A DNA stretch of 64,000 nt, taken from NCBI GenBank assembly GCA_964016885.1, contig OZ024749.1, forward strand, positions 45,198,001-45,262,000. Direction: 5' to 3'. The translations under genes were made by a program, and so were the position numbers. Numbering within the stretch: position 1 is the stretch's first letter; the number at the start of each line of letters is the position of its first letter. The notes beneath the pieces are model-generated. The model did no database searches. It saw nothing but the letters and a program-made list of their open reading frames with translations, and was not told the DNA's origin. This document shows, in pieces, positions 1-64,000 of the stretch. Source of the stretch: Eledone cirrhosa (lineage: Eukaryota).

Positions 1-1
1 G

Positions 2-98
2 TCGACCTGTTACGCGCGTTTCGCATAATATTGGCTCAGGGTCAGCCATAGAGGTTATGGACCCGACTTAATTACCGATCTGCTCTACAGACTGTCGA
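2..98 (-). ncRNA. Type I hammerhead-like motif (family A), variant core CUGUAGA
   Basis: Minus strand: UCGAC-A-GU CUGUAGA GCA..UGC GAA ACGCGCGU A AC-AG-GUCGA; stems I and II pair, stem III palindromic; core has A6U. Confidence 0.65.
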
Positions 99-289
99 TG
101 CGACAGAAATCTAGTTCTTATTAATATATACGCTTTGCCTGTGCATCGAGTGCTTGCTTTGTTAGCAACAATAGTAATTTACAGAATCACCTATACTATA
201 TATATAGTGAATCAAGCACTACTCTGATATATTGGCTCTCTCATTATCTCTCTCTCACTCTCTCTCTTTGTATATAAATATATATGTGT

Positions 290-325
<36 letters not shown>

Positions 326-410
326 TTGTGTGTCTGTGCCGTTCAATGAAAATATGAGAAGGCCATATTCCAATACTGTTATTTAGTTTTATATATTACC
401 ATAATTAAAT

Positions 411-591
411 AATTGTTTCTACGTTAGGCACAGGGCCAGCAATTAACCAGTGTATTACTGGTACTTTATTTTATCGACCCCGTAAGGATGAAAGACAAAG
501 TTAACCTCGGCGGGATTTGAACTCAGAATGGCAAGGGCCGTAACACTTTGCGCCAAAGCATGGCATCCGACACTCTACCAATACTGCCAAT
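411..591 (-). mobile_element. tRNA-derived SINE (family S1)
   Basis: Matches ~18 copies in window; A-box-like TGGCAGTATCGG, B-box-like GAGTTCAAATCC, central GCCTTTCATCCTTACGGGGTCGATAAA, AT-rich tail. Confidence 0.9.
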
Positions 592-672
592 AAATAATAA
601 GTATTTACGTATTTACTGAAGTCATCAGTATTTACCTTCATTCCTGTATCAACCACGAGATACTACATTTAT

Positions 673-764
673 GATTGAAGATACTAAAATATTATTGAGG
701 TAGAGATTCGACCGGGAGTTCGAGTGGATTGAGAAGAAACAGCTCGAACTCCAGCTAGAATATC
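673..764 (+). ncRNA. Degenerate hammerhead-like motif (family B)
   Basis: GA UUGAAGA UACU..GGUA GAG AUUC..GGAGUUCGAG/CUCGAACUCC..GAAU A UC; two core substitutions, 2-bp stem I. Confidence 0.4.
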
Positions 765-825
765 CACCTTATTAATATACACGTTGTGCATCCTTTGTCT
801 CTCTCATTATCTCTCCCCCTCCCTA

Positions 826-874
<49 letters not shown>

Positions 875-1335
875 TCAAGAAGTAGCATGCCTATATGTGA
901 CAATTGTGATGATCAACTACTTAAATCTATACCCTAAATGTAAGTAGGCAAACACATACGAATGGGCTGACAAACAAATTGAAGTGTGTAAACAAAGTGA
1001 ATTAAAAAGCTCTAACTATTGTGCATATAGCTTACAAGTGCGTGCCGTACACACACGTAACCACACATACACAGATAAGCGTTATACGTCAACTGAAATC
1101 AAACTCACAAATATGCGTACACATACATAAATACAGACATATGTATCTTCGTTGACAGTAACACTTAAAGAACGAAACACATGTCGTGTTATTCATACAG
1201 GTTTTAAATCTCTTCATAGACATTTGTTTGTGTGTGTGTGTATGCTTGTAATATGTATATACATACATTTATATATATATATACACAAAATTATTTGCAT
1301 TATATATATATATATATACTGCCAATCCACCACAA

Positions 1336-1523
1336 GGGTGGTGGATTGGCAGTATCGGTAGAGGGTCGGACGCCATGCTTTCCAGCATAGTTACGTCCCT
1401 TTACGATCTGAGTTCAAATCCCGCCGAGGTTGACTTTGCCTTTCATCCTTACGGGGTCGATAAAATAAAGTACCAGTAATGCACTGGGTAATTGCTGGCC
1501 TTGTGCCTAAAGTAGAAATAATT
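1336..1523 (+). mobile_element. S1 SINE, full length, with 18-bp inverted copy of its head at 1316-1333
   Basis: Near-consensus copy flanked by TA repeats. Confidence 0.92.
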
Positions 1524-1547
1524 ATATATATATATGACACGTATACG

Positions 1548-1597
<50 letters not shown>

Positions 1598-1869
1598 GAT
1601 TGGTGCTCTGAAATAGCGATGTATGTGTAGTATGTTTGGCAATATACCGTATGTTTAATTAAAAACATTTAGAAGACCATACGATATAAGTTTTAAAGTA
1701 GTCACCATATAGTGACTACATTCATATATACATCGCTATTTCAGAACACCAGTCCTAGTACCTAATTTTTGCTGGACCTGCAATCGTTCTGTATAATCAG
1801 CTCCTGATTATTACTGGAATTCTATAAGAATCCAGCTTCTATAATTTCGGCGGGACCAGGGGAGTGCGT

Positions 1870-1911
1870 GGCTCTGATGAACACCAGCCAGCGTGAAACA
1901 GACTGTCAGCT
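1870..1911 (+). ncRNA. Minimal type I hammerhead (family C)
   Basis: GGCU CUGAUGA ACAC-CAGCCA-GCGU GAA ACAGACUGU C AGCU. Confidence 0.8.
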
Positions 1912-2189
1912 TCTCTCCTTTCTTTCGCCGAAAAGAATTAAGTGACACAGTCACTACTTTAAAACTGATATCGTATGGTCTTCTAAATGTTTTTTTAATT
2001 AAACATACGGTATATTGCCAAATATACTATAAATACATACATACATGTGTGTGTGTGTATGAATGTATTTATAGTATATTTGCCAATATACCGTATGTTT
2101 AATTAAAAAAACATTTAGAAGACCATACGATATCAGTTTTAAAGTAGTGACTGTGTCACTTAATTCTTTTCGGCGAAAGAAAGGAGAGA

Positions 2190-2231
2190 AGCTGACAGTA
2201 TGTTTCACGCTGGCTGGCGTTCATCAGAGCC
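2190..2231 (-). ncRNA. Minimal type I hammerhead (family C, inverted copy)
   Basis: GGCU CUGAUGA ACGC-CAGCCA-GCGU GAA ACAUACUGU C AGCU; perfect 4-bp stem II. Confidence 0.82.
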
Positions 2232-2276
2232 ACGCACTCCCCCTGGTCCCGCCGAAATTATAGAAGCTGGATTCTT

Positions 2277-2315
<39 letters not shown>

Positions 2316-2629
2316 ATGAATACAATTGTAGTTAGTCATGACCTTTCTAAGAAAATAGAATCACCAAATTTTCTTTTCCCGAAATAAGGACTTTCACGGA
2401 ACACCTAAATTTCACCAAATCACTGTGTACCTACTTAGCAAATTTTACTTTTATAACAATAAATAAAATCCTTCCTGACAAATACCGCCAACAGACTCCA
2501 AAGCTTTCGTCATATATATATGTGTGTGTGACTGTTTGTCTTGCATAAATGTATATAATTATGCTTACATATGTGAGCGATAGTTTATAGGTATGTATAT
2601 ACAGAAACGTTCACTTAAACGATATATAG

Positions 2630-2676
<47 letters not shown>

Positions 2677-2993
2677 TATTTATATACAGAAACGCTCACA
2701 TAAACGATATATATGACTATATATATATTGATCGAACAATGTGTGTATGTATCAATGTGTGTAGGTATATGTATGAGTATCATTGTAGTTGATCGTGTAA
2801 CCACTTATTTTTAAATATATACATAAGAAATTACTTTAATGTAAGTCGACATTTTTTTATATCTTTTAATAACAATGCTTTTAGAGCTACAATGCTATCA
2901 ATATATTGCCATTGATATTACTGCAAGATATCAAATTGCTGATATTGATAAACTCTAATTGTTCTCATAGACTTTCTATTCAGCATTTATGAA

Positions 2994-3165
<172 letters not shown>

Positions 3166-3319
3166 GTAATCTTTCTTCTGCTTTTGTTTTTGTCGTTACT
3201 GTGGCTGTTGAGTTTGTCGTTTAGCATCCTGTTATCTATGATTGTGCAAACATATGAGTAGGATTTATCCGAGTTCCGGCAGTCCTTTTTTTATATTTAT
3301 TATTATTTCTGATGAACTA

Positions 3320-3513
3320 AGGGCGATGGATTGGCAATATCGGTAGAGCGTCAGACACCATGCTTTGCAGCATAGCGTTATGCTCCTTTACGTTCTGAGT
3401 TCAGATCCCGAAGAGGTTTAGTTTGCCTTTCATACTTACGAGGTCGATAAAATAAAACACCAATAATGCACTGTAGTAATTGCTTGCCTTCTCCCAAAAG
3501 TAGAAACATAATT
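3320..3513 (+). mobile_element. S1 SINE, diverged
   Basis: Aligns by eye with 1336-1523. Confidence 0.88.
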
Positions 3514-3904
3514 ATTTCTGATAAAATATATGAAATGCGTCCTGTGTATTTTTAAGAAGGTCTGTTTATAATTTCAACGAGAGTTTGTTGTTATTTCTAG
3601 CAGGTCGTGTGATCTGTTTGGGAAAGTACACATCTTTATAATTGAATTTGTCATTGTTTGACAATGATATAACTCTTTAGCGGCTTTTTTGTACATGATG
3701 AATATATACTTTACATAACTTTATTATACTATATTATACTATTTTATTACACAGGACAATAGTCTATACAATTGTACGCTGCTGTATAATCAACACTACA
3801 ACAACGATATACATATACAATCATATACCCTCATACCTTAAAACACAGCTGGTCGTACACACACGCAAATGCTCACACACACATTCATATATATATATAT
3901 ATAT

Positions 3905-4124
3905 ATATTTATTAAAATAACAGATTAAAGTTTAAGCAAAGAATCGCTGCTTTCACCCTTAACGGGATCTTCAGAAGATCCCGTTAAAGGTGAAAGCAGC
4001 GATTCTTTGCTTAAACTTTAATCTGTTATTTTAATAAATATTTGCTCTACGGTTCTTATATATTTGATATATATTTATCCTTATCGAGCCCTCTTTGGAT
4101 TTTAGTCTTCAAATTTATTATTAT

Positions 4125-4127
<3 letters not shown>
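3905..4127. mobile_element. Family F fold-back (68-bp arms, apex 3973) plus 3' tail
   Basis: Palindrome centred on GATCTTC-A-GAAGATC; same sequence at 17.9, 18.4, 33.1, 36.1, 51.5, 54.0 and 58.7 kb; TA flanks. Confidence 0.85.
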
Positions 4128-4210
<83 letters not shown>

Positions 4211-4214
<4 letters not shown>

Positions 4215-4560
4215 AGCAAAAAAGTGTTGGTAAAATCCAGTACTTCAGTATGCGGATAGAGAGCACTCAACGAAGATATCGATTCCGGTGTTATAATAGT
4301 GACGAAACATAAGTCAATTGCATGAACTCATAATCCTTTATTTACCGCTATATATATTACGATGATTGCCATTTTATGGCTATGTCCTCATCAGGCAGTT
4401 AGTAAGTTCTGAGTTATGCCAGCTCTGGGTTTTTGGTGTTGATGGTTTTAGAGTCTTGTGTCCCAAGGTTCTAAAACCATCAATACTAAAATGGCTATCA
4501 TCGAAATATATATAGCGGTAAATAAAGGATTATGAGTTCATACAATTGACTTATGTTTCG

Positions 4561-4567
<7 letters not shown>
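4211..4567. mobile_element. HHR-bearing fold-back element (family D)
   Basis: ~80-bp inverted arms 4296-4376 and 4487-4567, inner IR 4435-4487, TA both sides. Confidence 0.8.
4344..4399 (-). ncRNA. Minimal type I hammerhead (family D)
   Basis: ACUGC CUGAUGA G..GCCAU-AAA-AUGGC..C GUA AUAUAUAU A GCGGU; the inverted arm near 4503 keeps the canonical GAAA. Confidence 0.72.
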
Positions 4568-4596
<29 letters not shown>

Positions 4597-4941
4597 TATA
4601 TATATACATATACATATACATATATATATATGTCTGTGTGTGTGTGTGTCACTGCCGGCTGTAGCTTCATTATGATGTTTATCAATTTTAGTTTCGAGAT
4701 ATCAAAGTCGTACGTCAATCCCAATCTTTAATAATTTATTCCAGAATTTTCAAACTCTTTTAATCGAGTTAAGTCTTATATCTTATGTTTGCTACGTTAA
4801 TGCTTACTAATACAATTTCATACACACGCACACACATATATATACATATATACAAACCCTCCATCTCAATTCTACTTATGAAAAGCATAAGAAATGTAAA
4901 ACCGATTAAAAGTTTAAGCAAACAATTACTGCTTTTACCTT

Positions 4942-5038
<97 letters not shown>

Positions 5039-5574
5039 GTGTGTATATATATATATATTTATATATATATATGTATATATGTATGTATATATATATAGTT
5101 ACCTTGTGGTATATCTCTATGTTTCTTATCTCTCTCGCTTTCTTTCTCACGCTCTCTCTCTCTCTCTCTCTCTCTCTGTGTCTCTCTCTCTCTCTCCCTC
5201 TCTTTCTCTCTCTCTCTCTATCACTGCCTCTGTCGCTGTCTTACAAACATTCTCTCATTTTTGTGTCATGGCTTTGGGACGTGTGCGACTGTTGTGTAAT
5301 CTCAATGGTGTTTATTGTTTAGATTTATTATCAGTTTGCAGTGGCATAAGTTGACTGAAATGTTTGCTGTTGATGATGCCTTTCTCTATGTCTATACCGG
5401 AAATGTTATGTCTGTTGCTAGGATATGTCTTCTTCAGTCGACTTTCTTCTATATGTATTTCCGTACAATCTTCCATTTTTTATGTTTAGTTGTATTAGTT
5501 GTTGTTTTTATGAAACATTTCGTAAAAAGTATGCATAGGAATTATATATTTCTTTGTAAGACAAAAGTTAAAAA

Positions 5575-5752
5575 ATAACTGTTTCTACTTTTGGCACAAG
5601 GCCAGCAATTACCAGTACAATACTGGTACTTTATTTTATCGACCCCGTAAGGATGAAAGGCAAAGTTAACCTCGACGGGATTTGAACTCAGACCGTAAAG
5701 GGACGTAACTATGCTAGAAAGCATGGCGCCCAACCCTCTACCGATACTGCTA
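5575..5752 (-). mobile_element. S1 SINE
   Basis: Similarity to other S1 copies. Confidence 0.9.
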
Positions 5753-6573
5753 ATTTAAAAAATAACAATATACAAGAAGATATCGCGCTCAATTGGTTTG
5801 ATGGTATGAGGGCAGTCTTTGGTTTGTTGTGAAATCTAGGTTTGTTAGTATATGAAAACAACTTTAGTTGAAGTTCAACATGTACTGGATTAGTGCCGAA
5901 GCCGCATTTGGCTATTCCATGAGAGTATCTTGGTTAGCCTATGAACTTTTACGTTGACCCTCTTGTATTACTTCAATTCATGACACAGACTCAGCTAAAT
6001 TTCCTGAATGTTGAGTTTTGATAGTGGGACAACGCACTAACATGAACGTTCAAAACACTATACAGTATTTATAGATGAAATTTTCCATTCAGTACGGTCA
6101 TATATTTGATACTATTCTTCGATTATACATTACTAAATACCAACACTATGGGTGAAATCAAGTTCTTTCATTGTCTTCATTAATTAGCATGTACGGATCG
6201 TTGACGCATTTTACACAGCATGTCTTATTTTCCGATGACCATGTAGCTCGCATTTGACATTGATATTTCTATAATCTATCATTGACACAAACATGGAGCC
6301 GTTCGGAAACATCTATGTAATTTTGTTGCCGTAGGTCTTGTTATTTAAACACTCATGTAGCAAACTTCAACTTGACAGAAATCAATACATTCATTAATAT
6401 GAACACCATATAATTATGTTTGCAGCTCTAAATGCTACTTAAATTCTGTATTGAATTTCAATACAACAGCTAGCTATATTCATATGTAGCTATATACACA
6501 CACACAAGCACATACATAATTACGTACATATATATAGAGAGAATGATACAGATACGTTGGCAAACAAATATAT

Positions 6574-6674
<101 letters not shown>

Positions 6675-6969
6675 TGTAGTTATAGATTACATGCAAATTC
6701 AGTGCTAAATATCATATAGTGCATTTAGTGACTGCCAGCTTATTTTTCTTTCATTTTCCCTTCTTTCCTTTTGAGTTAAACGAAGGCACAGTGTCCGTTT
6801 AATGCTTTATTGCTTGATATACTACTCTAATTAATACTATAGTACACTCTAATTTATAGAGTACATTATATTGTACTCTATATGGGGCAACATGTTTTTT
6901 TCTATAGCATGGGTGGCATCTTTAAACCTGCTAGTCTATTCCAAATGTGACCAACTCAGACTTCTTTCC

Positions 6970-7034
<65 letters not shown>

Positions 7035-7097
7035 CCTGGATAAAATCCTTCTCTTAATGCTTACCTGTGTCTTCTCTTTTTATATATATAAAAGTTT

Positions 7098-7229
7098 ATC
7101 CCGGGTTCAATCGGGGGTAACCACAGTAAGTAAGGAACACAATACATAGCAGATTATAAATAGTTAACATTGAAAGGGCTTCCTGATGATTTCTCCCTAA
7201 TTAGACAGTTCTAGTCCTGTAGAAGCCAT
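7098..7229. mobile_element. Family G: minus-strand 3' tail fused to plus-strand decayed hammerhead (7177-7227)
   Basis: GGCUUC CUGAUGA..ACAG-UUCUAGUC-CUGU A GAAGCC with GAA mutated; tail shared with 26.9, 30.0, 34.4, 62.1 kb. Confidence 0.7.
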
Positions 7230-7240
7230 CTCTCTCTCCT

Positions 7241-7319
<79 letters not shown>

Positions 7320-8154
7320 TAAGTATATATATGAGATAAACAATTCTAAATGAGATAACAAATTAAACGGTCTGTTCTACAGTTTAAACTCTGTTTCTTT
7401 TAGTTTCATATATGTACTGTCTGCTTTGATTTCTTAGTGACCACTATATAGTATATTATAGAGATCTGTGTCCACATATCTTGTATCATGATTCCTTACT
7501 GAGAATATAACCTAATTATTTTATACAAAGCCTATCGTTTCAGTCTAAAAATACATTTTTTAAATCTATATAAGTTTATGTTCGGTGGATTCATAACATA
7601 GTGAATTAAGTAAATTATTGCTTACTGTCACTAAAAAAAAAAAAATAGATAAAAACTAAAATATTCCTTTATGTTGGTTAAATAAATTTTATTGGGTTGA
7701 GCAGTTTTGTAAATTCAAATATTTAGCTGCATTGTTTAGGAAAAAAAACAAAATTACATAAGACGGCTCCTCCTAAATTTAAGTCGTTAAACCATAACAT
7801 AGAGTGAATTCAAATAAGAAAACCACTCATGTGTCCATAATGAAATGCATAAAAGCTATGGCCTGATGGTGCAAGTTATATGGGAATTTAGACTGTTTAA
7901 AATCATAGTAGCAGCAACATATAAAATCGGGAATAGTAAATATTTTTCAGCACTGAATTTTATAATACAAATATATACATCCATAATCTATCTATCTAGG
8001 GCGGGTAAAATTCTCGAGATGAAAAAAAAAACAAGAAAAAAACTATATTCTTTATATTTGTCTCAGAGACAACATATCCATCATCCACTGGCCCTCCCTG
8101 TGACTCTAAACCAGCAGAGTCATAACGACCAGACTTCTCCGGGACAGTGTAGTT

Positions 8155-8408
8155 AGGGGCTCTAACTCTAGTGTTGTTAAATACACTCTCGATGGTTCTT
8201 TTCTATGGCTGATAATACCTTACTGGCGCCACTCGAGTAAGGTATTAATTTAATACATAAATGGGGCCCTTACAGGTACTACTAATCCGGGCCAGAGGAG
8301 ACCTGGGAGTGATAGCAACTAAAAGGTAACTCCACATTCGCCACAGCTCCTGAACTCCCGAACTGAAGCCTTGCCCCTGGATGAAGTCTAATGTCATACC
8401 CAGGACAT
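8155..8408 (+). mobile_element. Possible SINE/LINE 3' remnant ending GTCATACCCAGGACA
   Basis: GC-richer island with retroposon-like terminus; single copy here. Confidence 0.3.
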
Positions 8409-9019
8409 TATAATTATAGAACAATTATAAAATCTTTTAGATTCTGTTATGAAATTTCTTTAGCCCTAGGTCAATATAATTGAGCATCACCCTTATGGCT
8501 AAAGGTGGTCCTGTAGTAGTAGTCATTGTTCTGCCTTCATTTATATGATACACGAAATTACATATTCTACGACATCTTCATCCGTATTCTAAAACACTCT
8601 GCTCTAATTTCATGGAAATTTGGCTGCTATTCCTATCATTTCTAGCCACTGCAAATAAGGTTCCTGCGCTGGATTTTAAAATAAGATAAAAAATCTCGCC
8701 CGGACATGTCACATTCATTACGAATAGCCGCCTACCTCCCCAATAGATATTAAGTGAGAAGGTCAGTGACCAGTGGCTGCTCTGTTACAATATTCCTGCG
8801 ACGAGGAAATATAGAAAGCCAATGGATACACACAATCCCGATAACGAGGAAACGACCGACGCACAATTTCGTCCACTTGTTAGTTAATGCTCTTCAGATT
8901 ATTGGACTCACTGCATCCGTTCTCGTGTATTCAACAGTTTGAACACTATTGGTGAATGCTGGTATTTGCTCATATCAAAAATATACAGAATTCATCCACC
9001 TAATTGATTGGAAATATTT

Positions 9020-9292
9020 TATCTGAAATGTTTGAGACCAGAAATGTTTCGGATTTCGGTGTTGCTATGGTGTCTGCTGAAAACAATATGGCACCGATTT
9101 AACGATCCTGAGTAAGACCCACTTTGGGTAAATGATGCCACTTTTAGATGCAGCTACCTAACTTGTAACATCAGCACACACGCTGAAAAGCATTGTGTAA
9201 TCTCCAATTTGAGACGAGTCATTACAGTGCAAGACGAAACTTTTTTTATATGAGAAGATTTCGGATGTTTGAATTTGGGATAAATGATGCTT
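9020..9292. mobile_element. Possible decayed Tigger/pogo-type MITE
   Basis: Ends TATCTGAAATGTTTGAGACCAGAAATGTTTCGGATTTC and TTTCGGATGTTTGAATTTGGGATA recall Tigger subterminal motifs (from memory, unverified). Confidence 0.35.
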
Positions 9293-9570
9293 ACACTCAG
9301 CCGTGTTAGTTTGATTTTTTGTCCACGGGTAATTTTCAGGCAGATGTAAACTTAGTTGTATTCCTTTTCTTTCGAGTTACATGCAGACTACTATTTGAAC
9401 ACCAAATTACAAATATGTAGGCGTTGATGTTTAGTTACTATATTTTCTCTACAACTCTCAGGTTGTGGATTCGATCCTACTACTGAGTAACTTGAACAAG
9501 ATTCTATTACCTGGAGTTAATTTAAGACCATGGGAATATAAATTGGTTAAGGTTAAGGGAAACTGATGCA

Positions 9571-9607
<37 letters not shown>

Positions 9608-9608
9608 T

Positions 9609-9797
9609 AATTGTGTCTACGTTTGGCACAATGCCAGCAATTACCTCAGTGTATTACTGGTACTTTATTTTATCGACCCCGTAAGGATGAAAGGAAAAGT
9701 TAATCTCGGTGGGATTTGAAATCAGATCATAATGGGCCGTAAATCTATGCTGCAAAGCATGACGTCCCACCCTCTACCGATACTGCCAATCCACCGC
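9609..9797 (-). mobile_element. S1 SINE
   Basis: Similarity to other S1 copies. Confidence 0.9.
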
Positions 9798-10299
9798 TCG
9801 TAACGTTGATAGTAGGATAAATCTCTAGATTTTTCGATTGTTAGGAAGCATATAAATAAATGAATAAATAAGTAAAAATTCAAGTCTGAAATCGTTTGTT
9901 AAGCCCGGCTATTAAAATATAAAACTTTGTAATAAAATGCGATCAACCATTAAAGTAAATAATAATAAAAAAAAAACATTACTTTTAAAATTTCCATGTC
10001 AAAAATGTCAATCTAATATTGCTTTACGAAAGATACTTTGACAGATAACCTTTCATTCATCGTATATTGCATATATTACAGATTTAGCATGTTTTACGCC
10101 TACAGTTTTACAATATATTTTAATATGCGTAGAATATTGTACTTGTGTTTATTTAACACAAATGAACATCTATATTTTAGCCATCTAACCCATCAATACT
10201 TCGGCAAATGAGTTGATCCTACCATTTGCTTGACGAGGTATATAATTATATAATAAAACAGAAACATGTCCAGAGTTTTCTTCTCGAATTACAGTTTCG

Positions 10300-11320
10300 A
10301 TGATGAGTATTCAGACACCTGATGAGTATTCAAACACCAAAACTCTCAGCAAGACAAAAATTTCCGCAACTATGGCTAAATGAGTGTTGTCCAGGAGGTC
10401 AATAAACTCTATGGTGGAGTGACGGGATTGTTGATGTGTTTGGATAAAGAGTTCCAGTACAATTCCAGTACAATTCTTTCTCCACATTTTATAGCCTTTA
10501 CGAATGATGTGTTGATATTTCATCACCAATGACAGCACGATTAAACAAAACAAAGCTATATCAGGTGACAATGTTTCACTCTGATCATTGCAAAAACTTT
10601 TGTTACTATACAAGAATACGAGTATCAAATACTCTCTCCTCAAATTCATGAAGGGGATTAAATTTCTTCCATGGTAGCATATCTCATATCCACTCTGCCA
10701 AACATTTGTGTCGGTTGGTGTGGGTTTTACACTCCAGATCCTCGCATCTGATGTGTTTTTTCTCTCTTACGAGACATATAATATGTACCAATTTGGATGG
10801 AGTCTGGAAGACGAGGATTTTAATCTTAAATCTGGACTCTTTTACTTGATCTTCCTTGGCTATACATTTTAGGATTTTAGCAGCGCTTCCGAGTGATCTG
10901 CCTCGCTGTGTGGTTAGTTGACAAGCTGAAGGGCTAGATGAATCGCCGTCGGAGTGTGTGACTATTTAGCTTGCTGAATTGTCGGCTGGTGTAGATGATG
11001 TTGCTATTGCATAAAATATAATTGTTTCCCATGTCTGTAAATATAGTGTAGTTACTTTTGTTGTGTTTACAATTGGTACGGTTGCTGGTGTATTTACTAC
11101 AGCAGGGTGTAGTGGCTGAGTGGTTAGTTGTCTGATGGATGTTGTTTATGGCTGTAGTGTTGTTACGAGTCCCTATATCCCTGCTGCATAACAGATAAGA
11201 GATGTAGTGCGAGAGGGGCCGAAGCGTTGTGGAAGCCATGTTTTTCTTGTTGATGATTTTATAAGGAAGTATGATTTTTGCCCCCAAATGAGATCGTACA
11301 GACTAATTTATCGATAACTG
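10300..11320 (-). pseudogene. Possible decayed coding remnant (Thr/Ser/Pro-rich, perhaps LINE ORF1)
   Basis: Microsatellite-free 1 kb with interrupted frames; no diagnostic motif. Confidence 0.2.
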
Positions 11321-12019
11321 CAGTCGAGCTTCAGAGTGAAGCAAATATAATAATAATAATATCAATAATGGTTTAGCATTTAATAATGTATAGATGAAGA
11401 ACCTAACCCAGTACTTTTTTGTCGACCTTCAATGGAAATGCAATGGTGACCTCAGCGGGATTTGAAATCAGAGAGCAGAGAGCCGAACCGAATACTCTAA
11501 AGCACTCAAGCCAATGTTCTAACGACTCTGCCAATTCGACATCTTATCAAAATATATACATAGGTTTAAATATACCTTTACAAACAAACAATAATTGTTG
11601 GATAACATTTTAAAGTTCACATTTACTATATATCGGATTAAATATCTTAATAAATATTATTCTAATCGCCAGATCGTATCTAAATATATCATAATTGATA
11701 TTGATATAATTGTCGTGGTTATATAGATGTAGTGATAGTTGTTTATTTTACATTGTTGTTGCTATGTTTTTTTGTTGCTGATGTAATAGATGACGTCGGT
11801 GTTGTTGACTTATTTGCTACAGTTATTTGAATGTTGTTTTTTTTTAATTCAATACAAACCTTTGGATAAATAAACCAATATACAGAAAAGAAAAAGGGTG
11901 AATGACATATGTGATGATATGCTACGTAATCGGCCAATTATGTAATTACTTTTAAGATATATGTTAACATTGTGCTTTATCACTCTTAATGTCTCGACAT
12001 GTAACTCATTATTACACTT

Positions 12020-12096
<77 letters not shown>

Positions 12097-12562
12097 ATAT
12101 ATATACAATATATATACACACATATATATATACACGCAAACACAAACACATATAATGTATGTATATATATATAAATATATATATATATAAAGATTTACAT
12201 ATACATAAAGTCACAAATATATATGTGACAACCGTTCACGATGTGGCTGAATGAAGAATTAATAAATTAAATAATCAGAGCAATATATCATAAATCATGT
12301 CCTTAGAATTATTAGATAAAAATATATACAATTTCCTCTCCCAATTAGCATAATTAACCATATAAAAATCAATTAGACCAGGCTATAAGAATAAAGGCTC
12401 CTATGAAGAAATATTTGATAAATAACCGAAAGCAGCCTCTTCGCGGTTGACCACAATAGAGTATTTACCCAATATTTCAACAGCATGTAGAAACTGACCA
12501 AATATATCGTCACAATTAGGTATACATTTAAAGTTAGAGGAAACGTGTACATACCGTAATTA

Positions 12563-12641
12563 TATCCCTACCATGGTTTCGTTCGTATTTTGAGATATCC
12601 TATTAAGGATAAATCTAGAGTATCGAACTCATCAGGAGACA
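12563..12641 (-). ncRNA. Canonical minimal type I hammerhead (family E)
   Basis: UGUCUC CUGAUGA GUUCG..UAUCC-UUAAUA-GGAUA..CGAAC GAA ACCAUGGU A GGGAUA; all stems pair, stem III palindromic. Confidence 0.9.
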
Positions 12642-12679
12642 AACTCAATAGGACAGTTAATTTTCCAAAGCGATCCCTG

Positions 12680-12761
<82 letters not shown>

Positions 12762-12825
12762 ATATATATATATATATTATGAAAATAAACCAAAGACGCC
12801 TTCAATAAATCAAAAGTCTTTATTA

Positions 12826-12863
12826 GCCAACAATGTTTCGTCCTATTAAGGAGTCATCAGGGC
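12826..12863 (-). ncRNA. Minimal type I hammerhead (E-related)
   Basis: GCC CUGAUGA CUCC-UUAAUA-GGAC GAA ACAUUGU U GGC then AAUAAA; in TA-flanked island 12778-12892. Confidence 0.75.
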
Positions 12864-12890
12864 AAGTAAAGCTATAAGAAGCAATATCGG

Positions 12891-12947
<57 letters not shown>

Positions 12948-12982
12948 ATACATATACATACATATATTTATATATGTATATA

Positions 12983-13070
<88 letters not shown>

Positions 13071-13072
<2 letters not shown>

Positions 13073-13750
13073 AGTGGAAGCTTAGTATTATCAAACCTTT
13101 GGATGTCGGCAAGCAAAGTCGACCTACAATAGGAATGAGTTAGCAAAGCACTCAATAAGAGTATGTCCTTAGAGTAATAACATACGTTTAAATAGCTTGA
13201 CATATTGAACATTGTGGTAGGCAAACCTAACACACAATACCAAAGTAACGAAAAACTAACAGGTTAAAAAAGATACACCTGGACAAATCAGACGATATAC
13301 ATTTAAAGTGTTTCTATGAATCCTAAATCAGTTATTCAACTTACGTAACGGGCACGCTCATGGTATTCCATGATCGAACAGAGGATTCATTTCATCAACA
13401 GGGATTCCGTTCTGCCATAAATCGGAGTGGACAAGCTAAATGCGGCCGCTAGAAGGCAGCCAGTGAACACTTAATTGTCACGTGTTATTTCCAACAAGGG
13501 AAACAACCCCGGTTTTTGGCGGGTAGATTCAAAGTGTTAATGAAGGAAATATTATAATTTCCGCTAACATTTCGAATAAAAGCTCTCAACTACATGTTAT
13601 TAAACAAACACAAATAATTAACCAATCAACAGAATTGTCTAATTAAATTAATTAGTTAATTATTAAATCTAGGAGAAAATAATACAAGTGGAAGCTTAGT
13701 AAAATCGAAGCTTTGGCTCTGGGCAAGCAAAGTCGACCTACAATAGGAAT
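13071..13750 (-). mobile_element. Terminally redundant element (family I), 614-bp period
   Basis: 66-bp direct repeats 13071-13136 and 13685-13750 (~7 mismatches), TA flanks; partial second copy 51937-52097. Confidence 0.8.
13294..13402 (-). ncRNA. Hammerhead-like motif with long branched stem II (family I)
   Basis: UUGAUGA A-AUGAAUCCU..AGGAUUCAU-A GAA ACA-CUUUAAA-UGU A; C3U core, weak stem I. Confidence 0.6.
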
Positions 13751-14339
13751 ATATATATATATACATATACACACACACAGATATATATGGATGTATATTA
13801 TTGTCCTCCCCACCTTCTCCCTCTCTCTCACTCCCAATTGATCTTTACATTTCATTTGATTCTTATACAAAACAAACAAGAAAGAATGTTTACATATTTT
13901 CATGAGACAATATGTTTTTGTATAGTTAATCTGTTTTGCTAATTTGTGTTTATTTTATTGTTAGTGCTGTGTTTTATAGTTGATGTTTTTGTTGCTGTTG
14001 TTGTTGTTGTTGTTTTCGTTTTTTTTGTTGTTTTTTTTCCTCTGTTGTTGGCTTTTTAAAAAAGATTATATCAATTTATTCGTTATGTACAGATCATTAC
14101 GTTTAACCTCATCTAAATCCGTTTTAACCTGCTTATATATAACTGATATAAGATTTCCGAGAGTTATTAAATAAATGTGTATTTCGGATACACACACACA
14201 TATGTCTAGTGTATATATGTATATGACTATGTATGTAACATGTATATGACATGTATATAACTATATATATATATGTATATATATATATAATTGTGTGTGT
14301 AAGTGTGTGAGTATATGTGTGTGTACATGTATATAACTA

Positions 14340-14377
<38 letters not shown>

Positions 14378-14409
14378 TATACATGTACACACACATACAC
14401 TCTCACACT

Positions 14410-14461
<52 letters not shown>

Positions 14462-14499
14462 AATAAATATATATATACATATATGAATACACACACATA

Positions 14500-14564
<65 letters not shown>

Positions 14565-15036
14565 GTGTGTCTGTGTGTGCTTGTGTTAATTTAACCTCTG
14601 AATTCTACTACAATATTCGTTTACTTCTTATGGTGTACGCTTTCCTGAAATGTCCTGGTTATTCTAAATCTTATACATTTTCTGACACTCTAGCACTTCT
14701 CATATGGTACACACACGCTCGATCTGCATCCATGCAGTTACACATGCACACTCTCTAGTACTAACAAAAAAAATATTCCCACAGACAAACAACATATATA
14801 CATACACACTCCCACAAATACAGACAGACTCACACGCTAACATACCCAGACACACATTCTTGCTTCAACCCACACACGCACATATCATGAATTTGACCGC
14901 AGTTAATCACGTTCATATACAGTATCTCACTAAAAGTCTTATAATATTTCAGTTATTCGTAAATTGACTCTTCCATCCCATTGTTCCTCTAGTGCAAACT
15001 TGGGTAGAAACTCGTGATATCAACTATTATTATGTG

Positions 15037-15205
15037 TACAGAGGGTCGGACGCCATGCTTTCCAGCATAGTTACGTCCCTTTACGATCTGAGTTCAAATC
15101 CCGCCGAAGTTGACTTTGCCTTTCATCGTTACGGGGTCGATAAAATAAAGTACCAGAAATGCACTGGGTAATTGCTGGCCTTGTGCCTAAAGTAGAAACA
15201 ATTAT
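15037..15205 (+). mobile_element. S1 SINE, slightly 5' truncated
   Basis: Near identical to 1336-1523. Confidence 0.92.
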
Positions 15206-15436
15206 GTGTACTGTTATATAACAACTAGTTTTAGTATAACAGCAGCTGGCGCGGTGAATAATCATCGACGAATCTTGATGTCTCTTCAAGAGACATATTT
15301 TTAGTTAACTGCTGTTTATATATCTCACAAATACATATATCCATAGTGAGATGTAAATGTAGATATATTGTGCTGTCTTAGTAATTAAATATTTCACTTA
15401 GATGAGCTAAAATTGTACTGCCTATATTATTTTGAG

Positions 15437-15635
15437 TTAGACGGTCGGACACTATGCTTAGCAGCATAGAGTTATGACCCTTTACGTTCTGAGTTCAAAT
15501 CCCGCAGAGGTTAACTTTGCCTTTCATCCTTACGGGGTCGATAAAATAAAGTACCAGTAACGTATTGGGGTAAATTTAATCGACTTTCCCCTTGCCCAAA
15601 ATTGCTGGCCTTGTGCCTAAATCAGAAACCATTAT
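15437..15635 (+). mobile_element. S1 SINE, long variant
   Basis: Extra ~30-bp GGGG..AATCGACTTTCCCC segment, also at 25.9, 26.4 and 56.2 kb. Confidence 0.88.
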
Positions 15636-15845
15636 TTTGAGTTTAGTTATTGTAACTAAGATTGGTCAGATGTGCAATTTATTAGAGAACCAAAGACGGT
15701 GATATATAGGACAGAGAAAAATAATTGATACAGAAGAGGAATGAAGAATCGACACAAATAATGTTATGGTGGAGTATAGATGTATACGGTTATATCAGTC
15801 TTATAAATAAACAGCAATGCTATTATCTTTAAATGGAGTTTCAAA

Positions 15846-16033
15846 TAAGTGTTTCTACTATTGGCACAAGGCCAGTAATCACTCAGTACATTACTGTACT
15901 TTATTTTATCGACTCCGTAAGGATGAAAGGCAAAGTAAAACGTCGGCGGGATTTGAACTCAGAATGGAAAGTGCTGTAATTCTATGCGTCAAAGCATGGC
16001 GTCCGACCCTCTACCGATACTGCCAATTCACCA
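15846..16033 (-). mobile_element. S1 SINE
   Basis: Similarity to other S1 copies. Confidence 0.9.
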
Positions 16034-16912
16034 CTTTGAATTCACCACTTATAATGATGTTATGTTGTTGACAATGAAACAGACACTGAGCATTATCAAT
16101 ATCATGGATGTAATAGTCCATTGTGATCATAATGATAGTGTTGATTATAAACCCCTCTTCTGATAAGATTTAACAAACCAATGGTGATATTGAGGGGCAT
16201 GTTAATATGCTCATGATTATAATGATATCGCCATTGATAATGGTATTTACGATGATTATCATAATGACGTTGATGATGATGATCATATTCATTGTTTTGA
16301 TCATGATATTTACGTGTAGATGGGTATGAAAGTAGATGATATCCTTAAATTGGAATATACCATACGCAATGTCATCCAATGACATGTTAATTATAATTTA
16401 AATAATAATTATGTTTCTCATCATCACCAGCAGAAGCTGTATCCTTATCATGATCATTGAGGTGAGGTTCATTTACTGTTAACCGCAACAAGATATGTAA
16501 TGTTACTAGTGAATATTCATTACTAGTGGAGTATATTAGAATCGAACACAGGGATACTATGATTGCGAAACGAACAATTCGTCCATGATGGTATAGTTTT
16601 AATGATCCCAACACATATTTGTCACGTATTAACTTACATAGTTACGATACTGAACATCGGAATTTAACGTTAAAAATCGAGATATAGTTTGCATTCAAAA
16701 CTTCTCCTCAGTTCAATATTTGTATAATGAAATCTAGTGCGGAGCTCTCTATATCAATAGAATATCAAATTAACCCCCCCCCCCCTCTCTCTCTGTATAT
16801 ATATATAATATAATATATAGTTGAAACAGTAAACAAAAAAACAACGTAGAAGCGAAGAGTCAGTACAAAATGTTAATGTTTCACACTTGAGAGTGCTCTC
16901 TCTCTCTCTCTC

Positions 16913-16966
<54 letters not shown>

Positions 16967-16988
16967 CATACATACATATATATACTCC

Positions 16989-17073
<85 letters not shown>

Positions 17074-17524
17074 CTCGTACGTATATTTGACTGTTATGGC
17101 GTATAATTTTTACATATTCTGGTATTTAGGGTTTGGCTATGTGTATACGGGAGTTTTGCGTCCGCGTGAGTATGCAGGTTCGTACGTATGGTGGGTGTGT
17201 GTATATGTGTACTTCTTGTTTTAGTTGACTTACGTCTCCGAACATTCATGTATTTATTTGTAGGTATGTGTGTGCGCTTGTTATATACGTATTTATTTAC
17301 TTATATACGTTTATATAATTATTTATTTATTTGTACACAAGCATACACACACACACATATTTATATGTGCATGGTTTTGTATACCTATGGTAAGGTTTTG
17401 CGTATGCTTGTGTATGTACGTATCTGTTTGCGTGTATGTATTTATTTGTTTCTATTACTTCTGTATTGTATTTATTTACTTTGTTCTTATCTCTGTAGCG
17501 GAGATTCATTTGGTCTCCTAGTTA

Positions 17525-17942
17525 GGATTTTAGTCTACAACTTCTGCTATACCATTTACGTGGTTTTGTCTTTGCTTGCTATTGTTCTCCACGCTCCACA
17601 TATGACTTATTATATTCGTTTTTTCGTTCATTGCCAGAGAACGTCTCTATGCACCACCTAAGAGAACATTAGTCTACGACCTCTTTTATACCATAAACGT
17701 GGTTCTGTCTTTGCGCGTAATTGTTTCTCACCGCTCCTATTAATGACGTATTATTCGTTTTTTCCCGTTCTTTGCCAGGGAACGTTACCACGAACCAAAG
17801 TATCGTCTTCCTGTCTTCCTCCGGTTGCAACGTTTTTTGAAATATCCAGTTCTGCGTTTACAGATTGACTTTGTTAGTTTCAGAAGATCCCGTTAAGGGT
17901 GAAAGCAGCGATTCTTTGCTTAAACTTTAATCTGTTATTTTA

Positions 17943-17950
<8 letters not shown>
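17525..17950 (+). mobile_element. Longest family F copy, with internal 139-bp diverged tandem duplication
   Basis: Near identical to 51078-51615; repeat units start 17530 and 17669; ends AATAAA(TA)n. Confidence 0.85.
17860..17935 (+). ncRNA. Extended type I hammerhead fold with variant core CAGAAGA (family F)
   Basis: ACAGAUUGA-cuuuguu-AGUUU CAGAAGA U-CCC-GUUAA-GGG-U GAA AGCA..UGCU U AAACU-UUAAUCUGU. Confidence 0.75.
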
Positions 17951-18012
<62 letters not shown>

Positions 18013-18090
18013 TGATGAGCAGAACAAACAAACATTAAACAATCCTTTAAATAAATTAAAAAATAATTTAAATATCTACCTGTTCATAAT

Positions 18091-18160
18091 GCTATTACCG
18101 GCGGTTTCCATCCACAAAAGATTGGAAATTTCCAACGGAAAGTAGATTTCATCAGATAGC
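18091..18160 (-). ncRNA. Canonical type I hammerhead (family J)
   Basis: GCUAU CUGAUGA A-AUCUAC..UUGGAAAUUUCCAA..GUGGAU-G GAA ACC-GCC-GGU A AUAGC; TA-flanked island 18010-18365. Confidence 0.87.
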
Positions 18161-18387
18161 TATTTCCTTTCTATAGGACATACGTCCCATGGTCCGCAAA
18201 TATAATGCTAACTACCAGCTCGTATGAGTTATAGCCGTTAAAGTGACCCATACGTGACCTGGCCACTAGAGCAAGCGGGAATATTACAGACTTACTGATG
18301 GCTTGGCTGCTAAAAAAATAGCAGTAAGCAACAACGAATTTGTTTCTCTACATAGATTGGAGAATATAATATATATATATATATATA

Positions 18388-18465
18388 TTAAAATAACAGA
18401 TTAAAGTTTAAGCAATTCTTTGCTTAAACTTTTATCTGTTATTTTAATAAATATTTGCTCTAGAG
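18388..18465. mobile_element. Short family F fold-back remnant
   Basis: TTAAAATAACAGATTAAAGTTTAAGCAA / TTGCTTAAACTTTTATCTGTTATTTTAA. Confidence 0.75.
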
Positions 18466-19104
18466 TTCTAAATTTTGACCACACCTCCAGTTAGGTCACA
18501 ACTTTGACTCCTCTTGTATTTTTGAGGTGTGGTCAAAATTGTGCCTTATATATTTGGCTTGCGCTTTGGTTACATGTATGATATAAATAAATAATATAAT
18601 ATTCCTGCTCTCTTTCTGATTGAGAACTGTTTTCCTTGCTTTTTTTTTTCGCTTGATGAGACATGTACCTAAATATAAATATAAGAAAAATATGCAGTTT
18701 ACAGTAAAATGTTAACATAAACGTCATACACACCTGAGAAAAACTTGACTTATGACGCATAAATCTAGTGGTCAAGCTACGAACTATTTGGTTTAAAGAT
18801 TCAGAGGTGAATTTAGAAATGCAGGAAATTAGACTTTACAATAACATACAGTCACACATACACAAACACATAAACGGAAATAAAAATACTTGCACACAAA
18901 AACATACACGAGAATTTGTCTTCCTTGTGAGTTTTGAGAAGAACAAGCGTTAAATATTATAAACTCGAATTATATTTACAATTTATAATCAATAACAAAT
19001 TTCTTCCTGGGCTATTACAAGAAGTATGTCAGCTTAGAATTATGAAAGCCAGATCACAACGATCCAGTTTCGATTCCACTGCATGCTGCTATTTAAGCCT
19101 CATA

Positions 19105-19300
19105 TTGACATTGCACTCAGTGCTCCTGTGGGATCCCCTGCAATGACACACTAGAAGAGGAAGACCGAGATTAACATATGTTGATGCCCTAAAGACAGAC
19201 ATTGGTATCTTGGAGTCGCAGGACATGGCAGCGATAATGAGGGACAGACACCGCTGGAGAGAACTCGTCCATGGATCTCGGGAATTTTACCGGCCCTAGA
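19105..19300 (+). mobile_element. RTE-type LINE 3' fragment
   Basis: Second copy of 52436-52630 with an in-frame stop. Confidence 0.85.
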
Positions 19301-19728
19301 CATTGATCAGTATCTCGTGATATATATACTTTTCATATATGTATATCAGAAATACACACACAACCACGCGCACAGGCCTATCTCACTATCTCGCTTTCTA
19401 ATTTTGTCTGTCTGTCTCTGTGTGTATGTGTATCTGTCACTCTCCCTCTTTAAATGTAAAAAGTATCTCGTCGGTCATAAATGACCATGGGCTTTGAATC
19501 TACAATGTTCCTCTCTGTGGCATCGGCCGATTGTAGTGATTTTGTGGACGATCAGCAGTTGCTCATGCAAAGGCCGATAGAACTTACAAGCAATGACATC
19601 ACAGTTAACTCGAGCAACGTGAAATAAAGTGTCGTGCTCAAGTCAACAAAGCTCTACCTGGTCCGAGAAGGTTCTCCCCCCCCTACACACACATTTCGTT
19701 GTCTCTCTTTCTCTCTGCCACTGTATAC

Positions 19729-19797
<69 letters not shown>

Positions 19798-19913
19798 GGC
19801 CCTTGTGGCCAATAAATGAAATCATATATATATATATAAGGTCTCCCAAAGAAACGTATACGCACTTTTTGGAACACCCTCTCTATATATATATAATACG
19901 GATTTAGATCGAT

Positions 19914-19960
<47 letters not shown>

Positions 19961-20705
19961 AAGGCATTCTCTAAAGTCCCCACCCCCCAAAAAAAGAAGA
20001 AAGCTACAAAAAAAAAGTAAAAAAATAAACACACCCCCAATCAAATAAAACAAATATGCTCCCTACAAAATTTACCACTGTTTTATTTTTTTTCGTTAGA
20101 CACTCGGTGTAGTACCTCGTGAAATCACCACTGTGTGTCAGGGGTGTGTCGAGTGCCGCGTAGGAAGTTAATGCAGTATGTATTAGAGGTGTGGTGTGAG
20201 GTGTTAGAGGAGTGACGAGTGGTATGGTGATTAACAACGAAAATATACCGGATACTTGAGCTGGTAGAGCAGGTTTTATTTTTTTTTTCAACCTTCAATT
20301 TTTGTTTACTGTCTCCTCTAACCGGTTCTTAAAAAAAAACAAAACCCAAGGATGGGCAATTGCGAGCGAAGTTTAGTTAGCTAGACGGCGTAAAGGTGTG
20401 GGTGATGGTAGTTATTGAACGGGCACTTATTGTAATGTGTTGGGAACTTCGGCTTCCCATCATCACACACCCCCATATCACCACATTAACCTACCTACAT
20501 ACCTTCCAGCACACCTACCTACCTGTCTACATACAGTTCGTACTGACCTACCTGCCTAACCACTAACCTACCAACAACAACAACTCACTCTCCAAAACCG
20601 GACACACTCGCACACACACACGCATGCACACAGAAAACACATACACGCACACATACAGACAAACACAGTGATATATATGTATTTGTGTATATATACATAT
20701 ATATG

Positions 20706-20756
<51 letters not shown>

Positions 20757-20972
20757 ATATATATACATACACACACACACGCACATATATATATATATAT
20801 ATATATAGTAAACACGCATGTGTTTATATGTTAAACCTCAAAAACATTCACACACACACACTTGTAATCACATATTAATACTTACACGCATTCACACACA
20901 TACATTCAAACAAACATACATATATACATACAAACGTGCATGCATACATACATACATACATACATACATACA

Positions 20973-21004
<32 letters not shown>

Positions 21005-21240
21005 CACATGCATATATCAAATTAACTACACATGCCAGTATTGTTACTCAAAATAACAAAATCATTTAAAGTACATGAATTTACTATATTTTGAAAAAAA
21101 AACTGTTTTAAGATATTTTTGACAAACATCAAATTGTCGAGAAATGTTGATTCATTCACAAACTTTGCATCCAAATATTTCAGAAGTTTCAACGTTAACG
21201 ATAAAACGCATGAAATATAACACACTTTAGAATTTAGTAT

Positions 21241-21714
21241 ATAATTCTTTTTACTTTAGGCACAAGGCCAGCAATTACCCAGTGCATTACTGGTACTTTA
21301 TTTTATCGACCCCTTAATGATGAAAGGCAAAGTTAACCTCGGCGGGATTTGAACTATTATGGTTAATAATTATTATGGTTAATAATAATTGTTTCTACTT
21401 TAGGCACAAGGCCAGCAATTACCCAGTGCATTACTGGTACTTTATTTTATCGACCCCTTAATGATGAAAAGCAAAGTCAACCTCGGCGGGATTTGAACTA
21501 TTATGGTTAATAATTATTATGGTTAATAATAATTGTTTCTACTTTAGGCACAAGGCCAGCAATTACCCAGTGCATTACTGGTACTTTATTTTATCGACCC
21601 CTTAATGATGAAAAGCAAAGTCAACCTCGGCGGGATTTGAACTCAGATTGTAAAGGGACGTAACTATGCTCGAAAGCATGGCGTCCGACTCTCTACCGAT
21701 ACTGCCAATCCACC
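21241..21714 (-). mobile_element. S1 SINE with 3' part tandemly triplicated (144-bp period)
   Basis: TTAGGCACAAGG at 21256, 21400, 21544; shared private variants. Confidence 0.9.
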
Positions 21715-21924
21715 GGAGAGAGGAGGACTTACAGCACAGTCTAGCATGCCCTACCACCAGCTCCCACATCTCCACTACCAAAGAAAGGTGGTGGAGGAGG
21801 CACCAATGATTGGAGCCTTGGGTTCCAACCACATTTTTGACATGAATTTCTCAGTCAAAATCAAAATACAAAATTGAAGAAAATGGCCTCTTGCCATAAT
21901 TTCACTGAAACATGTGTGATAGAA

Positions 21925-22170
21925 TCGTGTGGTGTGTTGGTCTTATGACCCTAAAGTTGTGGGTTCAATTTCTGGACCGGGTTGTGTTCTTGAGCAAAAC
22001 ACTTCATTTCATGTTGGTCCAGTATACTCAACTGAAAACGATTACCAACAATATCTGGGAGTTTAACCCAGTGATGGACTGACGTCCTGTCCAGGTAGGG
22101 GAGTATTGTACTCTCAGTTACTTAACGCTATAGAAACCGGGAGACCCACTGACCTGATGAGCCTCCAGGC
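21925..22170 (+). mobile_element. Second tRNA-derived SINE family (S2)
   Basis: GGTTCAATT B-box then CTTGAGCAAGACACTT(C/T)ATTTCA; related copies at 26075, 31790-32117, 43552-43812. Confidence 0.7.
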
Positions 22171-22680
22171 TTGAGACAGATTTTAGACTTAGACATACTT
22201 GAGTATGTATGTGTTTAGAGGAAATAAAATACGTCAACATGTTGTAGAAGCCACTTACTATCCATTGAGCCACGCGCTTTCACAAGTCACAATTTACTGT
22301 CATTAAAATGGATGTTATTTGGGAATTCTGTATATAGGAAGAAACAGGATTGTCACGTCTAGTATTGCTTTGATATTATTGAGAGTTGATTTGGGGGCTA
22401 AACAACCTCAACTAAAACATCAGCAACACAGAATCCCTTCGACTACAAACGAACATTTTCGTGGTTGGGTATCCACTAGAAATTACAGCCAGATCTCCCT
22501 CAACTCTACACCTCCCGTCCTTGCAGGACATATGGAAATATATTAAACATGTAGCGTGGGAGTGATACATACATATATACACTGGCACATACACACACTT
22601 AAAGACACACAGAATTGCACAAACTCTCACTTAAATGATAAAACATATACACATAAAAAAACATTTTAGAACAGACGTAT

Positions 22681-22866
22681 ATAATTGTTTCTACTTTTGG
22701 CACAAGGCCAGCAATTACCCAGTACATTACTGGTACTTTATTTTATCGACCTCTGTATGGATGAAAGGCAAAGTTAACCTCGGCGGGATTTGAACTCAGA
22801 TCGTAAAGGGACGTAACTATGCTGGAAAGCATGGCGTCCGACCCTCCACCGATACTGCCAATCCAC
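22681..22866 (-). mobile_element. S1 SINE
   Basis: Similarity to other S1 copies. Confidence 0.9.
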
Positions 22867-22984
22867 GTTGTCAGTATTGCAGCCGTTGTTGTGGACACAC
22901 TACACAGTTAGACACATACATAATATCATTCACGCGTATACAGAGGAAACACTCACATACATATATAGCATCGCTATCACACAT

Positions 22985-24535
22985 ACACATCACACACACA
23001 CACATCACTCACATACATATACAGCATCACTCACACACATACACATCATTCACATACATATACAGCATCACTCACACACATACACATCACTCACATACTT
23101 ATACAGCATCACTCACACACATACACATCACTCACATACATATACAGCATCACTCACACACATACACATCACTCACATACATATACAGCATCACTCACAC
23201 ACATACACATCACTCACATACATATACATCATCACTCACACACATACACATCACTCATATACATATACAGCATCACTCACACACATACACATCACTCACA
23301 TATATATACAGCATCACTCACACACATACACATCACTCACATACATATACAGCATCACTCACACACATACACATCACTCACATACATATACAGCATCACT
23401 CACACACATACACATCACTCACATACATATACAGCATCACTCACACACATACACATCATTCACATACATATACAGCATCACTCACACACATACACATCAC
23501 TCACATACATATACAGCATCACTCACACACATACACATCACTCACATACATATACATCATCACTCACACACATACACATCACTCATATACATATACAGCA
23601 TCACTCACACACATACACATCACTCACACACATACACATCACTCACATACATATACAGCATCACTCACACACATACACATCATTCACATACATATACAGC
23701 ATCACTCACACACATACACATCACTCACATACATATACAGCATCACTCACACACATACACATCACTCACACACATACACATCACTCACATACATATACAG
23801 CATCACTCACACACATACACATCATTCACATACATATACAGCATCACTCACACACATACACATCACTCATATACATATACAGCATCACTCACACACATAC
23901 ACATCACTCACATACATATACAGCATCACTCACACACATACACATCACTCACATACATATACAGCATCACTCACACACATACACATCATTCACATACATA
24001 TACAGCATCACTCACACACATACACATAACTCACATACATATACAGCATCACTCACACACATACACATCACTCACATACATATACATCATCACTCACACA
24101 CATACACATCACTCATATACATATACAGCATCACTCACACACATACACATCACTCACACACATACACATCACTCACATACATATACATCATCACTCACAC
24201 ACATACACATCACTCATATACATATACAGCATCACTCACACACATACACATCACTCACACACATACACATCACTCACATACATATACATCATCACTCACA
24301 CACATACACATCACTCACATACATATACAGCATCACTCACATACATATACAGCATCACTCACACACATACACATCACTCACATACATATACAGCATCACT
24401 CACACACATACACATCACTCACATACATATACAGCATCACTCACACACATACACATCACTCACATACATATACAGCATCACTCACACACATACACATCAC
24501 TCACATACATATACAGCATCACTCACACACATACA
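22985..24535. repeat. 41-bp minisatellite made of 19- and 22-bp subunits
   Basis: CATCACTCACACACATACA + CATCACTCACATACATATACAG over ~1.55 kb. Confidence 0.95.
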
Positions 24536-25106
24536 CAAAACACACATGCATATCATCACTCACTCACATTCACAATTTCACTCACACATATACACAACAC
24601 TCACATACATATAGAGCATCATTCACACATATACACAACATCACTCACACATATATGTAACACACTTACGCATACACAATACATATTCACATTCATACAC
24701 AAGCATAAAACACACTGACATTTGTACAGCAGACATACACATGCACAATACACACACATACACAACACACTCATGTGCAAGCAGAACGCACATGCTCACG
24801 CATGCACAAGCCACACACACAACTACACTCACACATGCTCAACACACGCATATCCTGGCGTTTTGCTTGTACCTTCCCCAAAACAACCATCACACCCACC
24901 CCACTGTGTTGCCGTCTTCCGGCCACAAACTCCTCACCCCGTGACCCTGCTGGTGCGCTTTTCAGGCAGACCAGTCGCACCGCGATTCCATATTACAACA
25001 GTCACCCCACCACAACTCCCCAAACAACCACCCTTCTCCCTCTCTATTTCTGCTCTTTCCTCCACTGAATGTGTGTACAGACACAGACACAGACACACAC
25101 ACACAT

Positions 25107-25140
<34 letters not shown>

Positions 25141-25141
25141 T

Positions 25142-25180
<39 letters not shown>

Positions 25181-25223
25181 ATACGAGAATTAAACGGAAA
25201 ACAATAAGCAAATAAGTACATGC

Positions 25224-25305
<82 letters not shown>

Positions 25306-25780
25306 GCATATATATATATATATATATTTGTACGCATGCGTGAATGGATACACAAACAGCATAGTGGTGTTAAGCACATGCATCCAGAAATACACACGGA
25401 CTCGCTTACACACAAGCATCATGGAACACACACAAACACACAAACGTCATTCGCAGCTTCATAACGTAAAGACTTTGTTAATCACAAATCTAACCTTCAT
25501 TTCCACTACAACCACTACCACTATCTCTACCACCGTCCACACCACCACATTTTAACTGTACGATATTGCCACCTAAAGTTGACTATCATATGATTGCAAC
25601 AGAACTATAACACCACTACAGCATCACAGTAATAATACTGTAACTAACACCACTATAATTCTATACAACACATGTGTATCACCGTTGCAAAACCACTATA
25701 GTACCGCTGTAATATTAGTGTAACTCACTTGTAACTCTTCCGTAACACCACATTAGTACCATTATAATAGCACTATATAA

Positions 25781-25997
25781 GAGCGGTGGATTGGCAGTAT
25801 CGGTAGAGGGTCGGACGCCATGCTTTGCAGCATAGAGTTACGGCCCTTTATGATCTGAGTTCAAATCCCACCGAGGTTAACTTTGCCTTTCATCCTTACT
25901 GGGTCGATACAATAAGGTACCAGTCACGCACTGGTGTCGATTTAATCGACTTTCCTCTCCCCGTCTAAATTACTGGCCTTGTGCCTATACTAGAAAT
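25781..25997 (+). mobile_element. S1 SINE long variant with 18-bp target-site duplication
   Basis: CATTATAATAGCACTATA at 25760-25777 and 25998-26015. Confidence 0.92.
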
Positions 25998-26669
25998 CAT
26001 TATAATAGCACTATAATAACACCACTGTAACTCAGCATTTTGTCTGACAATATTCCTACTATAGCCACACTATAAGCGCGTGGCTGACTTGTTAGAGAAT
26101 TGGATTCGCAATCAAAAGGTTGCGAGTTCGATTTCTGCACTGAACGATGCGATATGTCCTTGAGCAAGACACTTTATTTCACGTTGCTCATTCTGCTGGT
26201 ATTTCGACTAGTAGATAGTATTAGCGATTGGAAAGACCAATGGAAACATTGTTTCCTCGGTCCGACTTGATGATCTCCACCCCACTCGTTAAGCGAATGA
26301 GGTCTGGGATCTTGTTGATCGAATGCTATATATAGAACCACAATGACAATATCAGAATGCCCTCATATAATCATTAGAGTTTAAGGCATATATAATGCAA
26401 CCATAATAATTATTTCAAATCTAGGCACAAGGCCAACAATTTTGGGAGGATGGAAAATCGATAAAAACAACTCCAGTGCATTACTGGTACTTCATTTTAT
26501 CGACTTTTAAACACGGCGAGGTTTCAACTCAGAACGCAAAGGGAATTAACTCTATGCCGCGAAGCATGCTGTCGTACGTTCTTTCGATAATATCATAACA
26601 CATGTTCGGTTCCTCTAATTTTACTGTCAGCAACACTTCTAACAACACAATGTATATATGTGTGTATGA

Positions 26670-26776
<107 letters not shown>

Positions 26777-26923
26777 TGAGTGAGTGTGTGTGTGAGTGTG
26801 TGTGTGTGTGTGTCTAAGTGTGCGTGTGTTTGTGTGTGTTTATATGAGTGTGTATATATATACCCGCTCATATATGTGGTTCCTTACCTTCGTTATATAT
26901 TTATATATATATATATATACGTA

Positions 26924-27105
26924 GGTCCCGGGTTGAGTCGGGGATAACCACAGTAAGTAAGGTACTCAATACATGGCAGAGTAAAAAATGTTTTATTGTA
27001 TAGAAGGAGCTTCTACAGGACTAGTACTGTTTCATTCAGATGCTTCTTGAAGATTTCATCTGAATGAAACAGTACTAGTCCTGTAGAAGCTCCTTCTATA
27101 CAATA
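26924..27105. mobile_element. Family G fold-back element
   Basis: 49-bp perfect arms 26994-27042 and 27057-27105, minus-strand tail, TA flanks. Confidence 0.82.
27042..27090 (+). ncRNA. Type I hammerhead (family G), core UUGAAGA
   Basis: GCUUC UUGAAGA U-UUC-AUCU-GAA-U GAA ACAG-UACUAGUC-CUGU A GAAGC. Confidence 0.72.
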
Positions 27106-27115
27106 TATATATATA

Positions 27116-27184
<69 letters not shown>

Positions 27185-27396
27185 AAATATATAATGTATA
27201 TATATGTATATATATAGAAACACACACACGCCCAGCTATCTCTGTAGATGTTTGCCTTACTCACGTTTATCTCTCAGTCCTCATTTCTATTTCTCTTCAA
27301 ATATACTCATATCTCTCTGTATGTGTATTCAGATATAAACTCTTTCGTAAATACATATATGCATGCTTACTTACATAAAACTTTACACACTTACAT

Positions 27397-27484
<88 letters not shown>

Positions 27485-27486
<2 letters not shown>

Positions 27487-27681
27487 CGAAGGAAATGTGG
27501 TAAGGAACCAGGTGGACCATAACGCACCAAAGGACTCAATACTTAGGGTAGTAGAGTGGGTAATAGGAACAAGTAAGACCCCGACGGCTGAGCTTAAGCC
27601 GTTTCGACGGCTAATTCTGTGTGCTATGACTGAATTAGCCGTCGAAACGGCTTGAGCTCAGCCGTCGGGGTCTTACTTGTT

Positions 27682-27686
<5 letters not shown>
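27485..27686. mobile_element. Family H fold-back with two hammerhead 3' halves
   Basis: 55-bp arms 27563-27617 and 27632-27686; GAA ACGGC-UUGAGCUCA-GCCGU C GGGGUC; CUGANGA half absent. Confidence 0.75.
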
Positions 27687-27741
<55 letters not shown>

Positions 27742-27780
27742 ATTAAATAAATGGAAACTATATTTATAAAACCATATTTA

Positions 27781-27842
27781 TTTCATTATATATATTTCGG
27801 GGATATCATATTAACAATATGCTATGCCTTCCTCAGACAAAA
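27781..27842 (-). ncRNA. Minimal type I hammerhead (D-like)
   Basis: UUUUGU CUGAGGA AGG..CAUAUU-GUU-AAUAUG..CCC GAA AUAUAUAU A AUGAAA then AAUAAA. Confidence 0.72.
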
Positions 27843-27910
27843 TACAATATAAACAGTTTTATAGATAAATAGATTACTAGTTGTAACCCAACAATTTTAA
27901 ATATAACTTT

Positions 27911-27984
<74 letters not shown>

Positions 27985-28110
27985 GAGTTAAACAAGATTC
28001 AGTGAGTACATCAAAGAATGAGTTTTACAGTAGATGGAAGCACTCTACAAGAAAATATTTTCCAGAGTCTTAACCATCTAACATGTCAGGATATGTCATG
28101 TATCATTTTA

Positions 28111-28174
28111 TTTCATCTGATGAGGACGTACTGTTGAACCTGATTCACGTACCTCTGAAATATGTATAATAAAA
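28111..28174 (+). ncRNA. Minimal type I hammerhead (D-like)
   Basis: UUUCAU CUGAUGA GGACGUAC..GUACCUCU GAA AUAUGUAU A AUAAAA. Confidence 0.68.
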
Positions 28175-28218
28175 TTTAATTGATCACAAGAATATCTATG
28201 TTGATAATATTTGAATTA

Positions 28219-28251
<33 letters not shown>

Positions 28252-28582
28252 CACATGAATTCATACATACACGCTGGCATAAATACATAAATATACTTAT
28301 ACGTGGAGCAAATACACACAAACAGGCATATGTTTTTGTGTGCGTGTGTAGGTGTTGTGCATTTGTGAGCGCAGCGCCAGCGTGCGTGTGTGCGCTTAGA
28401 GATAGATAGAAGCACAGAAGACTGCATCATAGGAAGTTGCACTACATTGCATTTATCTGTAAGAGCAGCTATATTATATACTGGTTGAGTAGGACTGCAC
28501 ACACGGTTCTTATATATAGTTAGAGACTATGATGAGTAGTATATATCTTCATCAGCTATATATATATATATATATATATATA

Positions 28583-28682
28583 TAGGAAAAAGTATGACTC
28601 CGACGGCAGAGCTCAAGCCGTTTCGTGTATTGAGTACTCTGGTGCGTTATGGTCCATTTGGTTCCTTACTACAATTCCTTTG

Positions 28683-28684
<2 letters not shown>
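28583..28684. mobile_element. Family H short inverted/tail fusion
   Basis: Inverted half-HHR joined to tail GTATTGAGTACTCTGG..; TA flanks. Confidence 0.75.
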
Positions 28685-28736
<52 letters not shown>

Positions 28737-29932
28737 GATTGTGTGTGTATGTATGTGTGTGTTTGCACGCGTGCGTGTGTGTGTTCTTGTGTGCACTCGC
28801 ATGTTTTGTGTTGCATGTATATATATATATATATAATGAATATATATTAGTGCAAAGTATCGAATTATCAACGTGCTGAATAGTCATGGAATTCATGGAA
28901 AATGGATTCTTAGCCGAAAAGATTAATTGTAAACACCATCGATTACTAGGTTCCTTTGCTCAATTGTTAGAGAATTCAGTCGGAATTTGATCGTTACGTA
29001 GTTCGACTCTTCGTAGCAAGGCCTGAAACTGAAAACGGCTCAAATTTTGTTCGATTTTGTTACATATGATGATCATATATCTTCCGTCGATTTCAGGGAT
29101 GAGCATTCAGTATTTCGCTCATCTGAACCTCATGTAGAAATTTGACTATACCTCAGAAACATGGAGCCGTAACATATTTCCAGCAGAATCATAGTGAGGC
29201 AATATGTGACAAGTGTCATCATTTGCTTCACACGTACAATGTAATCAACGTGTTTTCACCCAGCTACTGACTATTCAAATTCAAAGCTGTGTTAGACCCA
29301 AAGCTATTTTAAAGCCAAAATTGCGAGTAACCACGCAGCGGGATTGATCCTGGGAACGCATGATTTCAAATCGAACGTCTTAACCACTCAATCTGGCCTG
29401 CTTAGCAGCAACCTAATATCCGATGTGTATGAATAAGCCTCATCTATGTGGTCACTCGTGCTTTGGTCGAAACAGCAGAATAAATGACCTAAAATAACAC
29501 CCACCCACTCACAATATCGTAAATGTGGGAATGGCAAATGGGAGAGTATAGTTCAAGAGACCCATTGAATAGACGGGATGATGATCAAGGGTGGAATGCT
29601 TTTGATCCGTGTGAACCCGAGGACAATCAACAATAAAAATAAATAACACCACATGCTTATTTAGGGCCACCACCAGTATATAACTTGTTAATACCGGCGT
29701 CCGTTCTTGTCTAATATTACTGACACCTAATTTGTCAACAAAACGCCGTCTCATAGAGCAAATCAAAAACAGTGTCGCATTACATTCCAAATATTATTCC
29801 TGTTGTTGCAATACTGTTAATACAAGAAGTAATTAGGGCGGTGAATTGGCAGGATCAGTGAATCAGTTGAGCGACAGATATTTAAATATCCAGATGTATT
29901 AACTCCGATTCATTTATGCCTCTTACACACAT

Positions 29933-30014
<82 letters not shown>

Positions 30015-30016
<2 letters not shown>

Positions 30017-30115
30017 CCCGGGTTCAATCGGGGTAACCGCAGTAAGTAAGATACTCAATACGTAGCAGATTATCAATATAGATAATATGGCTTCTACAGG
30101 ACTAGAACTGTTTCA
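30015..30115 (-). mobile_element. Family G 3' fragment
   Basis: Matches 26924-27035 and the reverse complement of 62060-62165. Confidence 0.78.
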
Positions 30116-31789
30116 TTTGAAGGAATGTTTGTGCGTGTGCGTGTGTGTGTGTGTGTGTATGTATGTGTGTGTGTCTGTGTCTATGCATATATATAGATAT
30201 GCATATATATATGCATACATACACTTACAAATAAATAAATAAATAAATAAATATATATATATATGAATACGTGCTTGAAAGTATATATATGTGTGTGTGT
30301 GTGTGTGTGTGGGTGCTTGTGTGTGTATTTTCATTAGCCCTTGTGAAAAAATCTGTACCAATGAGAACGATGAATGTACTTTACGGTATTTAGATATGGA
30401 CTTTTGCGTCCTGAGTTCAAATCCCGCTGAGGGTGTTGTACCTTTCACATTTCAGAAGTCAATTAAACAAAATATGAATGAAGTCCATAGATCGATGAAA
30501 TCGAATATATTCTCTTTCCCCTCCCACCTCTGAGAATAATCGAGTGCCAATTCTAGGAATCAATAGTTGAAATTATTGATGCATCGAGCCTATGAGAGTT
30601 TTCTCTGTATGCTTATTTGATCTGCTATAAATAGAAGACAAATCTACCACAGCCTTCATAATGGTATGTTACCACAAACATGTGTATGATTATATAGCTC
30701 TGCTCCTCATCCACAACATATGACCCATTGAGTAATATATAACTTAAATATATTGTCTGAATATAAAATGGGATGATCATGCTCTAAAGTATCGGATACG
30801 AATAGATGTAGTGGATTATATAATGTTACTATATATTTAGAGGTCTAGCTCCTACTTCAAAACTTATAATTTTATATGAATTTAAATAATTTAAAAACCA
30901 ATACAATGCAATAGAAACTTAAAGATGCTAAGATAACAATAGAATCTTACCTCAGCAAATTTAATTATAATTTTATATTAAGAAATCACGTATTTCATAC
31001 TAAATTCTCAACTAAATTTAAGTAGAACCAACCTACAGGCAATGCAAATATATATCTATTAATATATATATCATCGGTTTGATCCATCGATATCAAGGTA
31101 CAACATCGCATGTTGCTCCAGGCCACTCAGTTGACAAAATTCGTCCAACTATAACCTGGTGTTTACCCTCACGATAATCTAGTATCCCATTCAGTATAGA
31201 AAGATTTAAGCTCACATTCTTTTAACGCCCCATGAGCCCGGGATTAGCTCTGGCCTGATAAGACTCTAAGCTAAAGTCAAACATTTTAAAAGCACCTTTA
31301 GTGGTTAAATTACTATCATGATAAATCGTTACGATTTTTTAACGAAAATATTTTCCTGAGATCAATCCACGTTTACAGATAATATATCTTTGATCATATT
31401 TACTTATTATTGAAATAAGACTTAATGTGTAAAAAAATGTACCATAAATAACGTATTAAGAGACATGTTGAATAATGTTATACCAGTTTAAATATAATTT
31501 CGGAAAAAGAGACAAAAGACCGGTGTATTTACAGTTAAAAAAATATATATATTGATAAGATCAACATGACAAATAAATCACAACCAAACAGAAACAAAAG
31601 CAACTGTTATGTTTAACAAAGTTACAATTGGTTTATTACCCACAAGTGCAGGGACACACTTTTCTGTATATAAGAAATGTATGCATATATATATATAGAA
31701 ATGTGTGTGTGTGTGTATGTGTGTGTGTGAGTGAATGTGACTGTGTGCATATATATATATATATACATGTATCATTTCATTTTTCATTT

Positions 31790-32117
31790 CATTTTACGTC
31801 CACTTTTTCCCTGCTTGCAAGGGTGGAACGGGAACTGATTCTGGCTTGATTTCTACAGCTGGATGCCCTTCCTAACACCAACCTCATTTACAGTGAGTGC
31901 TGGGTGCTTTTTTGCCGTGGCACCTCCACGACCACTTTGCAGTGGAATGATATGGACCCCAGACCCTATCATCTCATTTCTACAGCTGAGTAAACTGGAG
32001 CAATGTGAAATGAAGTGTCTTGCTCAAGGAAACAACACATCACCCGGTCTGAGAATTGAACTCACAACCTTTCGATTGTAAGGTCAATGCTCTAACCACT
32101 AAGCCATGTGCCTCCAC
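31790..32117 (-). mobile_element. S2 SINE
   Basis: 5' part nearly identical to 43670-43812. Confidence 0.75.
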
Positions 32118-32994
32118 AATGTATATATGTGTATGTGAGTGAGTGAATGTGTCTATGTGCATATATATATATATATGTATATATGTGTATATGTGTGTGT
32201 GAGTGAATGTGTCTGTGTGCATATATATATGTATATATGTATATATATATATATGTATATATGTATATATATATATGTATATATATACACATATACATAT
32301 ATATTTGTATATATATATATATATATACATATATATATAACGCGTATGTTTATACAAATGCATGTGGGACTGTGTTCGTGTGTTCGCACTCCTTGTTCTA
32401 CATAGAAGTATTCGTGAATTACTGAGTAAGCCAATAAGAGGATTGGGTCTTGTAGTTATTCATGTTCAAAAACAAGAGAACGGTGTAGAAGCAGCTGTTT
32501 GCACGTGTGTGTGTAAGTGCAAACATAACGTATATACGTCTCTACGTATATGTCAAAATACATCCATGCCAACATCCAGGCATCCATACATGGATAAGTA
32601 CTTGCTTAGTTACGTACATACATGTATGCATATATACATATATACACACAAACACACATACACAAACATACACAGACACATACAAACATACATGTATATG
32701 CATGTACATGCATATATGCATGTATATGCATATACATGCATATATGCATGTACATGCATATATGCATGTACATGCATATATATGCATGTATATATGCATG
32801 TATATATGCATGTATATATATATGTATATATGCATGTATATGCATATATATGAATATAGTAGAATATTCCTATGTATCTATATATATATATGAACTTATT
32901 TATATTTACACGATACATATATATATATATATAACATATAACATACATCTATATAACACATGTATATATATATACATATATATACATATATATT

Positions 32995-33047
<53 letters not shown>

Positions 33048-33051
<4 letters not shown>

Positions 33052-33270
33052 ATAACAATAAATTTGAAGACTAAAATCCAAAGAGGGCTCGATAAGGATA
33101 AATATATATCAAATATATAAGAACCGTAGAGCAAATATTTAATAAAATAACAGATTAAAGTTTAAGTAAAGACTGGCTGCTTTCACCCTTAACGAGTTTC
33201 AGAAGATACCATTAAGGGTGAAAGCAGCGATTCTTTGCTTAAACTTTAATCTGTTATTTTAATAAATATA
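33048..33270. mobile_element. Family F fold-back; plus-strand HHR fold from 33195
   Basis: AGTTT CAGAAGA at 33195-33206 directly after the inversion junction. Confidence 0.85.
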
Positions 33271-33346
33271 TATATATATATATATAATGCATATATATAA
33301 TGCTTATATATACACACACTCACATATGTATATATATGTTATATAT

Positions 33347-33518
<172 letters not shown>

Positions 33519-33538
33519 ATATATGTATATGTGTATAT

Positions 33539-33620
<82 letters not shown>

Positions 33621-33873
33621 GATATATAACATACACGTAAATATGTGCGCGTTTATGGGTATATTAAATTAAATTATATAGTATTGTTTCGTTTTATTTT
33701 TTAATGTGTAATACTTGAGAAGATAGTTGTCCCAATCCAGTGTGTATAAATATATGTATGAATATATGCCTGCGTGTATGTGAGTATACACTCACATCTG
33801 TAAGTGTACCTGCCTTTGCGTGTACACTTCTTCTCTATCTTCTACTCTGCAAATATATTTGAAACTCAATCGC

Positions 33874-33967
<94 letters not shown>

Positions 33968-34129
33968 GTCCCATGCACGCCAATACTTATCTTTTTCCAT
34001 TTCTCCGAGGGTTCTTAACCCCACTATCAGGCTAAATAATTTCTTTAATTTCTTTAGTCAAAATACAGCGATAGGTTACATTTCTAATAATTTCAAACCC
34101 AATCGCTGTTTCGAAAATATTCTTAATTG

Positions 34130-34225
<96 letters not shown>

Positions 34226-34283
34226 TAGACACACACGCTCATACACACATATATATATATATAAATATATGTATATGTAAATT

Positions 34284-34365
<82 letters not shown>

Positions 34366-34457
34366 TGTAGAAGCCATATTTATATTAACAATTTATAATC
34401 TAATATGTATTGAGCAGACTGTGGTTAAGCCGATTTACCCCCGCGATACACACAAAC

Positions 34458-34488
<31 letters not shown>

Positions 34489-34489
34489 T

Positions 34490-34521
<32 letters not shown>

Positions 34522-34543
34522 TATATATATATATACATGTATG

Positions 34544-34659
<116 letters not shown>

Positions 34660-34691
34660 CATATATATATACATATATGTATATATATATG

Positions 34692-34771
<80 letters not shown>

Positions 34772-34804
34772 TACATATATGTATATATATATATATTTAT
34801 ATAC

Positions 34805-34887
<83 letters not shown>

Positions 34888-34916
34888 TATATGTATATAT
34901 ATATATATTTATATAC

Positions 34917-35007
<91 letters not shown>

Positions 35008-35021
35008 CATATATATATATT

Positions 35022-35063
<42 letters not shown>

Positions 35064-35085
35064 CATATATATATATATATTTATA

Positions 35086-35119
<34 letters not shown>

Positions 35120-35202
35120 TCAAAGTTTGACAAGAATGGAGGAGAAAGCTAGACATTGAAATTTTGTTTTTAAATGTCTTGCTTTCTCCTCCATATATAC
35201 AC

Positions 35203-35300
<98 letters not shown>

Positions 35301-35631
35301 ATGTAAAGGGTCTACACACATTTCACTGAAATATGAAATTATTACATTATGAAAAAATAAATATATCATGGGCCCCTTGAAACACACAAACATAGTGTAT
35401 TTCGAACTCACTGTCTACGAGATGGGAGACTAATAATTTGTACACTCATTTATATGAATATATACGTATATATATATTTATATATATATATACACACACT
35501 ATGAACAAGACATGGTCAGCCGACCAGACACTGCCCACAAAAGGAAAACCCGTCTAACCCATGCTAGCATGAAAGAACTGAATTAAAATGGTGATGATGA
35601 TGATGATGATGTTGACACATACATTATATAT

Positions 35632-35663
<32 letters not shown>

Positions 35664-35679
35664 GTATATGTATATCTAT

Positions 35680-35711
<32 letters not shown>

Positions 35712-35815
35712 GTATATATATGTATATATAGAGAGTGAGACAGTGAAACAGAGAGACAATATATATATACATATACATATATAAAATGTATAGATTATAT
35801 ATATAGGAATATATA

Positions 35816-36010
35816 TATAGGAAACTGTATGACCCGGACGGCAGAGCTGAAGCCGTTTCGATGGCTATTTCTAGTCCAGAAATAGCCGTCGAAACGGCTT
35901 GAGCTCTGCCGTCGGGGTCATACATTTTCCTATTACCCACTCTACTACCCTACGTATTGAGAACTCTGGTGCGTTATGGCCATCTGGTTCGTTACCACAA
36001 CTCCTTCGTT
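35816..36010. mobile_element. Family H fold-back
   Basis: Same architecture as 27485-27686 in opposite orientation, different apex (AGTCC). Confidence 0.8.
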
Positions 36011-36014
36011 ATAT

Positions 36015-36085
<71 letters not shown>

Positions 36086-36091
<6 letters not shown>

Positions 36092-36230
36092 TAACAGATT
36101 GAAGTTTAAGCAAAGAAATTTTAATGTTATTTTAATAAATATTGGCTCTACGGTTCTTGTATATTTTTGATATATATTTCTATTTATCGAGACCTCTTTG
36201 GATTTTAGTCTTCACATTTATTATTATTAC
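36086..36230. mobile_element. Family F short fold-back plus tail
   Basis: Matches 3905-4127. Confidence 0.8.
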
Positions 36231-36270
<40 letters not shown>

Positions 36271-36289
36271 ATATATATTTATATATATA

Positions 36290-36327
<38 letters not shown>

Positions 36328-36335
36328 ATACATAT

Positions 36336-36384
<49 letters not shown>

Positions 36385-36388
36385 ATAC

Positions 36389-36421
<33 letters not shown>

Positions 36422-36461
36422 CAAATATATAATCATATATACGTATTCATATATATATATA

Positions 36462-36506
<45 letters not shown>

Positions 36507-36642
36507 TTGTTATGTGTTTGTGAGGCTGTGCGTGTGTGTAATCATATAACATGCATATGGCAACGCCAGATATGTTGAAAATAATACAATGCACACGAGT
36601 GCGACTCTGGATAAAATTGTCATTTTTTATCATCTAATATAT

Positions 36643-36695
<53 letters not shown>

Positions 36696-37281
36696 TTACT
36701 ACTATTGTTATTAACATTGTCATCCTCATCTTCATCTTCATCGACTTAATCCCCATCATCCAATTCCTCATTCATCACATTATCATCATCTCCATCATCA
36801 TTTTTCTGCTCATATTATCGTCATTATTTTCCTTCATATTAAACAAAATATTTACATATTTATACCACAAGATAGCATAGTACTGCAAGCTATCACATAT
36901 ATAATCTTCGAATAGCAATGTTCTCTCTTATTATACATTTATGAATTGTCCACGTCCTTTTCTCTTTATCTCTGTTTTAATTCCTTTCTTTGCTTCTTTG
37001 TTTCTATCCATCTTTCTTTCTTTATCTCCCTAGTACCATATTTTATAGATTCATATGAAGATATACACGCATAAACACACATAAATACACACACACACAC
37101 GAATATATATATATATATGTATGTCTATGTGTGTGTGTGTAAACATACACAGAAACAAATATATATGCATTTATATATATACACACACACACCTATATAT
37201 ATACATAAATATGTATGTATGTATGTATGTATATATAGATGTATATATGTATACATGTATATATATATTTATATATATATA

Positions 37282-37317
<36 letters not shown>

Positions 37318-37370
37318 CACATATTGGTTTGTGTGTATTATATACATATATCTAACTATGTTATATATAC

Positions 37371-37440
<70 letters not shown>

Positions 37441-37523
37441 TATATATATATTAGTGTGTGCGCGTAAGTGTACATATCAATTCACTGATATATATATATA
37501 TATATACAGACAGGTACACACAC

Positions 37524-37562
<39 letters not shown>

Positions 37563-38723
37563 CATATATATTTTTATATATAGCGATCACAGAGGAATAT
37601 AAACACATATATATACGTGAACGCGTACATAGATACGTACATATTTACATATATACACAGTGGCATACGTACATATCAACATATACAGATACATGTACGT
37701 ATACATATGCAAACATATATAATAAATGCACATATGAAGAAAAATTATCTTACATCTATATATCCATTAAAACATATGCTGTGAAGATTTTCTTCAACGG
37801 ACAGAAATCTCATTTTTCTTTTCTTTTTATCACGCTGTTTTTATGTATGTATGCATGTACAAATGTATGTATATGTGTATATGTATATGTATATACATAT
37901 ATATATATACATATATATATATGTGAGTGTGTTCGTGTGTGTGTGCGTGTATATATATATATATATATGTGTATATATATATATGTGAATATACATAGGC
38001 ATATATATGTATGTCCGTATTGATATTGTATGATATATATCTATAAATATTTGTTTTTATGTATGTATGCATGTATAAATGTTTGTATATGTGTATATAG
38101 ATATGTATACATATATATATATATATATATATATATGTGAATATACATAGTCATATATATGTATGTCCGTGGTGATATTGTACGTGATATTGTATATACC
38201 TACTTTATATATATATGTTATGTACTTGTAATTGCTTTTTAATTCCATACTTCCATACCTATATATGTATGTATGTATGTACGATACTCTGGTACGCCTG
38301 TATCTATGTATATATATGTGAATGTATATATATATATATATATGGTGTTATTTATGTTTAGGTATCTTTGTATACATCTCTCTCTCTCTATCTCTCTCTC
38401 TCTATATATATATATATAGTTATATATATATATATATGTATGTATATATATGTATATATATATATAAACCTATCTATCTATCTATCTATGCATGCATCTA
38501 TCTATCTCTCTATCTCTCTCTATCTACTCACATTCAGACAGGCACAGATAAAGAAACATACACATATATACATATATACACATGTGTATATATAAATGTA
38601 TATATGTGTGGTTGTGTTGATTATGCTTTGTTTATGTGGATCTGTATAGTAGTGGCATTTTTCTTAATCTTCTTTCTCTATGTCACTCTCTCTCTCTCTC
38701 TCTCTCTCTATCCACATATATAT

Positions 38724-38760
<37 letters not shown>

Positions 38761-38777
38761 AATATATATATGTGTGC

Positions 38778-38863
<86 letters not shown>

Positions 38864-38874
38864 ATATATATATA

Positions 38875-38915
<41 letters not shown>

Positions 38916-38950
38916 TTATATATACACACATATATATATATACATCTACA

Positions 38951-39007
<57 letters not shown>

Positions 39008-39038
39008 TTATATATACCCATATATATATACATCTACA

Positions 39039-39076
<38 letters not shown>

Positions 39077-39566
39077 CGTTTATGTATGTATATGCATGCA
39101 GAATTGTGTGTATATATATACATATGCAAGCGTACGCGTATTCATGCGTGATGGAATATATGGTTTTCCTCATATGCGTCTATAAATGTACGACTAAAAT
39201 ATTTAACTCATAAAACCCTGTTTCATATGAAACACTTTTAGCAAAAATATTTTAGAAAAAGACAAAATAACGTTAGGTCTCCATGATGTTAACATTTTCT
39301 GTTTAACCTAACACACTAAATGTTCACAGAATCTGTCTACTAGGGAATATACTACAAACATTTGCATTCAGAAACCTATTTTTGATATTATCTTATAAAT
39401 CATAACAAAATGTACAAAGTGAAATTTGCGTTACTGTCAAATGTATGGTTGGACATATATATATAACTATATACGTCAGAATATACACCTTCATATGCGT
39501 TTACATAGGTGTCAGACCGTGAGCATAATCCATCTCTCTCTCTCTCTCTCTCTGTATATACGTATG

Positions 39567-39601
<35 letters not shown>

Positions 39602-39961
39602 ATATATATACGTGCGTGATTGATGTTTGTGTCATCGTGTACGTTCAAGTGCTCGTTTGTGTGTAGCTCTTAAAGTATATATGCACCCGTGTATATTTAC
39701 ACGCAATCACTGACACACACGCACACACATATACACACGCATACATACACACTCACATCCACACACATATATATATGCATATATATATATAGAGAGAGAT
39801 AGAGAGAGGGGAGAGAGTGAGAGAGACAGACAGACAGAGACGTACACACATACATACGTACCTGTAGATATATAGAATTATACACTCACCTACTGGAATG
39901 TATATATATCCGACTCTGCGTATATAGTTCTAAACTTCCTAAATATGTTAGTAATATATGC

Positions 39962-40015
<54 letters not shown>

Positions 40016-40023
40016 GTATATAT

Positions 40024-40097
<74 letters not shown>

Positions 40098-40219
40098 GTG
40101 TGTGTGTGTGTGTGTGTATGTGTGTGTGGGTCTGATTATTCCTGCAAACTTTCAAATACACATGTACATATATGCACATTCATATTCACACACAATATTA
40201 TATAAATATATATATATAT

Positions 40220-40306
<87 letters not shown>

Positions 40307-40309
40307 TAA

Positions 40310-40513
<204 letters not shown>

Positions 40514-40536
40514 TATATATATACATATATAAATAA

Positions 40537-40629
<93 letters not shown>

Positions 40630-41172
40630 TATATATATAATATTATATACAAACATACATACAGTTATGTTTTCTGTATCATATATCCATTTCACTCTCT
40701 TTCTTTCTCTCTAAGCGTAGACCAACCAAATTAATATAGATGATAGCTCCACCGTTAGTTGTACGTATGCCTGGCTAAAATATTATATCTAGCTGGATGA
40801 AGACGGTTTTTAAGTCCTGTTAAACAATAGACATTGAAAATGGAAATGTAAAAAAAAAAAAATAAAAAAATAAGAATAATAAAAACAACTGCAAAAGAAA
40901 AGAAAGAATGTATGAACGAAATAAAGAAAAGAATGAGATTCTATAGTAATAATAGTAATAATAATAATAGTGAAAATAATACTAATAATAATAACAACAA
41001 TGATATAATGGTAATGATTATAATGATAATGATAATCATAGTAGTGGTGGTGGTAGTATTAATAGTAATAAAAGGAATAAATTGAATAGAATCTAAAAAG
41101 GCAGAGAATAAGAGAAGGACTCAAATAGAAAGATGAAGAGAGCGAGCGACACTAGAGAAGGGTAAAGGAAAT

Positions 41173-41217
<45 letters not shown>

Positions 41218-42293
41218 GAGAGAGGGAGTGAGAGAGATAGTGAGAGTGAGGGGGGAGAGAGAAGAGAAAGGGAGGAAAAATAACGAGAGAAGGGTGCGTG
41301 AGAGCAAGCGAGTCTTTATGAGAGAGAGAAAGAAAGAGAGTTAACGAGAGAGATGGATATGAATAGATTGAGAGAGTGAGTGTGTGTATGTGTGTGTGAG
41401 AGAGAGAGAGAGAGAGTGAGAGAGAGAGAGAGAGAGAGTGTGTGTGTGAGAGAAAGAGAGAGATGTTAATGGCAAACATCTTGTGTCATGGAGAATGCAT
41501 TGAAATTACAGGCAAGCGGGAGGTGGAGGAAGAGACGATAGAGGTTTGTGAGAGGGTAAAATGAGGAGTTAAGGTATATATAGATGGAAGGAGGAGGGGA
41601 GGTTGCTTTTGCTGGTCGGCTGGTCGGTCTTGTAAGCGGCCTGTCGGCCTGGAGGCCTTTACTGTCCGGACAGGCAGTCAGGCAGACAGACAGGCGGTCA
41701 GGCGGATAGGTTGGCGGGCTGTCAGGCCGGCTGGTGGTCATGCAAATCTTGATATATACACCCAGATTATGTATATTGCTTTGGGTCTTTTCTACACACA
41801 CACACACACACATACACACACACACACTCACAGATACATACATATAATTATCTATATACCCACATGCATATTTGAACGTGAGTACACTGTGTGTATACAT
41901 ACACATTTCTACGTTTATATGATTGACTAGAAATTCACATATAGTTAGTTGTCTACAGATATGTATGTATATAAGCATACATAATACCTACATATAGCAT
42001 ATATATAGCATATATACACATGTATGAGTGTTTGTATATATGTTTCTACGGTGTGTATATTTCATATGTATAATTTAGTATAATCTGAGACATATTTCTC
42101 CAGTCGCAACACAGTTTGTGACTTCCACCCGCGAGTATGAGAGTTCGCGCTTTATCTAATCTATGTGTGTTAGTGTGTACGTGTGTGTGTATGAATATAT
42201 AAATATATTTTTGTATGGATGTCTCAGTGATATGTAGTTACATATCTGTCAGGCACACACAAGCGCACACATATAAACACACAAACGCTCACG

Positions 42294-42342
<49 letters not shown>

Positions 42343-42352
42343 ATACAAATAT

Positions 42353-42397
<45 letters not shown>

Positions 42398-43488
42398 GAT
42401 ACATAAATCCATTCACATAAACACACACAGGCTCACACTTGTCACTCTATTGTGAAAGTGCCGGTATACGCATATTTCAAATTAAATTTGAATTAAACCG
42501 AGATACTGAGCGTTATTAGCTAGTCAGAGTTGTTCCATTATTGGTCACACTCTTCATGCCAAATCGTCCTTGGTTTTGGTTGGTTCCCTCTCATTAATAT
42601 AGTCAATCATGGCTCAGATGTTGGTGTTAATAGTCTTGGTAAATCAGACGACATATAAAGACTGCCAACAAATAACAAGATTTCTACTACAGATAGGCTA
42701 CCTCTAAGTTTCCTTTATTTAATTCAGCTTACAGAACTTTAGGCTGATAATTCGAAACGACATACGTACGAAGAGAATTTCTTAACAACATGGTAATACA
42801 TAATCTTGTCGAATTAGTTTTTAAATAAAAAAACAACAAAACAAAAGAACGAAACCGTTATTTAGTAATAAGCATCGATGTTTCAGTCATCGATGGAGCC
42901 ATAAATTCTGCAGTGTCTATGTTCAGAGCTTGAAATTCTAAGCTCTCTTAGGTAAACATTAAAGGGACTTACATTTTTCTAGCTGTCGGCTTGTTTTTAA
43001 TATAACTTGAACATTTAATATTACTCGCTTTACTATTAAGATTTCTTTTTTTGCCAATACAAACTAAATCCCCGATAATAAGTGTAACAAATACATTTGA
43101 TCTAGGAACGTGTATGTAGAAACTACACACTAAATAAATAGATTAACCGGACAGATGGTCGTCATTTCAATGTACATGTATCAATTAAAGTTTGCTATCA
43201 AAATACTTCAAAAATTTATTTTATATATATATATATACACACACACATACATATATATATATACATATAAATGAACTATTTTCTAAATAACCAAACAACA
43301 AGAACAGAAATCTAATTGAAAAAAAATATGACATAGTAACAAAACACATAAAGAGTCATCCCCTATTTTTTTATATATACATATATACATAAATACAATA
43401 TCGGAGAAAGATTTTTAGCGATACCCCGGCCAAATTCCAACTCACTCAACAAACATTAGGAAATATTGATGGTGTACGTGTATATATG

Positions 43489-43551
<63 letters not shown>

Positions 43552-43554
<3 letters not shown>

Positions 43555-43812
43555 CTTGACCGACCAGTCTGTGGGGCGTCCATTCGACGCCGCTGGTCAC
43601 AGCACGTTATGCTGTTTTAGCCATACGATAACGCCATCCCACTGGCTGGGCGGACAGGCCGGTACCTCTTCATCTCATTTCTACAGCTGAGTAAACTGGA
43701 GCAATGTGAAATAAAGTGTCTTGCTCAAGGAAACAACACAACACCCGGTCCGAGAATTGAACTCACAACCTTTCGATTGCAAGCGCAATGCACACTAAGC
43801 CATGCGCCTTCA
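43552..43812 (-). mobile_element. S2 SINE
   Basis: Shares 5' part with 31970-32117. Confidence 0.75.
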
Positions 43813-43833
43813 CACATATACATACATACATAC

Positions 43834-44841
43834 ATGGTGGCTGCCAACTCGTTTTCGAGTACGGCCACTACTTTATATCCATGTAGGAGAACCCCTACCA
43901 ATGCGCTGAACGAGTGTGACTTTTTAGTCCAGCCAGCTACTTGAAAACTCTGGTACAAACACTACATTTGTGACAATTATTGACACAGTGCTGGGCCCAT
44001 GGTACCATGTGATGACAAGTGCAGAGAGATCTACAGATATAAAGAAATGCCTGTGCCGTGAAACTTTTATAGTGAGCAAAGGCACTGCACAAAGCTAGTC
44101 CCACTCTCTTAACCAAGATGATATTTACCAAAAAGAAGAACAAGTCAACATCATTGGATACCATCAGAGTTGCAGGTGTTATATCAGAGTTTTCCTTCTC
44201 CTAGAATTCTGCCTTGGCAAAAGCTAGGGGGTCATCCTCTCCCGGTGATTTTGGATGGCCATTGACTCTTAAGAATCCTTTGACAGGTATTGTTTTTAGT
44301 CCTGCAGGATGTCCAAAGTCACCATCCTCACCAAGAAACCTTGGTGGGGTTGCTAGTTTAGTCGCCAACGACCCGACCATGAGACAGGTTGTACTGGGAT
44401 ACATGTTACCAGTAGCACCAACTGGTGACCGAACACAATATATACATATTATATATACATACACATACATACACGTATACATACACATATATACATATAC
44501 ATACATACTTACATACATATACATACATACATACACACACACACCTATATATATTTATATATATATATATACATACATACATAGATACATACAGACATAT
44601 ATATATATATATATACATACATATATACATACATACATATATACATACATACATACATATATATATATATATACATACACATATATACATATACATACAT
44701 ACTTACATACATATACATACATACATACACACACACACATATATATATATTTATATATATACATATACATACATACATACATATATACATACATACATAT
44801 ATATATACATACATACATACATACATACATACATACATACA

Positions 44842-44873
<32 letters not shown>

Positions 44874-45256
44874 CATACATATATATACACACATACATAT
44901 ATATATATATATACATACATATATACATATACATACATACATACATATGGTGGCTGCCAACTCGTTTTCGAGTACGGCCACTACTTTATATCCATGTAGG
45001 AGAACCCCTACCGATGCGCTGAACGAGTGTGACTTTTTAGTCCAGCCAGCGACTTGAAAATTCTGGTACAAACACTACACTTGTGACAATTATTGACACA
45101 TAGTGCTGGGCGCATCGTACCATGTGACGACAAGTGCAGATAGATCTCCAGATATAAAGCAATGCCTGTGCCGTGAAGCTTTTATAGTGAGCAAAGGCAC
45201 TGCACAAATCCAGTCCCACTCTCTTAAACAAAATGATATTTACCAAAAAGAAGAAC
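43834..45256. mobile_element. Retroelement remnant with ~310-bp direct duplication (43834-44141, 44947-45256) in (TACA)n
   Basis: Direct repeat visible; middle 44090-44435 resembles 54880-55380. Confidence 0.6.
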
Positions 45257-45291
45257 ATACATGCATACATACATACATACATACATACATT

Positions 45292-45335
<44 letters not shown>

Positions 45336-45338
<3 letters not shown>

Positions 45339-45912
45339 CTTAAATTAATATTATTTTCATTTATATATTTATACTCGGTGTTTTCCTTGAGTGCTATCAA
45401 TATTTGTGACTAATCCCAGCTTTTTTTAAAAAAGACTGCGATAATATTGCTTATGCTGAACTTTAGTTGAGTTTTTTCGGAATGTTTTGACTGTTGTTTC
45501 TTGTAAACTGCTTTTTCATCTCATTCCGCCATCACTAGTTTGTTTTCACGTGTGTTTTGTTATTTATTTCTACGCGCTGTCGCTTGCCTACTTTTAACTC
45601 TTAGTGGATTATTTTTTCCCCTCGGTAGTTTAGCAGTGTTGATTTTGTTAATGTGTTGAGCACTACTGACGATCGACTCCAACCGTAACTAACCCCACTG
45701 AAAAGTTTCGTGAAATGGTCTTTTAAGACTATATAGTGCATTTGTAGTTTTCTCCCATTTGACGGTTCAGTATTACTTCTTGATTTTATTTTGAATTAAG
45801 ATTGTATTGCTTTTTCCTCTCATCTTGCATTAAATATTTTTTCATCTTGATGGTATAGTCACTTATATATCTGAATTATTGTTGGCATTTTGCTTACATT
45901 AATTTTATTTTC

Positions 45913-45921
<9 letters not shown>
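45336..45921 (+). mobile_element. Terminally redundant element (family K), 554-bp period
   Basis: 32-bp direct repeats 45336-45367 and 45890-45921 (2 mismatches), TA both sides. Confidence 0.78.
45660..45739 (+). ncRNA. Canonical type I hammerhead with stable stem III (family K)
   Basis: GCACUA CUGACGA U-CGA..UCG-U GAA AUGGUCU-UUUA-AGACUAU A UAGUGC; perfect 6-bp stem I. Confidence 0.9.
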
Positions 45922-45960
<39 letters not shown>

Positions 45961-46343
45961 GTATACGTGGGGACACTACTCATATGTTTATATTGAAAAA
46001 TAGATAGAGATGTAGATCGTGGGGCTCGATCAATGTGTGGGAAAGAGTATGTGAGATAGGACAGAGTGAATGGTAACACAGAAGCTACAGATACTGAAAC
46101 ATGTAGAAAGATAGAGTAAGTTCATATTGGGATGGATAGGAGGTTGTTGAAGAAATATAAGTAGAGCAAACTAGAATATATAAGAAGTAAAAAAAAAAAA
46201 TCGAGCTATTTTGATGGGGAAAATATTTAAGATTTAAGATTTAATGCATACATATGCATGAGGCTGGTAGGGGGATATTCGCATATGACAAATCGATAGA
46301 TAATCAGAGAGATTGATGGATACGTACATACATATACATACAT

Positions 46344-46396
<53 letters not shown>

Positions 46397-46496
46397 TGCA
46401 TTCTGATCTGATTGTTGCTAGATAAGTTAGATACGCTTTCATTTATGTATGTATATACATTTATATACATACACACACACACACACACATACACAC

Positions 46497-46538
<42 letters not shown>

Positions 46539-46577
46539 GTGTATATATAAATATTTATATATATACACACTTGCGTG

Positions 46578-46639
<62 letters not shown>

Positions 46640-46643
46640 CATG

Positions 46644-46722
<79 letters not shown>

Positions 46723-47343
46723 ATAAGTATATATATATATGGGTGAGATTCAAATACGTTGATAAACCATTGTATGTCTCAATATGTGCACATTTATCAG
46801 AATGAACATACGCTGCGTTCTATGACGTTGAATAACTCAATTTGTCTTTATAATCATCTAATTTATATCATTAAGAATTACGCTCTCAATGAAGCTACTT
46901 TTACTAGGTGTGAATTCATTCATACCCATATGTATTATAATCATATATAGTGGTTCATGTATCAGTATAAGATCTGGTTAAAACATAGACCTACTCGGCT
47001 GGGCAGACCTGAGAGCTTTTCTATTTGCCACCATGAGTGTCTACTCGAATAAGTCCAACATAGAACGAGAGAGACGAGACAGCTTAGCACTGCTTACTCA
47101 AAAGATATTGAGTATGTAACAGGCGACAATTTTGCGCAGCTCCCTAACATTAAATTAGAGGGCAGCCCGTAATGACCTAATGGCTAAAGTATTGAGAGAT
47201 TACATCCATGTTTAAAAATATAGATTCAATCTCAATGTTTAAATATAAATTCAGGACAAATCACTGGGCTATGTCTGTGTATCTATCACATATACCCACT
47301 TTCTTTCTCTCTTTTTCTCCTTTTCTCTCAGTACATACACACA

Positions 47344-47382
<39 letters not shown>

Positions 47383-47455
47383 CTATCTACCTATCTAACT
47401 AACTCACTCTACCGCTCTCTCTCACTCACTCACTCTCTATATATATATAAATATA

Positions 47456-47633
47456 TTTTGGCACAAGGCCAGCAATTGCCCAGTGTATTACTGGTACTTT
47501 ATTTTATTGAGCCCGTAAGGATGAAAGGCAAAGTTAACCTCGGCGGGATTTGAACTCAGAATGGCAAAGGCCGTAACTCTACGAGTCAAAGCATGGCGTC
47601 CGGCCCTCTACCGATACTGCCAATTCCCCGCCC
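47456..47633 (-). mobile_element. S1 SINE
   Basis: Similarity to other S1 copies. Confidence 0.9.
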
Positions 47634-47723
47634 TGCTGAGATAAATTATAATAAAACTGGTTAAAACATCAAATCTAAAGAAATACACGTACGTTTGAGA
47701 AACGATCAACTTGTATACGTACG

Positions 47724-49310
<1,587 letters not shown>

Positions 49311-49386
49311 ATATATATATAGAGAGAGATATGTATATATATATATATACATATATGTATGTGTATATATATAGAGAGAGATATGC

Positions 49387-49490
<104 letters not shown>

Positions 49491-50549
49491 ATATATATAT
49501 ATGTATATATTCAAACACGTGTGTGTGTGTATGTAATTTCTCTATGTATGATTATGTGTGTGCTTGCGTGTATGTGTGAGAGTATGTATGCCTAGCATAG
49601 TGAAGTGAAACGAATGGGGAATGAAACGCAGTTGACAAAGGGATGTATGCTATTGTTGGTACTAAGAAATGGAAGGTTATCTCATGCTGTTTTATTAACA
49701 ATGAATTTGTTCATTCTGTTTGTAGTGTTGTTTGGTGGAACCAGTGGTGGGTAGTGTCTAGCTTTTTATTATGTCTTACATGTAAATACATACTCACTTA
49801 CATACTATATATATATATATAAATAAATGTGTGTATGTGTTTGTGTATATATGTATTTATGTATATATATATATATAAATATAAACATATTCTTTTATTC
49901 TTTTATTTATTTGACTCAGCCATTGAACTGCTGTCCTGCTTGAGCGTAGAACTCAGGTGTTTAGTCGATAGTATCGATTGCAGTTTGTATTTCATCAATC
50001 ATTATTTGTCGAAGCGCTATGTTACGGTGATATAAATATATACAACGCAGGAGTTTGGGACGGTAAACATAAAAACAATGGCATTCAGTCACACACAATC
50101 ACACACACACACAAGCACACAAACACTAACACACTGATAGAGAGCGGGGCATGTATATATATATATATATATACATAAGTATATGTAGCACATATTCAGT
50201 ATATAATTCACATACACTTTGTTTTTCTTTTATATGTTGGCTTCAAATTTTGACCAGTACATAAGGCGCATGCTAGTTTTTGCCAACCTGTTGCAACTTC
50301 ATTTAATACTACATTAAAACAAAAAAATCACGGATGAAATAATCTTAACAAATGGCAATATAGTCCAGGAAAATTCTGGGAATCATAAATATACCAATTT
50401 GATTTTAACTCTTTGAAATGATTGAAACATATAACTAATACTTTGAAATGATCACTCCTTGATTGCCCGATGATAGATGCAACATCTGATGGAGATTAGG
50501 GTTACAACTGTCGGACAGAGAAATTTGCATACATGTTTCGTTCTCGTCA

Positions 50550-50629
<80 letters not shown>

Positions 50630-50752
50630 GGAGGTGAGTTTTATTGTAGTACAATAAAGCAATGCAGATATCGGATAAGAAGCACTCTACAGTTTGTAGG
50701 ACTGGAGTATGCATAATATAAGATCAAAAGATGGTTAAAGGAGTTCAATATA

Positions 50753-50819
50753 TTTTATTATGCGCATTTCAAAAACAAACATCATCAAACAATAATATTT
50801 GTGTTTTCATCAGATAAAA
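50753..50819 (-). ncRNA. Minimal type I hammerhead (family L, left arm)
   Basis: Exact inverse of 50953-51019. Confidence 0.87.
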
Positions 50820-50952
50820 CAGGAGAACATGATATGAAGGCTAAAAAAACACTTGTTGATAGTGCAGTTTTAAATCAACATATCCATGATATGTTGATTT
50901 AAAACTGCACTATCAACAAGTGTTTTTTTAGCCTTCATATCATGTTCTCCTG

Positions 50953-51019
50953 TTTTATCTGATGAAAACACAAATATTATTGTTTGATGATGTTTGTTTT
51001 TGAAATGCGCATAATAAAA
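50953..51019 (+). ncRNA. Minimal type I hammerhead (family L)
   Basis: UUUUAU CUGAUGA AAAC-ACAAAUAUUAUU-GUUU-GAUGAUGUUUGU-UUUU GAA AUGCGCAU A AUAAAA. Confidence 0.87.
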
Positions 51020-51077
51020 TATATTGAACTCCTTTAACCATCTTTTGATCTTATATTATATATATATATATATATAT

Positions 51078-51609
51078 ACGTGGTTTTGTCTTTGCGTGCT
51101 ATTGTTCTCCACGCTCCACATATGACTTATTATCTTCGTTTTTTCGTTCATTGCCAGAGAACGTCTCTATGCACCACCTAAGAGAACATTAGTCTACGAC
51201 CTCTTTTATACCATAAACGAGGTTCTGTCTTTGCGCGTAATTCTTTTTCACCGCTCCTATTAATTGTTTCTACTTTAGGCACAAGGCCAGCAATTACCCA
51301 GTGCATTACTGGTACTTTATTTTATCGACCCCGTAAGGATGAAAGGCAAAGTCAACCTCGGCGGGATTTGAACTCAGATCGTAAAGGGACGTAACTACGC
51401 TCCTATTAATGACGTATTATTCGTTTTTTCCCGTTCTTTGCCAGCGAACGTTACCACGAACCTAAGTATCGTCTTCCTGTCTTCCTCCGGTTGCAACGTT
51501 TTTTGAAATATCCAGTTCTGCGTTTACAGATTGACTTTGTTAGTTTCAGAAGATCCCGTTAAGGGTGAAAGCAGCGATTCTTTGCTTAAACTTTAATCTG
51601 TTATTTTAA

Positions 51610-51615
<6 letters not shown>
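51078..51615 (+). mobile_element. Family F copy (HHR fold 51526-51601) interrupted by a SINE
   Basis: Colinear with 17558-17950; CAGAAGA at 51547. Confidence 0.87.
51265..51397 (-). mobile_element. 5'-truncated S1 SINE nested in family F, 13-bp TSD
   Basis: CGCTCCTATTAAT at 51252-51264 and 51398-51410; single copy at empty site 17732-17744. Confidence 0.95.
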
Positions 51616-51672
<57 letters not shown>

Positions 51673-51710
51673 TTGACGAGATATATATATTCTTCCAATA
51701 ACATTACAAG

Positions 51711-51796
51711 GGATCTGACGAGCCGCGGATTACAGAGTCAGGTCAGATCGATACAGATCGAACCTTGATGTGGTCAGTGGCGAAACGCGCGTCACC
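51711..51796 (+). ncRNA. Type I hammerhead (A-like)
   Basis: CUGACGA GCCGC..GUGGC GAA ACGCGCGU C ACC then AAUAAA; stem I weak. Confidence 0.75.
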
Positions 51797-51854
51797 AACC
51801 AATAAACGTAATGAAAGAGTAACCAATCGTGTTTGTTATCTTATTTAACTATAT

Positions 51855-51936
<82 letters not shown>

Positions 51937-51941
<5 letters not shown>

Positions 51942-52094
51942 TATCTGACCTGATTGGTTTTTTCGTTGCTTTGGTATCATGTGGCTAGGCTTGCCTGTCG
52001 CTGTTTTCAATTTGGTTTTCAATTTGTCAAGCTATCTAACGTATGTTATTACTCTAGGTTGACACAACCTTATCGAGCTCTTTGCTGCACATTC

Positions 52095-52097
<3 letters not shown>
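51937..52097 (+). mobile_element. 3' fragment related to family I
   Basis: Aligns to reverse complement of 13130-13275 (TGTCAAGCTAT..AACGTATGTTATTACTCTA). Confidence 0.75.
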
Positions 52098-52189
<92 letters not shown>

Positions 52190-52191
<2 letters not shown>

Positions 52192-52630
52192 CCGCCTCTT
52201 CATTGTTGTTGTGGAGTCTGTGCTGCTGTACGGGTCTGAGACTTGGACACTGACCAAGAAACTCACTCACATGGTGGATGGGTGTTACACCAGAATGCTG
52301 AGGATGGCTCTGAACATTAATCAGTATACACTGAGGATGAACAATTCAGAGCTGTATGGGAGCCTCCCAAAAGTGAGCTCAAAAGTGATACAGAGGAGAG
52401 TGAGGTTAGCTGGACATGCTCACCGACATCCAGAGTTGACATTGCACTCAGTGCTCCTGTGGGAGCCCCTACATGGACACATTGGAAGAGGAAGACCAAG
52501 GTTAACGTATGTTGATGCCCTAAGGACAGACACTGGTCTGTTGGAGACGCAGGACATGGTAGCGATAATGAGGGACAGAGACCGCTGGAGAGAACTCGTC
52601 CATGGATCTCGGGAATTTTACCCGCCCTAG
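52190..52630 (+). mobile_element. RTE-type (RTE-X-like) LINE 3' end, open frame
   Basis: ESVLLYGSETWTLT..DGCYTRMLRMAL..LAGH..RHPE..GRP motifs; joined to (TA)n. Confidence 0.88.
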
Positions 52631-53365
52631 ATAGATATATGCATTCATAATTATACGTGTGCAGTGTGATTTTTTTAATAACAGTTGATTTTAATCAACT
52701 TAACGGTCTCTGAGAATCATGTTACAAATGACAGTGAACGTTGTGGATGCCGTTGTTACTGTAGCTGGGCTGATTATGATGAAGGAAATAATCATGTGGA
52801 TAATGAAGATGAAAATGATGATGATGATGATGATAATGATAATGATAATGATAATGATGATGATGATGAGGAGGAGGATGAGGAGAAGGAGGTGGGCGTT
52901 AGCGATGATGTTATAATGATGGTGATAGTGATGGTGATGATGATGCATTCTTCCTAACATTTCCCTGAGGGTTGGCAAATGAAAAGCAATTGGAGAGAAG
53001 AACATTGACAATTGACATGGAATATGACATTGTCAATGAGTAGAGTACTGGATAGTATGAAACGTTGACAACTGACAATGCAGTGTATGGACATGTACAA
53101 TAAAATTTGAGTGGTCGTTGCAAGTATTCGTACACTGTCAGTATAGATAGAAAGCTTCATGGATTCTCATTTTCACATGTTGCAGGAAGGACTCACTGAA
53201 TGAGTAGAGCGCTAGACTAAAGATCCTGTACCATTTAGTTGCGTGTCTTCAAATTATGTCAAATTCCTCTTCATTTTTTTTCTTTCTTGAAGAGGCTGAA
53301 AAGTATTTTCAAGGAAGAACTGAGATTGATTATTATCGGGTCCCAAACAATAGTTATACATGCAT

Positions 53366-53398
<33 letters not shown>

Positions 53399-53462
53399 CA
53401 CGTTTACATTTGGTGGTTTACCACTGTGTAGAATTGAACATTAAGCAATGTTAACCACTGTA

Positions 53463-53520
<58 letters not shown>

Positions 53521-53521
53521 G

Positions 53522-53625
<104 letters not shown>

Positions 53626-53874
53626 TAATAGATTAAAGTTTTTTACTATATATATATATATATATATATAGATGTGAGAAAACACACAGACCCTCCATCT
53701 CCACTCTACTTTTGAAAAGCAGAAGAACTGCCAAACCGGTAAAGGAACCAAATAAATATATATATTTAAAAGAAAAAAAGACTCCAGTTGCATTTTCGAT
53801 TTCATCTTTTTTCCTTATACTTTCACTCGTGTAGGACACCTCGATTATTTTTCATTTTGTAAGAAAAACCTCAC

Positions 53875-53951
<77 letters not shown>

Positions 53952-53958
<7 letters not shown>

Positions 53959-54122
53959 TAAAATAACAGATTAAAGTTTAAGCAAAGAATCGCTGCTTTC
54001 ACCCTTAACGGGATCTTCTGAAACAAACAAAGTCAATATTTGCTCTACGGTTCTTATATATTTGATATATATTTATCCTTATCGAGCCCTCTTTGGATTT
54101 TAGTCTTCAAATTTATTATTAT

Positions 54123-54126
<4 letters not shown>
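53952..54126. mobile_element. Family F: minus-strand HHR fold (53966-54037) fused to plus-strand tail
   Basis: TCTTCTG at 54014-54020 (= CAGAAGA); junction microhomology AATAT. Confidence 0.85.
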
Positions 54127-54185
<59 letters not shown>

Positions 54186-54458
54186 TTCATTGTTCCTATA
54201 TTTAATGCGATGAGTTTTATCACCATTTTTATGTTTTGTCAATACGCACAGTAGCACGATTTCACCAACGCACATGCTTTTAATGGGCGCACACACAGAC
54301 ACACTGGGGAATGCTATAAAATACTTCACGTACCAAAAATAACACACGCACATATATATATTATACATATTCGTAAAAATCAAATGTGTGTAAGTTTGGA
54401 TATACGCAAATATACACTTTTACATGTATATTATACACACACATATATATATATACAA

Positions 54459-54497
<39 letters not shown>

Positions 54498-54498
54498 A

Positions 54499-54560
<62 letters not shown>

Positions 54561-55710
54561 GTATAAATATATGCACACAATCTAACGTTGAGTTTGATAA
54601 CCCTACAGGTCGCTAGTGGTTTCTGTACACATTTTAACTTATGTATTAAGTTTTATATTTCCTTGTACATTGAATTACACTGGTTACGCACCCATACACA
54701 GCCATTGATATATATAGATGCATATTTAGATATATATATACATAGACACGTACATACATGATACATAATGGCTGCCCCCTCGTTATCGAATAAGGCCATT
54801 GCACGATATACCATTATTAGTAATTATTAATTAATTCTATCGTTCAATGTCTGTGCGCAAAGGATTTTTTTAAAGTGAGGAAAGACTCTGCACTGAGCCA
54901 ATCCCACTCTCTGAGCGACAGTAGCTATAACCCGAAAAGAAGAAAAGATCAACATCATCGGTAACTACTGAGCCGCAGGTTTTATTATCGGAGTTATCCC
55001 AGTTTCCTGAGTTGCCTTCTAGAAGAATGCTCTGACAACGTCTAGGGGTCCTTCACTGCCAGTGGTTTAACCGCGCAATCAGGTATCCAGCTCAATTATT
55101 TCTATGTCCCCGAGCATATACATACATATGCATACACATATATACACACACATATATACACATGTACATACATATTTACACACTTTTGGACGGCCCTTGA
55201 AACTTATGAGTTCTTCTGCAATTTGTCAGGTTTTGTGTTTTTTTTCTTGCAGGATGCCCAAAATCACCCTCCTCACAAAGTAAACTTGGTGGGGTTGACG
55301 GTTTAGTCACCGATAACCCGACTATGTGACAGGTTGTACTGGGTTACATGTTATTAGTAGCACTCGAGAGTGACCCGACATAATACATACATACATACAT
55401 ACATACATACAATTTACAGTGTAGGTAAACAGTAACCCATTCAAGAGTGACAATCCTTTCTGAACTGCTGATGAAGGCATCATATTTCCACACATCTTTA
55501 TGTACGCATTACTGCAAGTAATGTGAATGTGACCTGCGATAGAATATATTAATTATTCATATCAATATGTAGCATGTTTTTATATTGATGATATTCTTCC
55601 CATTAGCTGCATGTATATATAATTGTATTAAGTTAGTTTTTTGCCTCTATTCATTGCTCTCACGATATTCACGTTTAATAATATTTTCGGGCTAACTGCG
55701 ATATATTTTT

Positions 55711-55890
55711 GCAGTATCGGTAGAGAGTCGGACACCATGCTTTGAAGCATAGAGTTACATCCCTTTATGATCTAAGTTCAAATCCCGCCGAGGCTAACTT
55801 TGCCTTTTATCCTTACGGGGTCGATAAAATAAAGTACCAGTAATGTACTGTGTAATTGCTGGCCTTGTGCCTAAAATAGAAACACTTATT
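55711..55890 (+). mobile_element. S1 SINE
   Basis: Similarity to other S1 copies. Confidence 0.9.
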
Positions 55891-55924
55891 AAAACATCTA
55901 ATTTCTCTTAGTTTATACAAACAG

Positions 55925-55967
<43 letters not shown>

Positions 55968-56147
55968 GGTGTGTGCGTGTGTGTGTGTGTACTAAACTAC
56001 TATTTTACTGTACGTAGATTGTATACAATCATTGCTACAATAACTATAGTGCATTATCGATGATGCTGCTGCCCCCTCCTCTTCCATCCCCTCCCTCCCT
56101 CTTCCTCTCACTCCTACTACTACTACTACTACTACTACTAATCATAA

Positions 56148-56345
56148 TAATGGTTTATAGTATAGGCACAAAGCCAGTAATTTGGGGTTAGGGGAAAGTC
56201 AATTAAATCGACCCAGTACGTTGCTGGTGCTTTATTTTATCGACCCCGTAAGGATGAAAAGCAAACTTAACCTCGGCGAGATTTTAACCAGAACGCAAAG
56301 GGCCATAACTCTATGCTACAAAGGATGATATTTGGCGCTCTACTG
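56148..56345 (-). mobile_element. S1 SINE long variant, diverged
   Basis: Similarity to 15437-15635. Confidence 0.82.
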
Positions 56346-56586
56346 ATTATTATCACTAAAACCACTAACGATACAGCCATTTTCTAATATTTATGAATCA
56401 TGTATATGTTCGATAATTATAATATGCTTCGTTGCCTAATTAAAGTTTTCGCTTAGCAGCTACGAGGATTCAGGTTGTGTCCCATAGTGTGGGACCTTAA
56501 ACTGTCATTTGAGTGAAATTTAATAGAAGAAAAGTGCATAATCCGTTTGTGTTTACTCTTTTATATACACGACTGGTTCGACCAAT

Positions 56587-56676
<90 letters not shown>

Positions 56677-56678
56677 AG

Positions 56679-56732
<54 letters not shown>

Positions 56733-57126
56733 CTGGAGACGCTATAATATCATTAATTTTCTTTTAGATTTTAGGTTTTCATTGTAACATTCAGATAAAG
56801 AGGTTTCATGGCGGCAGTTTATTTTGGCTCTATATAAACAAATTCAACGAAGCAGTTTCGTTTCCCAGTGGGAGACAGTCAATTTACTTACTTCCAACAT
56901 GATTCTCTACTTGAATGTTATAAAGACGGTACGTAGCTGGTTTGGGATGCATGGGAGTGAGGAAGAAGTGAGTGAAGAATACCCTCCATTCACACAAAAA
57001 TGAAGGTCACAACTCCTATTAATTATTTAATCCATTCTCAAAATTAATAACGACTACACCAGTAAAAGCTTTGTCTGGTAATTATTAGCATATTATTTAT
57101 GAGTGCATACATATATACACTTAGAT

Positions 57127-57234
<108 letters not shown>

Positions 57235-57849
57235 GCAGGTTACCCGTAGATATAAGGGAACAAAAAGTTCTCAATCAGGTACGAGGGAAATTATTTAGTT
57301 TATATTCAAGTTCATACCCTTAACATGTATTCACAACTATGGTTACCCATTTATACTGGAGTAACGTTTCTAAAATGTCTACTTGTACCTAAGGAGAGAG
57401 GTCAGATTTACCACTGCTACTCCACTATACAATGGTACACAGTGGCCCCGAAACTTAAGTCGCACATACATGCTAATTGTTCGAATTTTGATATAAACTA
57501 AGTGCTTTATAAGTGATGAAAAATTAAACACGCCTGTTACATAAGCAAATGTGTCGAATCATATGTCATAAACTGGCTCTGTATTAGCTGGGATCGAAGG
57601 TGCTAGAAGTAAAGAAATTGGGTTGTCTCAGCTGTACTATCAATAAATAATATAGTAGTCAGCGTTAAACATGATCGCAAGCTGAGCAAAACTAGCACAT
57701 CTTTTGGAAGTTTCAGAGAGTATCTGAGCTTGAAAAAGTTAGCTTAACGTTCGGAATATTAGGAAGGTGACTGTGATATATAAAGTCCAGCTCTACATTC
57801 AGACTTTTGAGAGTGCCATTATGAAACAAAGAGCCCAGATCTATCCTAA

Positions 57850-59400
57850 TGAAGAAACGAAGTGAGGTATTTTGCACCACAATAATCCAAGACATAAATG
57901 TAAAACTCCAGGCACGTATAAGCCTGTATATATTCATGATGGGATACATACACATCACGTGGAAATGTAATGCCATCTCCCTATTCTGGAGAAAATATTA
58001 TTGCATTGACGCATTGGCTGTTTCGGCTATGTACATTGATGGGAAAAGCATTGGTAACCGATAGCGCTACGAGAAATTCCGCAAAATTTCACACAGCTGA
58101 ACGTCAGTATTTTAGGACAAAATTTAGAAAACATCAATCCACGTTTCATATAACAATTCCTGTTTTGCATATAGACAGCCATCGTCAATATCAACGGAGA
58201 GTTTATCAGCGTCCAGTAGCACGTAAATAAACAATTCATTGAATGTGCAAATACCATTTCTGACAATTCCCCGAAGCGACCTTCGGAAACACTTGACCTC
58301 TTCGTTCTCAAACTATTTTGACCCAATAATGCTAATCTATTACTTCTTTTCCCGTTCATACCCATCTAAAACAACAAAAATCTCATCTTTAAAATGACCC
58401 TGTAGCATTCCTTCTTACAAATATTTTTCTAGATCTCAGTCTTGCATCATACCACGAGAATATGAATGTCAGAACTAGTAGCATTAGTTGTACAATTATA
58501 GTAAGAGTAAGGACATGTTTGGTAACAGTTGAAGAGCTTATAAGTATGTATGTAAGAACGACGGTATATATATATATAGTAATAATAGTAATAATAATAA
58601 ATTTGAAGACTAAAATCCAAAGAGCGCACGATAAGGATAAATATATATCAAATATATAAGAACCGTAGAGCAAATATTTATTAAAATAACAGATTAAAGT
58701 TTAAGCAAAGAATCGCTGCTTTCACCCTTAACGGGATCTTCATAACAGATTAAAGTTTAAGCAAAGAATCGCTGCTTTCACCCTTAACGGAATCTTCAGA
58801 AGATCCTATTTTTCAATTAATCACTAAATATCTTGCTCTAAGTTCCTTGGATATTTTCAGGGAGAATGAGCATGTTGTAAATGTGCAATTCCTTAGTGAG
58901 TTTCCCTTAATTTTCCTTTTTGCCAACTTTATTCATAAAGGTTTCATCAACCCTACCCAAGATTCTACTCACAGAACACCATGTTTACAAAATGGACCTC
59001 TTAACCGTTCAAATATCTCTGCAGCTTCAATGACAGCGCCTTGGAAGAGTTATTAGATATGTTCATTAGAGTTATTAACGTAGTCCTCCTACTCTGTATG
59101 TTCTGAATGCAAGCCACTACATGATTTAATATTCCTCACGTGCATTCGGACAAGATAATGTATTAGTCTATGAAAGAGGATTAAGGAAATTAAGAGAGAT
59201 TCAGATGGTATGCCACACAATGTATATTCGGTTTACTTTTTACATATGACTTCAATGATTTGAGCTCGGACGCTGTGTCCAAGGCATGTCAGCCATCGCC
59301 ATTACCTTGCAGATAAGATCTGTCGGCAAGCTCGGCCGATTTCAGCTTGTGACATCCCCAAGCTTGTGAAAGGCATGTTACTGTGAACAACAATTACTTG
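57850..59400 (+). pseudogene. Possible heavily decayed hAT-related transposase
   Basis: Ordered peptide scraps FHTAE, FANFIHK..PCLQNGP, HPQACERHV recall the PCHTQAVER class of transposases (from memory); many stops and frameshifts. Confidence 0.3.
58578..58806 (-). mobile_element. Family F copy with tandem duplication of the ribozyme segment
   Basis: ATAACAG..ATCTTC twice (58686-58741, 58742-58797) then the TTC-A-GAA turn. Confidence 0.85.
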
Positions 59401-60711
59401 ATAAACATCTGTTTCTCTACTTGTTCAATTGCATTGCTTGGCTTATTGAGCAATACCTTCATCTTAGCCAATCGTACAAATTAAAATTTTAACAGGATTC
59501 AGGTACAAGATATATGTGAGAAAAATCTGTGTATATATGTTCATGTATTTATTTATATTCTGTAATATGTGCTTCTCGTAAATTTACTGTTTAACAAATA
59601 CAAATTGATAATAGAAATACCACATCGATATAAACATGGGGTCGATATATATTACCACAAAAGAATCATGTGTGCTCCAGCTTGGGCGTACTCAATTAAA
59701 TGAAACAAACCACCATTATAGTAAACTAGCAGAAAAACCACACTCGGGTGGTTTTCTGCTAGCTTGTGTAGTGTGTATATTGATATTATACGCAGGTATA
59801 TATACATGTAGATATGATACATCAAATAAAATCGTAATTGACAATATATAATACTACATAGAAATTGAACGATGATTTATGTAATCAGTAACGTAACCCA
59901 TGATACATTAAAATAGATGATATTAGATATAAACTGCATTAGGAGAACATTAGTGACGGAGAATTAGTATGTTTATTCAAGCGATCGCCACCGGAAGTGT
60001 TGACATTTCAGAAATTTTAAAGAAGTGAATCTTTAAATAATAAAATATATTTAATGAACAGCCACGAAATTTAGTAGATAAATTATGTAATATTCATTCA
60101 TTATTTATTCAAAGCACCAGTAATACACTGGGTATTTGCTGACCTTGTGCCAAAAGTAGAAACAATTATTTATTCAAAGTAATCCAACTTATTTTACAAA
60201 CGTAATAAAAAAAATAAACCTTACGCAGTCCCGCAGACCTTCATTTATTATAGTTTAGATGTTGATTTAAAAAATGTTAAACGTATTATACATAAATTTC
60301 AAATATATATATATATATATACACACAAATATTCTAATTTATATATATATATATATATATGGGTGTGTGTATGTGTGTATATATATGTGTGTGTGTGTGT
60401 GTGGGTGGGTGTGTGTGTGTGTGTGTCTGTGTGTGGGTGTGTGAAAAGATTCATATGCATGTGTGTGTATATATATATATATATGTAAATTTGTATGTCA
60501 AAATAAATAAGCAATTTTATGTTTGTAACTGTGATAGCCAAAGAGATTGAGTTGGACAGCAGACAGTCAGCGAGGAAAGATGGGTAGTGATACCCAGAGA
60601 GACAGGCAATATAATGTAAACAAATAGAATTACAGAGAGTAGTATAGGAGTTAGGGAAATGGTTTAATATGATTGCATGCCCACTGGCGCTCAGCAGTGT
60701 TTATGTGGACG

Positions 60712-60742
<31 letters not shown>

Positions 60743-60783
60743 GTACAAACATATAGAAGGAAACACAACATATATGTATATAT

Positions 60784-60881
<98 letters not shown>

Positions 60882-61011
60882 GTATATATCTGAATATATA
60901 TATATGTATTTATGTATTCATATATATATATGAATGCATGTATGCTTGTATGTATGCATTTATATATATATATATTATATTATATTATAATTTAATGTAT
61001 ATTTACATATT

Positions 61012-61072
<61 letters not shown>

Positions 61073-61156
61073 TTTGTGTATATACATATATTTAGATTTA
61101 TATATATTTATATACATACATATATATATGCACACACACACACACATATATATACG

Positions 61157-61189
<33 letters not shown>

Positions 61190-61330
61190 CTATTTATGTA
61201 AATATATATAAATCTAAATATATCTATATACACAAATATATGTATATATATATATAGAGATAATATATATATATATACAGAATTAGCCGAGCTAATTGGC
61301 TTGAGCTCTGCGGTCGGAGTCATAATTGTT

Positions 61331-61380
<50 letters not shown>

Positions 61381-61423
61381 CGCCGAAATGCGATTCTCGC
61401 TAAATTTATATTGTATGTATATA

Positions 61424-61455
<32 letters not shown>

Positions 61456-61939
61456 AAAACGCATACAAGCATACATACATACAACCATACAGAGAGAGTG
61501 TAAAAGTGAGGGAAAACAAGTGAGATAGCGTTAGTAGATAGTAATAACTAATTAAAGCAAATACTAGCCTGATTCTTATACATGACTGTAAAATGTGACC
61601 GAGTCTTCATTCAATTTGTTTGAGAAGTACACTAGCGGCTAATGAAATATAACGAAATACTTTGAAACCAAGCGACGGATAAAACAGTAGTGTTAGCGTG
61701 CGTGTGTGTAAGCAAGCATGAGTCGACGAATACGAGCTATCTAGACAATGCATAATATGCACGCGAATTGAAAAAAAATCAGGCAAATATTAATACAAAA
61801 ATTATATATATATATATATATTATGTATAATTTTCTATTTTAGTATTTTTGTAATACATTGTATTCATAAAGCATATCTCTGATATAAATATAAGCAGAA
61901 AATTATATATTTCTATACATTATATATATATATATATAT

Positions 61940-62166
61940 AGTTTTATTATAGATGAGATTCTACAGGAATAGAACTGTTTCATTCATTAGAAATCATCAG
62001 GAAGTTTCCTGATGATTTCATTAGAAATCATCAGGAGTTTCCTGATGATTTCTAATGAATGAAACAGTTCTAGTCCTGTAGAATCTCATCTATATTAAAA
62101 CTGTTATACTCTGCTATGTATTGAGTACCTTACTTACTGTGGTTACCTCCGATTCAACCCGGAATA
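61940..62166. mobile_element. Family G fold-back with two hammerheads (61955-62003 minus, 62035-62087 plus)
   Basis: GAGUUUC CUGAUGA U-UUC-UAAU-GAA-U GAA ACAG-UUCUAGUC-CUGU A GAAUCUC; four CTGATGA copies around the apex. Confidence 0.87.
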
Positions 62167-62168
62167 AC

Positions 62169-62257
<89 letters not shown>

Positions 62258-62303
62258 TATATGGATTGGATGCATATATCTATATACTTACATATATACA
62301 TAC

Positions 62304-62366
<63 letters not shown>

Positions 62367-62524
62367 ATGTATGTATGTATATATATATTTATATTTGCCT
62401 GCATAAGTTTGAGGTTTTGAATTTCCCTTCAGAATGACATGTTTCCGTATGTCCCACATTAGTAGTTTGGATAAGTCCCTTTCATCGTATCCTCGGTTTC
62501 ACCAATAAACTTTGAATTGACGGA

Positions 62525-62594
<70 letters not shown>

Positions 62595-62799
62595 TTGCTT
62601 GGCGTGTCATAATTATCTGTGTTTGTTTACCTGTATTAAACCGGTATCGTGTTAAAAACTATCACCTAGCTATTTGATATATATAGACGGATAAAATAAA
62701 CCAGTGGTGTAGATTCGTTCGGTGGAAATAGTTTTATGCGGTGCCACAGCATGGCCGCAGGTCAAATATTTAAACCAGCAACGTAAGGTAATATAGCTA

Positions 62800-63226
62800 G
62801 ATGGATAAATACATGCTTTACAGATAGATACTACGTAGAGTTAGTCGGGAAAGTGAGAGAGATGGGTAGAGAAACGGTCACTTTGAAGGTAAAATGTTGA
62901 TGGATAAATGTGAATGTGGTAGAGATACTTTTATAGTGATATATAGAAAATAGAAAAATTAAACAATCTACGTTGAGCATTATGTAAAGTGTGAAATATA
63001 GGGAAAGAATAACAAACAGAGGGAGAGAGAGAGAGTGAAAGAATTAGGAAGAGAAAGAGAGGGAAGCATAGATGAAGTAGAAAGTGTATTATATACATAT
63101 GTAGAAAGACAGATATTTATATATGATTATTGTAACTGAGAGAAATAGAGATAGGCTAATATATTGATAGAGAGAAGGAGATATGAATAGATAGATAGAG
63201 AGACACATAGGTAGAGAGATACGTAA

Positions 63227-63283
<57 letters not shown>

Positions 63284-64000
63284 GAAAGGGATAGAGAGAT
63301 AGTGAGATATCTAGAGAGATAAACGAATAGAGGGAACGAGAGATAGAGATTTGTATTTGGAATCACCAAAATAAAGATGGAAATTAATAAGAAAGAAACG
63401 TAAAGAGAGAGTGTTATACAGAAAATGGGAGATGTAAACATGTTAGCTTATGTGAGAAGATCAGAGAGCTGAACTTGATAGAAGAGAACGAAAGAGGGAG
63501 CTATATATAGATAGATACATAGATCGAGAGAGGGAGAAAGAGACAGTATGAGAAAGCCCGCGCTACAAAATATATATATTGGAAGAGAGAGATTGAGACA
63601 GTAACAAAGATAGATGGGGAGACAGCGATAGTTATATATACATGAAGAGAGAGATTGAGAGATATAAGGAGAGAGAGAGATAGAGAGAGAGAGTGAGAGA
63701 AAGAAAGAGAGAGTGAGAGAGAGAGAGCGAAAGAGAGAGATGGGTTATAGAAAGATATAACTTTACACCACAAATGTGGCTATAGTTTATAGGAGAGGCG
63801 AATCTGATGGAAAGGCAGATAGTAATTAATGAGGGAGAAAACGAGAAAGCGAGTAAGATAGAGAGTGCTTTCGTGTATATATATGGAGGGAAAATATTTA
63901 AAAAAGAGACAGAGACATAGGAATAGAGAGAAAGATAGATCTAGATGTAAATTTAAAGTGTAAGTACTGGGAGCAATATTAAAGATATGAAAGAGAGCAG
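62800..64000. repeat. Degenerate purine-rich (GA)n/(GATA)n tract
   Basis: Strong A/G strand bias with a GATA run at 63227-63282. Confidence 0.85.

Follow-up and report, generated by a model that had tools for sequence, protein, structure and literature searches.

How does a fragment of a dispersed repeat come to read from the 3′ end of a neighboring copy directly into that copy's own start? The stretch of DNA analyzed here, a window of 64,000 nucleotides from Eledone cirrhosa (G000:C9:45198001-45262000, in a 3.0-Gb, AT-rich genome), raises this question near its left end. A minus-strand fragment at 1594-1705 matches first the 3′ end of a plus-strand copy (82 of 89 positions identical) and then its start (30 of 33). 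A sequence-only reading of the locus had taken this order as a sign of a circularly permuted family, designated family C, with one hammerhead in a ~305-nt monomer and a circular or tandem RNA as its template. An exact 32-mer spanning the end-to-start junction occurs 1,281 times in the genome and its reversed control not at all, so the junction is family-wide and not a chance arrangement, and the contrary outcome, other copies lacking it, was not found. Family C has 2,705 first-look candidates genome-wide.

The unit of family C is 316 nt (314-317 in 15 of 16 measurements). The ~305-nt figure traces to this one fragment, in which 12 nt are missing from between two ATACAT repeats, a private deletion located near 1625. 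The spacer is full at 142 of 159 family C junctions and short at only three, the window's included; since the deletion is rare and the period is 314-317, the unit is 316 nt and not 305. Unit positions (q) are numbered from window position 1730, which places the predicted cut at q178|179 (q179|180 in the mapping reference, L007).

The segment at 1859-1918 (+), read by eye against the hammerhead consensus, is what we take to be a type I hammerhead. Its core, CTGATGA..GAAA..TC, lies at 1874-1907 with the predicted cut at 1907|1908, and consists of the core box (1874-1880), a 4-bp stem II (1881-1894), GAAA (1895-1898) and a 3-bp helix III. Stem I (GCU/AGC, 3 bp) is extended beyond an internal loop by a distal GGAG/CUCC pairing. 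Stem II has one mismatch in the plus copy and is intact in a further copy at 2063-2277. A TATA-like motif at 1822-1830 (+), ~30 nt upstream of stem I and kept in family C and in the sibling family D described below, is a putative promoter. An Rfam scan of the window at the gathering score gave no matches, and the minimum-energy fold of the isolated hammerhead is not a hammerhead and is no more stable than shuffled sequences (z = −0.02). Whole units closed into circles fold stably (z = −5.1 for D and, for C, −5.3 in one copy and −3.0 in another, 40 shuffles each). Family C RNA is predicted to cleave itself, and its template is probably circular.

The unit is non-coding, low in GC and carries one hammerhead motif, as expected of a retrozyme in both size and motif, and no long ORF crosses the window copy. 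These properties are those of metazoan non-LTR retrozymes (PMC7229834; bioRxiv 10.64898/2026.07.22.740005), which are described as 150-450-bp non-coding tandem units with one type I hammerhead each, a GC content below 50%, monomers and short multimers, a stable circular fold and co-occurring Penelope-type elements (PLEs). Circular RNA and cleavage were shown there, whereas family C is known here from genomic sequence. Family C belongs to this known class of type I hammerhead non-LTR retrozymes, and is itself new.

In the window, the pieces at 1593-1705 (−) and 1717-2040 (+) are the head-to-head arms of one old insertion, with a short filler (1706-1716) joining their 5′ ends. The left arm runs through unit positions ~221-316 and then 1-31, and includes the end-to-start junction and a tail of ~35 nt; its 3′ end adjoins a (TA)n microsatellite (1565-1592), the probable target site, and most family C 3′ ends have the same context. 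The right arm begins at ~1717 with the unit's final ~13 nt, runs once round the complete unit and slightly beyond, by a few nucleotides, and lacks the tail. Beyond it, a microsatellite (2041-2062) forms the center of a tail-to-tail palindrome, followed by a nearly identical copy, in inverted orientation, of the 3′ two-thirds of the right arm (2063-2277, −) with a second hammerhead (core 2227-2221). This third copy differs from the plus arm at three positions in 196 nt, has eight rare alleles in common with it, and is likely a later local fold-back duplication. The locus is not a tandem array: no two of its hammerheads lie in direct orientation, and therefore double cleavage would release no unit-length monomer from it.

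The same anatomy recurs genome-wide. We mapped 93 loci picked by the exact hammerhead pattern (from the first 100 of 335 listed places) and 40 further loci picked by the junction pattern (out of 1,281). The 3′ ends are fixed at two points ~35 nt apart, E1 (q~310) and E2 (q~31-35), where 126 of 154 hammerhead-chosen arms and 63 of 77 junction-chosen arms terminate; no 3′ end falls near the cut site among the 154 hammerhead-chosen arms. The sequence that follows is mostly (TA)n, and the 5′ ends are scattered. Head-to-head arms were present at 35 of the 93 and 23 of the 40 loci. Among the 39 two-armed inserts with both ends classifiable, a count that leaves out 19 head-to-head loci with an unclassified arm, 36 combine E1 with E2, three have E1 twice and none has E2 twice. 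The window insertion obeys this one-of-each rule, with E2 at the end of the arm at 1593-1705 and E1 at the end of the arm at 1717-2040. Tail-to-tail copies were seen in 5 of the 93 loci in the early 3′-context mapping, which includes microsatellite noise; the end classes were taken from later mapping. Tandem copies, which the sequence-only reading had proposed to look for, exist in the sampled loci with a period of 316 rather than ~305 nt: 9 of 133 loci have arms with two or three hammerheads (10 of 231 arms in all), and the longest sampled arm has 3.5 units. Across the 133 loci, there is neither a common continuation beyond the unit into a longer element, the other outcome that would have spoken against that reading, nor an ORF with reverse transcriptase (RT) and GIY-YIG domains after the tail. 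By this measure, family C is not an autonomous PLE.

These ends point to the way in which PLEs insert. The PLE protein, a predicted dimer, cuts and extends both strands of AT-rich DNA, and its RT starts at two internal sites bounding the tail (Frangieh et al. 2024, PMC11167929). PLEs form partial tandems with inverted 5′ copies, often carry the tail at one end only, and target microsatellites (Craig et al. 2021, PMC8557442). Family C shows a tail spacing of 30-40 bp, an inverted 5′-truncated copy at the 5′ end and a microsatellite target, and its two fixed 3′ sites with (TA)n flanks correspond to the pair of RT start sites on either side of the 30-40-bp PLE tail (PMC11167929). This double-priming anatomy explains the minus fragment. 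The earlier reading was right about the junction and the hammerhead, finds support on the retrozyme identity, the circular permutation and the circular-or-tandem template, and was wrong about the unit size; it overlooked the two arms, the third copy and the PLE-type priming. Circular retrozyme RNAs have been shown and PLEs proposed as helpers (Cervera & de la Peña 2020, PMC7229834), and retrozymes have been linked to pLTRs (Li et al., bioRxiv 10.64898/2026.07.22.740005). For the movement of animal retrozymes, and for the inverted arms and optional tail of PLEs, the literature offers help from PLEs and circular templates as hypotheses. The retrozyme insertions examined here bear the PLE signature directly, which is unusually direct genomic evidence for the proposed mechanism, reached from an ordinary old C copy.

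How the arms pass the cut site bears on the form of the template. Of the 39 junction-chosen arms that reach q190, 36 read through the cut and two stop there, and 3 of 77 5′ ends lie at the cut against 2.7 expected. This test supersedes a first one (4 of 149 at the cut), which was biased because its loci had been picked with a sequence pattern that includes the cut. Two seeming 5′ pile-ups, at 211 and 254, were judged to be artefacts of the reference copy's own variants. Rare alleles are common to the arms of a locus at 0.55 per 100 nt and to its units at 0.50, versus 0.13 between loci, and none of 2,000 resamples reached the within-locus sharing; part of it could stem from membership in one subfamily or from conversion after insertion.

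The strongest evidence on arrays comes from family D and not from family C itself. A 310-bp D array lies upstream of one C copy and has 67% identity to C along the entire unit. The D core has 4,225 exact genome matches, dispersed and near-identical, in head-to-head arrays. Its hammerhead stems differ in sequence from those of C and retain pairing. Family D (L033:168-860 and L211-L241, e.g., G000:C1:5388000-5393500 and C1:238101200-238109400) is homologous to C and is a very young hammerhead retrozyme with a 310-bp unit. We examined 30 D loci, 10 by position and 20 picked through two variant patterns. Two arms are present at 27 of them, all 27 with one E1 and one E2 end, and arm length ranges from 0.5 to 14.4 units; one of 58 5′ ends lies at the cut (2.1 expected). 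The 30 loci hold 17 haplotypes, which are locus-specific and fixed in nearly all units of both arms. Non-fixed changes number 51 in 80,731 nt (80.7 kb); among 263 units, a single one lies near the cut site. In 27 cases a non-fixed variant is confined to one arm, versus two sites shared in register (L228, L237). Five of the 30 loci are mosaic (L221, L222, L228, L235/L241, and L237), and in L241 (4176-6201) the haplotype switches inside one arm after four units. A-to-I editing was considered as a source of D variants and rejected: A>G was inflated by the choice of loci, and T>C is the commonest change.

We propose that family C is a retrozyme copied by a Penelope-type RT that rolls round a circular RNA, with double target priming on a monomeric circle, and consider this account probable. 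Multimeric loci would be transcribed, their hammerheads would excise monomers, and a host ligase would close these into circles. A PLE protein with RT and GIY-YIG domains would nick both strands of a (TA)n target and start two cDNAs at internal RNA positions, one at E1 and the other at E2, which lies ~35 nt further downstream. Both cDNAs would then pass the cut site and the junction for a variable length before their 5′ ends join. The PLE helper and the single template molecule per insertion are likewise inferred. A circle is favored as template because the arms read through the cut, 5′ ends are not in excess there, D haplotypes are fixed and alleles are shared within loci.

Fixed haplotypes would equally follow if the template were a self-cleaved linear monomer and the RT jumped from end to end at the cut site, and a few 5′ ends do lie at the cut (L002, L302, and L311). 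End-to-end jumps by RT leave scars; with 263 D units showing just one non-fixed change close to the cut, and with no excess of 5′ ends at that point, such jumping is very improbable. We regard an origin of the arrays at the DNA level as no more credible. In the model of bioRxiv 10.64898/2026.07.22.740005, solo pLTR-like inserts would grow into arrays by local tandem duplication, unequal crossover, conversion or extrachromosomal DNA circles. In its favor, the third copy in the window likely arose by local duplication, 5 of 93 loci have tail-to-tail copies, and conversion would account for the mosaics; against this, all D arrays end at E1 or E2 with free 5′ junctions, both inverted D arms are multimeric with a common haplotype, and the arrays are dispersed and near-identical.

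Family E serves as a control for a linear template. This family (window 61942-62170) is a two-armed mini-insert, the pLTR of a young autonomous PLE, and its core has 3,910 exact matches. Many E copies are tiny palindromes ending just past the TATA box, and the ends of 16 of 30 E arms cluster within 5 nt of a single position ~27 nt past this box, a 5′ pile-up as expected from linear RNA; C and D have no pile-up beyond the null, their best windows lying within it. This difference bears on the main rival, which keeps the PLE double priming and makes the template an uncut linear (or circular) multimeric array transcript, the hammerhead being incidental. The mosaic D loci and the two in-register sites are consistent with it, and three C arms with two hammerheads begin at unit positions 126-131, close to the inferred start site. 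In vitro, the anole PLE used mainly uncut RNA, and its insertion did not need hammerhead cleavage (PMC11167929). However, haplotypes fixed across whole arrays would need a repeated one-unit bottleneck, 27 non-fixed D variants are not common to both arms, no significant 5′ pile-up exists in C or D whereas E has one, and arrays copied linearly with 5′ truncation should shorten over the generations. We hold a multimeric transcript to be unlikely. The mosaic loci also weigh against one monomer circle in every D event, since such a circle could yield them only through a switch of template or through conversion at a later stage; multimeric templates are another possible source. We see about even chances for a more specific form of the circle account. 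A PLE dimer would sit on one hammerhead-made circle and prime both target strands at two sites 35 nt apart, and both RTs would chase each other round the circle, writing head-to-head arrays with as many as 14 units in an arm; the tail would be the offset between the subunits' start sites, and D would be doing so now. The near-strict rule of one tail per insertion suggests that each start site is tied to one of the two target strands.

A candidate helper is present in the same genome. At L279:4165-6438 (−), an intact 758-residue stop-to-stop family E frame with RT and C-terminal GIY-YIG domains lies between two hammerhead-like cores; Pfam finds GIY-YIG only at E = 0.019, and the RT motifs were read by eye. 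The hammerhead cores of D and E agree at 26 of 28 nt, a score that none of 100 shuffles equalled, and C and E have no significant match. A by-eye likeness of the C and E tails was dropped, as 63 of 100 shuffles were equally good. Twelve tandem E cores with an uneven period of ~1,030-1,110 bp stand beside a long PLE frame at G000:C1:83679785-83691708 (L280, L281). Two abundant PLE families have 53,831 and 15,725 first-look candidates, and PLE ORFs are plentiful; comparison of their 3′ regions revealed separate insertions lying close by and no connection to C or D, and none of the three PLE families examined includes an autonomous element sharing sequence with C. The family with 15,725 candidates (L152-L175) has a degenerate hammerhead core and an optional ~35-nt tail, and ends at TTCAT before (TA)n, like E1 of family C. 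Because this genome contains both the young family D, with its 310-nt unit, and an intact frame for a possible helper, the model can be tested in vitro and by RNA analysis.

Family C shares with the PLE pLTR and tail (PMC11167929; PMC8557442) the partial tandems, the inverted 5′-truncated 5′ copy, the microsatellite targets, the often single-ended 30-40-bp tail and a hammerhead upstream of two RT start sites. In contrast to PLEs, it has no ORF, the sequence past its tail closes into its own 316-nt unit, and it does not match the pLTRs of the three PLE families examined. Non-autonomous Chlamys PLEs such as MRC1 (PMC8557442) likewise form pLTRs and multicopy head-to-tail insertions, but unlike C they resemble autonomous partners at the 3′ end, and canonical hammerheads are absent from most Chlamys. 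The one-ended tail has already been noted qualitatively for PLEs. Two arms with PLE start sites characterize C, while the main texts of the published retrozyme papers do not mention 'head-to-head', 'tail', or 'inverted' arms. Neither two-armed retrozyme arrays nor a one-of-each start-site rule is described in the literature searched, which included PMC7761336, few subscription papers and no supplements.

Other parts of the window carry similar motifs. A hammerhead-like motif with short stems (CTGATGA..GAAA) at 12866-12833 (−) lies between (TA)n runs and is probably a further PLE or retrozyme end. Motifs like the hammerhead core, with short palindromic repeats resembling double-armed PLE ends, occur at 1-55 (−), 8897 (−), 50813-50959, 3960-4000, and 58799; that at 50813-50959 resembles the 3′ end of an abundant PLE family. 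Copies of a dispersed SINE-like repeat, recurrent in many examined loci, lie at 1337-1520 and 3320-3510, and open frames at 48152-49510 (−) and 52190-52627 (+) resemble, by eye, fragments of LINE reverse transcriptases.

Follow-up and report, generated by a model that had tools for sequence, protein, structure and literature searches.

Hammerhead ribozymes in the terminal repeats (pLTRs) of Penelope-like retrotransposons are already known (PMC4209133). For the elements described by Cervera and De la Pena in 2014 (PMC4209133) and for Poseidon PAc (Frangieh et al. 2024, PMC11167929), low or protein-assisted activity is reported. For cleavage, the hammerhead studied in PMC11167929 required the element's protein, and insertion in vitro was not blocked when its core was mutated. 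Members of the Hydra clade are marked by RWK-like, DKT, CxCX5C, CxxC and CxH protein motifs, and all 25 published Hydra families have a CUGA core with U4, of which 14 carry U.U at the 10.1-11.1 pair and nine carry U17 (PMC8557442, File S2). Among mutants of the CUGA turn, all single and double changes except the C3-G8 swap are reported to have low activity (PMC9901934). A viroid U4C variant that is weak in vitro was enough for infection in vivo, and U10.1-U11.1 was tolerated (PMC3088659).

The motif described here was found in a window of 64,000 nt from Eledone cirrhosa (GCA_964016885.1, contig OZ024749.1, positions 45,198,001 to 45,262,000), and copies were searched in the 3.0 Gb genome. Its pLTR location is shared with the elements of PMC4209133 and PMC11167929, as are tandem and inverted copies, an optional tail and an intron upstream. 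The core variant in these two reports is a U3-A8 swap, whereas the change here is U4A; their minimal hammerheads without stem III are thought to act as dimers, while a full stem III is present here. As in the Hydra-clade families of Craig et al. 2021 (PMC8557442), the motif is of type I, on the sense strand and within the pLTR, close to the 3' end; the U.U pair and U17 that are common there, the protein motifs and the insertion into (TA)n are also alike. It differs from them in A4 (0 of 25 there), in a very high copy number, in a G15.2-C16.2 pair in place of C-G (a feature also of family C, described below) and in longer stems I and III. Hydra-1_Obim (PMC8557442) is a different family with a CUGAAGA core. 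A change at position 4 (the viroid U4C) and U10.1-U11.1 are tolerated with reduced activity in Perreault et al. 2011 (PMC3088659), but the variants there are rare single loci, and U4A is not named in the available part of that report, whereas the change here is fixed in a long-lived lineage. No report of a natural U4A hammerhead was found in the literature searched, a scope outside of which lay figures, supplementary variant lists and most subscription papers.

The fold and its host element

The following features, all on the + strand, define the motif and its surroundings. The cut position was placed by hammerhead numbering.

17070..17947, +: 3' terminal repeat (pLTR) truncated at its 5' end, between (TA)n tracts, beginning inside the pLTR intron
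17770..17778, +: 3' splice acceptor of the pLTR intron (pyrimidine tract and CAG); exon 2 runs from 17779, 102 nt before C3
17860..17935, +: type I hammerhead-like fold, assigned by sequence, by the same place and layout in U4 relatives and by its conservation pattern
17860-17868/17927-17935 (9 bp) and 17876-17880/17922-17926 (5 bp), +: stem I
17869-17875, +: 7-nt bulge of stem I
17881..17887, +: core strand C3 A4 G5 A6 A7 G8 A9, with A4 at 17882
17889-17891/17897-17899, +: stem II, CCC/GGG, adjoining the U10.1.U11.1 pair
17888, 17900 and 17901-17904, +: U10.1, U11.1 and GAAA
17904-17907/17917-17920, +: stem III, AGCA/UGCU
17919..17922, +: predicted cleavage triplet CUU (17919-17921), with the cut expected between 17921 and 17922

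All pairs of a type I hammerhead are present at 17860-17935, in a three-way junction with an open end at stem I (5+9 bp) and with a stem III of 4 bp and a 9-nt loop. The core consensus C3 U4 G5 A6 N7 G8 A9...G12 A13 A14 A15.1...U16.1 H17 is matched at every position except U4, which is A. The 10.1-11.1 pair, usually G-C, is the tolerated U.U. The letters of the 7-nt stem I bulge and of loop II, a candidate tertiary contact, differ among subfamilies. The initial annotation had proposed this three-stem fold, and its stems, bulge and CUU were all recovered as described when the letters and the fold were checked. The emphasis that it placed on the CUU site did not hold up: such a site is ordinary, occurring with a CUGAAGA core in family C and, as U17, in 9 of the 25 published Hydra families.

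The hammerhead fold has a predicted energy of -12.3 kcal/mol and differs from the minimum free energy structure of -15.1 kcal/mol (ViennaRNA). Compared with shuffled sequences, the stability was not unusual (z of -0.70 and -0.63). No hammerhead model was among the five Rfam matches to 17780-17945 at E<=10, and across the whole window the 150 matches listed of 436 comprised only microsatellite and hairpin look-alikes. The case for a hammerhead therefore rests on homology and conservation and not on energy. The motif at 17860-17935 is a true homolog of the type I hammerhead.

The carrier of the motif, placed by protein motifs and layout, is an autonomous Penelope-like element of the Hydra clade. 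The annotation had recognised a multicopy fold, which is confirmed, but not that this fold is the terminal-repeat hammerhead of such an element. The pLTR copy at 17070..17947 ends in AATAAA (17942-17947) and is 94-98% identical to five genomic copies over all 875 nt tested; these copies run upstream into the end of a GIY-YIG ORF. The motif lies about 940 nt past the stop codon, with a T-rich stretch in between, and in tandem units the ATG follows 198 nt after C3. Many copies hold open frames of 713 codons, a single ORF encoding a reverse transcriptase followed by a C-terminal GIY-YIG domain, with YRDD and NIVY...YIG. The protein carries RWR, DKT, CNCRNRADC (CxCX5C), CDLC (CxxC) and CKH (CxH). 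The pLTRs formed by partial tandems, the inverted 5' copies, the optional tail and the (TA)n targets are all present. A canonical hammerhead is absent from the pLTR, its homolog with the U4A core sitting at the expected place. An initial assignment to the Nematis clade gave way to the Hydra clade after comparison with clade descriptions and protein motifs. No Pfam family matched the element protein. Its closest protein homolog, P0001, is 56% identical; when the element's own genome was searched with P0001, no closer sister was found among the 71 scored matches, which included matches at the identity of the U4A family itself. No relative of the element protein was detected in viral contigs. At least 46,712 3' ends of the element are present in the genome.

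Position 4 in relatives and across the genome

Relatives of the element were examined for the state of their core. A strict scan of 77 metagenome loci of relatives (about 40% protein identity) recovered 25 with a type I hammerhead on the sense strand; each of these 25 scored hammerheads has U4, and 15 have U.U at 10.1-11.1. A looser scan yielded more hammerheads among the matches listed and no CAGA core. In the same genome, other families with canonical cores of the U.U type gave 43,043 matches (control, 415), with A4 in none of the first 100 listed. Family C, an element of the same clade with 39% protein identity, combines CUGAAGA with G15.2-C16.2 and CUU. As U.U, CUU and G15.2-C16.2 thus recur in relatives with canonical cores, U4A is the one special departure. 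It is also uncommon outside this genome, as seen in samples of viral contigs (see below). Further hammerhead families of the same clade with canonical cores were noticed at loci L218 and L214, besides family C itself (L199-L211), whose stem III is minimal and palindromic. An abundant canonical family of the U.U type (L212-L217; G000:C1:9968445-9972138 and 5541126-5543719) is arranged in tandem, in arrays of about 420-500 nt, and comprises two subfamilies differing in stem I; it looks like a retrozyme or pLTR array.

Within the U4A family, a 32-mer with N at position 4 had 15,113 exact genomic matches (reversed-pattern control, 0), and position 4 was A in 14,981 of them. The remaining 132 were mixed, with 40 G, 36 T and 24 C among the 100 listed. 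With stem II left free, only 148 U4 matches were found genome-wide, scattered and forming no U4 subfamily. The fixed CAGAAGA core that the annotation had reported from the window thus extends across the genome, where CUGAAGA is far from being the majority state. An independent DNA run had no variant at 2% or above at 17882; runs X4-X6, one contig each at 98-99% identity, carry no evolutionary evidence.

Copies of different age were compared next to each other. Young copies were chosen by their ORF end, a middle-aged subfamily by upstream letters (3,488 matches, 73 copies read) and ancient copies by the 3' flank alone (207 matches, 90 read). Mean divergence from the column majority of each group was 1.3%, 4% and 11-13%, respectively, and decayed ORF remnants of ancient copies were mostly 60-83% identical to the young protein. 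A4 was present in 44 of 44 young and 72 of 72 middle-aged copies, and in 34 of the 36 ancient copies that keep the stem I arm, the other two having G and none U. A4 is the master state, fixed since the oldest visible subfamilies. An earlier impression that the oldest copies carry U4 came from matches selected for U4 and was dropped: with position 4 free, the first 100 of 557 matches had 95 A, 4 T and 1 C, and the five T among 52 ancient copies spanning the site all lacked the stem I arm (fold-backs or truncations). Three loci (L258, L260 and L261) share U4, a disrupted stem II and further diagnostic changes and may be a small side branch.

All six CAGAAGA sites listed for the window (3972, 17881, 33200, 51547, 54014 on the - strand and 58797) are where they had been placed, and only two, 17881 and 51547, belong to complete motifs. 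The copies other than that at 17881 are the following.

3908..4127, +: fold-back insertion with two 3' ends tail-to-tail and its centre at position 4 (3973)
33049..33266 (left end approximate), +: fold-back insertion with its core at 33200 and a damaged stem II
51074..51613, +: second complete copy, core at 51547, with a short interspersed repeat breaking it at about 51265-51397
53954..54037, -: copy truncated at its 5' end, with a mismatch in stem I and the core at 54020-54014
58674..58806: fold-back fragments with core letters at 58797 (+) and 58793 (-)

The fold-back at 3908..4127 has a 90-nt tail on its + arm and lacks the stem I 5' arm. Its opposite strand was said to regenerate CUGAAGA; the letters are present, but no hammerhead is rebuilt, because the sequence upstream of the reverse-strand CUGAAGA pairs with the stem I 3' arm over only 2 bp. 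At 58674..58806 the + arm stops right behind the core and has neither the stem I 5' arm nor GAAA. The repeat inside the second complete copy (51265-51397) is a common one, flanked by about 13 nt of duplicated target. Other repeats were noticed in the window. Two canonical CUGAUGA hammerheads on opposite strands of a long, near-perfect inverted repeat at 1874-2227 represent another Penelope-type fold-back, and further inverted repeats with CTGATGA on both strands lie at 50807-50965 and 61994-62048. A 41-bp tandem repeat of 40.6 copies with strong strand skew spans 22990-24644, and open frames at 48152-49510 (-) and 52190-52627 (+) resemble, by eye, fragments of non-LTR retrotransposon reverse transcriptases.

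Conservation of the fold and splicing of the terminal repeat

Five subfamilies were compared column by column. With zones drawn from the hammerhead model after some copies had been seen, and with seven search-anchor columns excluded, the majority letter of these subfamilies, which are related to each other and not independent, changed in 1 of 47 columns that are core or paired, compared with 11 of 23 that belong to the bulge, the loops or N7 (Fisher p = 6e-6). The sole core or paired change is C to U at a CpG, and a U.G pair is retained. The difference persisted without the T-rich, slippage-prone bulge (1/47 versus 7/15, p = 9e-5) and for the unpaired core alone (0/12 versus 11/23, p = 0.005). 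Changes between subfamilies affected 4 of 8 bulge and 3 of 5 loop II columns, and N7, the only core position at which hammerheads are free to vary, is U in eight of nine copies of one ancient subfamily. This distribution argues that the fold was kept after A4 arose. Selection on A4 itself is not demonstrated by it, as a single column has about even odds of staying put at the loop rate. Paired columns are near-invariant over the five subfamilies; no compensatory pair was seen at this level, and among ancient copies there was at most one double change per pair.

These comparisons bear on the reading of the motif as a dead relic that hitch-hikes on a successful transposon, either unconstrained or constrained as DNA only, such as a promoter or endonuclease site. 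The whole 3' end is rather conserved, and the tail (5 of 40 columns changed) does not differ significantly from the core and paired columns of the motif (1 of 47; p = 0.09), which such a reading would accommodate, as it would a stability no better than that of shuffles and the lack of covariation. However, the UTR upstream has changes in 48 of 131 columns, and within the same 76 nt changes hit the loops, the bulge and N7 while avoiding the stems and core, so that a relic appears highly improbable. The annotation had left a choice between an active variant and an attenuated or dead ribozyme. Active versus attenuated is the right question, whereas the third possibility is disfavoured by the subfamily pattern.

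The pLTR intron is visible in DNA contigs as a GT..AG joint that skips 749 nt (L079:6014-6762). Among the first 100 of 516 pattern matches, 58 were retrocopies with donor and acceptor joined, which extrapolates to about 300 genome-wide. Such spliced retrocopies indicate that transcripts of the element are, or once were, made and spliced, whereas retention is the usual description for Penelope introns. Exon 2 contains the entire motif, and 13 of the 14 spliced loci that were read hold it complete with A4. The terminal repeat also has an internal duplication of about 140 nt (17530-17785) with halves that are 79% identical and a candidate acceptor in each; the upstream acceptor is used by no listed retrocopy.

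The presence of a real intron raises the question whether A4 is kept for splicing, with C3-A4-G5 serving as the used 3' splice acceptor (UUUCAG). The context is that of a textbook acceptor, and helix I is a known end point of Penelope introns (PMC4209133). Yet in the first 100 of the 516 matches, all taken with the main donor, the 58 joints lie 102 nt upstream and none uses either AG within the motif, which leaves this explanation with hardly any credibility.

Insertion ends, predicted core pairing and predicted cleavage

Insertion ends were used as a record of whether templates had been cut. Of 100 insertions listed, 97 cross the predicted cut site and one ends at it. None of 37 copies that include the ORF start begins at the cut, and 18 reach upstream through the core. 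Among 90 ancient insertion ends, 61 fall inside the 71 fold columns (36 in the core and stem II) versus 8 in the 71 columns upstream. Six of the 90 lie in the five columns near the cut, where 4.3 are expected from 61 ends over 71 columns. A pile-up of ends at the cut had been considered, as two fragments in the window start at 17922, and was rejected on these larger samples without excess. The insertions that run across the cut site indicate that templates are mostly uncut. Mostly uncut templates are also reported for a canonical Penelope hammerhead (PMC11167929), and such read-through does not decide activity, since Penelope elements whose cores are canonical should show it as well. It was also observed that 5' truncations and fold-back junctions cluster in the fold (L339-L428; 3908-4127, 33049-33266 and 58674-58806), and that two cDNAs whose priming began at opposite DNA ends could be joined through a TTC-N-GAA near-palindrome that surrounds position 4.

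The missing excess of ends at the cut would suit a fold that does not cleave but persists as a structural signal, such as a binding or folding site for the reverse transcriptase or endonuclease beside the poly(A) signal and tail. The conservation pattern fits this reading equally, Naiad elements thrive without canonical hammerheads, and in viral contigs a full hammerhead was found in 0 of 120 A4-pattern matches versus 65 of 125 U4 matches among those listed. In addition, CUGA-turn mutants are reported to be rescued by no second change other than the C3-G8 swap (PMC9901934). Against it stands the behaviour of the core, in which the catalytic G8 and G12 as well as C3 and U16.1-U17 stayed fixed and N7 varied, as in a core that cleaves; changes of U4 can, moreover, leave usable activity (PMC3088659). 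A purely structural role is possible but, on balance, unlikely.

ViennaRNA predicts that A4 takes part in a second structure.

17878..17904, +: predicted alternative helix UUUCA (17878-17882)/UGAAA (17900-17904), which joins the core strands via A4:U11.1

The basis of this prediction is secondary-structure energies plus a single natural U4 copy: the pairing probability of C3 with G12 is 0.40 in the 76-mer and, in a 55-mer, 0.64 with A4 versus 0.06 in that U4 copy. The helix has a probability of 0 in four canonical families of the same genome. Proximal stem I has a predicted probability of about 0.05 with or without A4.

It was considered whether the motif may be a fully active variant in which long stems I and III and a contact between the bulge and loop II offset the loss of U4. 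Its stems I (5+9 bp) and III (4 bp, 9-nt loop) are longer than in most relatives, where stem III is minimal and palindromic, the motif is strongly conserved, and tertiary contacts have been proposed to offset core changes (PMC3088659). The proposed contact, however, would involve bulge and loop II columns that vary among subfamilies (4/8 and 3/5), CUGA mutants have low activity in a tertiary-stabilised hammerhead (PMC9901934), and the predicted helix would compete with the core. Full activity is therefore judged improbable.

The predicted core-blocking helix, together with the published mutants of the CUGA turn and the U4C variant, favours an attenuated ribozyme. We hold with moderate confidence that the motif is of this kind, with cleavage predicted and the fold still under selection. 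A4 would remove the uridine-turn contact and would pair with U11.1 in the helix that joins both core strands, leaving most transcripts uncut. Such uncut RNA would retain its 3' end and tail, from which the element copies. Slow or protein-assisted cutting at CUU|17922 may still take place, and such residual cutting is the proposed reason for the retention of G8, G12 and the cleavage triplet. A stronger version, in which A4 is a selected switch whose pairing with U11.1 locks the core strands and holds the hammerhead off until the element's protein refolds it, is doubtful; if true, a natural U4A hammerhead lineage would have been kept as such a switch over the family's whole visible history, with more than 46,000 3' ends.

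For Penelope-like hammerheads in general, activity in vitro is low or protein-assisted, insertion in one system was not blocked by core mutants, and a sister clade lacks them. The element described here amounts to a natural experiment, in which one core base found important by mutagenesis was lost long ago, the remaining core was kept and the element reached tens of thousands of copies alongside families of the same clade with canonical cores in the same genome. Its probably slowed-down ribozyme could show whether cutting is required by such elements. If the U4A motif cleaves, the core consensus used by ribozyme searches would widen.
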